Shown here: in pieces, positions 1-32,000 of the stretch
Layout of the letters: each line of letters opens with the position of its first letter
How positions within the stretch are numbered: the first letter of the stretch is position 1
NCBI RefSeq assembly: GCF_000025925.1
Contig: NC_014033.1
Coordinates: 270,001-302,000, forward strand
Reading direction: 5' to 3'
DNA: 32,000 nt
Source of the DNA: Xylanibacter ruminicola 23
GTDB taxonomy: Bacteria; Bacteroidota; Bacteroidia; Bacteroidales; Bacteroidaceae
Position numbers and translations under genes: made by a program
The notes under the pieces: generated by a model
Databases searched by the model: none
What the model was told of the DNA's origin: nothing
What the model saw: only the letters and a program-made list of their open reading frames with translations

Positions 1-1700
1 TACTCCTTGTCGCCTTTCTTGTTGCGCACACCTAAGAATTCCTCGGCATAGCTGGCCTTGGGTTTCTCGCACATAGCGTTCACGTTCAGGATGGTGTGAT
101 CGTTATCCTCCCAAACACCGTGCAGAATGCCATAGCGGCTCACTTCGGCCAGGGGGATAGGATGGATACTTACCATCAATCGGTTGTAGCGCTCGTAATC
201 CTCGATCATCTGCAAGGCACAAGGCTTATTTGAATCGCTGCGATACAGTGTATCACCCAGCAACAGCAATACGGGCTCGTTACCTGCAAACTGCGCTGCC
301 TGGTAAACAGCATGACCAAAGCCACGTTTTTCGCGCTGATATACGTAGTGCAGCTTCTTACCTATATCTAATATATGATTCTCGTACTCCTGGGCCTCGG
401 GGTTCAGCTTGCGCAGATGCTCATCGGGCAGGGGATGCTCGAAGAAGTCGGCATACTGCTGGCGCTCCTCCTCGGAACCTAATACCAGACAGATTTCCTC
501 GATACCACTCTGGATTAGCTCCTCGAGCAGAATGAGTATCACTGGGCGTACCATGCCATCGGGACATGGGATGGGGAAGAAATCCTTCTTGATAACACGC
601 GTGGCGGGGTAAAGACGTGTACCGAAACCTGCCACGGGCACGATAGCACGGCGCACGGTGTGTACGGGCTTGAGTGTGAGCGTGTAGGCTTTCATGCCAT
701 GCGCATTGAGATAATCGGCCACCTTTTGCTGCGACTCGGCATCGCGTGCCAGGAACTGTATCGAACCATCGCCATGCGAACCTACACCTTTACCACCCCA
801 AACCAAAGGCTGGATGTTGGGATCGTTCAACGTGGCGTGCAACTTGGGCGAGTGCAGGGCTTCGGACATAGGCGCAATCTTCTCGTCGAACATCGCCTCG
901 GCCTCGGTCATCAGTTTTCCTAAGCTCTCGGCATCGCCGGCAGCCATGTATTTGATGGCACGATCGACGATATCCAGGTTAAGCTGTCCCAGAGCTTCGT
1001 GCTCGGCACGTTCGGCATCGCTATTGGGGAAGGGGTAGGCCTTGTTCAGATCCGACAGAATCTTGATGGTATCCTTCTCGGCGCACAAATCAGCGAACAC
1101 CCAGTGAAGGGGTTTCTTGACGTTCAGCGAGCGTACCTCGATCTCGTCGCCATCAAAGGTCATCAGGTTAGGCTTTACACCAAATGCGCAGGCCTGGTCT
1201 AAGCGGCCGCAACGGCTACTGGTGCGCAACTCGCCTAAGTAGGCAATGTTCATCTCGCCTAACGTGTTGAGATTCAGATTATATAACTGATTAAAAGCGC
1301 GTGCCACCAGCACACAGATGGCGGCCGACGACGACAAGCCACTCTTCATGGGCAGCGTCATATCGGTGATGCGAATGCGCACACCGCCTACCTTATACCA
1401 CTCGAGCATGTACGATGCCACACCCGCACAGTAGCAGAAGAATGATCCACTTTTTGCAATACGCTTTAGTTCAGTCTCGTCCATGCGACAGCTGAAATCC
1501 TGCCACACATTTTTAATCTCATCGGCTGTGCTGTAAAGCTCAAAAATGCTCGACTTCTCTACTTCGGCGTAGATTCCCTGTTCGATACCCGTCACGATAG
1601 CTGCTCCAGGTTTAATGTCGGCATTCATTGTTCGGTAGTGTCCCGCCCAGTCGGTATGTTCACCAAACAGACACAGGCGTCCTGGTACGAATAGTTTCAT
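1..1700 (-). CDS. Bifunctional GHMP-family sugar kinase (N-terminal) / sugar-1-phosphate nucleotidyltransferase (C-terminal); 3' end lies outside the window
   Basis: Hand translation of the minus strand from the ATG at 1700 gives MKLFVPGRLCLFGEHTDWAGHY... It contains the GHMP ATP motif PMKSGLSSSAAICV. From about residue 350 there is a nucleotidyltransferase N-terminus, AIVPVAGFGTRLYPATRVIKKDFFPI...KRGFGHAV. The frame stays open to base 1. It is not in the supplied ORF track because no stop codon lies in the window. Confidence 0.8.
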   Translation of the reverse strand, partial: MKLFVPGRLCLFGEHTDWAGHYRTMNADIKPGAAIVTGIEQGIYAEVEKSSIFELYSTADEIKNVWQDFSCRMDETELKRIAKSGSFFCYCAGVASYMLEWYKVGGVRIRITDMTLPMKSGLSSSAAICVLVARAFNQLYNLNLNTLGEMNIAYLGELRTSSRCGRLDQACAFGVKPNLMTFDGDEIEVRSLNVKKPLHWVFADLCAEKDTIKILSDLNKAYPFPNSDAERAEHEALGQLNLDIVDRAIKYMAAGDAESLGKLMTEAEAMFDEKIAPMSEALHSPKLHATLNDPNIQPLVWGGKGVGSHGDGSIQFLARDAESQQKVADYLNAHGMKAYTLTLKPVHTVRRAIVPVAGFGTRLYPATRVIKKDFFPIPCPDGMVRPVILILLEELIQSGIEEICLVLGSEEERQQYADFFEHPLPDEHLRKLNPEAQEYENHILDIGKKLHYVYQREKRGFGHAVYQAAQFAGNEPVLLLLGDTLYRSDSNKPCALQMIEDYERYNRLMVSIHPIPLAEVSRYGILHGVWEDNDHTILNVNAMCEKPKASYAEEFLGVRNKKGDKE

Positions 1701-1732
1701 ATTTTTTCCTTTTTTAGGTTACTTAGATACTG

Positions 1733-1740
1733 CAAAAGTA
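1733..1740 (-). promoter_or_regulatory. -7 box candidate for the GHMP kinase fusion gene
   Basis: The minus strand reads TACTTTTG, 32 nt upstream of the ATG at 1700. No clear -33. Confidence 0.35.
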
Positions 1741-1779
1741 GTAAAAAAATGTCACAATGTTAAGTTTTTGACTATTTTT

Positions 1780-1811
1780 TTTGGTGTTTTGGATAAAAAT
1801 ATCTATTTTTG
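1780..1811 (+). promoter_or_regulatory. Bacteroidota-type promoter candidate for the sigma factor gene
   Basis: -33 TTTG (1780-1783), 20-nt spacer, -7 TATTTTTG (1804-1811). Confidence 0.4.
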
Positions 1812-1885
1812 CCGCAGATTATTAACAATTTAAATGATTATTGCCTATCGAAACAAACTCTACTCAATTTTAAATTTTTGAGCTT

Positions 1886-2482
1886 ATGAGTACATTTACA
1901 AGTATGACTGACCAGGAATTGGTTCAGGCTTACCTAGATGGTAATAACCATGCATTCGACGAGTTACTCTCACGCACCCAGGACAATATCTTCAGCTACA
2001 TTATACGTGTAGTGAAGGATGAGGAGTTGGCTAACGAATTGTTTCAGGAAACGTTCCTGAAGATTATCAGCAAGATACAGAACCACCAGTATACCGAGAC
2101 AGGTAAACTGCAGTGGTGGATGATTCGCGTGGCACATAACACGGTGATTGACTACTATCGCGACCTGAAGAAGAATTTTGTGGTAGATGCGCCTAAGGAG
2201 AACGATCTGAGTGCCGTGAAGGGCGAAGAGGTGATAGATGTGAATCGCGAAACCGAGCTTACCAACCAGCGCACGCTGAAGCAGTTGGTGCTGCTGATGA
2301 ATGCCCTGCCTGCACCACAGCGCGAGGTGGTGTATATGCGATACTTCCAGGATATGTCGTTCAAGGAGATAGCCGAGGAGTTGGGATGCAGCATCAATAC
2401 ATCGTTAGGACGTATGCGTTACGCCCTGATCAACATGCGCAAATACTCGCGCGAATACAATCTTAATCTCAGCTTAGAGTGA
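1886..2482 (+). CDS. RNA polymerase sigma-70 family (ECF-like) sigma factor
   Basis: 198-aa ORF with a region 2-like segment (WWMIRVAHNTVIDYYR) and a region 4 HTH (REVVYMRYFQDMSFKEIAEELGCSINTSLGRMRYAL). An AT-rich upstream region carries a promoter box. Confidence 0.85.
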   Translation: MSTFTSMTDQELVQAYLDGNNHAFDELLSRTQDNIFSYIIRVVKDEELANELFQETFLKIISKIQNHQYTETGKLQWWMIRVAHNTVIDYYRDLKKNFVVDAPKENDLSAVKGEEVIDVNRETELTNQRTLKQLVLLMNALPAPQREVVYMRYFQDMSFKEIAEELGCSINTSLGRMRYALINMRKYSREYNLNLSLE

Positions 2483-3121
2483 ACGGAGCGACTTGATGAT
2501 GCCCTCGGGATCGGCTGCGCCAAATACGTAGCTGCCACTTACCAGCACATCAACACCAGCTTCGACCAAGCGTGGGGCTGTCTGGCCCTGTACACCACCA
2601 TCAACCTCGATGAGTGCGTGGCTGCCTTTCTCGGTGATCAGCTGGCGCAGGCGCTTTACTTTATCGATGGTGTTCTCGATAAACTTCTGTCCGCCAAAGC
2701 CTGGGTTCACGCTCATCAGCAGTACCATATCCACATCGTTAATAATATCCTCTAACACGCTAATGGGCGTGGCGGGGTTCAGTGTTACACCGGCTTTCAT
2801 ACCAGCCTGGTGAATCTCCTGAATGGTGCGATGCAGGTGTACACAAGCCTCGTAGTGTACATTCATCATCATGGCACCCAACTTGGCTGTCTGTGCAATG
2901 TAACGCTCAGGGTGCTCTATCATATAATGTACATCGAGTGGCTTTTTGCAAGCTTTTGCTACTGCCTCGAGTACGGGGAAACCAAACGAGATGTTGGGTA
3001 CGAACGATCCGTCCATCACATCCAGATGAAGCCAATCGGCCTCACTGCGATTAATCATGTCGATGTCGCGGTCGAGATGCAGAAAATCTGCGGCAAGTAA
3101 TGATGGTGATACTAATGCCAT
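2474..3121 (-). CDS. rpe: Ribulose-phosphate 3-epimerase
   Basis: 215-aa ORF: SPSLLAADFLHLDRDI..., HLDVMDGSFVPNISFG, MSVNPGFGGQKF, EVDGGV. Confidence 0.95.
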   Translation of the reverse strand: MALVSPSLLAADFLHLDRDIDMINRSEADWLHLDVMDGSFVPNISFGFPVLEAVAKACKKPLDVHYMIEHPERYIAQTAKLGAMMMNVHYEACVHLHRTIQEIHQAGMKAGVTLNPATPISVLEDIINDVDMVLLMSVNPGFGGQKFIENTIDKVKRLRQLITEKGSHALIEVDGGVQGQTAPRLVEAGVDVLVSGSYVFGAADPEGIIKSLRSL

Positions 3122-3132
3122 AATTTTTTAAG

Positions 3133-3267
3133 TTAGTTCTGGTTCGACGTTTTGTTGCAGTTACTACGATAGGTGTATGCAACAAGACGAATGAGGTCGA
3201 GCGTTTGCTTGCGCGGCTTGTACGTCTTCTCGCTGAACATGTTGTCGTCTGGAGTAAAAATCTTCAT
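3133..3267 (-). CDS. Hypothetical small protein (44 aa), speculative
   Basis: Hand translation gives MKIFTPDDNMFSEKTYKPRKQTLDLIRLVAYTYRSNCNKTSNQN. Codon third positions resemble neighbouring genes. A TATATTTG box lies 34 nt upstream and the stop is 11 nt before the rpe ATG. It is below the ORF-track size cut-off and I recognise no homolog. Confidence 0.3.
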   Translation of the reverse strand: MKIFTPDDNMFSEKTYKPRKQTLDLIRLVAYTYRSNCNKTSNQN

Positions 3268-3306
3268 AGGCAATCTGTTTTTATTGTTCTACCTATTATA
3301 GTAACG

Positions 3307-3314
3307 CAAATATA
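3307..3314 (-). promoter_or_regulatory. -7 box candidate upstream of the small ORF and rpe
   Basis: The minus strand reads TATATTTG, just downstream of the fmt stop. Confidence 0.35.
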
Positions 3315-3316
3315 CC

Positions 3317-4294
3317 TTATTTTATTATATAATTATCGAAATTTTTAATGCCATTCAGGAAATCTTTGCCATTCATGCGCTTTTTTCCAGCCAACTGCAG
3401 CTCCTCGATCATCAGCAACTCGTCGGCTGCCTTGATGCAGGGCTTGCGGTCGATAATGGCGGTGTGACCGAGCTCGCCGGTGGTATTTCCGGTTTTGTTG
3501 GTCTTGAAAATCTTCAGCACCGTTTCCTTACCATCGGGCGATACCAGTGTGGTCCAGGCGCCGGGGTAGGGCGAAAGACCGCGGATAAAGTCGTAAACCT
3601 GCTTGGCTGGCTGGTTCCAGTTAATCTGGCAGGTCTCCTTGAATATCTTCGGTGCTGCGTGCAGCTCGCTACCTACGGGAATCATCTGCTCCTGAGGAAT
3701 GCTCTCGGGGTGTCCGTCGGCAGCGATAATTTTTTCGAGTGTCTCCAGACAGATCTCGGCACCCAGGTTCATCAGTCCGTCGTACACATACTCTACGTCG
3801 GCTGTGTCGGGGATAGCGAAGGGCTTCTGCATGATGATGCGACCGGTGTCGATATCGTGGTCGAGGAAGAAGGTGGTTACGCCTGTTTGTGTTTCGCCGT
3901 GAATCACCGCCCAGTTGATGGGGGCTGCACCGCGATACTGTGGTAGCAAAGCGGCATGTACGTTAAAGGTGCCGTAGGCGGGCATATCCCAAACCACCTC
4001 GGGCAGCATGCGGAATGCTACTACCACCTGCAGGTTGGCCTGATACGAGCGCAACTGCTCTACAAACTCGGGATCCTTCATCTTTACGGGTTGCAGTACG
4101 GGCAAGTTGTGATCAAGAGCATACTTCTTAACTTCCGATGGCTGCATCTCAGTCTGATGGCGACCAACGGGTTTGTCGGGCTGTGTTACTACAGCCACTA
4201 CATTATAATCGTTCTCAACCAGAGCCTGCAGTGTTGGCACCGCAAACTCGGGTGTTCCCATAAATACAATCCTTAAATCCTTCTTTTCCATCAT
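3317..4294 (-). CDS. fmt: Methionyl-tRNA formyltransferase
   Basis: 325-aa ORF: RIVFMGTPEFAVPTL, NVHAALLPQYRGAAPINWAVIHGE. Confidence 0.95.
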   Translation of the reverse strand: MMEKKDLRIVFMGTPEFAVPTLQALVENDYNVVAVVTQPDKPVGRHQTEMQPSEVKKYALDHNLPVLQPVKMKDPEFVEQLRSYQANLQVVVAFRMLPEVVWDMPAYGTFNVHAALLPQYRGAAPINWAVIHGETQTGVTTFFLDHDIDTGRIIMQKPFAIPDTADVEYVYDGLMNLGAEICLETLEKIIAADGHPESIPQEQMIPVGSELHAAPKIFKETCQINWNQPAKQVYDFIRGLSPYPGAWTTLVSPDGKETVLKIFKTNKTGNTTGELGHTAIIDRKPCIKAADELLMIEELQLAGKKRMNGKDFLNGIKNFDNYIIK

Positions 4295-4308
4295 TCTATA
4301 TATTTTTT

Positions 4309-4391
4309 GGCACGAATTTCGCGAATTTTCGCGAATTATTATCGTTTCGCACCAATATTATTATTTCGTGTTAATTCGTGTAATTCGTGCC
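4309..4391. repeat. Palindromic intergenic element, CACGAATT dialect
   Basis: GGCACGAATTTCGCGAATTTTCGCGAATT...TTCGTGTTAATTCGTGTAATTCGTGCC, with terminal inverted repeats GGCACGAATT/AATTCGTGCC and tandem (C/A)(G/C)CGAATT words. It fills the fmt-ClC gap. Confidence 0.9.
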
Positions 4392-4396
4392 TAATC

Positions 4397-6202
4397 TTAA
4401 TCTTCACTCATATCTGCAACCATTTTGCGATACATGGTGTAGATGCGCTGGCGCGAGATGTAACCCTTCAGACGGTTCTCGGCATCGAGCACGGGGAGCC
4501 AGTTGGCACCGGTGCGGTCGAAGGTGCGCATCACCTGTCGCATCTGCATGCCATCCGTGAGCAGTGCTTTGGGATCGGTCATCAGCTGCGACGCCTTGAA
4601 GTGGTGATAGAGTTCTATTCTGAATACTACGTTTCTGATTTTCATAATGTCGATCTCGCCCAGCAATTTGCCGCCTGCATCGAGCACGGGCAGTACTGTG
4701 GAGTGGCTGCGACTGATTTTGTGTACAATCTCGTTCAGCTCCATATCGGGTTCGACACCCAGATAGTCGCGCTCAATCACCGAGTCGAGATTCATCAGCG
4801 TCAGCACAGCGTGGTCGGTATGGTGGGTGAGCAGTTTTCCCTGCTTGGCCAGGCGCGAGCCATAGATGCTGTGAGGCTCGAAAATGCTGATGGTCATATA
4901 GGCCACCACGCTCACAATCATCAGCGGCATAAACATCGAGTAGCCGCCAGTCAGCTCGGCTATCAGGAAGATACCCGTAAGCGGCGCGTGCATCACACCC
5001 GACATCACACCTGCCATACCCAGCAACGCAAAGTTCTTCTCGGGCACATACACACCGATGGAGTTGATGTTCCAAAGTCGCGAAAAGAGGAAGCCGGTAA
5101 AACAGCCGATAAACAGCGATGGTGCGAATGTTCCACCGCAGCCGCCTCCGCCATTGGTGGCCGATGTGGCTACTACCTTGGTAAACAGTACCAGGGCGAT
5201 ATATACCAGCAACAGCGACCCTTGACCCGAGAACATCGAGTTGTTGAGTATGCGGTTCCAGTCGTCGGCATTCTGTCCGTTCAACAGCAGGTTAATGCTG
5301 CTGTAGCCCTCGCCATACAGCGCGGGGAACAGGAAGATAAGCAAACTAAGCGTGGTACCACCGATGGCCAGTTTTACGTATGGCTTATCCTTGAATTTCG
5401 AGAACACATCCTCGCAGGCGCCCATCATGCGGATAAAGTAAAGCGAAACCAGTCCGCAGGCAATGCCTAAGCCTATGCAGGCCGGTATGCGCTCCACGCT
5501 CCACTCGCTATCCAGATGGAAGGTAAAGAGCGATGAGTCGCCACTAAAGATATAGGTAAACACGGTGGCTGTTACGCACGATACCAGAATAGGTAGCAGG
5601 GCCGACATGGTCATATCAATCATCAGCACCTCGAGCGTAAACACCAGTCCGGCTATCGGGGCCTTAAAGATACCGGCGATAGCACCTGCAGCACCACAGC
5701 CCACCAGCGTCATCAGCATTTTTCGATCCAGATGGAACAGCTGACCCAGGTTTGAACCGATGGCCGAACCTGTAAGCACGATAGGTGCCTCGGCTCCTAC
5801 CGATCCACCAAAGCCGATGGTAATGGCTGAGGCTATCACACTCGACCAGCAGTTGTGCGATTTCAGTCGCGAACGGTTGGATGAGATGGCATAGAGAATG
5901 CGCGTGATACCGTGCGAGATGTTATCCTTTACGATATAGCGTACAAACAGCGACGTGAGATAGATACCCACAACGGGGTAAACCAGGTAGAGCCAGTTGG
6001 CGCGACTCTGGTTGAACGAGCTGGTGAGCAGCGTTACAATCTGGTTGATAATCCAGTGCAGCACAAAGGCAGCCACGGCGGCGAAAAAGCCCACAAGCAG
6101 GGCAAGGATAATCATAAACATCCTCTCGCTCACGTGCTCCACGCGCCAGTCGTGCAACCGCTTCAGCCACTCCGGTCTTCTATCTACAACTGTTGTCTCC
6201 AT
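4397..6202 (-). CDS. ClC-family chloride channel / H+-Cl- exchanger with C-terminal CBS pair
   Basis: ClC motifs GSVGAEAP, GIFKAPIAG and GTFAPSLF, multiple TM segments and a CBS-like C-terminus. Start trimmed to the ATG at 6202 (METTVVDRR). The ORF-track GTG at 6220 lies inside the repeat element. Confidence 0.9.
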   Translation of the reverse strand: METTVVDRRPEWLKRLHDWRVEHVSERMFMIILALLVGFFAAVAAFVLHWIINQIVTLLTSSFNQSRANWLYLVYPVVGIYLTSLFVRYIVKDNISHGITRILYAISSNRSRLKSHNCWSSVIASAITIGFGGSVGAEAPIVLTGSAIGSNLGQLFHLDRKMLMTLVGCGAAGAIAGIFKAPIAGLVFTLEVLMIDMTMSALLPILVSCVTATVFTYIFSGDSSLFTFHLDSEWSVERIPACIGLGIACGLVSLYFIRMMGACEDVFSKFKDKPYVKLAIGGTTLSLLIFLFPALYGEGYSSINLLLNGQNADDWNRILNNSMFSGQGSLLLVYIALVLFTKVVATSATNGGGGCGGTFAPSLFIGCFTGFLFSRLWNINSIGVYVPEKNFALLGMAGVMSGVMHAPLTGIFLIAELTGGYSMFMPLMIVSVVAYMTISIFEPHSIYGSRLAKQGKLLTHHTDHAVLTLMNLDSVIERDYLGVEPDMELNEIVHKISRSHSTVLPVLDAGGKLLGEIDIMKIRNVVFRIELYHHFKASQLMTDPKALLTDGMQMRQVMRTFDRTGANWLPVLDAENRLKGYISRQRIYTMYRKMVADMSED

Positions 6203-6215
6203 CTTTTTGTTTTTT

Positions 6216-6306
6216 GGCACGGATTAACACGGCTCTCTTTTAGAGAAACGCTGCTTTTTGCGCAGCCAGCCGTGTCTTTTTATAAAAAATCCGTGTAATC
6301 CGTGCC
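6216..6306 (+). repeat. 91-nt nested-palindrome intergenic element (copy R2)
   Basis: GGCACGGATTAACACGGCTCTCTTTTAGAGAAACGCTGCTTTTTGCGCAGCCAGCCGTGTCTTTT..ATCCGTGTAATCCGTGCC. The first 65 nt are identical to copy 6913-7003. Confidence 0.95.
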
Positions 6307-6312
6307 TAATTA

Positions 6313-6897
6313 TTATTTTCGTATTACTGTAACTTCGCCGTTTTCTTTCAGTTTGATAATGCTCGAGGGGGTGTGGGGCTTGTGCTCCTGGCGACGGCTC
6401 CAGCACACGTAGTCCACGGCTTCGAGTATGCGTGGGTCGATGTCGCAGTAGTTCTGTGCGGCAGGCTCGCCACTGATGTTGGCCGATGTTGATACGATGG
6501 CCTTCTGGAAACGGAAGCAGAGCTCCTTCGAGAAAGGCTCGTTGGTGATACGGATACCTAAGCTGCCATCCTCGGCAATCAGGTTGGGTGCCAGGTTGAT
6601 AGCGCCATCCAGAATCAGTGTGGTTGGCTTGGCATCGGTAGCCTCTTTCAAGCTGTCGATCAGCTGCCAGGCCACATCTGGCACATTGCGGAAGTAGCGC
6701 TGCATGCGGGCATCGCTATCCACCAAGCAAATCAGCGCCTTCGAATCCTCGCGCTGCTTAATCTCGTAAACACGCTTCACGGCCTCGGCATTAGTGGCAT
6801 CGCAACCAATACCCCAAACGGTGTCGGTAGGGTAGAGGATTACACCGCCCTTACGCATCGTCTCAATTGCCTGTTTAATATCGTCTTCTTGTTTCAT
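6313..6897 (-). CDS. tsaC: L-threonylcarbamoyladenylate synthase (TsaC/YrdC/Sua5 family)
   Basis: ILYPTDTVWGIGCDA, IKQRE, VSTSANISGEP. Start trimmed to the ATG at 6897 (MKQEDD). The longer ORF-track start lies in the repeat. Confidence 0.8.
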   Translation of the reverse strand: MKQEDDIKQAIETMRKGGVILYPTDTVWGIGCDATNAEAVKRVYEIKQREDSKALICLVDSDARMQRYFRNVPDVAWQLIDSLKEATDAKPTTLILDGAINLAPNLIAEDGSLGIRITNEPFSKELCFRFQKAIVSTSANISGEPAAQNYCDIDPRILEAVDYVCWSRRQEHKPHTPSSIIKLKENGEVTVIRK

Positions 6898-6912
6898 ACG
6901 CTTTTTTCTTTT

Positions 6913-7003
6913 GGCACGGATTAACACGGCTCTCTTTTAGAGAAACGCTGCTTTTTGCGCAGCCAGCCGTGTCTTTTATTAAAAAGCCGTGTTAATCCGT
7001 GCC
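6913..7003 (+). repeat. 91-nt nested-palindrome intergenic element (copy R3, best-formed)
   Basis: Perfect 19-nt terminal inverted repeats GGCACGGATTAACACGGCT / AGCCGTGTTAATCCGTGCC, and a central hairpin GCTGC-TTTTTGC-GCAGC. Confidence 0.95.
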
Positions 7004-7009
7004 TATCAT

Positions 7010-8599
7010 TTAGAATTCTGATGTAAAGTGGAACTTGATGTTTTCGAAGTCCTGCTGGGCCATGCTCAGCACGTAGCCGCTATCGGCCAGGAACACGTCG
7101 CGGCCGTCCTTATCCTTAGCCATGTACTGGTACTTACGCTTCTTAAAGTTCTCCAACTCCTGTGGATCGTCGCTCTCAATCCAGCAGGCCTTATACAGAT
7201 GTACGGGCTCCCAACGGCACTTGGCGTTGTACTCGTTCTCCAGACGATACTGGATAACTTCGAACTGCAGCTGTCCTACGGTTCCGATAATTTTTCTATT
7301 ATTAAACTGGTTTACGAACAACTGTGCCACACCCTCGTCCATCAGCTGGTCGATACCCTTCTGCAGCTGCTTGGCCTTCATGGGGTCGTCGTTCTCGATA
7401 TACTTAAACAACTCGGGCGAGAACGATGGCAGTCCGCGGAAGTGCAGTTTCTCGCCCTCGGTCAGTGTGTCGCCAATCTTAAACATACCGCCTGTATCGG
7501 GCAGACCTACGATATCGCCTGGCCAAGCCTCGTCGATGGTGCTCTTACGCTGCGCCATAAACTGTGTGGGGCTTGAGAAACGCATCGTTTTACCCTGGCG
7601 CACGTGCAGGTAAGGCTGGTTGCGCTGGAACTTACCAGAGCATACCTTACAGAATGCGATACACGAGCGGTGGTTGGGGTCGATATTAGCGGTAATCTTA
7701 AAGATAAATCCTGTAAACTTGGGCTCCTCGGGCTGTACATCGCGCTCCTCGGCCTTGGTGGGGCGGGGCGATGGTGCAATCTCAACAAAGCAGTTAAGCA
7801 GCTCCTGCACACCAAAGTTGTTCAGGGCCGATCCGAAGAATACGGGGGCCACTTCGGCCTCGCGATAGGTCTCTACATCGAACTCGGGGTAAACACCATC
7901 CACCAGCTCCAGGTCCTCGCGCAGCTTGGCGGCGTTCTCCTCGCCTACACGCTGGTCGAGCTCCTCGCTGTCGATGTCAACCTCTACCTTATCTGTTACA
8001 CGCTGCTTGTCGGGAGTAAACAGGTCGAGCTTCTGTTCGTAGATATTGTAAACGCCCTTGAACTTGGCACCCTGATTGATAGGCCAAGACAGTGGGCGAA
8101 CCTTGATTTCGAGTTCCTGCTCCAGTTCGTCGAGCAAGTCGAAGGGATCGCGACCTTCGCGGTCCATCTTATTGATAAAGATGATAACGGGTGTTTTGCG
8201 CATGCGGCACACCGTCATCAGTTTGCGGGTCTGAGTCTCAACACCTTTGGCACCATCCACTACGATAATGGCTGAATCTACAGCGGTGAGTGTGCGGAAG
8301 GTATCCTCAGCAAAGTCCTGGTGACCTGGGGTGTCCAGAATGTTCACCTTGTATTCGATGTCCTTGCCATCGGGGGTGTAATCGAACTCCATCACAGAGG
8401 TCGATACAGAGATACCACGCTGCTTCTCGATATCCATCCAGTCGCTGGTGGCAGTTTTCTTAATCTTGTTGCTTTTTACAGCTCCAGCCACCTGTATCTG
8501 TCCACCGAACAGCAGAAACTTCTCTGTCAGTGTAGTCTTACCCGCGTCCGGGTGCGAAATGATGGCAAATGTACGTCTTCTTTCTATTTCCTGATTCAT
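7010..8599 (-). CDS. prfC: Peptide chain release factor 3 (GTPase)
   Basis: 529 aa: [32 protein letters not shown]. Confidence 0.95.
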
Positions 8600-8614
8600 A
8601 TATTCTTTTTTTTA

Positions 8615-8653
8615 GGCACGGATTAACACGGCTCTTTTTAAAAGAGACGCGGC
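8615..8653 (+). repeat. Left half of split element (copy R4)
   Basis: GGCACGGATTAACACGGCTCTTTTTAAAAGAGACGCGGC, ending directly at the stop codon of the GxxExxY ORF (8654). Confidence 0.9.
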
Positions 8654-9040
8654 TTATTCTTCGTCCGTTTGCCCTTCTTTTGTTAATATCTTACGTCTAA
8701 CTTTCACTGAGCGACCAAAATTGATCAATAGTCCCAACTCCATATGGGTGGCTGCCAAGTAGTTTATTAGCTGCCATTCATGCTCTGGTCGTAAATCAGT
8801 TACAGCCTTTAATTCTATAATAATCTTATCTTCAACTACCATGTCGGCAACATAGTGCCCAACTTTATCGCCTTTATAGTAAACATCTAATGGTTTTTGA
8901 CATTCACACTTCAGGCCCATTCTACTAAGCTCTTTATACAAAGCGTTACCATACACGGCCTCGAGGAAACCAAATTTTAACTCATCATGTACAAGATGAG
9001 CTGCATGTACAATTTTCTTTGATAAATCTTCGTATAACAT
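8654..9040 (-). CDS. GxxExxY protein (PD-(D/E)XK nuclease-like superfamily)
   Basis: 128 aa with the signature GFLEAVY plus DMVVEDKIIIELK (D...ExK-like). My hand count is 145 G+C in 387 nt (about 37%), against roughly 50-65% in sampled flanking stretches. The ORF is bounded at both ends by the arms of a split repeat element. Confidence 0.9.
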   Translation of the reverse strand: MLYEDLSKKIVHAAHLVHDELKFGFLEAVYGNALYKELSRMGLKCECQKPLDVYYKGDKVGHYVADMVVEDKIIIELKAVTDLRPEHEWQLINYLAATHMELGLLINFGRSVKVRRKILTKEGQTDEE

Positions 9041-9083
9041 AGCCGTGTCCTTTTTTTAAAAAAAAGCCGTGTTAATCCGTGCC
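9041..9083 (+). repeat. Right half of split element (copy R4)
   Basis: AGCCGTGTCCTTTTTTTAAAAAAAAGCCGTGTTAATCCGTGCC, beginning directly after the GxxExxY start codon (9040). It overlaps the last codons of rfbD. Confidence 0.9.
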
Positions 9084-9929
9084 TAAAAGAGCGATGCACT
9101 CGGCGAGGCTTTCTTCCCAGTAGGGGATTTCGATGTTGTAGGTCTGCTTTATTTTTGTTTTGTCTAATACGCTGTAGTGCGGACGGGCGGCGGGAGTAGG
9201 GTACTCGCTGGTGTGCAGAGGGCGCACATGGCAAGTGTTGATACCGGCAATGCGGTGGATGGCCTTGGTAAAGTCGTACCACGAGATAACACCCTCGTTG
9301 CTGAAGTGATAAATGCCTGGCACGATGCCCTGATTGATGGCGGCAAAGATGGCCACAGCCAGGTCGCGTGCATAAGTAGGTGTACCTATCTGGTCGAAGA
9401 TAACACCCAGCTCGGGCTTCTCCTTACCCAAACGAATCATCGTCTTTACAAAGTTATTGCCGAATGTAGAGTACAGCCATGCCGTGCGGATAATCATCGA
9501 GCGCTTGCAACCATTGGTTACCTCCTGCTCGCCTTCCAGCTTGGTGCGACCGTAAGTGCTGTTAGGACATACACTTTCGTCCTCGGTATAAGGGCGGTGA
9601 TTGGTACCGTCGAACACATAGTCGGTAGAAATCTGAATCATCCATCCACCACGCTTCTCGATGGCTTTGGCCAGCAATCCTGGGGCGGTGGCGTTCAGCT
9701 TGTGGCACAGCTCCTGGTTCTCCTCAGCCTTGTCCACGGCTGTGTAGGCGGCGCAGTTCACAATACCGTCAATCTCGTTGTCAGTTACAAATCGGTTGAT
9801 GGCTTCCTCGTCGGTAATATCCAGCTCAGCCACATCCGTATTAAAATAGGTATGCTGCTGGTTTTCCTTTTCCAGCAGCTGCATCTCGTTTCCAAGTTGG
9901 CCGTTACATCCGGTTATCAATATCCTCAT
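9072..9929 (-). CDS. rfbD: dTDP-4-dehydrorhamnose reductase
   Basis: 285 aa: MRILITGCNGQLG, STDYVFDG. The last codons G-T-D and the stop are read from the repeat arm GGCACGGATTAA. Confidence 0.9.
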   Translation of the reverse strand: MRILITGCNGQLGNEMQLLEKENQQHTYFNTDVAELDITDEEAINRFVTDNEIDGIVNCAAYTAVDKAEENQELCHKLNATAPGLLAKAIEKRGGWMIQISTDYVFDGTNHRPYTEDESVCPNSTYGRTKLEGEQEVTNGCKRSMIIRTAWLYSTFGNNFVKTMIRLGKEKPELGVIFDQIGTPTYARDLAVAIFAAINQGIVPGIYHFSNEGVISWYDFTKAIHRIAGINTCHVRPLHTSEYPTPAARPHYSVLDKTKIKQTYNIEIPYWEESLAECIALLGTD

Positions 9930-9948
9930 GACGCTCTATTTTTTTCTT

Positions 9949-10041
9949 GGCACGGATTTACGCGGCTCTCTTTTAGAGAAACACTGCTTTTTTTGCGCAG
10001 CCAGCCGTGTCTTTTTATTAAAAGCCGTGTAAATCCGTGCC
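9949..10041 (+). repeat. 93-nt nested-palindrome intergenic element (copy R5)
   Basis: GGCACGGATTTACGCGGCTCTCTTTTAGAGAAACACTGCTTTTTTTGCGCAGCCAGCCGTGTCTTTTTATTAAAAGCCGTGTAAATCCGTGCC. Both arms carry the ATTTAC/GTAAAT variant. Confidence 0.95.
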
Positions 10042-10047
10042 TAATAA

Positions 10048-10593
10048 TTATTCAAATTTCAATCCTTCTTCTTTGTCCTTTTTATAATAATCTGAGAGCA
10101 TGCCGATAAAAGTTGTTATCTCCTTTACGGCATGTGCTGTGTCGGGCGAAATGTCCTTCTTCTGCAGGCGCAGCAACATCACACCGTACAGCGAGTTAAA
10201 ACATGTCTCAATCTCGTTCTCCTCCTTGTTGGCACCACGGTTGCGCAGCTCTACGATAAAGGGCAGCACTTTGTAGTAAGCCGTGTTGTAAAAGGGAAAT
10301 TTGCTGCTCTGCAACAGCTGCTGGTGCAGCTCAATCAGCATCTGCATGGTAACCTTGTTAATCTGCAGGTGTCCCTGCTCGCGGCATCCCTCCTGATTCA
10401 TCATGCGTATCAGGTTGCCAAACCAGTCGGTCTCTTCCTCCTTCTGTTCGTCGTTATAGTCGAAGCGCTCAATATACTCGCGCTTGATGCGTTGCAGCGA
10501 GCAGTCGAATGCTCGCACCGTGTCTTCCATCTGCCACATATACAGCAGATACTCGGCAATGTTGGTTTTTCTAAGTTCGTTTGCTATAAACAT
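10048..10593 (-). CDS. Conserved Bacteroidota hypothetical protein (DUF4924-like; family name from memory)
   Basis: 181-aa ORF with gene-like composition, NIAEYLLYMWQMEDTVRAF. It is tightly packed after the LysE-family gene. Confidence 0.75.
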   Translation of the reverse strand: MFIANELRKTNIAEYLLYMWQMEDTVRAFDCSLQRIKREYIERFDYNDEQKEEETDWFGNLIRMMNQEGCREQGHLQINKVTMQMLIELHQQLLQSSKFPFYNTAYYKVLPFIVELRNRGANKEENEIETCFNSLYGVMLLRLQKKDISPDTAHAVKEITTFIGMLSDYYKKDKEEGLKFE

Positions 10594-10601
10594 ATTTTAT
10601 G

Positions 10602-11267
10602 CTAAAAAAATCTTACCAGGTTGGTGGTTAGTCCAAGCAGCATAATGATACTGCCCACGATTACTGCCACGCCAATTACTTTGTTGATGATCTTGATACC
10701 GTTAGTATCAAACTTAGTGCGTATCTGATCTACCAGCCATGTCAGTCCCCACCACCACAGCAGCGCGCCTGCTACAATGCTGGCAAAACCCACAATCATC
10801 TCGAACGGATGGTTGGGCAGCACAAACGCAAACTGGGCATACATGGCCAGGAACAGGAAGATGATGAGCGGATTAGAGAATGTAACCAGAAAGGCCGTCC
10901 ACGTGTTGTACCACAGTGTGCCCTGCTGCTTACCGCTCTGGTGCATTTTCTGCGTGGGGTCGGTATGGTAGGTGTACCATCCGAAACACAGCAGCAATAT
11001 GCTACCCCCTATCTGCAGATAGAATCTGTTCTGATCGTTGGTGATAAAATCCATCACAAACGACATTCCGAAGCCAGCAAATGCCGCATAGATAATGTCG
11101 CTCACAGCGGCACCTATGCCAGTGGCAAAGCCGAACCATCGGCCCTTGTTCAGTGTGCGCTGTACGCACAGAATACCTACCGGTCCCATCGGTGCGCTGG
11201 CAATCACACCGATCAACATCCCCTTGAAGATGAAGTCTAATATATTTATTGGTATATGAATTGGCAT
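10602..11267 (-). CDS. LysE/RhtB-family amino-acid exporter
   Basis: Multi-TM protein with the PMGPVGILCVQRTL motif. Start trimmed to the ATG at 11267 (MPIHIPINILDF) because a TAACTTTG -7 box lies 8 nt upstream, inside the longer ORF-track version (11318). Confidence 0.8.
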   Translation of the reverse strand: MPIHIPINILDFIFKGMLIGVIASAPMGPVGILCVQRTLNKGRWFGFATGIGAAVSDIIYAAFAGFGMSFVMDFITNDQNRFYLQIGGSILLLCFGWYTYHTDPTQKMHQSGKQQGTLWYNTWTAFLVTFSNPLIIFLFLAMYAQFAFVLPNHPFEMIVGFASIVAGALLWWWGLTWLVDQIRTKFDTNGIKIINKVIGVAVIVGSIIMLLGLTTNLVRFF

Positions 11268-11275
11268 AACGGGTG

Positions 11276-11283
11276 CAAAGTTA
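11276..11283 (-). promoter_or_regulatory. -7 box candidate for the LysE-family gene (head of the long minus-strand gene string)
   Basis: The minus strand reads TAACTTTGCACCCGTTATG, with the box 8 nt from the ATG at 11267. Confidence 0.45.
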
Positions 11284-11378
11284 CGAAAAAATTTCCGCTT
11301 ACGGCTGATTTTAGTCATTCTTTTATAAAATAATGGTTAATTTCCGTAAAAAGTCAAGTGTTATGCCGAATTTTTTAG

Positions 11379-11386
11379 TAATTTTG
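11379..11386 (+). promoter_or_regulatory. -7 box candidate for the ROK kinase gene
   Basis: TAATTTTG, 53 nt upstream of the ATG at 11440. Confidence 0.4.
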
Positions 11387-11439
11387 TGCCTTGAAATCAA
11401 AATACGATATTAATATAGACTAATAAACTTATTATAATT

Positions 11440-12423
11440 ATGAACGAACAGAACGCAGAAATTAAGCCTTACGTTATTGGCTTAGACTTAGGAGGTACCA
11501 ATTCGGTATTTGGTATTGTTGATGCCCGTGGCGATATCAAGGCCACCACAGCCATCAAAACTGGTGGTTACAGTAATGTAGATGATTACGTAGCCGCATC
11601 GGTCGAGGCTTTGCAGCCTATCATCGAGCAGGTTGGCGGTATCGAGAAAATCAAGGCCATGGGTATTGGTGCTCCTAACGGCAACTATTATAACGGCACA
11701 ATCGAGTTTGCTCCTAATCTGCCTTGGGCCCACAATGGTGTAGTGCCCCTGGCTAAGCTGTTCAGCGATGCATTAGGCATTCCCGTAGCCCTTACCAACG
11801 ATGCTAATGCCGCTGCTATCGGCGAGATGGTTTACGGTGTGGCTCGTGGCATGAAGAACTTCATCGTTATCACTCTTGGTACCGGTGTAGGTTCGGGTAT
11901 TGTTGTTAACGGTCAGTTGCTTTACGGTCACGATGGTTTTGCTGGCGAGCTGGGTCACGTAACAATGGTTCGTGGCGAGGAAGGTCGCGCTTGCGGATGC
12001 GGTCGTACAGGCTGCTTGGAGTGCTACTGCTCGGCTACTGGTGTGGCTCGTACTGCTCGCGAGATGCTGGCAAAAACCGATCGTCCATCACTGCTGCGCG
12101 ACATGAACCCCGAGGATATCACATCGCTCGATGTATCAATCGCTGCTGGTAAGGGCGACGAGCTGGCTAAGGATATCTACGAGTTTACTGGTAAGATGCT
12201 TGGCGAGGCTTGTGCCGATTTCGCTGCCTTCTCATCACCCGAGGCATTCATCTTCTTTGGTGGTATGGTTAAGGCCGGCGAGCTGATTATGAAACCTATC
12301 CGCGAGGCTTACGATGCCCACGTTCTTAAGATCTTCAAGAACAAGGCCAAGTTCCTCGTTTCAGGTCTCGATGGCGCAAGTGCAGCCGTTCTCGGTGCCT
12401 CAGCCATCGGTTGGGAAGTATAA
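11440..12423 (+). CDS. ROK-family sugar kinase (glucokinase-like)
   Basis: GLDLGGTN, TLGTGVGSGIV, and the ROK zinc motif GHVTM...CGCGRTGCLECYCS. Confidence 0.9.
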   Translation: MNEQNAEIKPYVIGLDLGGTNSVFGIVDARGDIKATTAIKTGGYSNVDDYVAASVEALQPIIEQVGGIEKIKAMGIGAPNGNYYNGTIEFAPNLPWAHNGVVPLAKLFSDALGIPVALTNDANAAAIGEMVYGVARGMKNFIVITLGTGVGSGIVVNGQLLYGHDGFAGELGHVTMVRGEEGRACGCGRTGCLECYCSATGVARTAREMLAKTDRPSLLRDMNPEDITSLDVSIAAGKGDELAKDIYEFTGKMLGEACADFAAFSSPEAFIFFGGMVKAGELIMKPIREAYDAHVLKIFKNKAKFLVSGLDGASAAVLGASAIGWEV

Positions 12424-12450
12424 AAAATCACAGGTTAATATTATTGGTAA

Positions 12451-12491
12451 GAGGGGCTCGCCGCGTGATGCTGCGAACCCCTCGTTTTTTG
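12451..12491 (+). terminator. Rho-independent terminator after the ROK kinase gene
   Basis: GAGGGGCTCGCCGCGTGATGCTGCGAACCCCTC forms a stem of about 12 bp (6 outer GC-rich pairs), followed by GTTTTTTGTT. Confidence 0.75.
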
Positions 12492-12557
12492 TTGATATTT
12501 TTCGGACCTTTTTGTGCCCTTCTTGAAGGTACTCCCGCTCGAAAAAATACAAATAAA

Positions 12558-12589
12558 TTTGTTTTTTTGCTCGCTTATTCGTATCTTTG
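12558..12589 (+). promoter_or_regulatory. Promoter candidate for the AmgK-like/RapZ-C fusion gene
   Basis: -33 TTTG (12558-12561), 20-nt spacer, -7 TATCTTTG (12582-12589), then GCAGGCATT-ATG. Confidence 0.5.
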
Positions 12590-12597
12590 CAGGCATT

Positions 12598-14139
12598 ATG
12601 GAGAAACTTATTGAATTATATACCCAATGGAGGGGAGCTGAGCCGGCTAATGTTCAGCAGATCCCCGGGGGCGGTAGTAACCGCACTTACTTCCGTTTGA
12701 CCGACAAGCAGGGACAGAGTGTGATAGGCGTGATAGGCACCAGTCGCGACGAGGACCATGCGTTTATCTATCTTACCAAGCATTTTTCGCGATTGCAGAT
12801 GCCGGTGCCAAAGATTCTGGCTGCCAGCGACGACCAGCTGCGATACCTGCAAACCGACTTGGGTAGCATGTCGCTTTTCGACGCCATCCGTGGTGGTCGC
12901 GAAGCGGGCGGACGTTATACCCTGAAAGAGCAGGAACTGCTGCGCCGCACCATACGCGAACTGCCTAAAATGCAGATGCAGGGGGCTCGCGATCTGGATT
13001 TCGAGAACTGCTACCCACAGGCGGAGTTTGACGTGGATAGCGTGCTGTTCGACCTGAACTACTTTAAGTACTGTTTCCTGAAGGCTACGGAGATTGATTT
13101 CCACGAGTTGAAGCTGGAGGCCGACTTCCGACTGATGGCGAAGGATCTGACTTCGGAACAGAGCGATTCGTTTCTGTATCGCGACTTCCAGGCTCGCAAC
13201 GTGATGTTAGACCACGATGGCAATCCTTGGTTTATTGATTACCAAGGCGGCCGAAAAGGTCCGTTTTATTACGATGTGGCTTCGTTCTTGTGGCAGGCCT
13301 CGGCTAAGTATCCACACAAGCTGCGCCGTGAACTGGTGTACGAGTACTACAACTCGCTGAAGAATTACATCGAGGTGCCCACGGTGCGCCACTTTGTAAA
13401 TCGTCTGTCGCTGTTTGTGCTGTTCCGTACCTTGCAGGTGCTGGGCGCTTACGGATTCCGCGGCTATTTTGAGCAGAAAAAGCATTTTATTGAGAGCATT
13501 CCACCTGCCATACAGAACCTTCGCGAGTTGTTGGCAAGCAGCACGCCTTGGCATTATCCATACTTGATGGAGATTCTGCAGAAGCTGACAGAGCTGCCAC
13601 AGTTCCAGCAGATTGAGACGGTGGCCAGTCGTGCCGATGGTTATAAGACGACCGATTTGAACCCTTATAAGGCCCATCCACAGGACGGACCGGCTACGTT
13701 CTCGAAGTACGATGCGCAGGGACCGCTGGTGGTTAAGGTGTTCAGCTTCTCGTATCGCAACGGCATACCTGAGGACGAGAGCGGTAACGGTGGTGGCTAT
13801 GTATTCGACTGCCGTAGCACGCACAACCCCGGCCGTTATGAGCCTTACAAAAAGCTGACGGGACTGGATGAACCGGTAATACGATTCCTGGAGGATGATG
13901 GTGAGATACTAACGTTCCTGGATTCGGTTTATAAGTTGGCCGATGCGCATGTGCGCCGCTACATTCAGCGTGGCTTTACCAGTCTGATGTTCTCGTTCGG
14001 ATGTACAGGTGGTCAGCACCGTTCGGTTTATTCGGCTCAGCACTTAGCCGAGCATATCCACGAAAAGTTTGGTATCGAGGTTCGCGTAGAACATCGCGAA
14101 CAGAAAATCAAACAAACCTTCGAAGCAAAGAAGATTTAG
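12598..14139 (+). CDS. Fusion protein: AmgK/APH-like sugar kinase domain + RapZ C-terminal-like domain
   Basis: The N-terminal half has the kinase catalytic loop YRDFQARNVMLDHDGNPWFIDYQG. The C-terminal half has FSFSYRNGIP...YVFDCRSTHNPGRYEPYKKLTGLDEPVIRFL...FGCTGGQHRSVYSAQHLAEHI, which matches the RapZ C-terminal domain as I remember it (FDVRFLPNP...MTGLDKPV...GCTGGKHRSVY). Start set at the ATG at 12598 (MEKLIELY), 8 nt after a TATCTTTG box. Confidence 0.8.
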   Translation: MEKLIELYTQWRGAEPANVQQIPGGGSNRTYFRLTDKQGQSVIGVIGTSRDEDHAFIYLTKHFSRLQMPVPKILAASDDQLRYLQTDLGSMSLFDAIRGGREAGGRYTLKEQELLRRTIRELPKMQMQGARDLDFENCYPQAEFDVDSVLFDLNYFKYCFLKATEIDFHELKLEADFRLMAKDLTSEQSDSFLYRDFQARNVMLDHDGNPWFIDYQGGRKGPFYYDVASFLWQASAKYPHKLRRELVYEYYNSLKNYIEVPTVRHFVNRLSLFVLFRTLQVLGAYGFRGYFEQKKHFIESIPPAIQNLRELLASSTPWHYPYLMEILQKLTELPQFQQIETVASRADGYKTTDLNPYKAHPQDGPATFSKYDAQGPLVVKVFSFSYRNGIPEDESGNGGGYVFDCRSTHNPGRYEPYKKLTGLDEPVIRFLEDDGEILTFLDSVYKLADAHVRRYIQRGFTSLMFSFGCTGGQHRSVYSAQHLAEHIHEKFGIEVRVEHREQKIKQTFEAKKI

Positions 14140-14196
14140 GCACGGATTCTTGGACGAGCCAAGCGGCAAAGCCGAGCGACACGGATTACACGGATT
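14139..14196 (+). repeat. Double-hairpin core module flanked by CACGGATT words
   Basis: GGCACGGATT-CTTGGACGAGCCAAG-CGGCAAAGCCG-AGCGA-CACGGATT-ACACGGATT. Its first bases supply the TAG stop (14137-14139) of the preceding gene. Confidence 0.9.
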
Positions 14197-14203
14197 TTTT
14201 TTA

Positions 14204-14303
14204 GGCACGGATTTACGCGGCTTTTTTTATAAAAAAGGACACGGCTTTAGCATTGCAACTATAGCCGTGTCTTTAATTTATTAAAGCCGTGTTAATCCGT
14301 GCC
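14204..14303 (+). repeat. 100-nt nested-palindrome intergenic element (copy R6)
   Basis: GGCACGGATTTACGCGGCT...GGACACGGCT-TTAGCATTGCAACTAT-AGCCGTGTC...AGCCGTGTTAATCCGTGCC. The inner GACACGGCT/AGCCGTGTC hairpin is intact. Confidence 0.95.
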
Positions 14304-14317
14304 TAAAAGAAAATAAA

Positions 14318-14734
14318 TTACTCAGCGCTCTCGGGCTCGGCGTCTTTAAAATCGGTGATACCGGCCTCGATAAGGATGTTGTACCAAGTGATGAGCTTCT
14401 TGATGTGGCTATCCTTTACACGATCCTGATCCCACTCGGGCAGTACCTTTGTAAAGTACTCGCGCAGCTCGGCGCTCGAAGCCTTCTTCTCGTTGATGCT
14501 GGCACGCTTACCGTTCTCCAGCTTCTTCAGGTTGTCGAGAACATCTGTCAGGGGCACATCATCAGTCTCGGTAAACATGGCGATATCGCCAAGTGATGTG
14601 ATGCGATCGGTTGCGAAGGCAGGCATGCGCTTGTGAGTAGCATCCAGAGCCTCTACAATCAGATTGTTGTTACCACGGGTAACAAGCTTGTATAAACCGG
14701 GCTTGCCGGCAATTGCTAAAATGGTTTGTTGCAT
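14318..14734 (-). CDS. Conserved Bacteroidota protein (DUF5606-like; family name from memory)
   Basis: 138 aa, ILAIAGKPGLYKLV N-terminus. It overlaps the coaE 3' end by 19 nt. Confidence 0.75.
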   Translation of the reverse strand: MQQTILAIAGKPGLYKLVTRGNNNLIVEALDATHKRMPAFATDRITSLGDIAMFTETDDVPLTDVLDNLKKLENGKRASINEKKASSAELREYFTKVLPEWDQDRVKDSHIKKLITWYNILIEAGITDFKDAEPESAE

Positions 14735-15282
14735 TGTTTTATTATTTTATTAATTTGATTATCTATATCAGCTTCTCCATCGTTAATCAGCACAAAGTCG
14801 GCCTTACGTATCACCTCCTGCTGTGGCAGTTGGCGGTTCATCCATTGCAGCGCCTGTTCGCGACTGATACCGTCGCGCTCCATCACGCGCTGCAGACGAA
14901 TCTCCTTGGGGGCTATCACCACTATCACCTTATCTACCAGAACATTGGCTCCGCTCTCGAACAGGATGGCACTCTCCATGTAGTCCAACCCGCTTTGGCG
15001 GAAAGCCTCGAACACGGCAGGGTGTACGATGGCGTCGATGGCCTTGGCATTGCTGGGCGATGCCAGTAGGAATTTGGCTACAGCAGCCTTATTCAGTATG
15101 CCTTCGGGAGTATAGGTTTCGGGACCAATCAGCGCTGTAAGTTGCTGGCGCAGCTCAGGCGAGTTACGCATCAGGCGTTTGGCCTCGCTGTCGCAGTCGA
15201 AAACTTCGATGCCCAGCTCTTTCAGCACACGGCACACGTAGCTTTTACCACTACCAATGCCGCCCGTAATACCTACTTTCAT
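14716..15282 (-). CDS. coaE: Dephospho-CoA kinase
   Basis: MKVGITGGIGSGKSYV P-loop, 188 aa. Confidence 0.9.
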   Translation of the reverse strand: MKVGITGGIGSGKSYVCRVLKELGIEVFDCDSEAKRLMRNSPELRQQLTALIGPETYTPEGILNKAAVAKFLLASPSNAKAIDAIVHPAVFEAFRQSGLDYMESAILFESGANVLVDKVIVVIAPKEIRLQRVMERDGISREQALQWMNRQLPQQEVIRKADFVLINDGEADIDNQINKIIKQCNKPF

Positions 15283-16268
15283 TCTTCGTCGGATTCGATC
15301 AGATAGTCAACCATGCTGGTTTCCAAACGTGCTCTGGAAATGCCGCGTGGTACGCTCTTAAGATAAATGTGGCATTTTTCCTGCGGGTGGTCCTTAATCT
15401 CGTTGTAGTCGGCCACTACGTAGAAGTCGGTTGGCTTAAGATTTCGGTACACACTAACACCCGTTACGAATGTTACGTTTACGCGCGATGGGAATGTGCG
15501 GATAGATTTGCCCTTAGGCAGATTGATGGCCTTGATGGGTACACCCTCGATGCTCTCCTCGGTAAGTACGTCGGTGCAGAAGGTTACACGCACATGGTCG
15601 GGTATCATCTTTACGCCCTTAATCTTGGCCAGTTCGCAGTTAGCACGCAGCGTATCGCGGAAGTTGGCGTAGTTAAGCTGCTCGGTGTAAACCACGTTGA
15701 TGCTATCCAGCTTTTCGGGCGAAGCGTAGATGGTAACGCTATCGGGACTGTAAGCCACACGCGAAATAAAGAACAGCTCCTCGGGAATTACACGTCCGCT
15801 CCAGCGTACGGGCACCGTTTTCTTGTCGCCGTAGTTGTAATAGAACTCCAGCTTCTCGGGTTTCATGGCCGTGATGCGCGATCCGTTGGCCAGCTGCTGG
15901 TAAACCAGCTTCTGCAGCTCCTGCTGTGTAATCACACCAGTACCGTTGCCGTGCGAGTAGTTCTTAAAGTTCACATTTACCTTACGCAGTATGTCGCCAT
16001 ACATATAAGTAAGGAGTGTGATGCCCTTGTCGCGGATGGTTACGCGCACCGTGTCGGTCTCGTCGCTGGTAAGCACGGCATTCTTCGGAATACCTACTAC
16101 CGACACGGGGATGGCAAACTCGCGCTCGTACACCTCGTTAAGTGTGGTTTGCAGCCAGAAGATGCCCGAAAGTGCCAGGAAGAACACAAAAATCAGCAGC
16201 TCCTTATTAGTTTTGCTAAAAAGGAGCTTGTGCAGAAATCGTGCAATGCTTCCCAGATAATTCTTCAT
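15279..16268 (-). CDS. YbbR/CdaR-like domain protein with N-terminal TM segment
   Basis: 329 aa with one TM helix (LLIFVFFLALSGIFWL) and repeated beta-rich YbbR-like segments. It sits between yajC and coaE, as is typical in Bacteroidota. Confidence 0.7.
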   Translation of the reverse strand: MKNYLGSIARFLHKLLFSKTNKELLIFVFFLALSGIFWLQTTLNEVYEREFAIPVSVVGIPKNAVLTSDETDTVRVTIRDKGITLLTYMYGDILRKVNVNFKNYSHGNGTGVITQQELQKLVYQQLANGSRITAMKPEKLEFYYNYGDKKTVPVRWSGRVIPEELFFISRVAYSPDSVTIYASPEKLDSINVVYTEQLNYANFRDTLRANCELAKIKGVKMIPDHVRVTFCTDVLTEESIEGVPIKAINLPKGKSIRTFPSRVNVTFVTGVSVYRNLKPTDFYVVADYNEIKDHPQEKCHIYLKSVPRGISRARLETSMVDYLIESDEE

Positions 16269-16589
16269 TTACTTGCTCTGCAGAGTGCTTGCCATATCTT
16301 TGTAAACCGATGTCTTCTCGACGGTAACAACCACGTCGCGAGCAATCTTGATGTCGACTGTGTTCTTAGCCAGGTCGATGCTCTTAACTGTGCCGTGGAT
16401 ACCACCACCGGTAACTACCTCGGTACCTTCCGTAAGTTCGTTCTGGAACTTCTGGATTTCCTTCTGTTTCTTCTGCTGTGGGCGGATCATGAAGAACCAC
16501 ATGATGGCGAATACAGCCACCATCATGATAATCATGCTCATACCGCTACCGTTCTGTGCTGCCTGTGCAGCGAGTACAAAATTAGTCAT
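16269..16589 (-). CDS. yajC: Preprotein translocase subunit YajC
   Basis: 106 aa: MWFFMIRPQQKKQKE...GGIHGTV. Confidence 0.9.
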   Translation of the reverse strand: MTNFVLAAQAAQNGSGMSMIIMMVAVFAIMWFFMIRPQQKKQKEIQKFQNELTEGTEVVTGGGIHGTVKSIDLAKNTVDIKIARDVVVTVEKTSVYKDMASTLQSK

Positions 16590-17568
16590 GTTTCTTTGTT
16601 ATAATTTGTTTTTTGGGTTTATATTCTCTCTCCTTCTTAGGTTCGATGAACTTAGCCAGGCGGCCGCTCTCAACCAGGTTGCGGGCGATACCATCCAGCA
16701 TACCGTTGATGTAGCCGGCACTCTTTGGGGTAGAGTAGAACTTGGCAATCTCAACATACTCGTTGATGGTTACGCTGATGGGCACGTTGGGCAGGGTCAT
16801 CATCTCGGCGATGGCAATCTGCATCAGGATGATATCCATGTAAGCCAGACGTGAGAAATCCCAGTTACGCGAAGCCTCGCTCATGTAGCGCTGGTACTCG
16901 TCGGCATTCATGATAGCTGCACGGAACACCTTGCGCGCAAAGTCCTTCTCCTCCTCGCTGTCCCACTCGGGCAACAAATCCTGCTTGGGGCCGTTAGCCT
17001 CGTCGAAACGCTTGATGGTCTTCAGTACAAATGTATCAACGATGGTCTTGTCGTCGTTCCAGTACAGGCTCTGGTCCTCCAGGATAGCGTCGAGCTCGTC
17101 GTTGTCCTGAATCAGGGTGCGATATATCTTGCGCCAGAATTCGCGGTCCACATCGTAGTTATCCTCGGGGTTATTCATGTAATCCTGATAAACCTCGCTC
17201 TGCTCAATCTTCTCGAGCAGCGATGCTACAAATGCGGCATTCTCGTCCCAACCGCTCTTCTGGGTGCTGACAAAGTCGTTAAGCTGCTTATTCTCGGCCA
17301 ACTGAATGGCAAAACGGTTCAATACAAAACGCTGCGATGGCTCGGGTGTGCCTTCACGCTTGGCACGCTGTACCATCACCTCCATACGGCGGCTTGCTTC
17401 TTTATTTACGGCCACCATCAGGGCCAGCATGTAGTTGTAGAGGTCATAAGCTTTCGAGAGACTGAAAAATAACTCTTTTTCAGCCGTGTCGATGTTCTTG
17501 TTACCGTTTTGATAGTAGGCGTAGGTTAACTGAACAATCTTAATTCTGATAATTTCTCTGTTAATCAT
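16582..17568 (-). CDS. nusB: Transcription antitermination factor NusB (long Bacteroidota form)
   Basis: 328 aa, REIIRIKIVQLTYAY N-terminus. The C-terminal NusB fold has AIAEMMTLPNVPISVTINEYVEIAKFY...GYINGMLD. It overlaps yajC by 8 nt. Confidence 0.85.
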   Translation of the reverse strand: MINREIIRIKIVQLTYAYYQNGNKNIDTAEKELFFSLSKAYDLYNYMLALMVAVNKEASRRMEVMVQRAKREGTPEPSQRFVLNRFAIQLAENKQLNDFVSTQKSGWDENAAFVASLLEKIEQSEVYQDYMNNPEDNYDVDREFWRKIYRTLIQDNDELDAILEDQSLYWNDDKTIVDTFVLKTIKRFDEANGPKQDLLPEWDSEEEKDFARKVFRAAIMNADEYQRYMSEASRNWDFSRLAYMDIILMQIAIAEMMTLPNVPISVTINEYVEIAKFYSTPKSAGYINGMLDGIARNLVESGRLAKFIEPKKEREYKPKKQIITKKHD

Positions 17569-17631
17569 CTCACTTGATGTTTTTTATTATTATACCTATT
17601 ATATATATAAACTTTTCGTTTAAATCGGCTG

Positions 17632-17639
17632 CAAAATTA
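17632..17639 (-). promoter_or_regulatory. -7 box candidate for the nusB-yajC-ybbR-coaE operon
   Basis: The minus strand reads TAATTTTG, about 63 nt upstream of the nusB ATG. Confidence 0.4.
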
Positions 17640-17698
17640 GTAAAAAAGGTCGGAATAAGCAAGAAAAATACAGAAAATTGAGGTTTTTTAGCCAAATA

Positions 17699-17730
17699 TT
17701 TGGTTGGTATCAAAAAAAGTAGTACCTTTG
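17699..17730 (+). promoter_or_regulatory. Promoter candidate for the rplY-pth-hsp15 operon
   Basis: -33 TTTG (17699-17702), 20-nt spacer, -7 TACCTTTG (17723-17730), then a leader of about 89 nt. Confidence 0.55.
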
Positions 17731-17819
17731 CACCGCTTTTTCGGCTTCGTGCCGAGATTCGTGTGATGGCGAATTAAGCAAAACGTAAATTTTTAAACTT
17801 AATTTAGAGTAACACATTT

Positions 17820-18416
17820 ATGAAAGAAATTAGCGTAAGTGGCCAGAAGCGTGCCACAACTGGTAAGAAGGCCAGCAAGGAAATGCGTAAGGAGGGTCTT
17901 GTACCTTGTAACATGTACGGTGAGGCAAAGGGTGAGAACGGTCTGCCCGTATCACTGTCATTTGCTATTCCTGCTTCACAGCTCCGTCGTGTTGTTTATT
18001 CACCCGATGTTTATGTTGTAAACCTGACTATCGATGGTGAGGCTCACAAGGCTGTAATGAAGGAGCTCCAGTTCCACCCAACAACAGATGCTCTGCTGCA
18101 CGTTGACTTCTATGAGGTAAACGAGGAGAAGCCAATCACAATTGGTATCCCTGTTAAGCTCGTTGGTCACGCTCAGGGTGTACGTGATGGTGGTCGTCTG
18201 AGCCAGGCTGTTCGCACACTGAACGTAACAGCTCCTTACAAGCAGATTCCTGAGGTTCTGAATGTAGACGTTACAGAGCTCAAGCTCGGTAAGGCTATCA
18301 AGGTAGCTGAGCTGAACTTCGATGGTCTGCAGATCGCTACTCCTGCTCAGGTTGTAGTATGCTCAGTTAAGGCTACACGTGCTTCTCGTTCTGCAGCTGC
18401 CCAGGCTGCTGAGTAA
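17820..18416 (+). CDS. rplY: 50S ribosomal protein L25 / Ctc
   Basis: 198 aa: [24 protein letters not shown], Ala-rich C-terminus. Confidence 0.95.
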
Positions 18417-18436
18417 TTTATCTAATTCGTTTGCGA

Positions 18437-19009
18437 ATGGATAAGTACTTGATTGTTGGACTGGGAAATATCGGCGACGAGTACGAGAACACCCGCCACA
18501 ATACAGGCTTTATGGTATTGGATGCTTTTGCTAAGGCATCCAATATTCATTTTGATGATAAGCGCTATGGTTTTGTGGCCGAAACATCGCTGAAGGGCCG
18601 TAAAGTTATCCTGCTCAAACCATCCACCTACATGAACCTGAGCGGTAACGCCGTTCGTTACTGGTTGAACAAGGAAAATATCGAACAGAGCCGACTGCTG
18701 GTTATCAGCGATGATGTGGCGCTCCCGTTGGGTGCTTTTCGTCTGAAGTCCAGTGGCTCGAACGGAGGTCATAATGGTCTCGGACATATTCAGCAGCTCA
18801 TCGGTCAGAACTATGCCCGTCTGCGTATGGGTATCGGCAATGATTTTCCGCGCGGCATGCAAGTGGATTGGGTGCTCGGCAAGTACGACGAGGAGGATAT
18901 GAAAACCCTCGCACCAAGCATCGATACTGCTTGCGAAATTATCAAGAGCTTTGTATTGGCTGGTATTGATATTACTATGAACCAGTTTAACAAACTGGGC
19001 AAGAAATAG
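18437..19009 (+). CDS. pth: Peptidyl-tRNA hydrolase
   Basis: [30 protein letters not shown]. The ORF-track start at 18431 is a TTG two codons upstream; the ATG at 18437 is preferred. Confidence 0.95.
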
Positions 19010-19012
19010 TTT

Positions 19013-19393
19013 ATGGAAGAAGCAAGAATTGACAAGTGGCTTTGGGCATCGCGTATCTTTAAGACCCGCTCTATTGCAGCCGATGCTTGTAAGAACGGTC
19101 GCGTTACCATCGGTGGGGTGAACGTAAAACCCTCGCGTATGGTAAAGGTAGGCGAGACTGTAAGCGTGCGCAAACCGCCCATTACCTACTCGTTCCGTAT
19201 TCTGAAGACTATCGAACAGCGTGTAGGAGCAAAACTCCTGCCCGAAATCTACGAGAATGTGACGGCTCCCGAGCAGTACGAACTGCTGGAGATGACGCGT
19301 ATCAGTGGTTTCGTTGATCGTGCCCGTGGTACCGGTCGTCCCACCAAGAAGGATCGTCGCAGTCTGGATGCATTTATCAGCGACATGGAATAA
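19013..19393 (+). CDS. S4-domain RNA-binding protein (Hsp15/HslR-like ribosome-recycling factor)
   Basis: RIDKWLWASRIFKTRSIAADACKNGRVTIGG. It lies 3 nt after pth. Confidence 0.85.
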   Translation: MEEARIDKWLWASRIFKTRSIAADACKNGRVTIGGVNVKPSRMVKVGETVSVRKPPITYSFRILKTIEQRVGAKLLPEIYENVTAPEQYELLEMTRISGFVDRARGTGRPTKKDRRSLDAFISDME

Positions 19394-19407
19394 AAACCGA
19401 GAAAACT

Positions 19408-20400
19408 ATGACATTATTTAACATCGGACTGATCGTCGTAGGTATCATCCTCGTTATCTGGGGAGCCGATCGTATGACGGATGGAGCCTCAAAGCTGGCC
19501 CGCGACATGCGTGTGCCCGAAATCGTGATAGGTCTTACCATTGTAGCTGCCGGCACTTCGGCGCCCGAGTTGTTTGTGAGTCTGATGTCGGCCCTGAAGG
19601 GTACACCCGATCTGGCCGTAGGTAATGTGATAGGTTCTAACATCTTCAACACCCTGCTCATTGTGGGTTGTTCGGCTGCAGTAGCACCAATCGCTGTGGC
19701 ACCCAACACGGTTAAGAAGGATATCCCCTTTGCCATAGGTGCTTCGTTGCTGCTCTTTATGCTGTGTGCCGACGATATGGGCTCGGTACACCTGTGGGGT
19801 AACGAAATCAGTCGTTCGGATGGTATCATCCTGCTCATCGGCTTTGTGGCCTTTATGGTTTACACCTTCCAGATGGCTGCAAAAGATGGAAAGTTGGATT
19901 TCCTTGACGAGGAGCTGGGTGTGGAGCGCGAAAAGCCCAAGAAGGATTATACGCACCTGTGGCGTAACCTGTTCTGGATTGGTCTCGGACTGGGCTGCTT
20001 AATCGTGGGCAGTCATATCTTTGTAAACGGTGCTACTTATGTGGCTTATCGTTTCGGTATCCGTCAGAGTGTGGTAGGTCTTACCATCGTGGCTGGCGGT
20101 ACGTCGCTACCCGAGTTGGCTACCAGCGTGGTGGCTGCTTACAAGGGTCGTTCGGCCATGGCTATCGGAAATGTCATCGGCTCGAATGTGTTTAACATTC
20201 TGCTTATTCTCGGCATCACTTCGGTGGTTCACCCCATGCGCATTATGGGTATCACCATCGTCGACCTGATGATGATGCTGATTAGTATTGGACTGATGTG
20301 GATATTCGCAATCACCAAGTATTTTGTATCGCGCCGCGAGGGATGGGTACTGATACTTACCTTTATGGGTTACATGGGTTGGTTGCTGTATCTGTTGTAA
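19408..20400 (+). CDS. CaCA-family Ca2+/Na+ antiporter (YrbG-like)
   Basis: Two alpha-repeats, GTSAPELFVSL...GNVIGSNIFN and GTSLPELATSV...GNVIGSNVFN. Confidence 0.9.
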   Translation: MTLFNIGLIVVGIILVIWGADRMTDGASKLARDMRVPEIVIGLTIVAAGTSAPELFVSLMSALKGTPDLAVGNVIGSNIFNTLLIVGCSAAVAPIAVAPNTVKKDIPFAIGASLLLFMLCADDMGSVHLWGNEISRSDGIILLIGFVAFMVYTFQMAAKDGKLDFLDEELGVEREKPKKDYTHLWRNLFWIGLGLGCLIVGSHIFVNGATYVAYRFGIRQSVVGLTIVAGGTSLPELATSVVAAYKGRSAMAIGNVIGSNVFNILLILGITSVVHPMRIMGITIVDLMMMLISIGLMWIFAITKYFVSRREGWVLILTFMGYMGWLLYLL

Positions 20401-20407
20401 TGGATAA

Positions 20408-20442
20408 CAGGGGTACTTGAACACCCCCTTTAAAAAAACAAG
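20408..20442 (+). promoter_or_regulatory. preQ1-I riboswitch candidate (H-type pseudoknot aptamer) controlling yhhQ-queF
   Basis: P1 is AGGGG (20409-20413) paired with CCCCU (20425-20429). The loop is UACUUGAACAC, with an unpaired C20424 just before the P1 3' strand. An A-tract UUUAAAAAAA follows. Loop CUUG (20416-20419) is complementary to tail CAAG (20439-20442), forming P2. The layout is near-identical to the B. subtilis queC aptamer as I recall it (AGAGGUUCUAGCUACACCCUCUAUAAAAAACUAAGG), with compensatory P2 changes. It sits 4 nt upstream of the ATG of a queuosine-precursor transporter, followed by queF. Confidence 0.75.
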
Positions 20443-20446
20443 AAAT

Positions 20447-21142
20447 ATGGAAAAATTAAAAGACAATCAGAGGATCAGTGTGCTGTTTATGTTTTACGGC
20501 ATACTGTTTTGCGTGTGCCTGATTACGGCAAACGTATTGGAGACAAAACAGATTTCGTTTGGACCTGCTAACATGACGGCTGGACTCATTGTGTTCCCCG
20601 TAAGTTACATCATCAACGATGTGGTTTGCGAGGTGTGGGGATACCGTCGTACGCGTCTGCTCATCTGGCTGGGCTTTGCCATGAACTTTATGTTTGTGGT
20701 GTTTGGTGCCATCGCCGACTGGATTCCTGGTGCCTCGTACTGGCATGGCGAGGAGGGATTCCATCAGATCTTCGGATTGGCACCTCGTATCGCCGGTGCA
20801 TCGTTCCTGGCTTTCCTGGCAGGATCGTTTATGAATGCCTACGTGATGAGTAAGATGAAGTTGAGCTCGAACGGTAAGAATTTCTCGGCCCGTGCCGTGA
20901 TGAGTACTGTCTGGGGTGAGCTTACCGACTCAATCATCTTCTTCCCCCTGGCGCTGGGTGGTGTTATCCCCTGGGAGGAGATGCCATCGCTGGTTATCAC
21001 ACAGGTAACACTGAAGACGGTTTACGAAATCATTGCACTTCCTGTAACCATCCGTGTGGTAAACTTTACCAAGAAGCACGACCACGAGGATGTGTTCGAC
21101 AAGGATGTAACGTACAACATCTTCAAGGTCAAGGAACTTTAA
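20447..21142 (+). CDS. yhhQ: Queuosine precursor transporter (YhhQ/DUF165 family)
   Basis: Multi-TM: VFPVSYIINDVVCEVWGY..., TDSIIFFPLA. Start set at the ATG at 20447 (MEKLKD). The ORF-track TTG at 20417 lies inside the riboswitch-like hairpin. Confidence 0.85.
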   Translation: MEKLKDNQRISVLFMFYGILFCVCLITANVLETKQISFGPANMTAGLIVFPVSYIINDVVCEVWGYRRTRLLIWLGFAMNFMFVVFGAIADWIPGASYWHGEEGFHQIFGLAPRIAGASFLAFLAGSFMNAYVMSKMKLSSNGKNFSARAVMSTVWGELTDSIIFFPLALGGVIPWEEMPSLVITQVTLKTVYEIIALPVTIRVVNFTKKHDHEDVFDKDVTYNIFKVKEL

Positions 21143-21219
21143 TGTTTAATGTTTCGCTCGGCTTTGCCGCTTGGCATCGCCAAGAATGTTTAATGTTTAA
21201 TCTTTAATGTTTAATGTAT
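21141..21219 (-). repeat. Double-hairpin core module flanked by AATGTTT heptamer words
   Basis: (AATGTTT)x2 - TCGCTCGGCTTTGCCGCTTGGCATCGCCAAG (21154-21184, reverse complement of the 14149-14179 core; the only differences are in one hairpin loop) - AATGTTT AATGTTT AATCTTT AATGTTT AATGTAT. It fills the whole yhhQ-queF gap. Confidence 0.9.
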
Positions 21220-21220
21220 T

Positions 21221-21682
21221 ATGAACAGAGAAGTAGAAGGTTTGCAGGCACTCGGCAAGAAGACTGAGTACAAGAGCGATTATGCACCCGAGGTGCTTGA
21301 GACGTTTATGAACAAGCATCCTGAGAATGATTACTGGGTACAGTTTAACTGTCCTGAGTTTACATCGCTGTGTCCAATCACGGGTCAGCCTGATTTTGCT
21401 GAGATCAAGATTATGTATATTCCGGGTGAGAAGATGGTTGAATCTAAGAGTTTGAAGCTCTATCTGTTCAGCTTCCGTAACCATGGTGATTTCCACGAGG
21501 ATTGTGTGAATGTGATAATGAAGGACTTGGTGCGCCTGATGGATCCCAAGTACATCGAGGTAATCGGTCTTTTCACTCCCCGTGGTGGTATCAGCATTTA
21601 CCCCTATGCCAACTACGGTCGCCCCGGCACCAAATTCGAAGCCCTCGCCGAACAAAGACTGATGAACCACACGTTTAAGTAG
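21221..21682 (+). CDS. queF: NADPH-dependent 7-cyano-7-deazaguanine (preQ0) reductase, type I
   Basis: 153 aa: [43 protein letters not shown]. Confidence 0.95.
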
Positions 21683-21695
21683 TCCTCGCGTGGGT

Positions 21696-22225
21696 CGAAA
21701 AAGAAAGTAGTCCCAAAAACGTCCTGGCTCGGAGGCCGGATGTCCGATTATCGTAATCATTCGGAGAACTCGCTTCGCTCAAACAGCTCCTCATGTCGAT
21801 TTGCTTGTCTCGCTCACGCGATACAAGAATCGAAAATGATTCCGATAATAGTACATCCTATAAATACCTCCTCGTGCGGAATGTTTTTGGGATTACTTTC
21901 TTTTTCTCTAATTTCTTTGTCCTCGCACTTCTTCGTTGGGATAAAACGTTCGAAAACATTCTTGGCTGTGCCAAGCGCTTCGCGATTACCGCACTTCGCG
22001 CTCCATGTTTCCTCACTCACTGCGTTCGTTCGAAAACATTCCGCATGAGGAGGTCTTTAGAGGAATGCAAATTCTTTGAATCAACATTGAGTCTCTGATT
22101 GCGGAACGCAATCTGAGCAACGAAATACGAAAAGCTGTTTGAGCGGAGCGAGTTCTTTGAGTGATTTGAAGAATTTGTGTTCCGGCCTCCGAGCTCAGGA
22201 CGTTTTCGCACCTTTCTTTGTTTCG
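21696..22225. repeat. Imperfect foldback / long inverted repeat of about 530 bp (MITE-like)
   Basis: Paired blocks share the constant coordinate sum 43920-43921. 21715-21740 pairs with 22181-22206 (one mismatch in 26). 21765-21788 pairs with 22133-22156 (23/24). 21867-21887 pairs with 22033-22053 (20/21). 21696-21707 pairs with 22212-22225 (2-nt indel). The central part from about 21888 to 22032 is unpaired and contains CTTGGCTGTGCCAAGCG. Confidence 0.85.
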
Positions 22226-22247
22226 TTTCTTTCGGTGACGAAAGAAA
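22226..22247. repeat. Perfect 9-bp hairpin with GTGA loop
   Basis: TTTCTTTCG-GTGA-CGAAAGAAA, immediately abutting the right end of the foldback. There is no U-tract on either strand. Confidence 0.8.
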
Positions 22248-22317
22248 TGAAAATCTTCTGCATACTTAATAAAGAAAAGCCTATGCCACTACTAAAAATT
22301 ATAAAATTTGTAGGATA

Positions 22318-22351
22318 TTTGCCGCTATGTGCAGAAAAAGTGCTATATTTG
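22318..22351 (+). promoter_or_regulatory. Promoter candidate for the OadA-like gene
   Basis: -33 TTTG (22318-22321), 22-nt spacer, -7 TATATTTG (22344-22351), 31 nt to the ATG. Confidence 0.45.
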
Positions 22352-22382
22352 CATTCAAATTTCGAAAATAAGCTTATAAAAT

Positions 22383-24164
22383 ATGGCAAAAAAGAAGATT
22401 CAATTCAGTCTCGTTTACAGAGACATGTGGCAGAGTTCAGGCAAATTCCAGCCTCGTAAAGACCAGCTGGAACGCATTGCGCCCGCCATTATCGATATGG
22501 GCTGTTTTGCCCGAGTAGAAACCAATGGTGGTGCCTTTGAGCAGGTGAACCTGATGGCAGGTGAGAATCCTAACCTGGCTGTTCGTGCTTTCTGTAAGCC
22601 TTTCAACGAGGTTGGCATTAAGACTCACATGCTGGATCGCGGTCTCAACGCACTCCGTATGTATCCTGTACCCGATGATGTTCGTGCACTGATGTATAAG
22701 GTTAAGCACGCTCAGGGTGTAGATATCACTCGTATCTTCTGTGGATTAAACGATACCCGTAATATCATTCCAAGTATCAAGTGGGCCAAGGAGGGTGGCA
22801 TGACACCTCAGGCTACACTGTGTATCACCACTTCGCCAGTTCACACCGTTGAGTACTATGCTGCTATTGCTGATGAGGTAATCGCTGCTGGTGCCGAGGA
22901 GATCTGTTTGAAGGATATGGCTGGTATCGGTCAGCCTGCTATGCTGGGTGCTCTTACCAAGGCTATCAAGACCAAGCACCCCGATATCATCATTCAGTAC
23001 CACGGTCACTCAGGTCCTGGTTTGTCTATGGCTTCTATCCTCGAGGTTTGTAACAACGGTGCCGATGTAATCGATACTGCTATCGAGCCTCTGTCATGGG
23101 GTAAGGTTCACCCAGATATCATCTCGGTTCGTTCTATGCTGAAGAACGAGGGCTTCGAGGTGGCCGATCTGGATATGAACGCCTATATGCAGGCACGTAC
23201 ACTCACTCAGGAGTTTATCGACGACTGGTTGGGTTGCTTCATCAACCCTGCTAACAAGCACATGTCATCACTGTTGCTTGGTTGCGGTCTGCCTGGTGGT
23301 ATGATGGGATCTATGATGGCCGATCTTGGTCCTATCCAGAAGATGATTAATAAGGAACGCGAGAAGAAGGGTGAGAACGCACTCACTATGGACGATATGC
23401 TGGTTAAGCTGTTCAACGAGGTTGAGTACGTATGGCCAAAGGTAGGTTATCCCCCATTGGTAACACCATTCTCTCAGTACACTAAGAATATCGCTCTGAT
23501 GAACCTCCTCACCATGGAGCAGGGTAAGGGTCGTTACGTGATGATGGACGATGCCATCTGGGGTATGATTCTTGGTAAGAGCGGTAAGGTGCCCGGAACA
23601 ATCGCTCCCGAGCTGGTTGAGCTGGCCGAGAAGAAGGGACTGAAGTTTACCGATGCCGATCCTCACACCCTGCTGGAGAACTCACTCGACACCTTCCGTA
23701 AGGAGATGGACGAGAACGGTTGGGACTACGGACAGGACGACGAGGAGCTGTTCGAGCTGGCTATGCACCCTGAGCAGTACCGTCCATTCAAGAGCGGTCA
23801 GGCTAAGAAGCAGCTGCTGGCTGATATCCAGAAGGCTAAGGATGCCAAGCTGGGTGGTGGTCAGAAGATTTCGCAGGAAGAGATCGACGCTATCAAGCAT
23901 GCTAAGGCCGACGCTGTAAAGGCTCCTCTGGCTGGTCAGCTGTTGTGGGGCTTCGGTGGCGAAGGTGTACTGGCACCATGCGTTGAGCCATTCATCGGTC
24001 AGAAGTACAAGGAGGGCGACACCTTCTGTTATCTGCAGACCAAGTGGGGCGAGATTGTATCAATCCCTGCCGCTATGGGTGGTAAGCTGGTTGATATCAG
24101 CGTTAAGCCTGGTCAGAACATTCGTCAGGGCGACACCATCGCCTGGATTGAGCGCGAAGCTTAA
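22383..24164 (+). CDS. Divergent OadA / pyruvate carboxylase subunit B-like carboxyltransferase with C-terminal biotinyl/lipoyl-like domain
   Basis: 593 aa with CT-domain hallmarks LKDMAGIG and YHGHSGPG, but YRDMWQS where canonical enzymes have RD(A/G)HQS. The C-terminal hybrid barrel has LQTKWGE where AMKM is expected. Confidence 0.8.
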   Translation: MAKKKIQFSLVYRDMWQSSGKFQPRKDQLERIAPAIIDMGCFARVETNGGAFEQVNLMAGENPNLAVRAFCKPFNEVGIKTHMLDRGLNALRMYPVPDDVRALMYKVKHAQGVDITRIFCGLNDTRNIIPSIKWAKEGGMTPQATLCITTSPVHTVEYYAAIADEVIAAGAEEICLKDMAGIGQPAMLGALTKAIKTKHPDIIIQYHGHSGPGLSMASILEVCNNGADVIDTAIEPLSWGKVHPDIISVRSMLKNEGFEVADLDMNAYMQARTLTQEFIDDWLGCFINPANKHMSSLLLGCGLPGGMMGSMMADLGPIQKMINKEREKKGENALTMDDMLVKLFNEVEYVWPKVGYPPLVTPFSQYTKNIALMNLLTMEQGKGRYVMMDDAIWGMILGKSGKVPGTIAPELVELAEKKGLKFTDADPHTLLENSLDTFRKEMDENGWDYGQDDEELFELAMHPEQYRPFKSGQAKKQLLADIQKAKDAKLGGGQKISQEEIDAIKHAKADAVKAPLAGQLLWGFGGEGVLAPCVEPFIGQKYKEGDTFCYLQTKWGEIVSIPAAMGGKLVDISVKPGQNIRQGDTIAWIEREA

Positions 24165-24178
24165 ACTTTAAGATATTA

Positions 24179-24309
24179 GGCACGGATATGTTTTAGGCAC
24201 GGATTTACACGGCTTTAATTTTATTAAAGACACGGCTGTAGTGAAAAAGCAGTGTTTCTTATAAAAGAGCCGCGTTAATCCGTGCCAATTTATTATTTCC
24301 ATCCGTGCC
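24179..24309 (-). repeat. Nested-palindrome element (copy R7, core 24196-24286 inverted relative to R2-R6) with extra outer GGCACGGAT / ATCCGTGCC words
   Basis: The plus-strand reading matches the reverse complement of copy 6913-7003 block by block (GGCACGGATTTACACGGCTTT..AAAGACACGGCT..AAAAAGCAGTGTTTCT..AAAAGAGCCGCGTTAATCCGTGCC). Confidence 0.9.
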
Positions 24310-24323
24310 AAATTTTTTTTTCT

Positions 24324-24863
24324 ATGGATTACGAAAAGATTATTGATAAATATTATCCTGAGGATAATGAGCTTAAGCGTTTGCTGATGCATCATTCTCG
24401 TCAGGTGGCGGATAGATGCTTGAAGATTGCCAAGCAGCACCCCGAACTACGTCTGGATACCGAGTTTTTGGAAGAGGCAGCCATGCTGCACGATATCGGC
24501 ATTTTTCGTTGTAATGCCCCCAGTATCCAGTGTGTAGGCACCGAACCTTACATCTGTCATGGTTATTTAGGTGGCGAGATACTGCGCAACGAGGGCTTTT
24601 TGCGCCACGCGCTGGTATGCGAACGTCATACCGGTACCGGTCTTACCCGTACACAGATTGAGCGCCAGCAACTGCCATTGCCTCTCGACCGTAGTTACGA
24701 GCCTGAGACACTCGAAGAGCAGGTGGTGTGCTATGCCGATAAGTTCTATTCAAAGTCGCATGTAGCCCACGAGCGTTCGGTAGTAGAAACAGCACAGAGT
24801 TTGGAGAAATTCGGTGCCGAAGGCGTGCAGAAGTTCCTGAAATGGGTGGATATGTTCGAATAA
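24324..24863 (+). CDS. HD-domain phosphohydrolase
   Basis: MHHSRQVA...AAMLHDIG...CERHTGTG. Start set at the ATG at 24324 (MDYEKIIDKYYP). The ORF-track start at 24282 lies inside the repeat. Confidence 0.8.
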   Translation: MDYEKIIDKYYPEDNELKRLLMHHSRQVADRCLKIAKQHPELRLDTEFLEEAAMLHDIGIFRCNAPSIQCVGTEPYICHGYLGGEILRNEGFLRHALVCERHTGTGLTRTQIERQQLPLPLDRSYEPETLEEQVVCYADKFYSKSHVAHERSVVETAQSLEKFGAEGVQKFLKWVDMFE

Positions 24864-24920
24864 AGTAAAATTTTTGTGATAATCTCTGTTAATCTATGGC
24901 GAAAATCGCAGAATTATTTG

Positions 24921-24928
24921 TAATTTTG
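24921..24928 (+). promoter_or_regulatory. -7 box candidate for the LptD-like gene
   Basis: TAATTTTGCACCCGTG, with the box only 5 nt from the GTG start that precedes a clear signal peptide. Confidence 0.4.
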
Positions 24929-24933
24929 CACCC

Positions 24934-27798
24934 GTGAAAAGAAAATCGGTATTGATTGTGTTCGCTTTCGTTATCCTTTTGGTGATGGCGGAAGTGCCCA
25001 TGAAGATGGTTTCCAGAGTTCAGCAAGGCTCTGGTAACAATGATAGTATTCCCACAGATAGCATCGTAAAGGATACCATCAAAGCAGCCTTCGACACCAT
25101 TAAGGCTACCATCGATACCACTCAGATGGACTCTATTCAGCTCGCCATATATCGTCACAACAAAGCTATCGACGATTCGTTGGCGCAGGATAGTATCAAT
25201 AAGCGCCGCAAAAATGGTATCGATTCACCAGTAGAGTATTCGGCTGAGGACTCGCTTACATACGAGGCAGCTTCGGGTTTGGCACATCTGTATGGCGACT
25301 CGAAGGTGAAGTATCAGAATATGGACCTGCAGAGCGACAAGATTTATATGAGTCTTGACAGCAGTTTGGTACATGCCACAGGTAGTTTCGATTCTACAGC
25401 CAACGGACTCAAAGGTACCCCCGTTTTCAAGATGGGTAACGATGAGTACCAGAGCGATACCATGGCCTTTAATTTCAAGACCAAGAAAGGTTTGATTTCG
25501 AGCGTATATACGCAGCAGGAAGAAGGCTTCCTTACCAGCGAACTGTCGAAGCGCGGTGCTGATGGCGAGATGTTCCTGCAGCACGGTCGTTATACCACTT
25601 GCGACGATCCGCATCCCGATTTCTACCTCGCCATGTCGCGTGCCAAGGTGCGCCCTGGTAAGGATGTGGTGTTCGGTCCTACCTATCTGGTTGTGGCCGA
25701 TGTGCCTCTGCCATTGGCTATCCCTTACGGATTCTTCCCCTTCACCAAGAGCTACTCAAGCGGACTCATCATGCCTACCTATGGTGATGAGACCGAGCGT
25801 GGTTTCTATCTGCGCGATGGTGGTTACTACTTTGCCATCAACGATAAGATGGACCTGAAGCTGATAGGTGAAATCTATACCAAGGGCTCGTGGGGCCTCT
25901 CGGCAGCCTCTAACTATCGCAAGCGTTATCGCTACAGCGGTTCGTTCATGGCCAGCTATCAGAACACCATCAACGGCGAGAAGAATATGCCCGACTACAC
26001 CAAGCAAACCAGTTTTAAGGTAGTGTGGAGCCATCGCCAGGATGCTAAGGCCAACCCTTACTCGCAGCTCTCGGCAAACGTAAACTTTGCCACTAGCAGT
26101 TACGAGCGCAATAACCTTACCTCGATGTACAATCCGCAAACGCTCACACAGTCAACACGTACCTCATCAGTATCGTGGAGCACCACATTCTCGAGTATCG
26201 GTATGACATTGAGCTCAACCACCAACTTAAACCAGAACATGCGTGATAGTACTATCTCGCTCACACTGCCCGATCTGAATATCTCAATCGCCCGTTTCTA
26301 TCCCTTCAAGCGCAAAAAGAGGGCAGGCAATGAGCGCTGGTACGAGAAAATCTCGATGCAGTACACGGGTCAGATCAAGAACGAGATAACCACTAAAGAG
26401 GATAAACTGCTGCACTCGTCGCTCTCAAAGGACTGGAAGAACGGCATGCAGCACAATATACCTATCAGCGGTAACTTTACCCTGTTCGGCTATCTCAACC
26501 TCAACCCTTCGTTCAACTTTACCGACCGTACCTATTTCAGTAAGGTACACAAGGGCTGGGATGCCGCTGCTCAGCGCGAGGTAGTAGATACCCTGAGTGG
26601 TTTCTATAACGTTTACAACTGGAACTTCAGTGTTGGCGCCTCTACCAAGCTTTACGGTATGTGGGTGCCCAACCGTAAGATATTCGGCGATAAGATTAAT
26701 GCTATCCGCCACGTGGTTACCCCAACCGTTAGCTTCAGCTATGCACCTGACTTCAGTGCATCGCGCTATGGCTATTACGACTACTATCAGAAAACCGATG
26801 CCGATGGTAAGGTAACCATGGTTGAGTACTCACCCTATCAGATTGGTACCTATGGTGTGCCTGGCAAGGGTAAAACCGGTAGCCTCTCGATGGACCTTTC
26901 GCAGAACCTCGAAATGAAGGTTAAGAGCGACGACGACTCTACAGGCTTTAAGAAGATTTCGCTCATCGACGAGTTCCGCATGTCGATGTCGTATAACTTT
27001 GCTGCCGATATCCGTCCTTGGAGCGACCTGTCAACCAGTTTGCGACTCAAACTCTCTAAGAACTATACCCTGAACCTCAACGCTGTGTTCGCATCGTATG
27101 TTTACGAGGCCGATAGCGTGGGTGCCGTACCACGTGTATCTGAACACAAGACTTATTGGGGTATGGGTAAACTCGGACGATTCCAGGGTATCTCGCAGAA
27201 CCTTTCTTATACCCTCAGCAACGAGAAGATTGCCAACTTCTTTAAGCGCTTACGTGGCGAGAAAGTGGATAAGAAAGAACGTAAGAACGACGATAACGAC
27301 GATGACGAGTGGGACGACACCCTCGAGTCGAACGTAGATAAGGATATGGAGAAAGCCAAGCATGGGGCTAATCGTAAAGGTAGCGGTTCGAAAGCCGAGA
27401 CCGACGAGGATGGCTATATGGCCTTCCAGATGCCTTGGAGCCTGAGTATCGGTTATGGTGTTACCATGCGTGAGGACCAGACCCTCTCAAAGTTCAACTA
27501 CAACACCATGCGCTATCCTTATAAGTTTAGTCAGAACCTCAATATAAGTGGTAACCTGCGCATCAGCGACGGATGGAACATCTCGTTCTCATCTGGTTAC
27601 GATTTCGATAATAAGAAGATATCTATGACAACGGCCTCACTTAATCGCGACCTCCATTGCTTCAATATGTCGTGCTCGGTAGTGTTGGCACCATACACTA
27701 GTTATAACTTCTCATTCCGCTGTAACGCGTCAACGCTTACCGATGCGCTTAAGTACGACAAGCGCTCAAGTTATTCAAACGCTGTGCAGTGGTACTAA
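24934..27798 (+). CDS. Large outer-membrane beta-barrel protein, LptD-like (putative LPS assembly)
   Basis: 954 aa with a signal peptide (MKRKSVLIVFAFVILLVMA, GTG start) and long beta-rich, aromatic-terminated segments. It has an acidic insert (KNDDNDDDEWDD) and C-terminus ...NAVQWY. Confidence 0.7.
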   Translation: MKRKSVLIVFAFVILLVMAEVPMKMVSRVQQGSGNNDSIPTDSIVKDTIKAAFDTIKATIDTTQMDSIQLAIYRHNKAIDDSLAQDSINKRRKNGIDSPVEYSAEDSLTYEAASGLAHLYGDSKVKYQNMDLQSDKIYMSLDSSLVHATGSFDSTANGLKGTPVFKMGNDEYQSDTMAFNFKTKKGLISSVYTQQEEGFLTSELSKRGADGEMFLQHGRYTTCDDPHPDFYLAMSRAKVRPGKDVVFGPTYLVVADVPLPLAIPYGFFPFTKSYSSGLIMPTYGDETERGFYLRDGGYYFAINDKMDLKLIGEIYTKGSWGLSAASNYRKRYRYSGSFMASYQNTINGEKNMPDYTKQTSFKVVWSHRQDAKANPYSQLSANVNFATSSYERNNLTSMYNPQTLTQSTRTSSVSWSTTFSSIGMTLSSTTNLNQNMRDSTISLTLPDLNISIARFYPFKRKKRAGNERWYEKISMQYTGQIKNEITTKEDKLLHSSLSKDWKNGMQHNIPISGNFTLFGYLNLNPSFNFTDRTYFSKVHKGWDAAAQREVVDTLSGFYNVYNWNFSVGASTKLYGMWVPNRKIFGDKINAIRHVVTPTVSFSYAPDFSASRYGYYDYYQKTDADGKVTMVEYSPYQIGTYGVPGKGKTGSLSMDLSQNLEMKVKSDDDSTGFKKISLIDEFRMSMSYNFAADIRPWSDLSTSLRLKLSKNYTLNLNAVFASYVYEADSVGAVPRVSEHKTYWGMGKLGRFQGISQNLSYTLSNEKIANFFKRLRGEKVDKKERKNDDNDDDEWDDTLESNVDKDMEKAKHGANRKGSGSKAETDEDGYMAFQMPWSLSIGYGVTMREDQTLSKFNYNTMRYPYKFSQNLNISGNLRISDGWNISFSSGYDFDNKKISMTTASLNRDLHCFNMSCSVVLAPYTSYNFSFRCNASTLTDALKYDKRSSYSNAVQWY

Positions 27799-27810
27799 AC
27801 TTAGTACGCT

Positions 27811-30075
27811 ATGGCAGAATTACCCCCAATGATAGCCGACCTGGCACTCATCCTGATGGTGGCAGGTGTGGTTACGCTCATATTTAAACGCTTAAAGCAG
27901 CCCCTTGTGCTGGGCTACATCGTGGCAGGTTTCCTGGTTAGTCCTAACATGACCTATACGCCATCGGCTGTTGATATGGCCAACGTACACCTGTGGGCCG
28001 ATATCGGTGTGATGTTCCTGCTGTTCTCGTTGGGATTGGATTTCTCGTTCAAGAAGATTCTTAAGATGGGCGCCTCGCCCGTCATATCCGCTATCACCAT
28101 TATCTTCTGTATGATGATGCTCGGTATCGTGGTGGGCCATGTGTTCGGTTGGGGTAAGATGGACTGCATCTTCCTTGGAGGTATGCTCGCCATGTCGAGT
28201 ACCACCATTATCTATAAAGCTTTCGACGATCTCGGATTGCGCCAGCAGCAGTTTGCCGGCATGGTTATGAGTGTGCTTATACTCGAGGATATCCTGGCTA
28301 TTGTCATGATGGTGATGCTGAGTGCCCTGGCCAGCGGTTCTGATATGGGTGGCGGACAGCTTTTGCAGTCGGTCATGCGTATCGGTTTCTTCCTGATACT
28401 ATGGCTGGTGGTGGGTATCTTTGCCATCCCGCTGTTTTTGCGCCGCGTGCGCCGACTCATCAATAACGAGGTGCTGCTCATCGTAGCCTTAGGCTTGTGT
28501 TGTGCCATGGCGGTGTTCTCAACCAAGGTAGGCTTCAGCTCAGCTTTCGGTGCCTTTATCATGGGTAGCATCCTGGCCGAGACCATCGAGGCCGAGCGTA
28601 TCGAGAAACTCGTCGAGCCTGTTAAGAACCTCTTCGGTGCCGTGTTCTTCGTGTCGGTAGGTATGCTGGTCGATCCAAAGATTCTGGTCGAATATGCCAT
28701 ACCTATTCTCTGCCTGGTACTCACCATTATTGTAGGGCAGAGCGTGTTCGGCACCATCTCGTTTATGTTAGGCGGCCAGTCGCTCAAGTCGGCCATGCGT
28801 TGCGGCTTCTCGATGGCGCAGATTGGTGAGTTCTCGTTCATCATCGCCTCGTTAGGTTTGTCGCTGGGCGTTATTGGCGATTTCCTTTACCCCGTGGTGG
28901 TAGCCGTATCTGTCATCACTACCTTCTTAACCCCTTATATGATTCGTCTGGCCACGCCAGCCTATAATAACCTTGAGAAGCGTTTGCCTGGTAAGCTTAT
29001 CAAGTCGCTTAACCAGTTGGCCATGGGCAATACGCATAGTCAGGAGGAGAGCAAGTGGAAACGCCTGCTCACGCAGATGACCATCAACACCATTGTTTAC
29101 TCCATCCTTTCGTCGGCATCCATTGCCATGATGTTTGCCTTTGTGCTGCCCGTAACCCGCAAAATGCTGCCCGGCTGGGAGCTCCATTGGTATGCCAACG
29201 CCATCACCGGTGTGCTCACCGTGGCACTCATCGCACCATTCCTGCGTGCCATGGTCATGAAGAAGAATCACAGCGAGGAGTGGAAAGCCCTGTGGGCCGA
29301 GAGCAATCGCAACCGTTTGCCATTGTTGTTCACCATCCTGGTGCGTTTCCTCATTGCAGTCAGCTTTATCTTCTACATCTGCAATTTCCTCAGCCGATTC
29401 ACCAATGCCTTGATGATTACCATCGGTTTCGTAGTCATCGTGCTCATCATCCTCTCACGCCGTACCAAGCACCGTAGCATTACACTCGAGCGCCTGTTTA
29501 TCCAGAACCTGCGTTCGCGCGATATCGAGGCCCAGGTGCATGGCAAGAAACGTCCGCTCTACGAGGGCAAGCTGCTCGATCGCGATATCCATATTGCCGA
29601 TTTCACGGTGCCGTTCAACTCCACTTGGATGGGACAGTCATTGTCTCAGCTCAAGCTGGGTACCAAGTATGGTGTGCATGTTAGTAGTATTCTGCGTGGA
29701 GGCCGTCGTATAAACATCCCCGATGGTTATAACATCCTGTTCCCAGGCGATGTACTTCAGGTCATCGGTAGCGACCAGCAGTTCACCGCTTTCCGCGATG
29801 CCATCGAGAACGAGGTGCTGGGTATCGATGTAGATGTAGAGATGCGCGAGATGAAGTTGCGCCAACTCATTATCGGTACCGACAGTCCGTTTGTGGGTCA
29901 GACCCTCATCGAGAGTCGTATCCGCGATCGCTTTAGCTGTATGGTGGTAGGATTAGAAGAGGGAAAGGAAAGTCTCTCCCCCTATAGTCCAAATCGTAAG
30001 TTCCGTGCAGGTGATATCATCTGGGTGGTAGGCGAGCAAGACTCGCTCGACGCCCTCTTTAATATTAAGGATTAA
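27811..30075 (+). CDS. Cation:proton antiporter (CPA2/Kef-like) with two C-terminal RCK_C (TrkA-C) domains
   Basis: 754 aa: about 12 TM helices, then two segments similar to each other (GQSLSQLKL...GDVLQVIG and GQTLIESRIRD...GDIIWVVG). Confidence 0.85.
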   Translation: MAELPPMIADLALILMVAGVVTLIFKRLKQPLVLGYIVAGFLVSPNMTYTPSAVDMANVHLWADIGVMFLLFSLGLDFSFKKILKMGASPVISAITIIFCMMMLGIVVGHVFGWGKMDCIFLGGMLAMSSTTIIYKAFDDLGLRQQQFAGMVMSVLILEDILAIVMMVMLSALASGSDMGGGQLLQSVMRIGFFLILWLVVGIFAIPLFLRRVRRLINNEVLLIVALGLCCAMAVFSTKVGFSSAFGAFIMGSILAETIEAERIEKLVEPVKNLFGAVFFVSVGMLVDPKILVEYAIPILCLVLTIIVGQSVFGTISFMLGGQSLKSAMRCGFSMAQIGEFSFIIASLGLSLGVIGDFLYPVVVAVSVITTFLTPYMIRLATPAYNNLEKRLPGKLIKSLNQLAMGNTHSQEESKWKRLLTQMTINTIVYSILSSASIAMMFAFVLPVTRKMLPGWELHWYANAITGVLTVALIAPFLRAMVMKKNHSEEWKALWAESNRNRLPLLFTILVRFLIAVSFIFYICNFLSRFTNALMITIGFVVIVLIILSRRTKHRSITLERLFIQNLRSRDIEAQVHGKKRPLYEGKLLDRDIHIADFTVPFNSTWMGQSLSQLKLGTKYGVHVSSILRGGRRINIPDGYNILFPGDVLQVIGSDQQFTAFRDAIENEVLGIDVDVEMREMKLRQLIIGTDSPFVGQTLIESRIRDRFSCMVVGLEEGKESLSPYSPNRKFRAGDIIWVVGEQDSLDALFNIKD

Positions 30076-30080
30076 ACATC

Positions 30081-30129
30081 AATCTTTAATGTTTAATGTT
30101 TAATGTTTAATGTTTAATGTTTAAAGATT
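30081..30129. repeat. Heptamer microsatellite (AATGTTT)x5 inside an AATCTTTAA/TTAAAGATT palindrome
   Basis: AATCTTT (AATGTTT)x5 AAAGATT, with perfect units at 30088-30122. It lies between convergent genes and overlaps the pepT stop codon (30121-30123) and its last codons. Confidence 0.95.
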
Positions 30130-31344
30130 AAAGCCGGCAGTGAGTTCGCAGATTTTAATGATCACCTCTTTTGCTTTTTCCATTGATTGGATACTTACAA
30201 ACTCGTAAGGTCCATGAAAGTTCACGCCGCCCGCAAAAATGTTAGGGCAGGGCAATCCTTTAAAACTCAGCTGTGCACCATCCGTACCACCACGGATAGG
30301 CTTTACTTTCGGAGCCACACCGCAGTCCTGCATGGCGCGCAGCACCAGGTCTATCACGTGCATCTGCGGGTCAATCTTCTCCTTCATATTGTAGTACTGG
30401 TCCTTTGTTTCAAGTGTTACAGTACCCTCACCATATTTCTCGTTCATTGCAGCCACCACGCTGGCCAGTGTGCGCTTGCGCTCCTCAAAACGGTCGCGGT
30501 CGTGGTCGCGTATAATGTAGTGCATGCTCGCCTTCTCAACACTTCCCTGTACACCCAGCAGGTGATAGAATCCCTGATAACCCTCGGTAGTCTCGGGGCG
30601 CTCATCGGCAGGCAGCATCGCAGCCAGTTCCATCGCCAGCAGGTTGGCATTCACCATCTTGTCCTTGGCATAGCCAGGATGCACGCTTACACCTTTTATA
30701 TATATCTTGGCGCTGGCAGCATTAAAGTTCTCAAACTCCAGTTCGCCCACATCGCCGCCATCCATGGTGTAGCCCCATTCGCAACCGAATTTCTCTACAT
30801 CAAAGTGGTGCGCGCCCATACCAATCTCCTCGTCAGGGTTAAAGGCCACGCGAATATCGCCGTGCTTTATCTCCTTGTGGTCGCGCAGGTAGCACATCGC
30901 CTCTACTATCTCGGCTATGCCTGCCTTGTCGTCGGCACCCAGCAGTGTGGTACCATCCGTCACAATCAGGTCCTCGCCTGTGTGCTGCAGCAGCTCGGGG
31001 AATTTGGTGGGACTCATCATAATACCCTCCGAAAGCAGAATATCGCTGCCGTCGTAGTTGCGTACAATGTGTGGCTTGATGTCAGCACCCGAGCAGTCGG
31101 GGCTGGTATCGTAGTGCGAAATAAATCCGATGGTAGGAATCTCATCTTTCGTGTTGGCCTTCAGTGTAGCGTAGATGTAACCCTTCTCGTCCATCTCCAC
31201 ATCACTCAGTCCCTCATGTTCCAGTTCTTTCTTCAAGTACTCGGCAAACACCAGTTGTTTCGCCGTACTCGGTACGGTGTCACTATCCTCAGCCGACTGT
31301 GTGTCAAACTGGGTATAGTTTATAAATCTTTCTGTAATGTCCAT
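30121..31344 (-). CDS. pepT: Peptidase T (tripeptide aminopeptidase, M20B)
   Basis: [17 protein letters not shown]..., [29 protein letters not shown]. Start trimmed to the ATG at 31344, 9 nt after a TATCTTTG box. The ORF-track start at 31434 overlaps the upstream gene. Confidence 0.95.
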
Positions 31345-31353
31345 AATTGCCTG

Positions 31354-31385
31354 CAAAGATAGTGCAAATTGAGTGAAATACCAAA
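31354..31385 (-). promoter_or_regulatory. Promoter candidate for pepT
   Basis: The minus strand reads TTTG (31385-31382), 20-nt spacer, TATCTTTG (31361-31354), then CAGGCAATT-ATG. Confidence 0.5.
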
Positions 31386-31426
31386 GAAAAACGTTTTTTT
31401 CTTTGTATTTGCGAGATACAACCCAT

Positions 31427-32000
31427 TTATGCATTTAATCCGAAGCATCGACGAATCCACCGGTACGGTATACGCTCAATCACCCTACTCATCAGTATGG
31501 GTAGGTACAATCCAGCTAGAATGTTCAGCACATAGAATACATATACATACCCGCTGGGACATCCCAGCCTTCGCCATAATATCAACTCCACAAACGCCTG
31601 AAATGCAATACCGAACAGATATATAGGGAACACATAATTGCGTATCGACGACAATGCCTGCGGTATTCTGTCTGCTATGATCATGCTGGTGCTAATCATA
31701 GCCATCACACCCACCACACTCATCAGCAGCCACCATGGTTCGCCGTGCGGTGTCAACATATACATCGTGCAGTATGCAGCCCAGCAGGTGCACATAGCCA
31801 AAGCAGACCGCAGATATCGAAACAGCCTGTACTTGTATGTAATGATGCCCAGAAGAAAAAAAGGCAAGTGCTTGTTAAGCGTAAATGCATAGCACCAGTT
31901 GGTGTCTACCCAATCGGTAAAATCTACCAGATAAACTGCGATGGTCGCTGCAACTGCCATTACCTCAGCCTTCACTCCCCTATCAGATATATACCGATAG
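31427..32000 (-). CDS. Acyltransferase-3-like integral membrane protein, C-terminal part (5' end outside window)
   Basis: Very hydrophobic multi-TM ORF. The frame stays open through base 32000 (no in-frame stop upstream of the ORF-track GTG at 31975). Family assignment is tentative. Confidence 0.55.

What the first reader, a model, noticed from the sequence alone, without database searches (positions are those of the whole stretch)
6216..10041. Dense family of ~91-nt nested-palindrome intergenic elements
I read these copies directly: 6216-6306, 6913-7003, 9949-10041, 14204-14303 and 24196-24286. There is also the split copy 8615-8653/9041-9083 and a dialect copy at 4309-4391. Copies 6216 and 6913 are identical over their first 65 nt. 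Each has 19-nt terminal inverted repeats, an inner AGCCGTGTC unit (paired with GACACGGCT in copy 14204) and a central GCTGC-N7-GCAGC hairpin. Each copy nearly fills its gene-to-gene gap. Six consecutive junctions of a co-directional minus-strand string carry one: fmt, ClC, tsaC, prfC, GxxExxY, rfbD, DUF4924-like. In the direction of transcription the big hairpin is followed by an A-tract, not a U-tract, so these are not canonical intrinsic terminators. No TAnnTTTG box occurs in either orientation, so they are not promoters. This is REP/BIME- or MITE-like behaviour at unusually high local density (about 7 copies in 20 kb). I do not recognise the sequence as a named family. Arm variants partly co-vary: copy 9949 has ATTTAC/GTAAAT in both arms and copy 6913 has ATTAAC/GTTAAT in both. 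Copies 14204 and 24196 are mixed, so covariation is suggestive only.
Basis: partly seen in the sequence, partly recalled or inferred. Interest (0 to 1): 0.7.

Follow-up and report, generated by a model that had tools for sequence, protein, structure and literature searches.

The report
Prevotella palindromic repeats enclosing a nuclease gene
The ~91-nt nested palindromes are a real, strain-variable repeat family of rumen Prevotella that sits just after stop codons, and the same repeat ends consistently enclose a small nuclease gene of unknown function (GxxExxY), which suggests a partner enzyme that has not been described.

Summary
All listed copies are at the stated coordinates (13 arm matches against 0.1 expected). 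The family is not confined to the window: more than 120 stretches in dozens of rumen Prevotella/Xylanibacter genomes carry the 19-nt arm. Closely related strains (prfC 97-99% identical) have filled, empty, remnant or differently filled versions of the same junctions, so the elements turn over.

The elements are modular. Each has an outer arm built of 9-10-nt units (GGCACGGATT/ACACGG..), AT-rich mini-palindromes, and an inner GC stem.

They start 5-10 nt after a stop codon and end 10-20 nt before the next ATG. None was found at a divergent junction.

Copies at convergent junctions, including 14204, carry a two-way terminator-like core. Copies between co-directional genes do not.

Arm variants do not covary, and sense and antisense fold equally well, so I found no sign of a strand-specific RNA structure.

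The new result concerns the "split copy". It is one element carrying a GxxExxY (PD-(D/E)XK) gene at its centre. This enclosed layout holds for 39 of 57 GxxExxY contexts and 0 of 854 other ORFs, and the repeat dialect tracks the protein clade.

Best reading: a REP/BIME-like repeat family with a REPtron-like nuclease partner. Rfam and the searchable literature contain no match. The mechanism is inferred, not shown.

The parts
4309..4391 (-). Dialect copy built of CACGAATT/CGCGAATT units (3 per arm) at the ClC-fmt junction. It has no CGGCT inner modules.
   Evidence: I13; RNA fold -25.9 kcal/mol, z -4.8. The same junction is empty in L006 and holds a remnant in L005.
6216..6306 (-). 91-nt element at the tsaC(Sua5)-ClC junction. 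In the direction of transcription its 5' arm is of the CACGGATT type (a hybrid arm). The 3' half carries GCTGC-N7-GCAGC plus GTTTCTCT and then the CTCT/AGAG mini-palindrome.
   Evidence: Other strains have three different cores, or a 9-nt remnant, at this junction.
6913..7003 (-). 91-nt element at the prfC-tsaC junction with perfect 19-nt arms (GGCACGGATTAACACGGCT / AGCCGTGTTAATCCGTGCC).
   Evidence: (-48.9 kcal/mol, z -9.1). The junction is empty ('taaTTatg') in L003, L005 and L006.
8615..8653 (-). 3' half, relative to transcription, of the ORF-carrying element: GCCGCGTC, a CTCTTTTAAAAAGAG mini-palindrome, then the arm GCCGTGTTAATCCGTGCC. It abuts the GxxExxY stop codon.
8654..9040 (-). GxxExxY gene (128 aa; PF13366 PDDEXK_3, TIGR04256). 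It sits exactly where ORF-less copies have their central loop. The catalytic residues E27, D66, E76 and K78 are conserved.
   Evidence: E 5.5e-38; E 5.6e-40; AlphaFold2 pLDDT 93; generic PD-(D/E)XK fold.
9041..9083 (-). 5' half of the ORF-carrying element: the arm GGCACGGATTAACACGGCT, a T8/A7 mini-palindrome, then GGACACGGCT, followed directly by the ATG. The rmlD stop codon (9072-9074) lies inside this arm.
9949..10041 (-). 93-nt element at the DUF4924-rmlD junction.
   Evidence: The junction is empty ('taaCGatg') in L003 and L004, and holds a CACGAATT-dialect element in L005 and L006.
14139..14203 (.). Composite next to copy 14204: a solo GGCACGGATT unit, a 31-nt two-hairpin module (CTTGGACGAGCCAAG CGGCAAAGCCG AGCG), then ACACGGATTACACGGATT. 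The TAG stop of the upstream kinase-like gene overlaps the first unit.
   Evidence: (I7).
14204..14303 (.). Symmetric 100-nt element at a convergent junction. It has outer arms, two AT mini-palindromes, and a 9-13-bp inner stem GACACGGCT/AGCCGTGTC with a T-rich tract after the stem on both strands (a two-way terminator-like core).
   Evidence: (-55 kcal/mol, z -10.3).
24179..24310 (+). 91-nt element (24196-24286) in the inverted orientation on the + strand, between + strand genes. It is nested inside an outer minimal pair of units: GGCACGGAT at 24179 and ATCCGTGCC at 24302.

Best explanation
These are members of a lineage-specific, REP/BIME-like family of modular nested palindromes in the rumen Prevotella/Xylanibacter ruminicola group.

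Anatomy. Each copy is assembled from:
- an outer arm made of 9-10-nt units (GGCACGGATT, ACACGG..);
- an AT-rich mini-palindrome;
- an inner ACACGGCT/AGCCGTGT stem;
- a variable centre.

Shown. Copies are gained, lost, truncated and swapped at gene 3' ends. They start 5-10 nt after a stop codon, or supply the stop themselves, and are followed by the A-rich leader of the next gene. Versions at convergent junctions contain a two-way terminator-like core. Versions inside co-directional gene strings, which include most copies in this window, lack one. The ~91-nt copies have the same architecture as an element that carries a GxxExxY PD-(D/E)XK nuclease gene at its centre, except that the ORF is missing.

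Inferred. Because they fill gene-to-gene gaps, the copies are probably transcribed with their neighbours. That nuclease is the family's cognate enzyme, recognising the unit arrays or the extruded hairpin and cutting there. Copying, conversion and turnover of the repeats would then depend on it, in the way REP/REPIN sequences depend on the RAYT gene they flank.
For: Real and widespread:
- 13 arm hits against 0.1 expected.

Turnover:
- Orthologous junctions in strains with 97-99% identical prfC are empty, filled, filled with another dialect or core, or hold 9-20-nt remnants.
- Units occur in frame inside hisS in L129, L131 and L133.
- Elements are nested in the centre of other elements.

Position:
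- Convergent 30, co-directional 21, divergent 0.
- The stop-to-element distance has its mode at 5-10 nt, and the element-to-ATG distance is mostly 10-20 nt.

Architecture depends on context:
- AT 'alpha' modules face gene 3' ends 70:3, against 21:14 for 'beta' modules (Fisher p = 5.6e-6).
- The T-tract after the inner GC hairpin averages 4.4 T of 8 at convergent junctions (48% have 6 or more). In the sense direction at co-directional junctions it averages 1.6 (0% have 6 or more). Mann-Whitney p = 1.2e-5.

Nested palindromes are maintained:
- Of 73 distinct AT modules, 88% have a perfect stem of 5 bp or more, against 11% of shuffles.

Link to GxxExxY:
- The ORF replaces the central loop exactly.
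- A left-end unit before the ATG and a right-end unit after the stop occur in 39 of 57 GxxExxY contexts and 0 of 854 other ORFs.
- The layout is seen at the rmlD-prfC, purA-hisS, purM-prfA and other junctions.
- Protein clade tracks flank dialect.
- Neighbouring ORF-less elements share the dialect in the CACGGATGG species.
- Catalytic residues are conserved and the PD-(D/E)XK model is confident.
Against: - No cleavage, binding or transposition data exist.
- No target-site duplication is visible, and the inserted unit has no sharp boundary: AT-rich flanks come with it.
- The GxxExxY gene at rmlD-prfC is syntenic across species, so it may be an old passenger rather than the driver.
- Clade-dialect tracking is expected anyway if the ORF and its flanks are inherited as one unit.
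- L011's genome has many CGGCT-type copies, but its rmlD-prfC GxxExxY is of the CACGAATT type. Strain L003 has the window's GxxExxY allele but no other 91-nt copy in 21 kb.
- In distant environmental homologues the units lie in direct orientation and also follow unrelated toxin-antitoxin genes. That pattern fits a host-recognised motif at least as well.
- I could not scan a whole genome for a RAYT-type (Y1 HUH) gene, and a Bacteroidetes-specific RAYT subclass with atypical flanking structures is on record (PMC6006769).
- Gene orientation was called with a simple ORF heuristic, and the loci were chosen by pattern, so the sample is biased.
Confidence: 0.55

Rival explanations
1. The palindromes are REP-like elements spread by some other enzyme, such as a Bacteroidetes RAYT/TnpA-REP or host recombination. 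GxxExxY would be a selfish, homing-type nuclease gene, or a simple passenger, that lodges in the loop of the palindrome because that site is accessible and harmless.
For: - The centre of the palindrome is a general landing site: other elements are nested there and an IS110-family IS sits inside one element in L108.
- The rmlD-prfC GxxExxY gene is syntenic in many species.
- A Bacteroidetes-specific TnpA-REP subclass (2.6) with atypical flanking structures is described (PMC6006769).
- PD-(D/E)XK homing endonucleases exist (established knowledge; I-Bth0305I appears among the weak fold hits).
Against: - GxxExxY is the only gene found enclosed (39 of 57 against 0 of 854), and at several different junctions with different dialects.
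- No uninterrupted element was seen at rmlD-prfC in any strain, so there is no evidence of a vacant homing site.
- No Y1 transposase turned up between arms in about 1 Mb of sampled loci, though that sample is small.
- The REP motifs in the supplement of PMC6006769 do not include this sequence.
Confidence: 0.22
2. The repeats are host regulatory signals rather than mobile DNA. They would act as transcript punctuation (terminators at convergent junctions; processing or stabilising hairpins, such as RNase III sites, between co-transcribed genes). Alternatively they would be arrays of a 9-10-nt protein-binding word, comparable to DNA uptake sequences with dialects. In either case they would spread and be homogenised by recombination between strains.
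For: - Position relative to stop and start codons is very regular.
- Whether a terminator-like core is present depends on context.
- The word ..AATCCGTGCC followed by an A-run is conserved right in front of start codons even in distant environmental bacteria and next to unrelated genes.
- Dialects are species-wide.
- Three adjacent synonymous codon changes at the end of prfC accompany filled junctions, which suggests imported recombination tracts.
- Long rod-like predicted folds would suit RNase III (inference).
Against: - Sense and antisense fold equally well (mean difference 0.18 kcal/mol, p = 0.94).
- Arm variants do not compensate.
- Essential junctions do without any element in sister strains.
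- Units also occur in frame inside hisS, and elements are nested within elements.
- No Rfam family matches.
- This reading does not explain why only GxxExxY is enclosed.
Confidence: 0.18
3. The elements are attC-like recombination sites of an integron-like cassette system, and GxxExxY is a cassette.
For: - The arms contain GATTAAC ... GTTAATC, which is one mismatch from the attC R''/R' consensus RYYYAAC/GTTRRRY (consensus from established knowledge; sequence).
- In environmental contigs L216 and L217, GxxExxY genes sit in co-directional arrays of small toxin-antitoxin genes with the unit in most spacers.
Against: - In the window the flanked genes are housekeeping genes in conserved synteny.
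- The ORF is bounded by half elements, not by two complete sites as cassette insertion would leave.
- No integrase was seen in the loci.
- Elements also occur at convergent junctions with terminator-like cores.
Confidence: 0.03

Closest known systems
REP/BIME elements and the REPIN-RAYT (REPtron) arrangement of Proteobacteria
   Same: - Short extragenic palindromes in many copies at gene 3' ends, rare or absent at divergent promoters.
- Mosaic combinations of a few modules.
- Species-specific dialects.
- Presence/absence polymorphism between strains.
- A small gene at a fixed chromosomal place, flanked by inverted copies of the repeat.
- IS110-family insertions into the palindromes.
   Different: - There is no GTAG/CGTC tag at the foot of the hairpin.
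- The arms are arrays of 9-10-nt direct units rather than one 20-40-nt hairpin.
- The enclosed gene is a 128-aa PD-(D/E)XK (GxxExxY) protein, not a Y1 HUH transposase.
- Several paralogous enclosed genes occur at different junctions.
- Whether the gene mobilises the repeats is untested.
Correia elements (CREE/NEMIS) of Neisseria
   Same: - About 100-150-nt elements with long terminal inverted repeats between genes, co-transcribed with neighbours.
- Strain polymorphism.
- Hairpins reported as RNase III substrates and as terminators.
- No known cognate transposase.
- From memory, the Correia repeat also contains ..GGATTAACA.., as do these arms.
   Different: - Correia elements have a TA target duplication and an IHF site; neither was found here.
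- The organisms and sequences are otherwise unrelated.
- No ORF-carrying form of a Correia element is known.
MITEs (non-autonomous derivatives of insertion sequences)
   Same: - Size and terminal inverted repeats.
- Intergenic location.
- An ORF-less version alongside an ORF-carrying version with the same ends.
   Different: - No target-site duplication.
- No DDE or other recognised transposase shares the ends.
- The ORF-carrying copy is syntenic rather than scattered.
23S rRNA intervening sequences that carry small ORFs
   Same: A long stem formed by inverted ends with a small ORF of a selfish-looking family in the loop. The stem would be an RNase III substrate (inference).
   Different: Here the element is located between protein-coding genes, not in rRNA. 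No processing data exist.
Bidirectional intrinsic terminators
   Same: Convergent-junction copies have a GC stem flanked by an A-tract and a T-tract on both strands.
   Different: The terminator-like core is wrapped in conserved outer arms. Co-directional copies, which are most of those in this window, lack a strong T-tract in the sense direction.

Membership tests
REP/BIME (RAYT-associated) | 20-40-nt imperfect palindrome with a conserved 5' GT[AG]G (or CGTC) tetranucleotide at its foot | tested here: not met
   The arms start with (TTA)GGCACGGATT. No GTAG or CGTC tag is present.
REP/BIME (RAYT-associated) | Many extragenic copies, mostly downstream of genes, assembled as mosaics of a few motifs | tested here: met
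   More than 120 stretches. Convergent 30, co-directional 21, divergent 0. Modular combinations are seen.
REP/BIME (RAYT-associated) | A Y1 HUH transposase-like gene (RAYT) flanked by inverted REPs | tested here: inconclusive
   No such gene lies between arms in about 1 Mb of sampled loci; only GxxExxY and one IS110-family IS do. A whole-genome scan was not possible with the remaining quotas.
MITE | Terminal inverted repeats and a size of 50-500 nt | tested here: met
   19-nt arms, 83-100 nt in the window, and mostly about 90 nt (60-160 nt) across the sampled genomes.
MITE | Direct target-site duplication flanking the element | tested here: not met
   Filled versus empty junctions show none. 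The whole 2-nt spacer is replaced, and AT-rich flanks come with the element.
MITE | An autonomous IS with the same ends encoding a recognised transposase | tested here: not met
   The only ORF sharing the ends is GxxExxY (PF13366), which is not a known transposase.
Intrinsic (rho-independent) terminator | GC-rich hairpin directly followed by a U-rich tract in the direction of transcription | tested here: inconclusive
   Met by convergent-junction copies, including 14204 (48% have 6 or more T of 8). Not met by co-directional copies in the sense direction (0%). A weak match, GCTGC..GCAGC plus GTTTCTCT, occurs in copies 6216 and 6913.
Integron attC site | R''/R' boxes RYYYAAC / GTTRRRY, one site per cassette, in an array next to intI | tested here: not met
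   GATTAAC/GTTAATC are each one mismatch off. The flanked genes are syntenic housekeeping genes, the ORF is bounded by half sites, and no integrase was seen.
Any Rfam family | Score at or above the family's gathering threshold | tested here: not met
   0 hits at gathering threshold over the whole window. Only chance-level hits at E up to 1 over 4200-10200.
PD-(D/E)XK nuclease superfamily (the enclosed ORF) | Core fold with the E...D...ExK catalytic signature | tested here: met
   PF13366 E 5.5e-38. TIGR04256 E 5.6e-40. E27, E76 and K78 are invariant and D66 is invariant or nearly so in the two alignments. AlphaFold2 pLDDT 93. Foldseek top hits are Cas4, lambda exonuclease and Hjc-type nucleases, at weak scores. 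Catalysis itself was not tested.

The most novel reading that the evidence does not exclude
GxxExxY (PDDEXK_3) proteins, a very large family with no assigned function, would be the dedicated enzymes of a widespread class of unit-array palindromic repeats. Repeats and nuclease would form a second, independently evolved REPIN-RAYT-like partnership built on a PD-(D/E)XK nuclease instead of a HUH tyrosine transposase. The nuclease would recognise the 9-10-nt unit arrays or the extruded hairpin or cruciform, and would drive copying, conversion and dialect evolution of the repeats.
Probability: 0.3. Interest if true: 0.8.

Novelty: new variant of a known kind. Interest (0 to 1): 0.62.

Why it matters
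Prevotella and Xylanibacter are dominant rumen and gut bacteria, yet their intergenic repeats are essentially undescribed.

- The elements reshape gene junctions between close strains. They supply stop codons, and depending on context they do or do not carry a terminator-like core. They are therefore relevant to operon structure, genome annotation, strain typing and metagenome assembly breaks.
- The tight and specific enclosure of GxxExxY genes gives a concrete, testable function for a protein family with thousands of members and no known role.
- If confirmed, it would show that REP-type repeat-enzyme partnerships arose more than once, with different catalytic folds.

Tried and rejected
- **Rfam.** The gathering-threshold search and the E-value search found nothing.
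- **Literature.** Searches for the sequence itself, for Prevotella or Bacteroidetes palindromic repeats and MITEs, and for GxxExxY / PF13366 / TIGR04256 found no description. PF13366 is listed as function unknown (PMC3424549). The REP tables of PMC6006769 do not contain this motif.
- **Strand-specific RNA structure.** Rejected: sense and antisense energies are equal.
- **Compensatory change between the outer arms.** Rejected.
- **Target-site duplication.** Not seen.
- **Sense-specific terminator in co-directional copies.** A strict scan gave 5 of 21 in both directions. A refined measure showed instead the contrast between convergent and co-directional copies.
- **Defence-system or phage-family membership of GxxExxY.** PADLOC gave only chance-level hits and PHROGs none.
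- **Solved structures.** None by sequence. Fold search gave only generic PD-(D/E)XK matches.
- **Taxon of the environmental homologues.** Could not be named.
- **Considered from memory and dropped because they fit the sequence poorly:**
  - sigma-54 promoter (TGGCAC-N5-TTGC; the -12 box is absent);
  - DnaA boxes;
  - CsrA-type GGA sites (no CsrA is known in Bacteroidota, to my knowledge);
  - Bacteroidetes TAnnTTTG promoters (none inside copies).
- **Viral contigs.** Only 2 hits, not followed up.

Full report
**Observation**

A degenerate arm pattern finds 13 sites against 0.10 expected by chance. Copies 6216 and 6913 are identical for 65 nt. The 19-nt arms, the AGCCGTGTC/GACACGGCT unit and the GCTGC-N7-GCAGC hairpin are as described.

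Pfam confirms the gene string on the minus strand: fmt, ClC, Sua5/tsaC, prfC, PF13366, rmlD, DUF4924. Every junction in that string is occupied. Predicted folds are long rods, far more stable than shuffles, with z from -4.8 to -10.3.

**Origin and distribution**

The window is part of GCA_019973335.1, contig BPTT01000001.1 (3.58 Mb). Locus L001 is its reverse complement.

Nearly all are in rumen Prevotella, Xylanibacter ruminicola and unnamed Prevotellaceae, with several stretches per genome. Viral contigs gave 2 hits.

The family is therefore not a local duplication. The window is, however, a hotspot: 0.53 unit ends per kb, against 0.11 per kb in 816 kb of other loci.

**Turnover**

Five further strains or metagenome contigs carry an identical RF3 protein and 97-99% identical prfC DNA. 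Their orthologous junctions differ as follows.

| Junction | States seen |
|---|---|
| DUF4924-rmlD | 'taaCGatg' in two; the 91-nt type in the window and L002; a CACGAATT-dialect element in two |
| prfC-Sua5 | 'taaTTatg' in three |
| Sua5-ClC | three unrelated cores between the same CACGGATT arms, plus remnants such as TAATTAGGCCGTGCC |
| ClC-fmt | empty in one; a 20-nt remnant in another |

No target-site duplication is visible. AT-rich flanks (TTATTA on the 5' side, an A-rich leader on the 3' side) come with the element.

Elements are also nested in the centre of other elements. In another Prevotella species, units lie in frame inside hisS. An IS110-family IS sits inside one element.

**Anatomy and position**

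Read in the direction of the upstream gene, a typical copy has these parts:

1. (stop)-N5-10-TTA-GGCACGGATTWACRCGGCT;
2. an AT mini-palindrome;
3. ACACGGCT;
4. a variable centre;
5. either the mirror image of parts 2 and 3, or GCAGCGTTTC plus a CTCT/AGAG mini-palindrome;
6. GCCGTGTTAATCCGTGCC;
7. an A-rich leader of 10-20 nt, then the ATG.

Stop codons of rmlD and of the kinase-like gene lie inside the arm.

Of 51 elements with both neighbours called, 30 are at convergent junctions, 21 at co-directional junctions and none at divergent junctions. The AT 'alpha' module faces a gene 3' end 70 times and a 5' end 3 times. The CTCT 'beta' module does so 21 and 14 times (Fisher p = 5.6e-6).

The AT modules vary a great deal, yet each stays palindromic. 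Of 73 distinct sequences, 88% have a perfect stem of 5 bp or more, against 11% of shuffles.

**Tests bearing on function**

- Sense and antisense strands fold equally well at co-directional junctions (n = 21, mean difference 0.18 kcal/mol, p = 0.94).
- The two outer arms vary independently: A/A 22, A/G 11, G/A 13, G/G 1. This contradicts the suggested covariation and gives no support to a strand-specific RNA structure.
- The inner GC hairpin is followed by a T-rich tract on both strands at convergent junctions: mean 4.4 T of 8, and 48% have 6 or more. In the sense direction at co-directional junctions the mean is 1.6 and none has 6 or more (p = 1.2e-5).
- Copy 14204 is of the convergent type. 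The simple scan flags only a weak GCTGC..GCAGC plus GTTTCTCT site in copies 6216 and 6913.
- No TAnnTTTG box lies within a copy.

Terminator-like cores are thus kept where termination is wanted and are absent where read-through is needed.

**The enclosed gene**

The 'split copy' is a single element. The GxxExxY ORF (8654-9040, minus strand) occupies exactly the place of the central loop: its ATG abuts GGACACGGCT and its stop abuts GCCGCGTC.

The protein matches PF13366 and TIGR04256. It keeps the catalytic residues E27, D66, E76 and K78. AlphaFold2 models it confidently as a minimal PD-(D/E)XK nuclease (pLDDT 93). Fold matches are only generic: Cas4, lambda exonuclease and Hjc.

The same enclosure recurs at several junctions:

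- rmlD-prfC in other species, with other dialects;
- purA-hisS, with the CACGGATGG dialect;
- purM-prfA;
- most of 80 metagenomic homologues.

I then counted ORFs that have a left-end unit within 70 nt upstream and a right-end unit within 70 nt downstream. The result is 39 of 57 GxxExxY contexts and 0 of 854 other ORFs. Seven apparent exceptions proved to be GxxExxY proteins that my motif had missed.

Ordinary genes show the opposite pattern: a left end after the stop codon and a right end before the start codon. Protein clades track flank architecture. In the CACGGATGG species, neighbouring ORF-less elements use the same dialect.

**Limits of that link**

- The rmlD-prfC gene is syntenic, so it may be an old resident.
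- Clade-dialect tracking is expected if the ORF and its flanks travel together.
- Some genomes do not fit a simple one-to-one picture.
- In distant environmental homologues the unit lies in direct orientation, just before start codons, and also next to toxin-antitoxin genes in cassette-like arrays.
- A Bacteroidetes-specific RAYT subclass with atypical flanking structures has been described (PMC6006769), and I could not scan whole genomes for it.

**Comparison with known systems**

The family behaves like REP/BIME and Correia-type elements. Its gene-in-the-middle layout resembles a REPtron. It fails the defining tests for three classes:

- canonical REPs (no GTAG tag, no Y1 transposase found);
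- MITEs (no duplication, no recognised transposase);
- attC sites.

Rfam has no match. The searchable literature contains neither the sequence nor a function for GxxExxY.

**Verdict**

This is a real, widespread and polymorphic repeat family. It is a new variant of the REP/BIME kind. Its core architecture depends on transcriptional context, and it has a specific, previously unreported association with GxxExxY nuclease genes. The proposed enzymatic role of that nuclease is inference and needs the census and biochemistry listed above.

Noticed in passing
window 14150-14182 and 21151-21187 (reverse complement); also L004, L035, L064, L097, L105: A 31-nt two-hairpin module (CTTGG-N5-CCAAG CGGCAAAGCCG AGCG) recurs inside different hosts. 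At 14150 it lies between CACGGATT units, and at 21151 between TTTAATG heptamer repeats. It looks like a separate tiny insertion module.
   Followed up: partly
window 21130-21220 and 30077-30125: Arrays of the heptamer TTTAATG/AATGTTT lie at two gene ends, one of them a convergent junction. This is a second kind of intergenic unit-array repeat in the same genome.
   Followed up: no
L129, L131, L133 (hisS, about 3760-3820; second site in L131): Right-end units (..ATCCGTGGCCATCCGTGCCAAA..) lie in frame inside the histidyl-tRNA synthetase gene. They encode stretches such as RGHLRPSVPNNNSVSVPNN and VRVHPCPSVPKK, which recalls the in-frame palindromic elements of Rickettsia.
   Followed up: partly
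L108 1568-3279: An IS110-family insertion sequence (PF01548 plus PF02371) is inserted inside one element, within its right-hand AT module. IS110-family elements are known to target REP-type palindromes.
   Followed up: yes
L216 and L217 (environmental metagenome contigs): GxxExxY genes lie in co-directional arrays of small toxin-antitoxin genes (PIN, HicA, RelE, MNT/HepT) and IS elements. The ..AATCCGTGCC-AAAA unit is in direct orientation in most spacers, and a conserved hairpin GAATTYRGRTGCCYRAATTC-TTACTGCRAC follows some genes. The layout is cassette-array-like, and the taxon is unknown.
   Followed up: partly
window 7010-7021 (3' end of prfC) versus L003, L005, L006: The last three sense codons of prfC differ synonymously at five positions (TCA GAA TTC against AGC GAG TTT). 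All loci with an element at the junction have TCA GAA TTC and all empty ones have AGC GAG TTT; L004, which has an unrelated 44-nt spacer there, also has TCA GAA TTC. This suggests the elements arrive or leave with short recombination tracts.
   Followed up: partly
window 9072-9083 and 14137-14140: Two genes end inside repeat arms. The rmlD stop is the TAA of GGCACGGATTAA, and the stop of the kinase-like gene is the TAG of TTAGGCACGG. The arm and its first mini-palindrome carry stops in all three frames.
   Followed up: yes
L129, L132, L133 (2700-3000, upstream of GxxExxY): Whole elements or half elements are tandemly duplicated 2-4 times with a period of about 54-63 nt, and the number differs between samples. 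This indicates local expansion and contraction.
   Followed up: no
(protein search tables): Most GxxExxY homologues from metagenomes sit on very short contigs (0.5-4 kb). That would be expected if flanking repeats break assemblies.
   Followed up: no

Follow-up and report, generated by a model that had tools for sequence, protein, structure and literature searches.

In the genome of Xylanibacter ruminicola 23, a small gene of the GxxExxY family (predicted PD-(D/E)XK nuclease fold) resides in the loop of a DNA palindrome, which also occurs as multiple gene-less copies. Most relatives of this gene found in bacteria from Bacteroidota to Proteobacteria and Planctomycetota show a comparable layout, pointing to a hitherto undescribed kind of selfish or mobile unit comprising a gene and its repeat. 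The stretch of DNA analyzed (hereinafter, the window) encompasses 32,000 nucleotides of the contig NC_014033.1 (assembly GCF_000025925.1, positions 270,001–302,000). The preliminary description of this locus, made from the sequence alone, placed the gene exactly in the center of one copy of the dispersed palindrome, and this observation turned out to be correct to the base. Its interpretation as a REPtron-like autonomous unit is only partly supported: comparative genomics speaks in its favor, but the binding, cleavage and mobility functions ascribed to the protein remain inferred.

The ORF (8654–9040, minus strand) encodes 128 aa and is co-oriented with rfbD upstream and prfC downstream; no promoter of its own was identified. 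Its stop codon occupies positions 8654–8656 and its ATG positions 9038–9040, so the repeat abuts both ends of the ORF with zero spacer. The palindrome as a whole spans 8615–9083. Its outer arm GGCACGGATTAACACGGCT lies at 8615–8633 (the 3' side of the gene), and the exact reverse complement lies at 9065–9083 (the 5' side). Read on the minus strand, the latter is GGCACGGATTAACACGGCT, harboring two CACGGNT units, and its first 12 nt also encode the last codons and the stop of rfbD (GTD and stop). The inner arms are GACGCGGCT at 8646–8654 and AGCCGTGTC at 9041–9049; on the minus strand, the 5' one reads GACACGGCT and is directly followed by the ATG, whereas the 3' one reads AGCCGCGTC and overlaps the stop codon by one base. 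The same layout of the 5' inner arm occurs in L001 and L005–L007 (here and below, the letter L with a number denotes a related locus used for comparison). The outer and inner arms are separated by A/T spacers at 9050–9064 and 8634–8645, the latter being itself a small palindrome (CTTTTTAAAAGAG, read through base 8646). An A-rich tail (TAAAAAAAAGAATAT on the minus strand; 8600–8614) lies between the element and the ATG of prfC; comparable tails follow the gene-less copies and are absent from unoccupied sites. Since A-rich sequence, and not a U-run, follows the hairpin in the direction of transcription, an intrinsic terminator is unlikely. An integron cassette is unlikely as well, since there is no integrase and the repeats are inverted on both sides, and so is a CRISPR-like array, since the units are 9–10 nt long, tandem and palindromic.

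The base composition of the ORF (145 G+C in 387 nt, 37.5%) coincides exactly with the count given in the preliminary description, the neighboring genes having 47–54% G+C. The GC3 of the ORF is 0.34, against 0.64–0.68 in its neighbors and 0.44–0.68 in every other large ORF of the window. No other paralogue is present in the window.

Overall, the window contains 11 matches to the arm with up to three mismatches, against 0.01 expected from shuffled sequences. At least five gene-less hairpins match the arms: at 6216–6306 (minus strand; the yrdC–clc junction), 6913–7003 (minus; the prfC–yrdC junction), 9949–10041 (minus; the DUF4924–rfbD junction), 14204–14303 (a symmetric copy keeping both inner arms) and 24196–24286 (plus). 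A variant of the GGCACGAATT type lies at 4309–4391 (minus; the fmt–clc junction) and represents the arm type of the cassette in L014, L016, L019, L020 and L022. A solo arm of another type at 14139–14197 (plus) abuts the element at 14204 and has the same layout as the left arm of the cassette in Prevotella sp. khp7 (L027). These copies fold at z = −4.5 to −13 relative to shuffled sequences, the symmetric copy at 14204 having z = −13. The gene-less copies are, however, not simply the cassette minus a loop, as the preliminary description had it: three of them (6216, 6913 and 9949) are near-identical, share the same 17-nt filler, GGCTGCGCAAAAAGCAG, and lack the inner arm on one side; they are copies of one internally deleted progenitor.

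The protein matches PF13366 (130.4 bits against a cut-off of 22; E 5.5e-38) and TIGR04256 “GxxExxY” (136.3 bits against a cut-off of 35; E 5.6e-40); there were no other Pfam or NCBIfam hits. In an alignment of 63 sequences, G24, E27, Y30, D66, E76, K78, Q90 and Y94 are invariant or at least 90% conserved, i.e., the GxxExxY motif is accompanied by a D...ExK catalytic core. The AF2 model (pLDDT 91) has a predicted alpha-beta-beta-beta-alpha-beta fold of the PD-(D/E)XK type, closest to Cas4, lambda exonuclease and Hjc, and dN/dS amounts to 0.01–0.04; together with the conserved residues, this suggests a working enzyme, although its activity is inferred from sequence and structure prediction alone. 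The Foldseek matches in PDB were generic and weak (TM 0.47–0.55), so no specific functional transfer is possible, and a sequence search of PDB found no homolog. The four-cysteine Fe-S cluster and the genomic context of Cas4/RecB-type nucleases are lacking: only C45 and C47 are conserved, and only in the Prevotella clade, and there are no cas genes in the window. Likewise, no match was obtained to PADLOC or PHROG models, nor did tblastn return a hit in 50,697 phage records.

The association of gene and repeat extends well beyond this locus, i.e., to about 110 related loci, most of which carry 2–4 tandem 9–10-nt units with a CAC(G/A)GAT core, usually inverted around the gene. In 32 genome loci (from a scan with narrow motifs returning only one locus per species), nearly every gene is bracketed by inverted GG(CACGGATTA)n arms in at least eight independent contexts; this applies to nearly all Prevotellaceae and Bacteroidales loci, but most Prevotella loci are orthologous and therefore are not independent samples. 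In 80 environmental loci, retrieved from metagenomes with a nine-sequence subset of the alignment, unbiased counting of 7-mers found CACGGAT, CACAGAT and ACAGGAT enriched 13–27-fold upstream on the sense strand and 10–24-fold downstream as the reverse complement. Among 71 environmental loci, 70% have tandem units in a flank, against 24% of control ORFs (p = 2.6e-8), and at least five shared inverted 8-mers occur in 39% against 1%. The commonest layout is “>>> gene <<<”, and it appears also in annotated replicons of B. finegoldii, Bernardetia, Sphingomonas and Treponema. At the same time, about 30% of the environmental loci show no clear units, and some family members (L032, L117 and L119) are flanked by direct rather than inverted repeats. 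The type of the unit tracks the type of the protein: protein identity is 0.617 within unit types and 0.552 between them (permutation p about 5e-4). Taken together with the zero-spacer geometry conserved in orthologs and the number of arm matches, these statistics refute a coincidental placement of an ordinary small gene next to unrelated repeats.

Comparison of the rfbD–prfC junction in relatives suggests that the cassette behaves as one unit. The window and L022 share 90–100% identical flanks (PrfC is about 100% identical), but the identity falls to 32–82% exactly between 9088 and 8600, where the protein is 71% identical and the arms are of a different type. Conversely, L001 and L007 have flanks only about 80% identical, yet their protein is 89–91% identical and their arms are of the same type. 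Overall, the junction carries three cassette types and, in some relatives, a gene-less remnant: 23 loci with 89%-identical RfbD retain only a solo left arm and no gene. These loci contain no further elements in 88.7 kb, against about 41 extra arm ends in 87.5 kb of cassette-bearing loci, but they represent a single lineage, so this evidence is weak. The GC3 of the gene is 0.24–0.42 in all 19 loci compared, against 0.52–0.75 in the neighbors, and the cassette tree disagrees with that of the flanking genes. Thus, the signs of foreign or selfish origin emphasized in the preliminary description hold.

Gene-less copies, in turn, come and go at orthologous junctions. The copy at 6216 is absent from L001; that at 6913 is absent from L022, L021, L014, L005, L007, L008 and L019; and that at 9949 is absent from L022, L021, L005, L007 and L011, whereas L014 has a footprint there. 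Different types of elements inserted independently at the same junctions, and one gene-less copy is nested inside another. In all five genomes where it could be checked (a small sample), the arm type of the gene-less copies matches that of the genome's own cassette. Comparison of three filled junctions with their empty counterparts revealed only a possible ATGA duplication at one site and no consistent target-site duplication. The three computational predictions made in the preliminary description, i.e., bracketing of other family members, co-occurrence of gene and repeat, and polymorphism of the junction, came out in the expected direction.

The best explanation of these findings, to which a probability of about 0.5 can be assigned, is a self-contained “hairpin cassette”, in which an AT-rich GxxExxY gene lies in the loop of a long palindrome, each arm carrying three CACGG(A/C)T units. 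Residing between two co-directional housekeeping genes, the cassette is probably expressed by read-through transcription; across the family, the upstream neighbor is co-oriented with the gene in 48 of 52 loci. In this view, the hairpins of roughly 91 nt are internally deleted, non-autonomous copies of the same element, which spread to other operon junctions just after stop codons and bring an A-rich leader for the next gene. The protein would be a minimal nuclease with the RecB/Cas4-type motif set E...D...ExK...QxxxY, binding the units (spaced about one helical turn apart) on duplex DNA or on the extruded or single-stranded hairpin and cutting at the ends of the element. This would initiate copying or transfer of the cassette and, in trans, of the gene-less copies, with host repair or replication completing the event; gene and arms would evolve as one cognate pair, as RAYT and REP do. 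The anatomy of the locus, the family-wide association of gene and repeat, their covariation, the gain, loss and exchange among close relatives and the purifying selection on the protein have been documented by the present analysis. By contrast, binding, cleavage, the nature of the substrate (double-stranded DNA, single-stranded DNA or RNA) and the role of the protein in driving mobility, i.e., the core of the hypothesis put forward in the preliminary description, are inferred, with no biochemical evidence behind them. Since PD-(D/E)XK enzymes form no covalent intermediate, strand joining would need host functions.

The gene-bearing copy was seen at only one junction across the rfbD–prfC-syntenic Prevotellaceae loci, with synonymous sites saturated, and only gene-less copies look recently mobile, which resembles a long-resident or domesticated gene more than an active transposase. 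Hence, it is conceivable, although unlikely, that the hairpins serve the host as intercistronic punctuation (mRNA stabilizers, insulators, translation leaders or chromosome-organizing sites), and the GxxExxY protein is a resident factor that maintains or uses them, inherited mostly vertically as RAYTs are. The very strong purifying selection would fit this view, as would the large size of the family (12,823 clusters at 50% identity) and the placement of the elements strictly between genes: five of five asymmetric copies point in the direction of transcription, each supplying an A-rich leader before the next ATG. However, the persistently low GC3, the conflict of the cassette phylogeny with the flanks, the replacement of alleles, the patchy presence at orthologous junctions and the dispensability of the gene in a whole clade keeping only a solo arm argue against it.

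Even less likely seems an RNA-level model, by analogy with rRNA intervening sequences, in which the arms pair in the polycistronic transcript and the stem is cut by RNase III or by the GxxExxY protein acting as an RNA endonuclease, so that the ORF mRNA is released and the flanking cistrons are uncoupled; the repeats would then be RNA structure or binding sites rather than DNA sites. In its favor are the co-orientation of the gene with its upstream neighbor in 48 of 52 loci, the lack of an identified promoter, the very stable stems formed by the arms (z = −7 to −13), the geometry of an ORF in the loop, as in 23S rRNA intervening sequences carrying PF05635 ORFs, and the presence of tRNA-splicing endonucleases among the weak fold matches. 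Still, the motif set and the best fold matches point to DNA nucleases, an RNA stem explains neither the tandem units nor the copying of gene-less elements to new loci, and a search of the window against Rfam at gathering and E-value thresholds returned no relevant family.

Among the known systems, REPtrons, i.e., RAYT (REP-associated tyrosine transposase) genes flanked by inverted REP/REPIN sequences, also comprise a single small gene bracketed by inverted copies of a palindromic repeat occurring as many gene-less intergenic copies, with the gene and repeat type cognate within a genome and the gene copy stationary while the short copies are dynamic. Nevertheless, “REPtron-like” is an analogy only: the enzyme is a predicted PD-(D/E)XK nuclease and not an IS200/IS605-like HUH/Y1 transposase, the arms are arrays of 9–10-nt units and not a short imperfect palindrome with a GTAG-type 5' tetranucleotide guide, the gene lies in the loop with zero spacer, and the cassette is exchanged horizontally and has a foreign base composition. 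MITEs and their autonomous parents (e.g., Correia or IS630-derived elements) likewise include short intergenic copies with terminal inverted repeats, numerous and polymorphic between strains, which look like internal-deletion derivatives of a gene-bearing parent; here, short and long forms share about 45 nt at one end and about 35 nt at the other, as aligned by eye. In this case, however, the gene of about 125 aa encodes no recognized DDE, serine, tyrosine or HUH transposase, and the arms are built from tandem sub-repeats. Free-standing PD-(D/E)XK homing endonuclease genes (e.g., I-Ssp6803I) also occupy one fixed genomic site and are exchanged between lineages at that site, and the solo-arm remnants, representing an unoccupied allele, suggest a cycle of gain, degeneration and loss, although no cleavable empty target has been defined; such genes are not known to be bracketed by palindromic unit arrays or to produce dispersed gene-less derivatives. 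In IS200/IS605 and other hairpin-recognizing single-strand transposons, sub-terminal hairpins are the likely recognition structures, and the elements sit in intergenic hairpin-rich spots, but the present cassette has no TnpA(Y1) or TnpB, and it is one palindrome as a whole rather than having two distinct end hairpins.

No description of such a unit was found in the literature searched: surveys on the GxxExxY family (PDDEXK_3), the arm sequences, MITEs of Bacteroidetes and Prevotella, and intervening-sequence or four-helix-bundle proteins yielded only the listing of the family function as unknown (PMC3424549), PCR primers and a generic census reporting very many MITEs in Bacteroidota (bioRxiv 10.1101/2024.01.18.576219). 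For a family of this size, a link to its own palindromic repeat arrays yields a concrete, testable hypothesis of a sequence-specific minimal nuclease with defined sites. If it holds, it adds a selfish element built on a PD-(D/E)XK enzyme rather than on a transposase and names a source for the abundant intergenic hairpins of gut and rumen Bacteroidota, which affect assembly, annotation (by supplying stop codons and leaders to host genes) and operon expression. It also connects to the long-unexplained ORFs of rRNA intervening sequences, and a 125-aa protein with programmable-looking 7-nt site variants would be of interest as a tool.

The picture is complicated by genes of PF05635, the family of four-helix-bundle proteins of 23S rRNA intervening sequences, which are unrelated to GxxExxY and have no nuclease fold, yet sit in analogous cassettes with 7-nt units. 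One such gene was found next to the GxxExxY locus in L019, and the same “>>> gene <<<” layout is present in Prevotella, Treponema, Bernardetia, Nostoc, Chondrinema and Chlorohelix, along with solo or gene-less arms; hence, a nuclease is not obviously required for this lifestyle. In ORF-bearing 23S rRNA intervening sequences, a small ORF likewise lies in the loop of a long stem formed by terminal inverted repeats, inserted into a host transcript and sporadically distributed. The cassette described here differs in residing in an mRNA intergenic spacer between rfbD and prfC (no rRNA was detected in the window), in the protein family and in the unit period. A tentative, broader reading is that PF13366 genes with 9–10-nt-unit palindromes form a phylum-spanning, previously unrecognized class of mobile hairpin cassettes, and PF05635 genes with 7-nt-unit palindromes form a sister class, in each of which a protein of about 120 aa would recognize family-specific tandem units and drive, or license, the spread of itself and of MITE-like derivatives into operon junctions. 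This would assign a function to two very large families of unknown function, would explain many Bacteroidota “MITEs” and might also explain ORF-bearing 23S rRNA intervening sequences and cyanobacterial heptamer repeat arrays.

Alternatively, the palindromes could be MITE- or REP-like carriers moved by an enzyme encoded elsewhere or by host replication and recombination at hairpins, with the GxxExxY and four-helix-bundle ORFs being passengers in the loop or accessory factors (regulators, protectors). This carrier model, although considered unlikely, draws on the PF05635 cassettes and on the gene-bearing copy staying at one junction while gene-less copies move. Against it, each protein family has its own unit period and core, and the CAC(G/A)GAT core is conserved across phyla where the proteins are only about 40–55% identical, whereas a generic carrier or a universal host factor should give a single shared repeat pattern; moreover, the arm type changes together with the protein allele against an almost identical host background. 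An unbiased search for other genes between inverted 13-mers in about 450 kb of loci found only host genes lying between neighboring elements and the one PF05635 cassette, with no other gene type inside CACGGAT-type arms. Two further observations are in line with the carrier model: gene-less and solo arms occur on viral contigs without any such gene, and the copy at 24196–24286 is nested inside the truncated ends of an older copy (24179–24187 and 24301–24309), which suggests that hairpins are themselves targets.

The preliminary description, according to which a GxxExxY gene occupies the center of one copy of a dispersed palindromic element, proved to be accurate. The ORF at 8654-9040 (minus strand, 128 aa) is a clear member of PF13366 (E 5.5e-38) and TIGR04256 'GxxExxY' (E 5.6e-40). 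Read in the direction of the gene, the unit starts with the outer arm GGCACGGATTAACACGGCT (9083-9065), followed by an A/T spacer, the inner arm GACACGGCT (9049-9041), the ORF itself (ATG ... TAA), the inner arm AGCCGCGTC (8654-8646, sharing one base with the stop codon), another A/T spacer, the outer arm AGCCGTGTTAATCCGTGCC (8633-8615), and an A-rich tail, after which the prfC ATG is found at 8599. Hence, each side carries three CACGG(A/C)T units. The arm occurs 11 times in the window against 0.01 expected, and a coincidental neighborhood of an ordinary gene and unrelated repeats can be regarded as very unlikely. The ORF contains 145 G+C in 387 nt, and its GC3 of 0.34 is the only outlier among the large ORFs of the window, which range from 0.44 to 0.68.

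Gene-less hairpins were located at 6216-6306, 6913-7003, 9949-10041, 14204-14303, and 24196-24286, along with a GGCACGAATT variant at 4309-4391 and a solo arm at 14139-14197; all of these are intergenic, and all fold far better than shuffled sequence (z = -4.5 to -13). Three gene-less copies share the same 17-nt filler in the place where the ORF would be, keeping about 45 nt of one end and about 35 nt of the other; therefore, they are copies of one internally deleted progenitor and not three independent decays. The solo arm at 14139-14197, GGCACGGATT-(29 nt)-GACACGGATTACACGGATT, has the same layout as the left arm of the GxxExxY cassette in Prevotella sp. khp7 (locus L027), and directly abuts the hairpin at 14204. 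At 24176-24309 the elements are nested: the complete 91-nt hairpin (24196-24286) sits between the truncated ends TTAGGCACGGAT and ATCCGTGCC of an older copy, suggesting that insertion prefers existing elements or hairpin centers.

In relatives of this rumen Xylanibacter/Prevotella, the rfbD-GxxExxY-prfC arrangement, with arms, recurs in 19 loci, but the cassette does not follow the host. In the comparison with X. ruminicola Ga6B6 (locus L022), the flanking DNA is 90-100% identical and PrfC is about 100% identical, whereas identity collapses to 32-82% exactly between 9088 and 8600; the protein encoded there is only 71% identical, and the arms are of a different type (GGCACGAATTTCACGAATTAACACGAATT). 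At the same time, two other related loci, L001 and L007, with flanks only about 80% identical, carry an 89-91% identical protein together with the arm type of the window. Thus, gene and arms travel as one unit and have been exchanged at a fixed site. The GC3 of the gene is 0.24-0.42 in all 19 loci, against 0.52-0.75 for the neighbors. The protein is under strong purifying selection (dN/dS 0.01-0.04, with dS saturated); a domesticated system useful to the host has been considered as an alternative reading of the locus, although an unlikely one.

The junction was then sampled without bias, through RfbD proteins of 89% identity, which yielded 23 loci with no GxxExxY gene. Their 35-nt spacer is a solo left arm (TTTTAGGCACGGATTAA…GACGCGGCT) followed by the prfC ATG. 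Therefore, the junction is polymorphic, carrying cassette types A, B, or C, or a gene-less remnant. The outer arm of the element also encodes the C-terminus and the stop codon of RfbD (…LLGTD*; 9072-9083 in the window, likewise in the related loci L001, L005-L007, and L157-L179), while lineages with other arm types end RfbD differently (…KLDF*, …QLI*). Partial left ends such as TTTTAGGC and TTAGGCACGAATTAA pile up at this site, which looks like repeated insertion or replacement.

The gene-less copies are dynamic as well. The DUF4924-rfbD junction is filled in the window and in the related loci L003, L008, L016, and L027; it carries the footprint TTATTAGGCACG|AAG in L014 and is empty in L022, L021, L005, L007, and L011. 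The prfC-yrdC junction is filled in the window, L027, and L010, has a solo arm in L011, and is empty in seven others. Different element types have entered the same junctions independently, and in all five genomes where this could be checked, the gene-less copies have the arm type of the genome's own cassette. Unoccupied sites lack the A-rich tail, so the tail appears to come with the element. Further gene-less hairpin or solo-arm families with other units (GACAACT, and ATCATTT, which is a PF05635-type arm) occupy the same junctions in other genomes (L019:1475-1614 and L016 downstream of prfC); these operon junctions are hot spots for several element families. The clade without the gene at the rfbD-prfC junction displays no further elements in 88.7 kb, against about 41 extra arm ends in 87.5 kb of cassette-bearing loci, but this is suggestive only, since that clade is a single lineage.

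The pattern holds across the protein family, which is very large (12,823 clusters at 50% identity). Genome loci from other contexts and taxa show the same inverted unit arrays, e.g., sufC-sufD in Parabacteroides and Bacteroides, radA in B. finegoldii, ade-manC in Bernardetia, fabD-fabG in Sphingomonas, a Treponema replicon, and an alphaproteobacterial MAG that also carries a nearby gene-less CACGGAT hairpin. GxxExxY genes (or a decayed remnant, in L036) recur beside sufC in distant phyla, namely at sufC-sufD in L028, L029, and L036 and upstream of sufC in L032 (Planctomycetota), which may be either a coincidence or a preferred target. In addition, 80 environmental loci were scanned whose proteins are only about 40-55% identical to that of the window. 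De novo 7-mer counting revealed CACGGAT, CACAGAT, and ACAGGAT enriched 13-27-fold upstream on the sense strand and 10-24-fold downstream as the reverse complement. Tandem 8-12-nt repeats occur in a flank of 70% of these genes, against 24% of control ORFs (Fisher p = 2.6e-8), and at least five shared inverted 8-mers occur in 39% against 1%. The commonest layout is '>>> gene <<<', while minorities possess a complete hairpin upstream of the gene or direct-repeat flanks. The unit period is 9-10 nt, and proteins sharing a unit core are more alike than those that do not (0.617 against 0.552, permutation p about 5e-4). The gene almost always follows a co-oriented gene (48 of 52), which fits expression by read-through.

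A confident AF2 model of the protein (pLDDT 91) predicts a minimal PD-(D/E)XK fold. A sequence search revealed no solved homolog, and the structural matches, i.e., Cas4 SSO0001, lambda-type exonucleases, Hjc resolvases, and tRNA-splicing endonucleases, are weak. The residues E27, D66, E76, K78, Q90, and Y94 are conserved; the pattern D…ExK…QxxxY represents the motif set of RecB, Cas4, and lambda exonuclease. No Fe-S cysteines are conserved across the family. Some family members are 250-290 aa long and contain two tandem GxxExxY domains (e.g., proteins P0121-P0125 and P0143 among the relatives retrieved). Searches of PADLOC, PHROGs, and phage genomes returned no match, and the function of the family is listed in the literature as unknown.

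This picture is complicated, and at the same time extended, by a second family. In the related locus L019 (490-925), a 119-aa PF05635 gene ('23S rRNA-intervening sequence protein', a four-helix bundle; E 2.5e-29) sits between LysE and DUF4924 in the same '>>> gene <<<' layout, but its arms are built from TGGATAA units. Other PF05635 genes (loci L128-L150 and L151-L156) show the same arrangement of inverted arrays, always with a 7-nt period (AAATGAY, GGAGAGY, TTAGTGA, GTCGGAR, GATGAAG), at the clc-fmt, LysE-DUF4924, and MFS-GH10 junctions in Prevotella as well as in Treponema, Bernardetia, Nostoc, Chondrinema, and Chlorohelix. So, at least two unrelated small-protein families live in tandem-unit hairpin cassettes, each with its own repeat pattern, and this cuts both ways. 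The family-specific pattern argues that each protein recognizes its own units; however, the presence of a non-nuclease in the same lifestyle means that nuclease activity may not be what spreads the elements. A generic carrier hairpin with passenger or accessory ORFs hence stays a possible, though doubtful, explanation, and an RNA-level system like an rRNA intervening sequence is less likely still.

Overall, the best explanation, with a probability of roughly 0.5, is a selfish, REPtron-like hairpin cassette, in which the predicted PD-(D/E)XK protein would bind the helical-turn-spaced units and cut at the element ends, promoting the spread of the cassette and, in trans, of its MITE-like derivatives. 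The anatomy of the unit, the association of gene and repeats, their covariation, the exchange, gain, and loss of the elements, and the selection on the protein were documented directly, whereas binding, cleavage, the nature of the substrate, and the role of the protein in driving mobility are inferred. The preliminary interpretation of the locus as a REPtron-like unit, whose protein recognizes, cuts, or propagates the hairpins, is therefore supported only in part.

By analogy, the unit works like a REPtron, but it possesses neither the Y1 transposase nor the GTAG-type REP defining the latter. It also looks like an ORF-bearing rRNA intervening sequence, yet lacks the rRNA context, or like a MITE with its parent, yet no DDE transposase and no consistent target-site duplication were found. 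Full-text searches for the family names and for the arm sequences revealed no description of this association, and generic surveys probably count the gene-less copies as MITEs. A gene with cognate dispersed palindromes is as such a familiar arrangement, from which the present one differs in the features listed here; still, there is a substantial, albeit less than even, chance that it represents a new class of mobile element spanning two protein families.

In Nostoc punctiforme (plasmid pNPUN01, locus L154), the arms of the four-helix-bundle gene NPUN_RS34315 are GTCGGAR heptamer arrays resembling the short tandemly repeated heptamers (STRR) long known in heterocystous cyanobacteria; a link between STRR and PF05635 genes is possible. 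A cluster of other inverted repeats was found in the window at 21168-22183 (24 nt at 96% identity at 21697/21883 and 71 nt at 70% identity at 21817/22033), overlapping two low-GC3 ORFs (0.44-0.48) and unrelated to the CACGGAT elements. Tandem heptamers (AATGTTT, 4-5 copies; 30058-30129) lie at the end of the 27811-30075 gene, with a shorter copy near 21140 (21128-21157); their 7-nt period matches that of the PF05635-type arms, although no such gene is present in the window.
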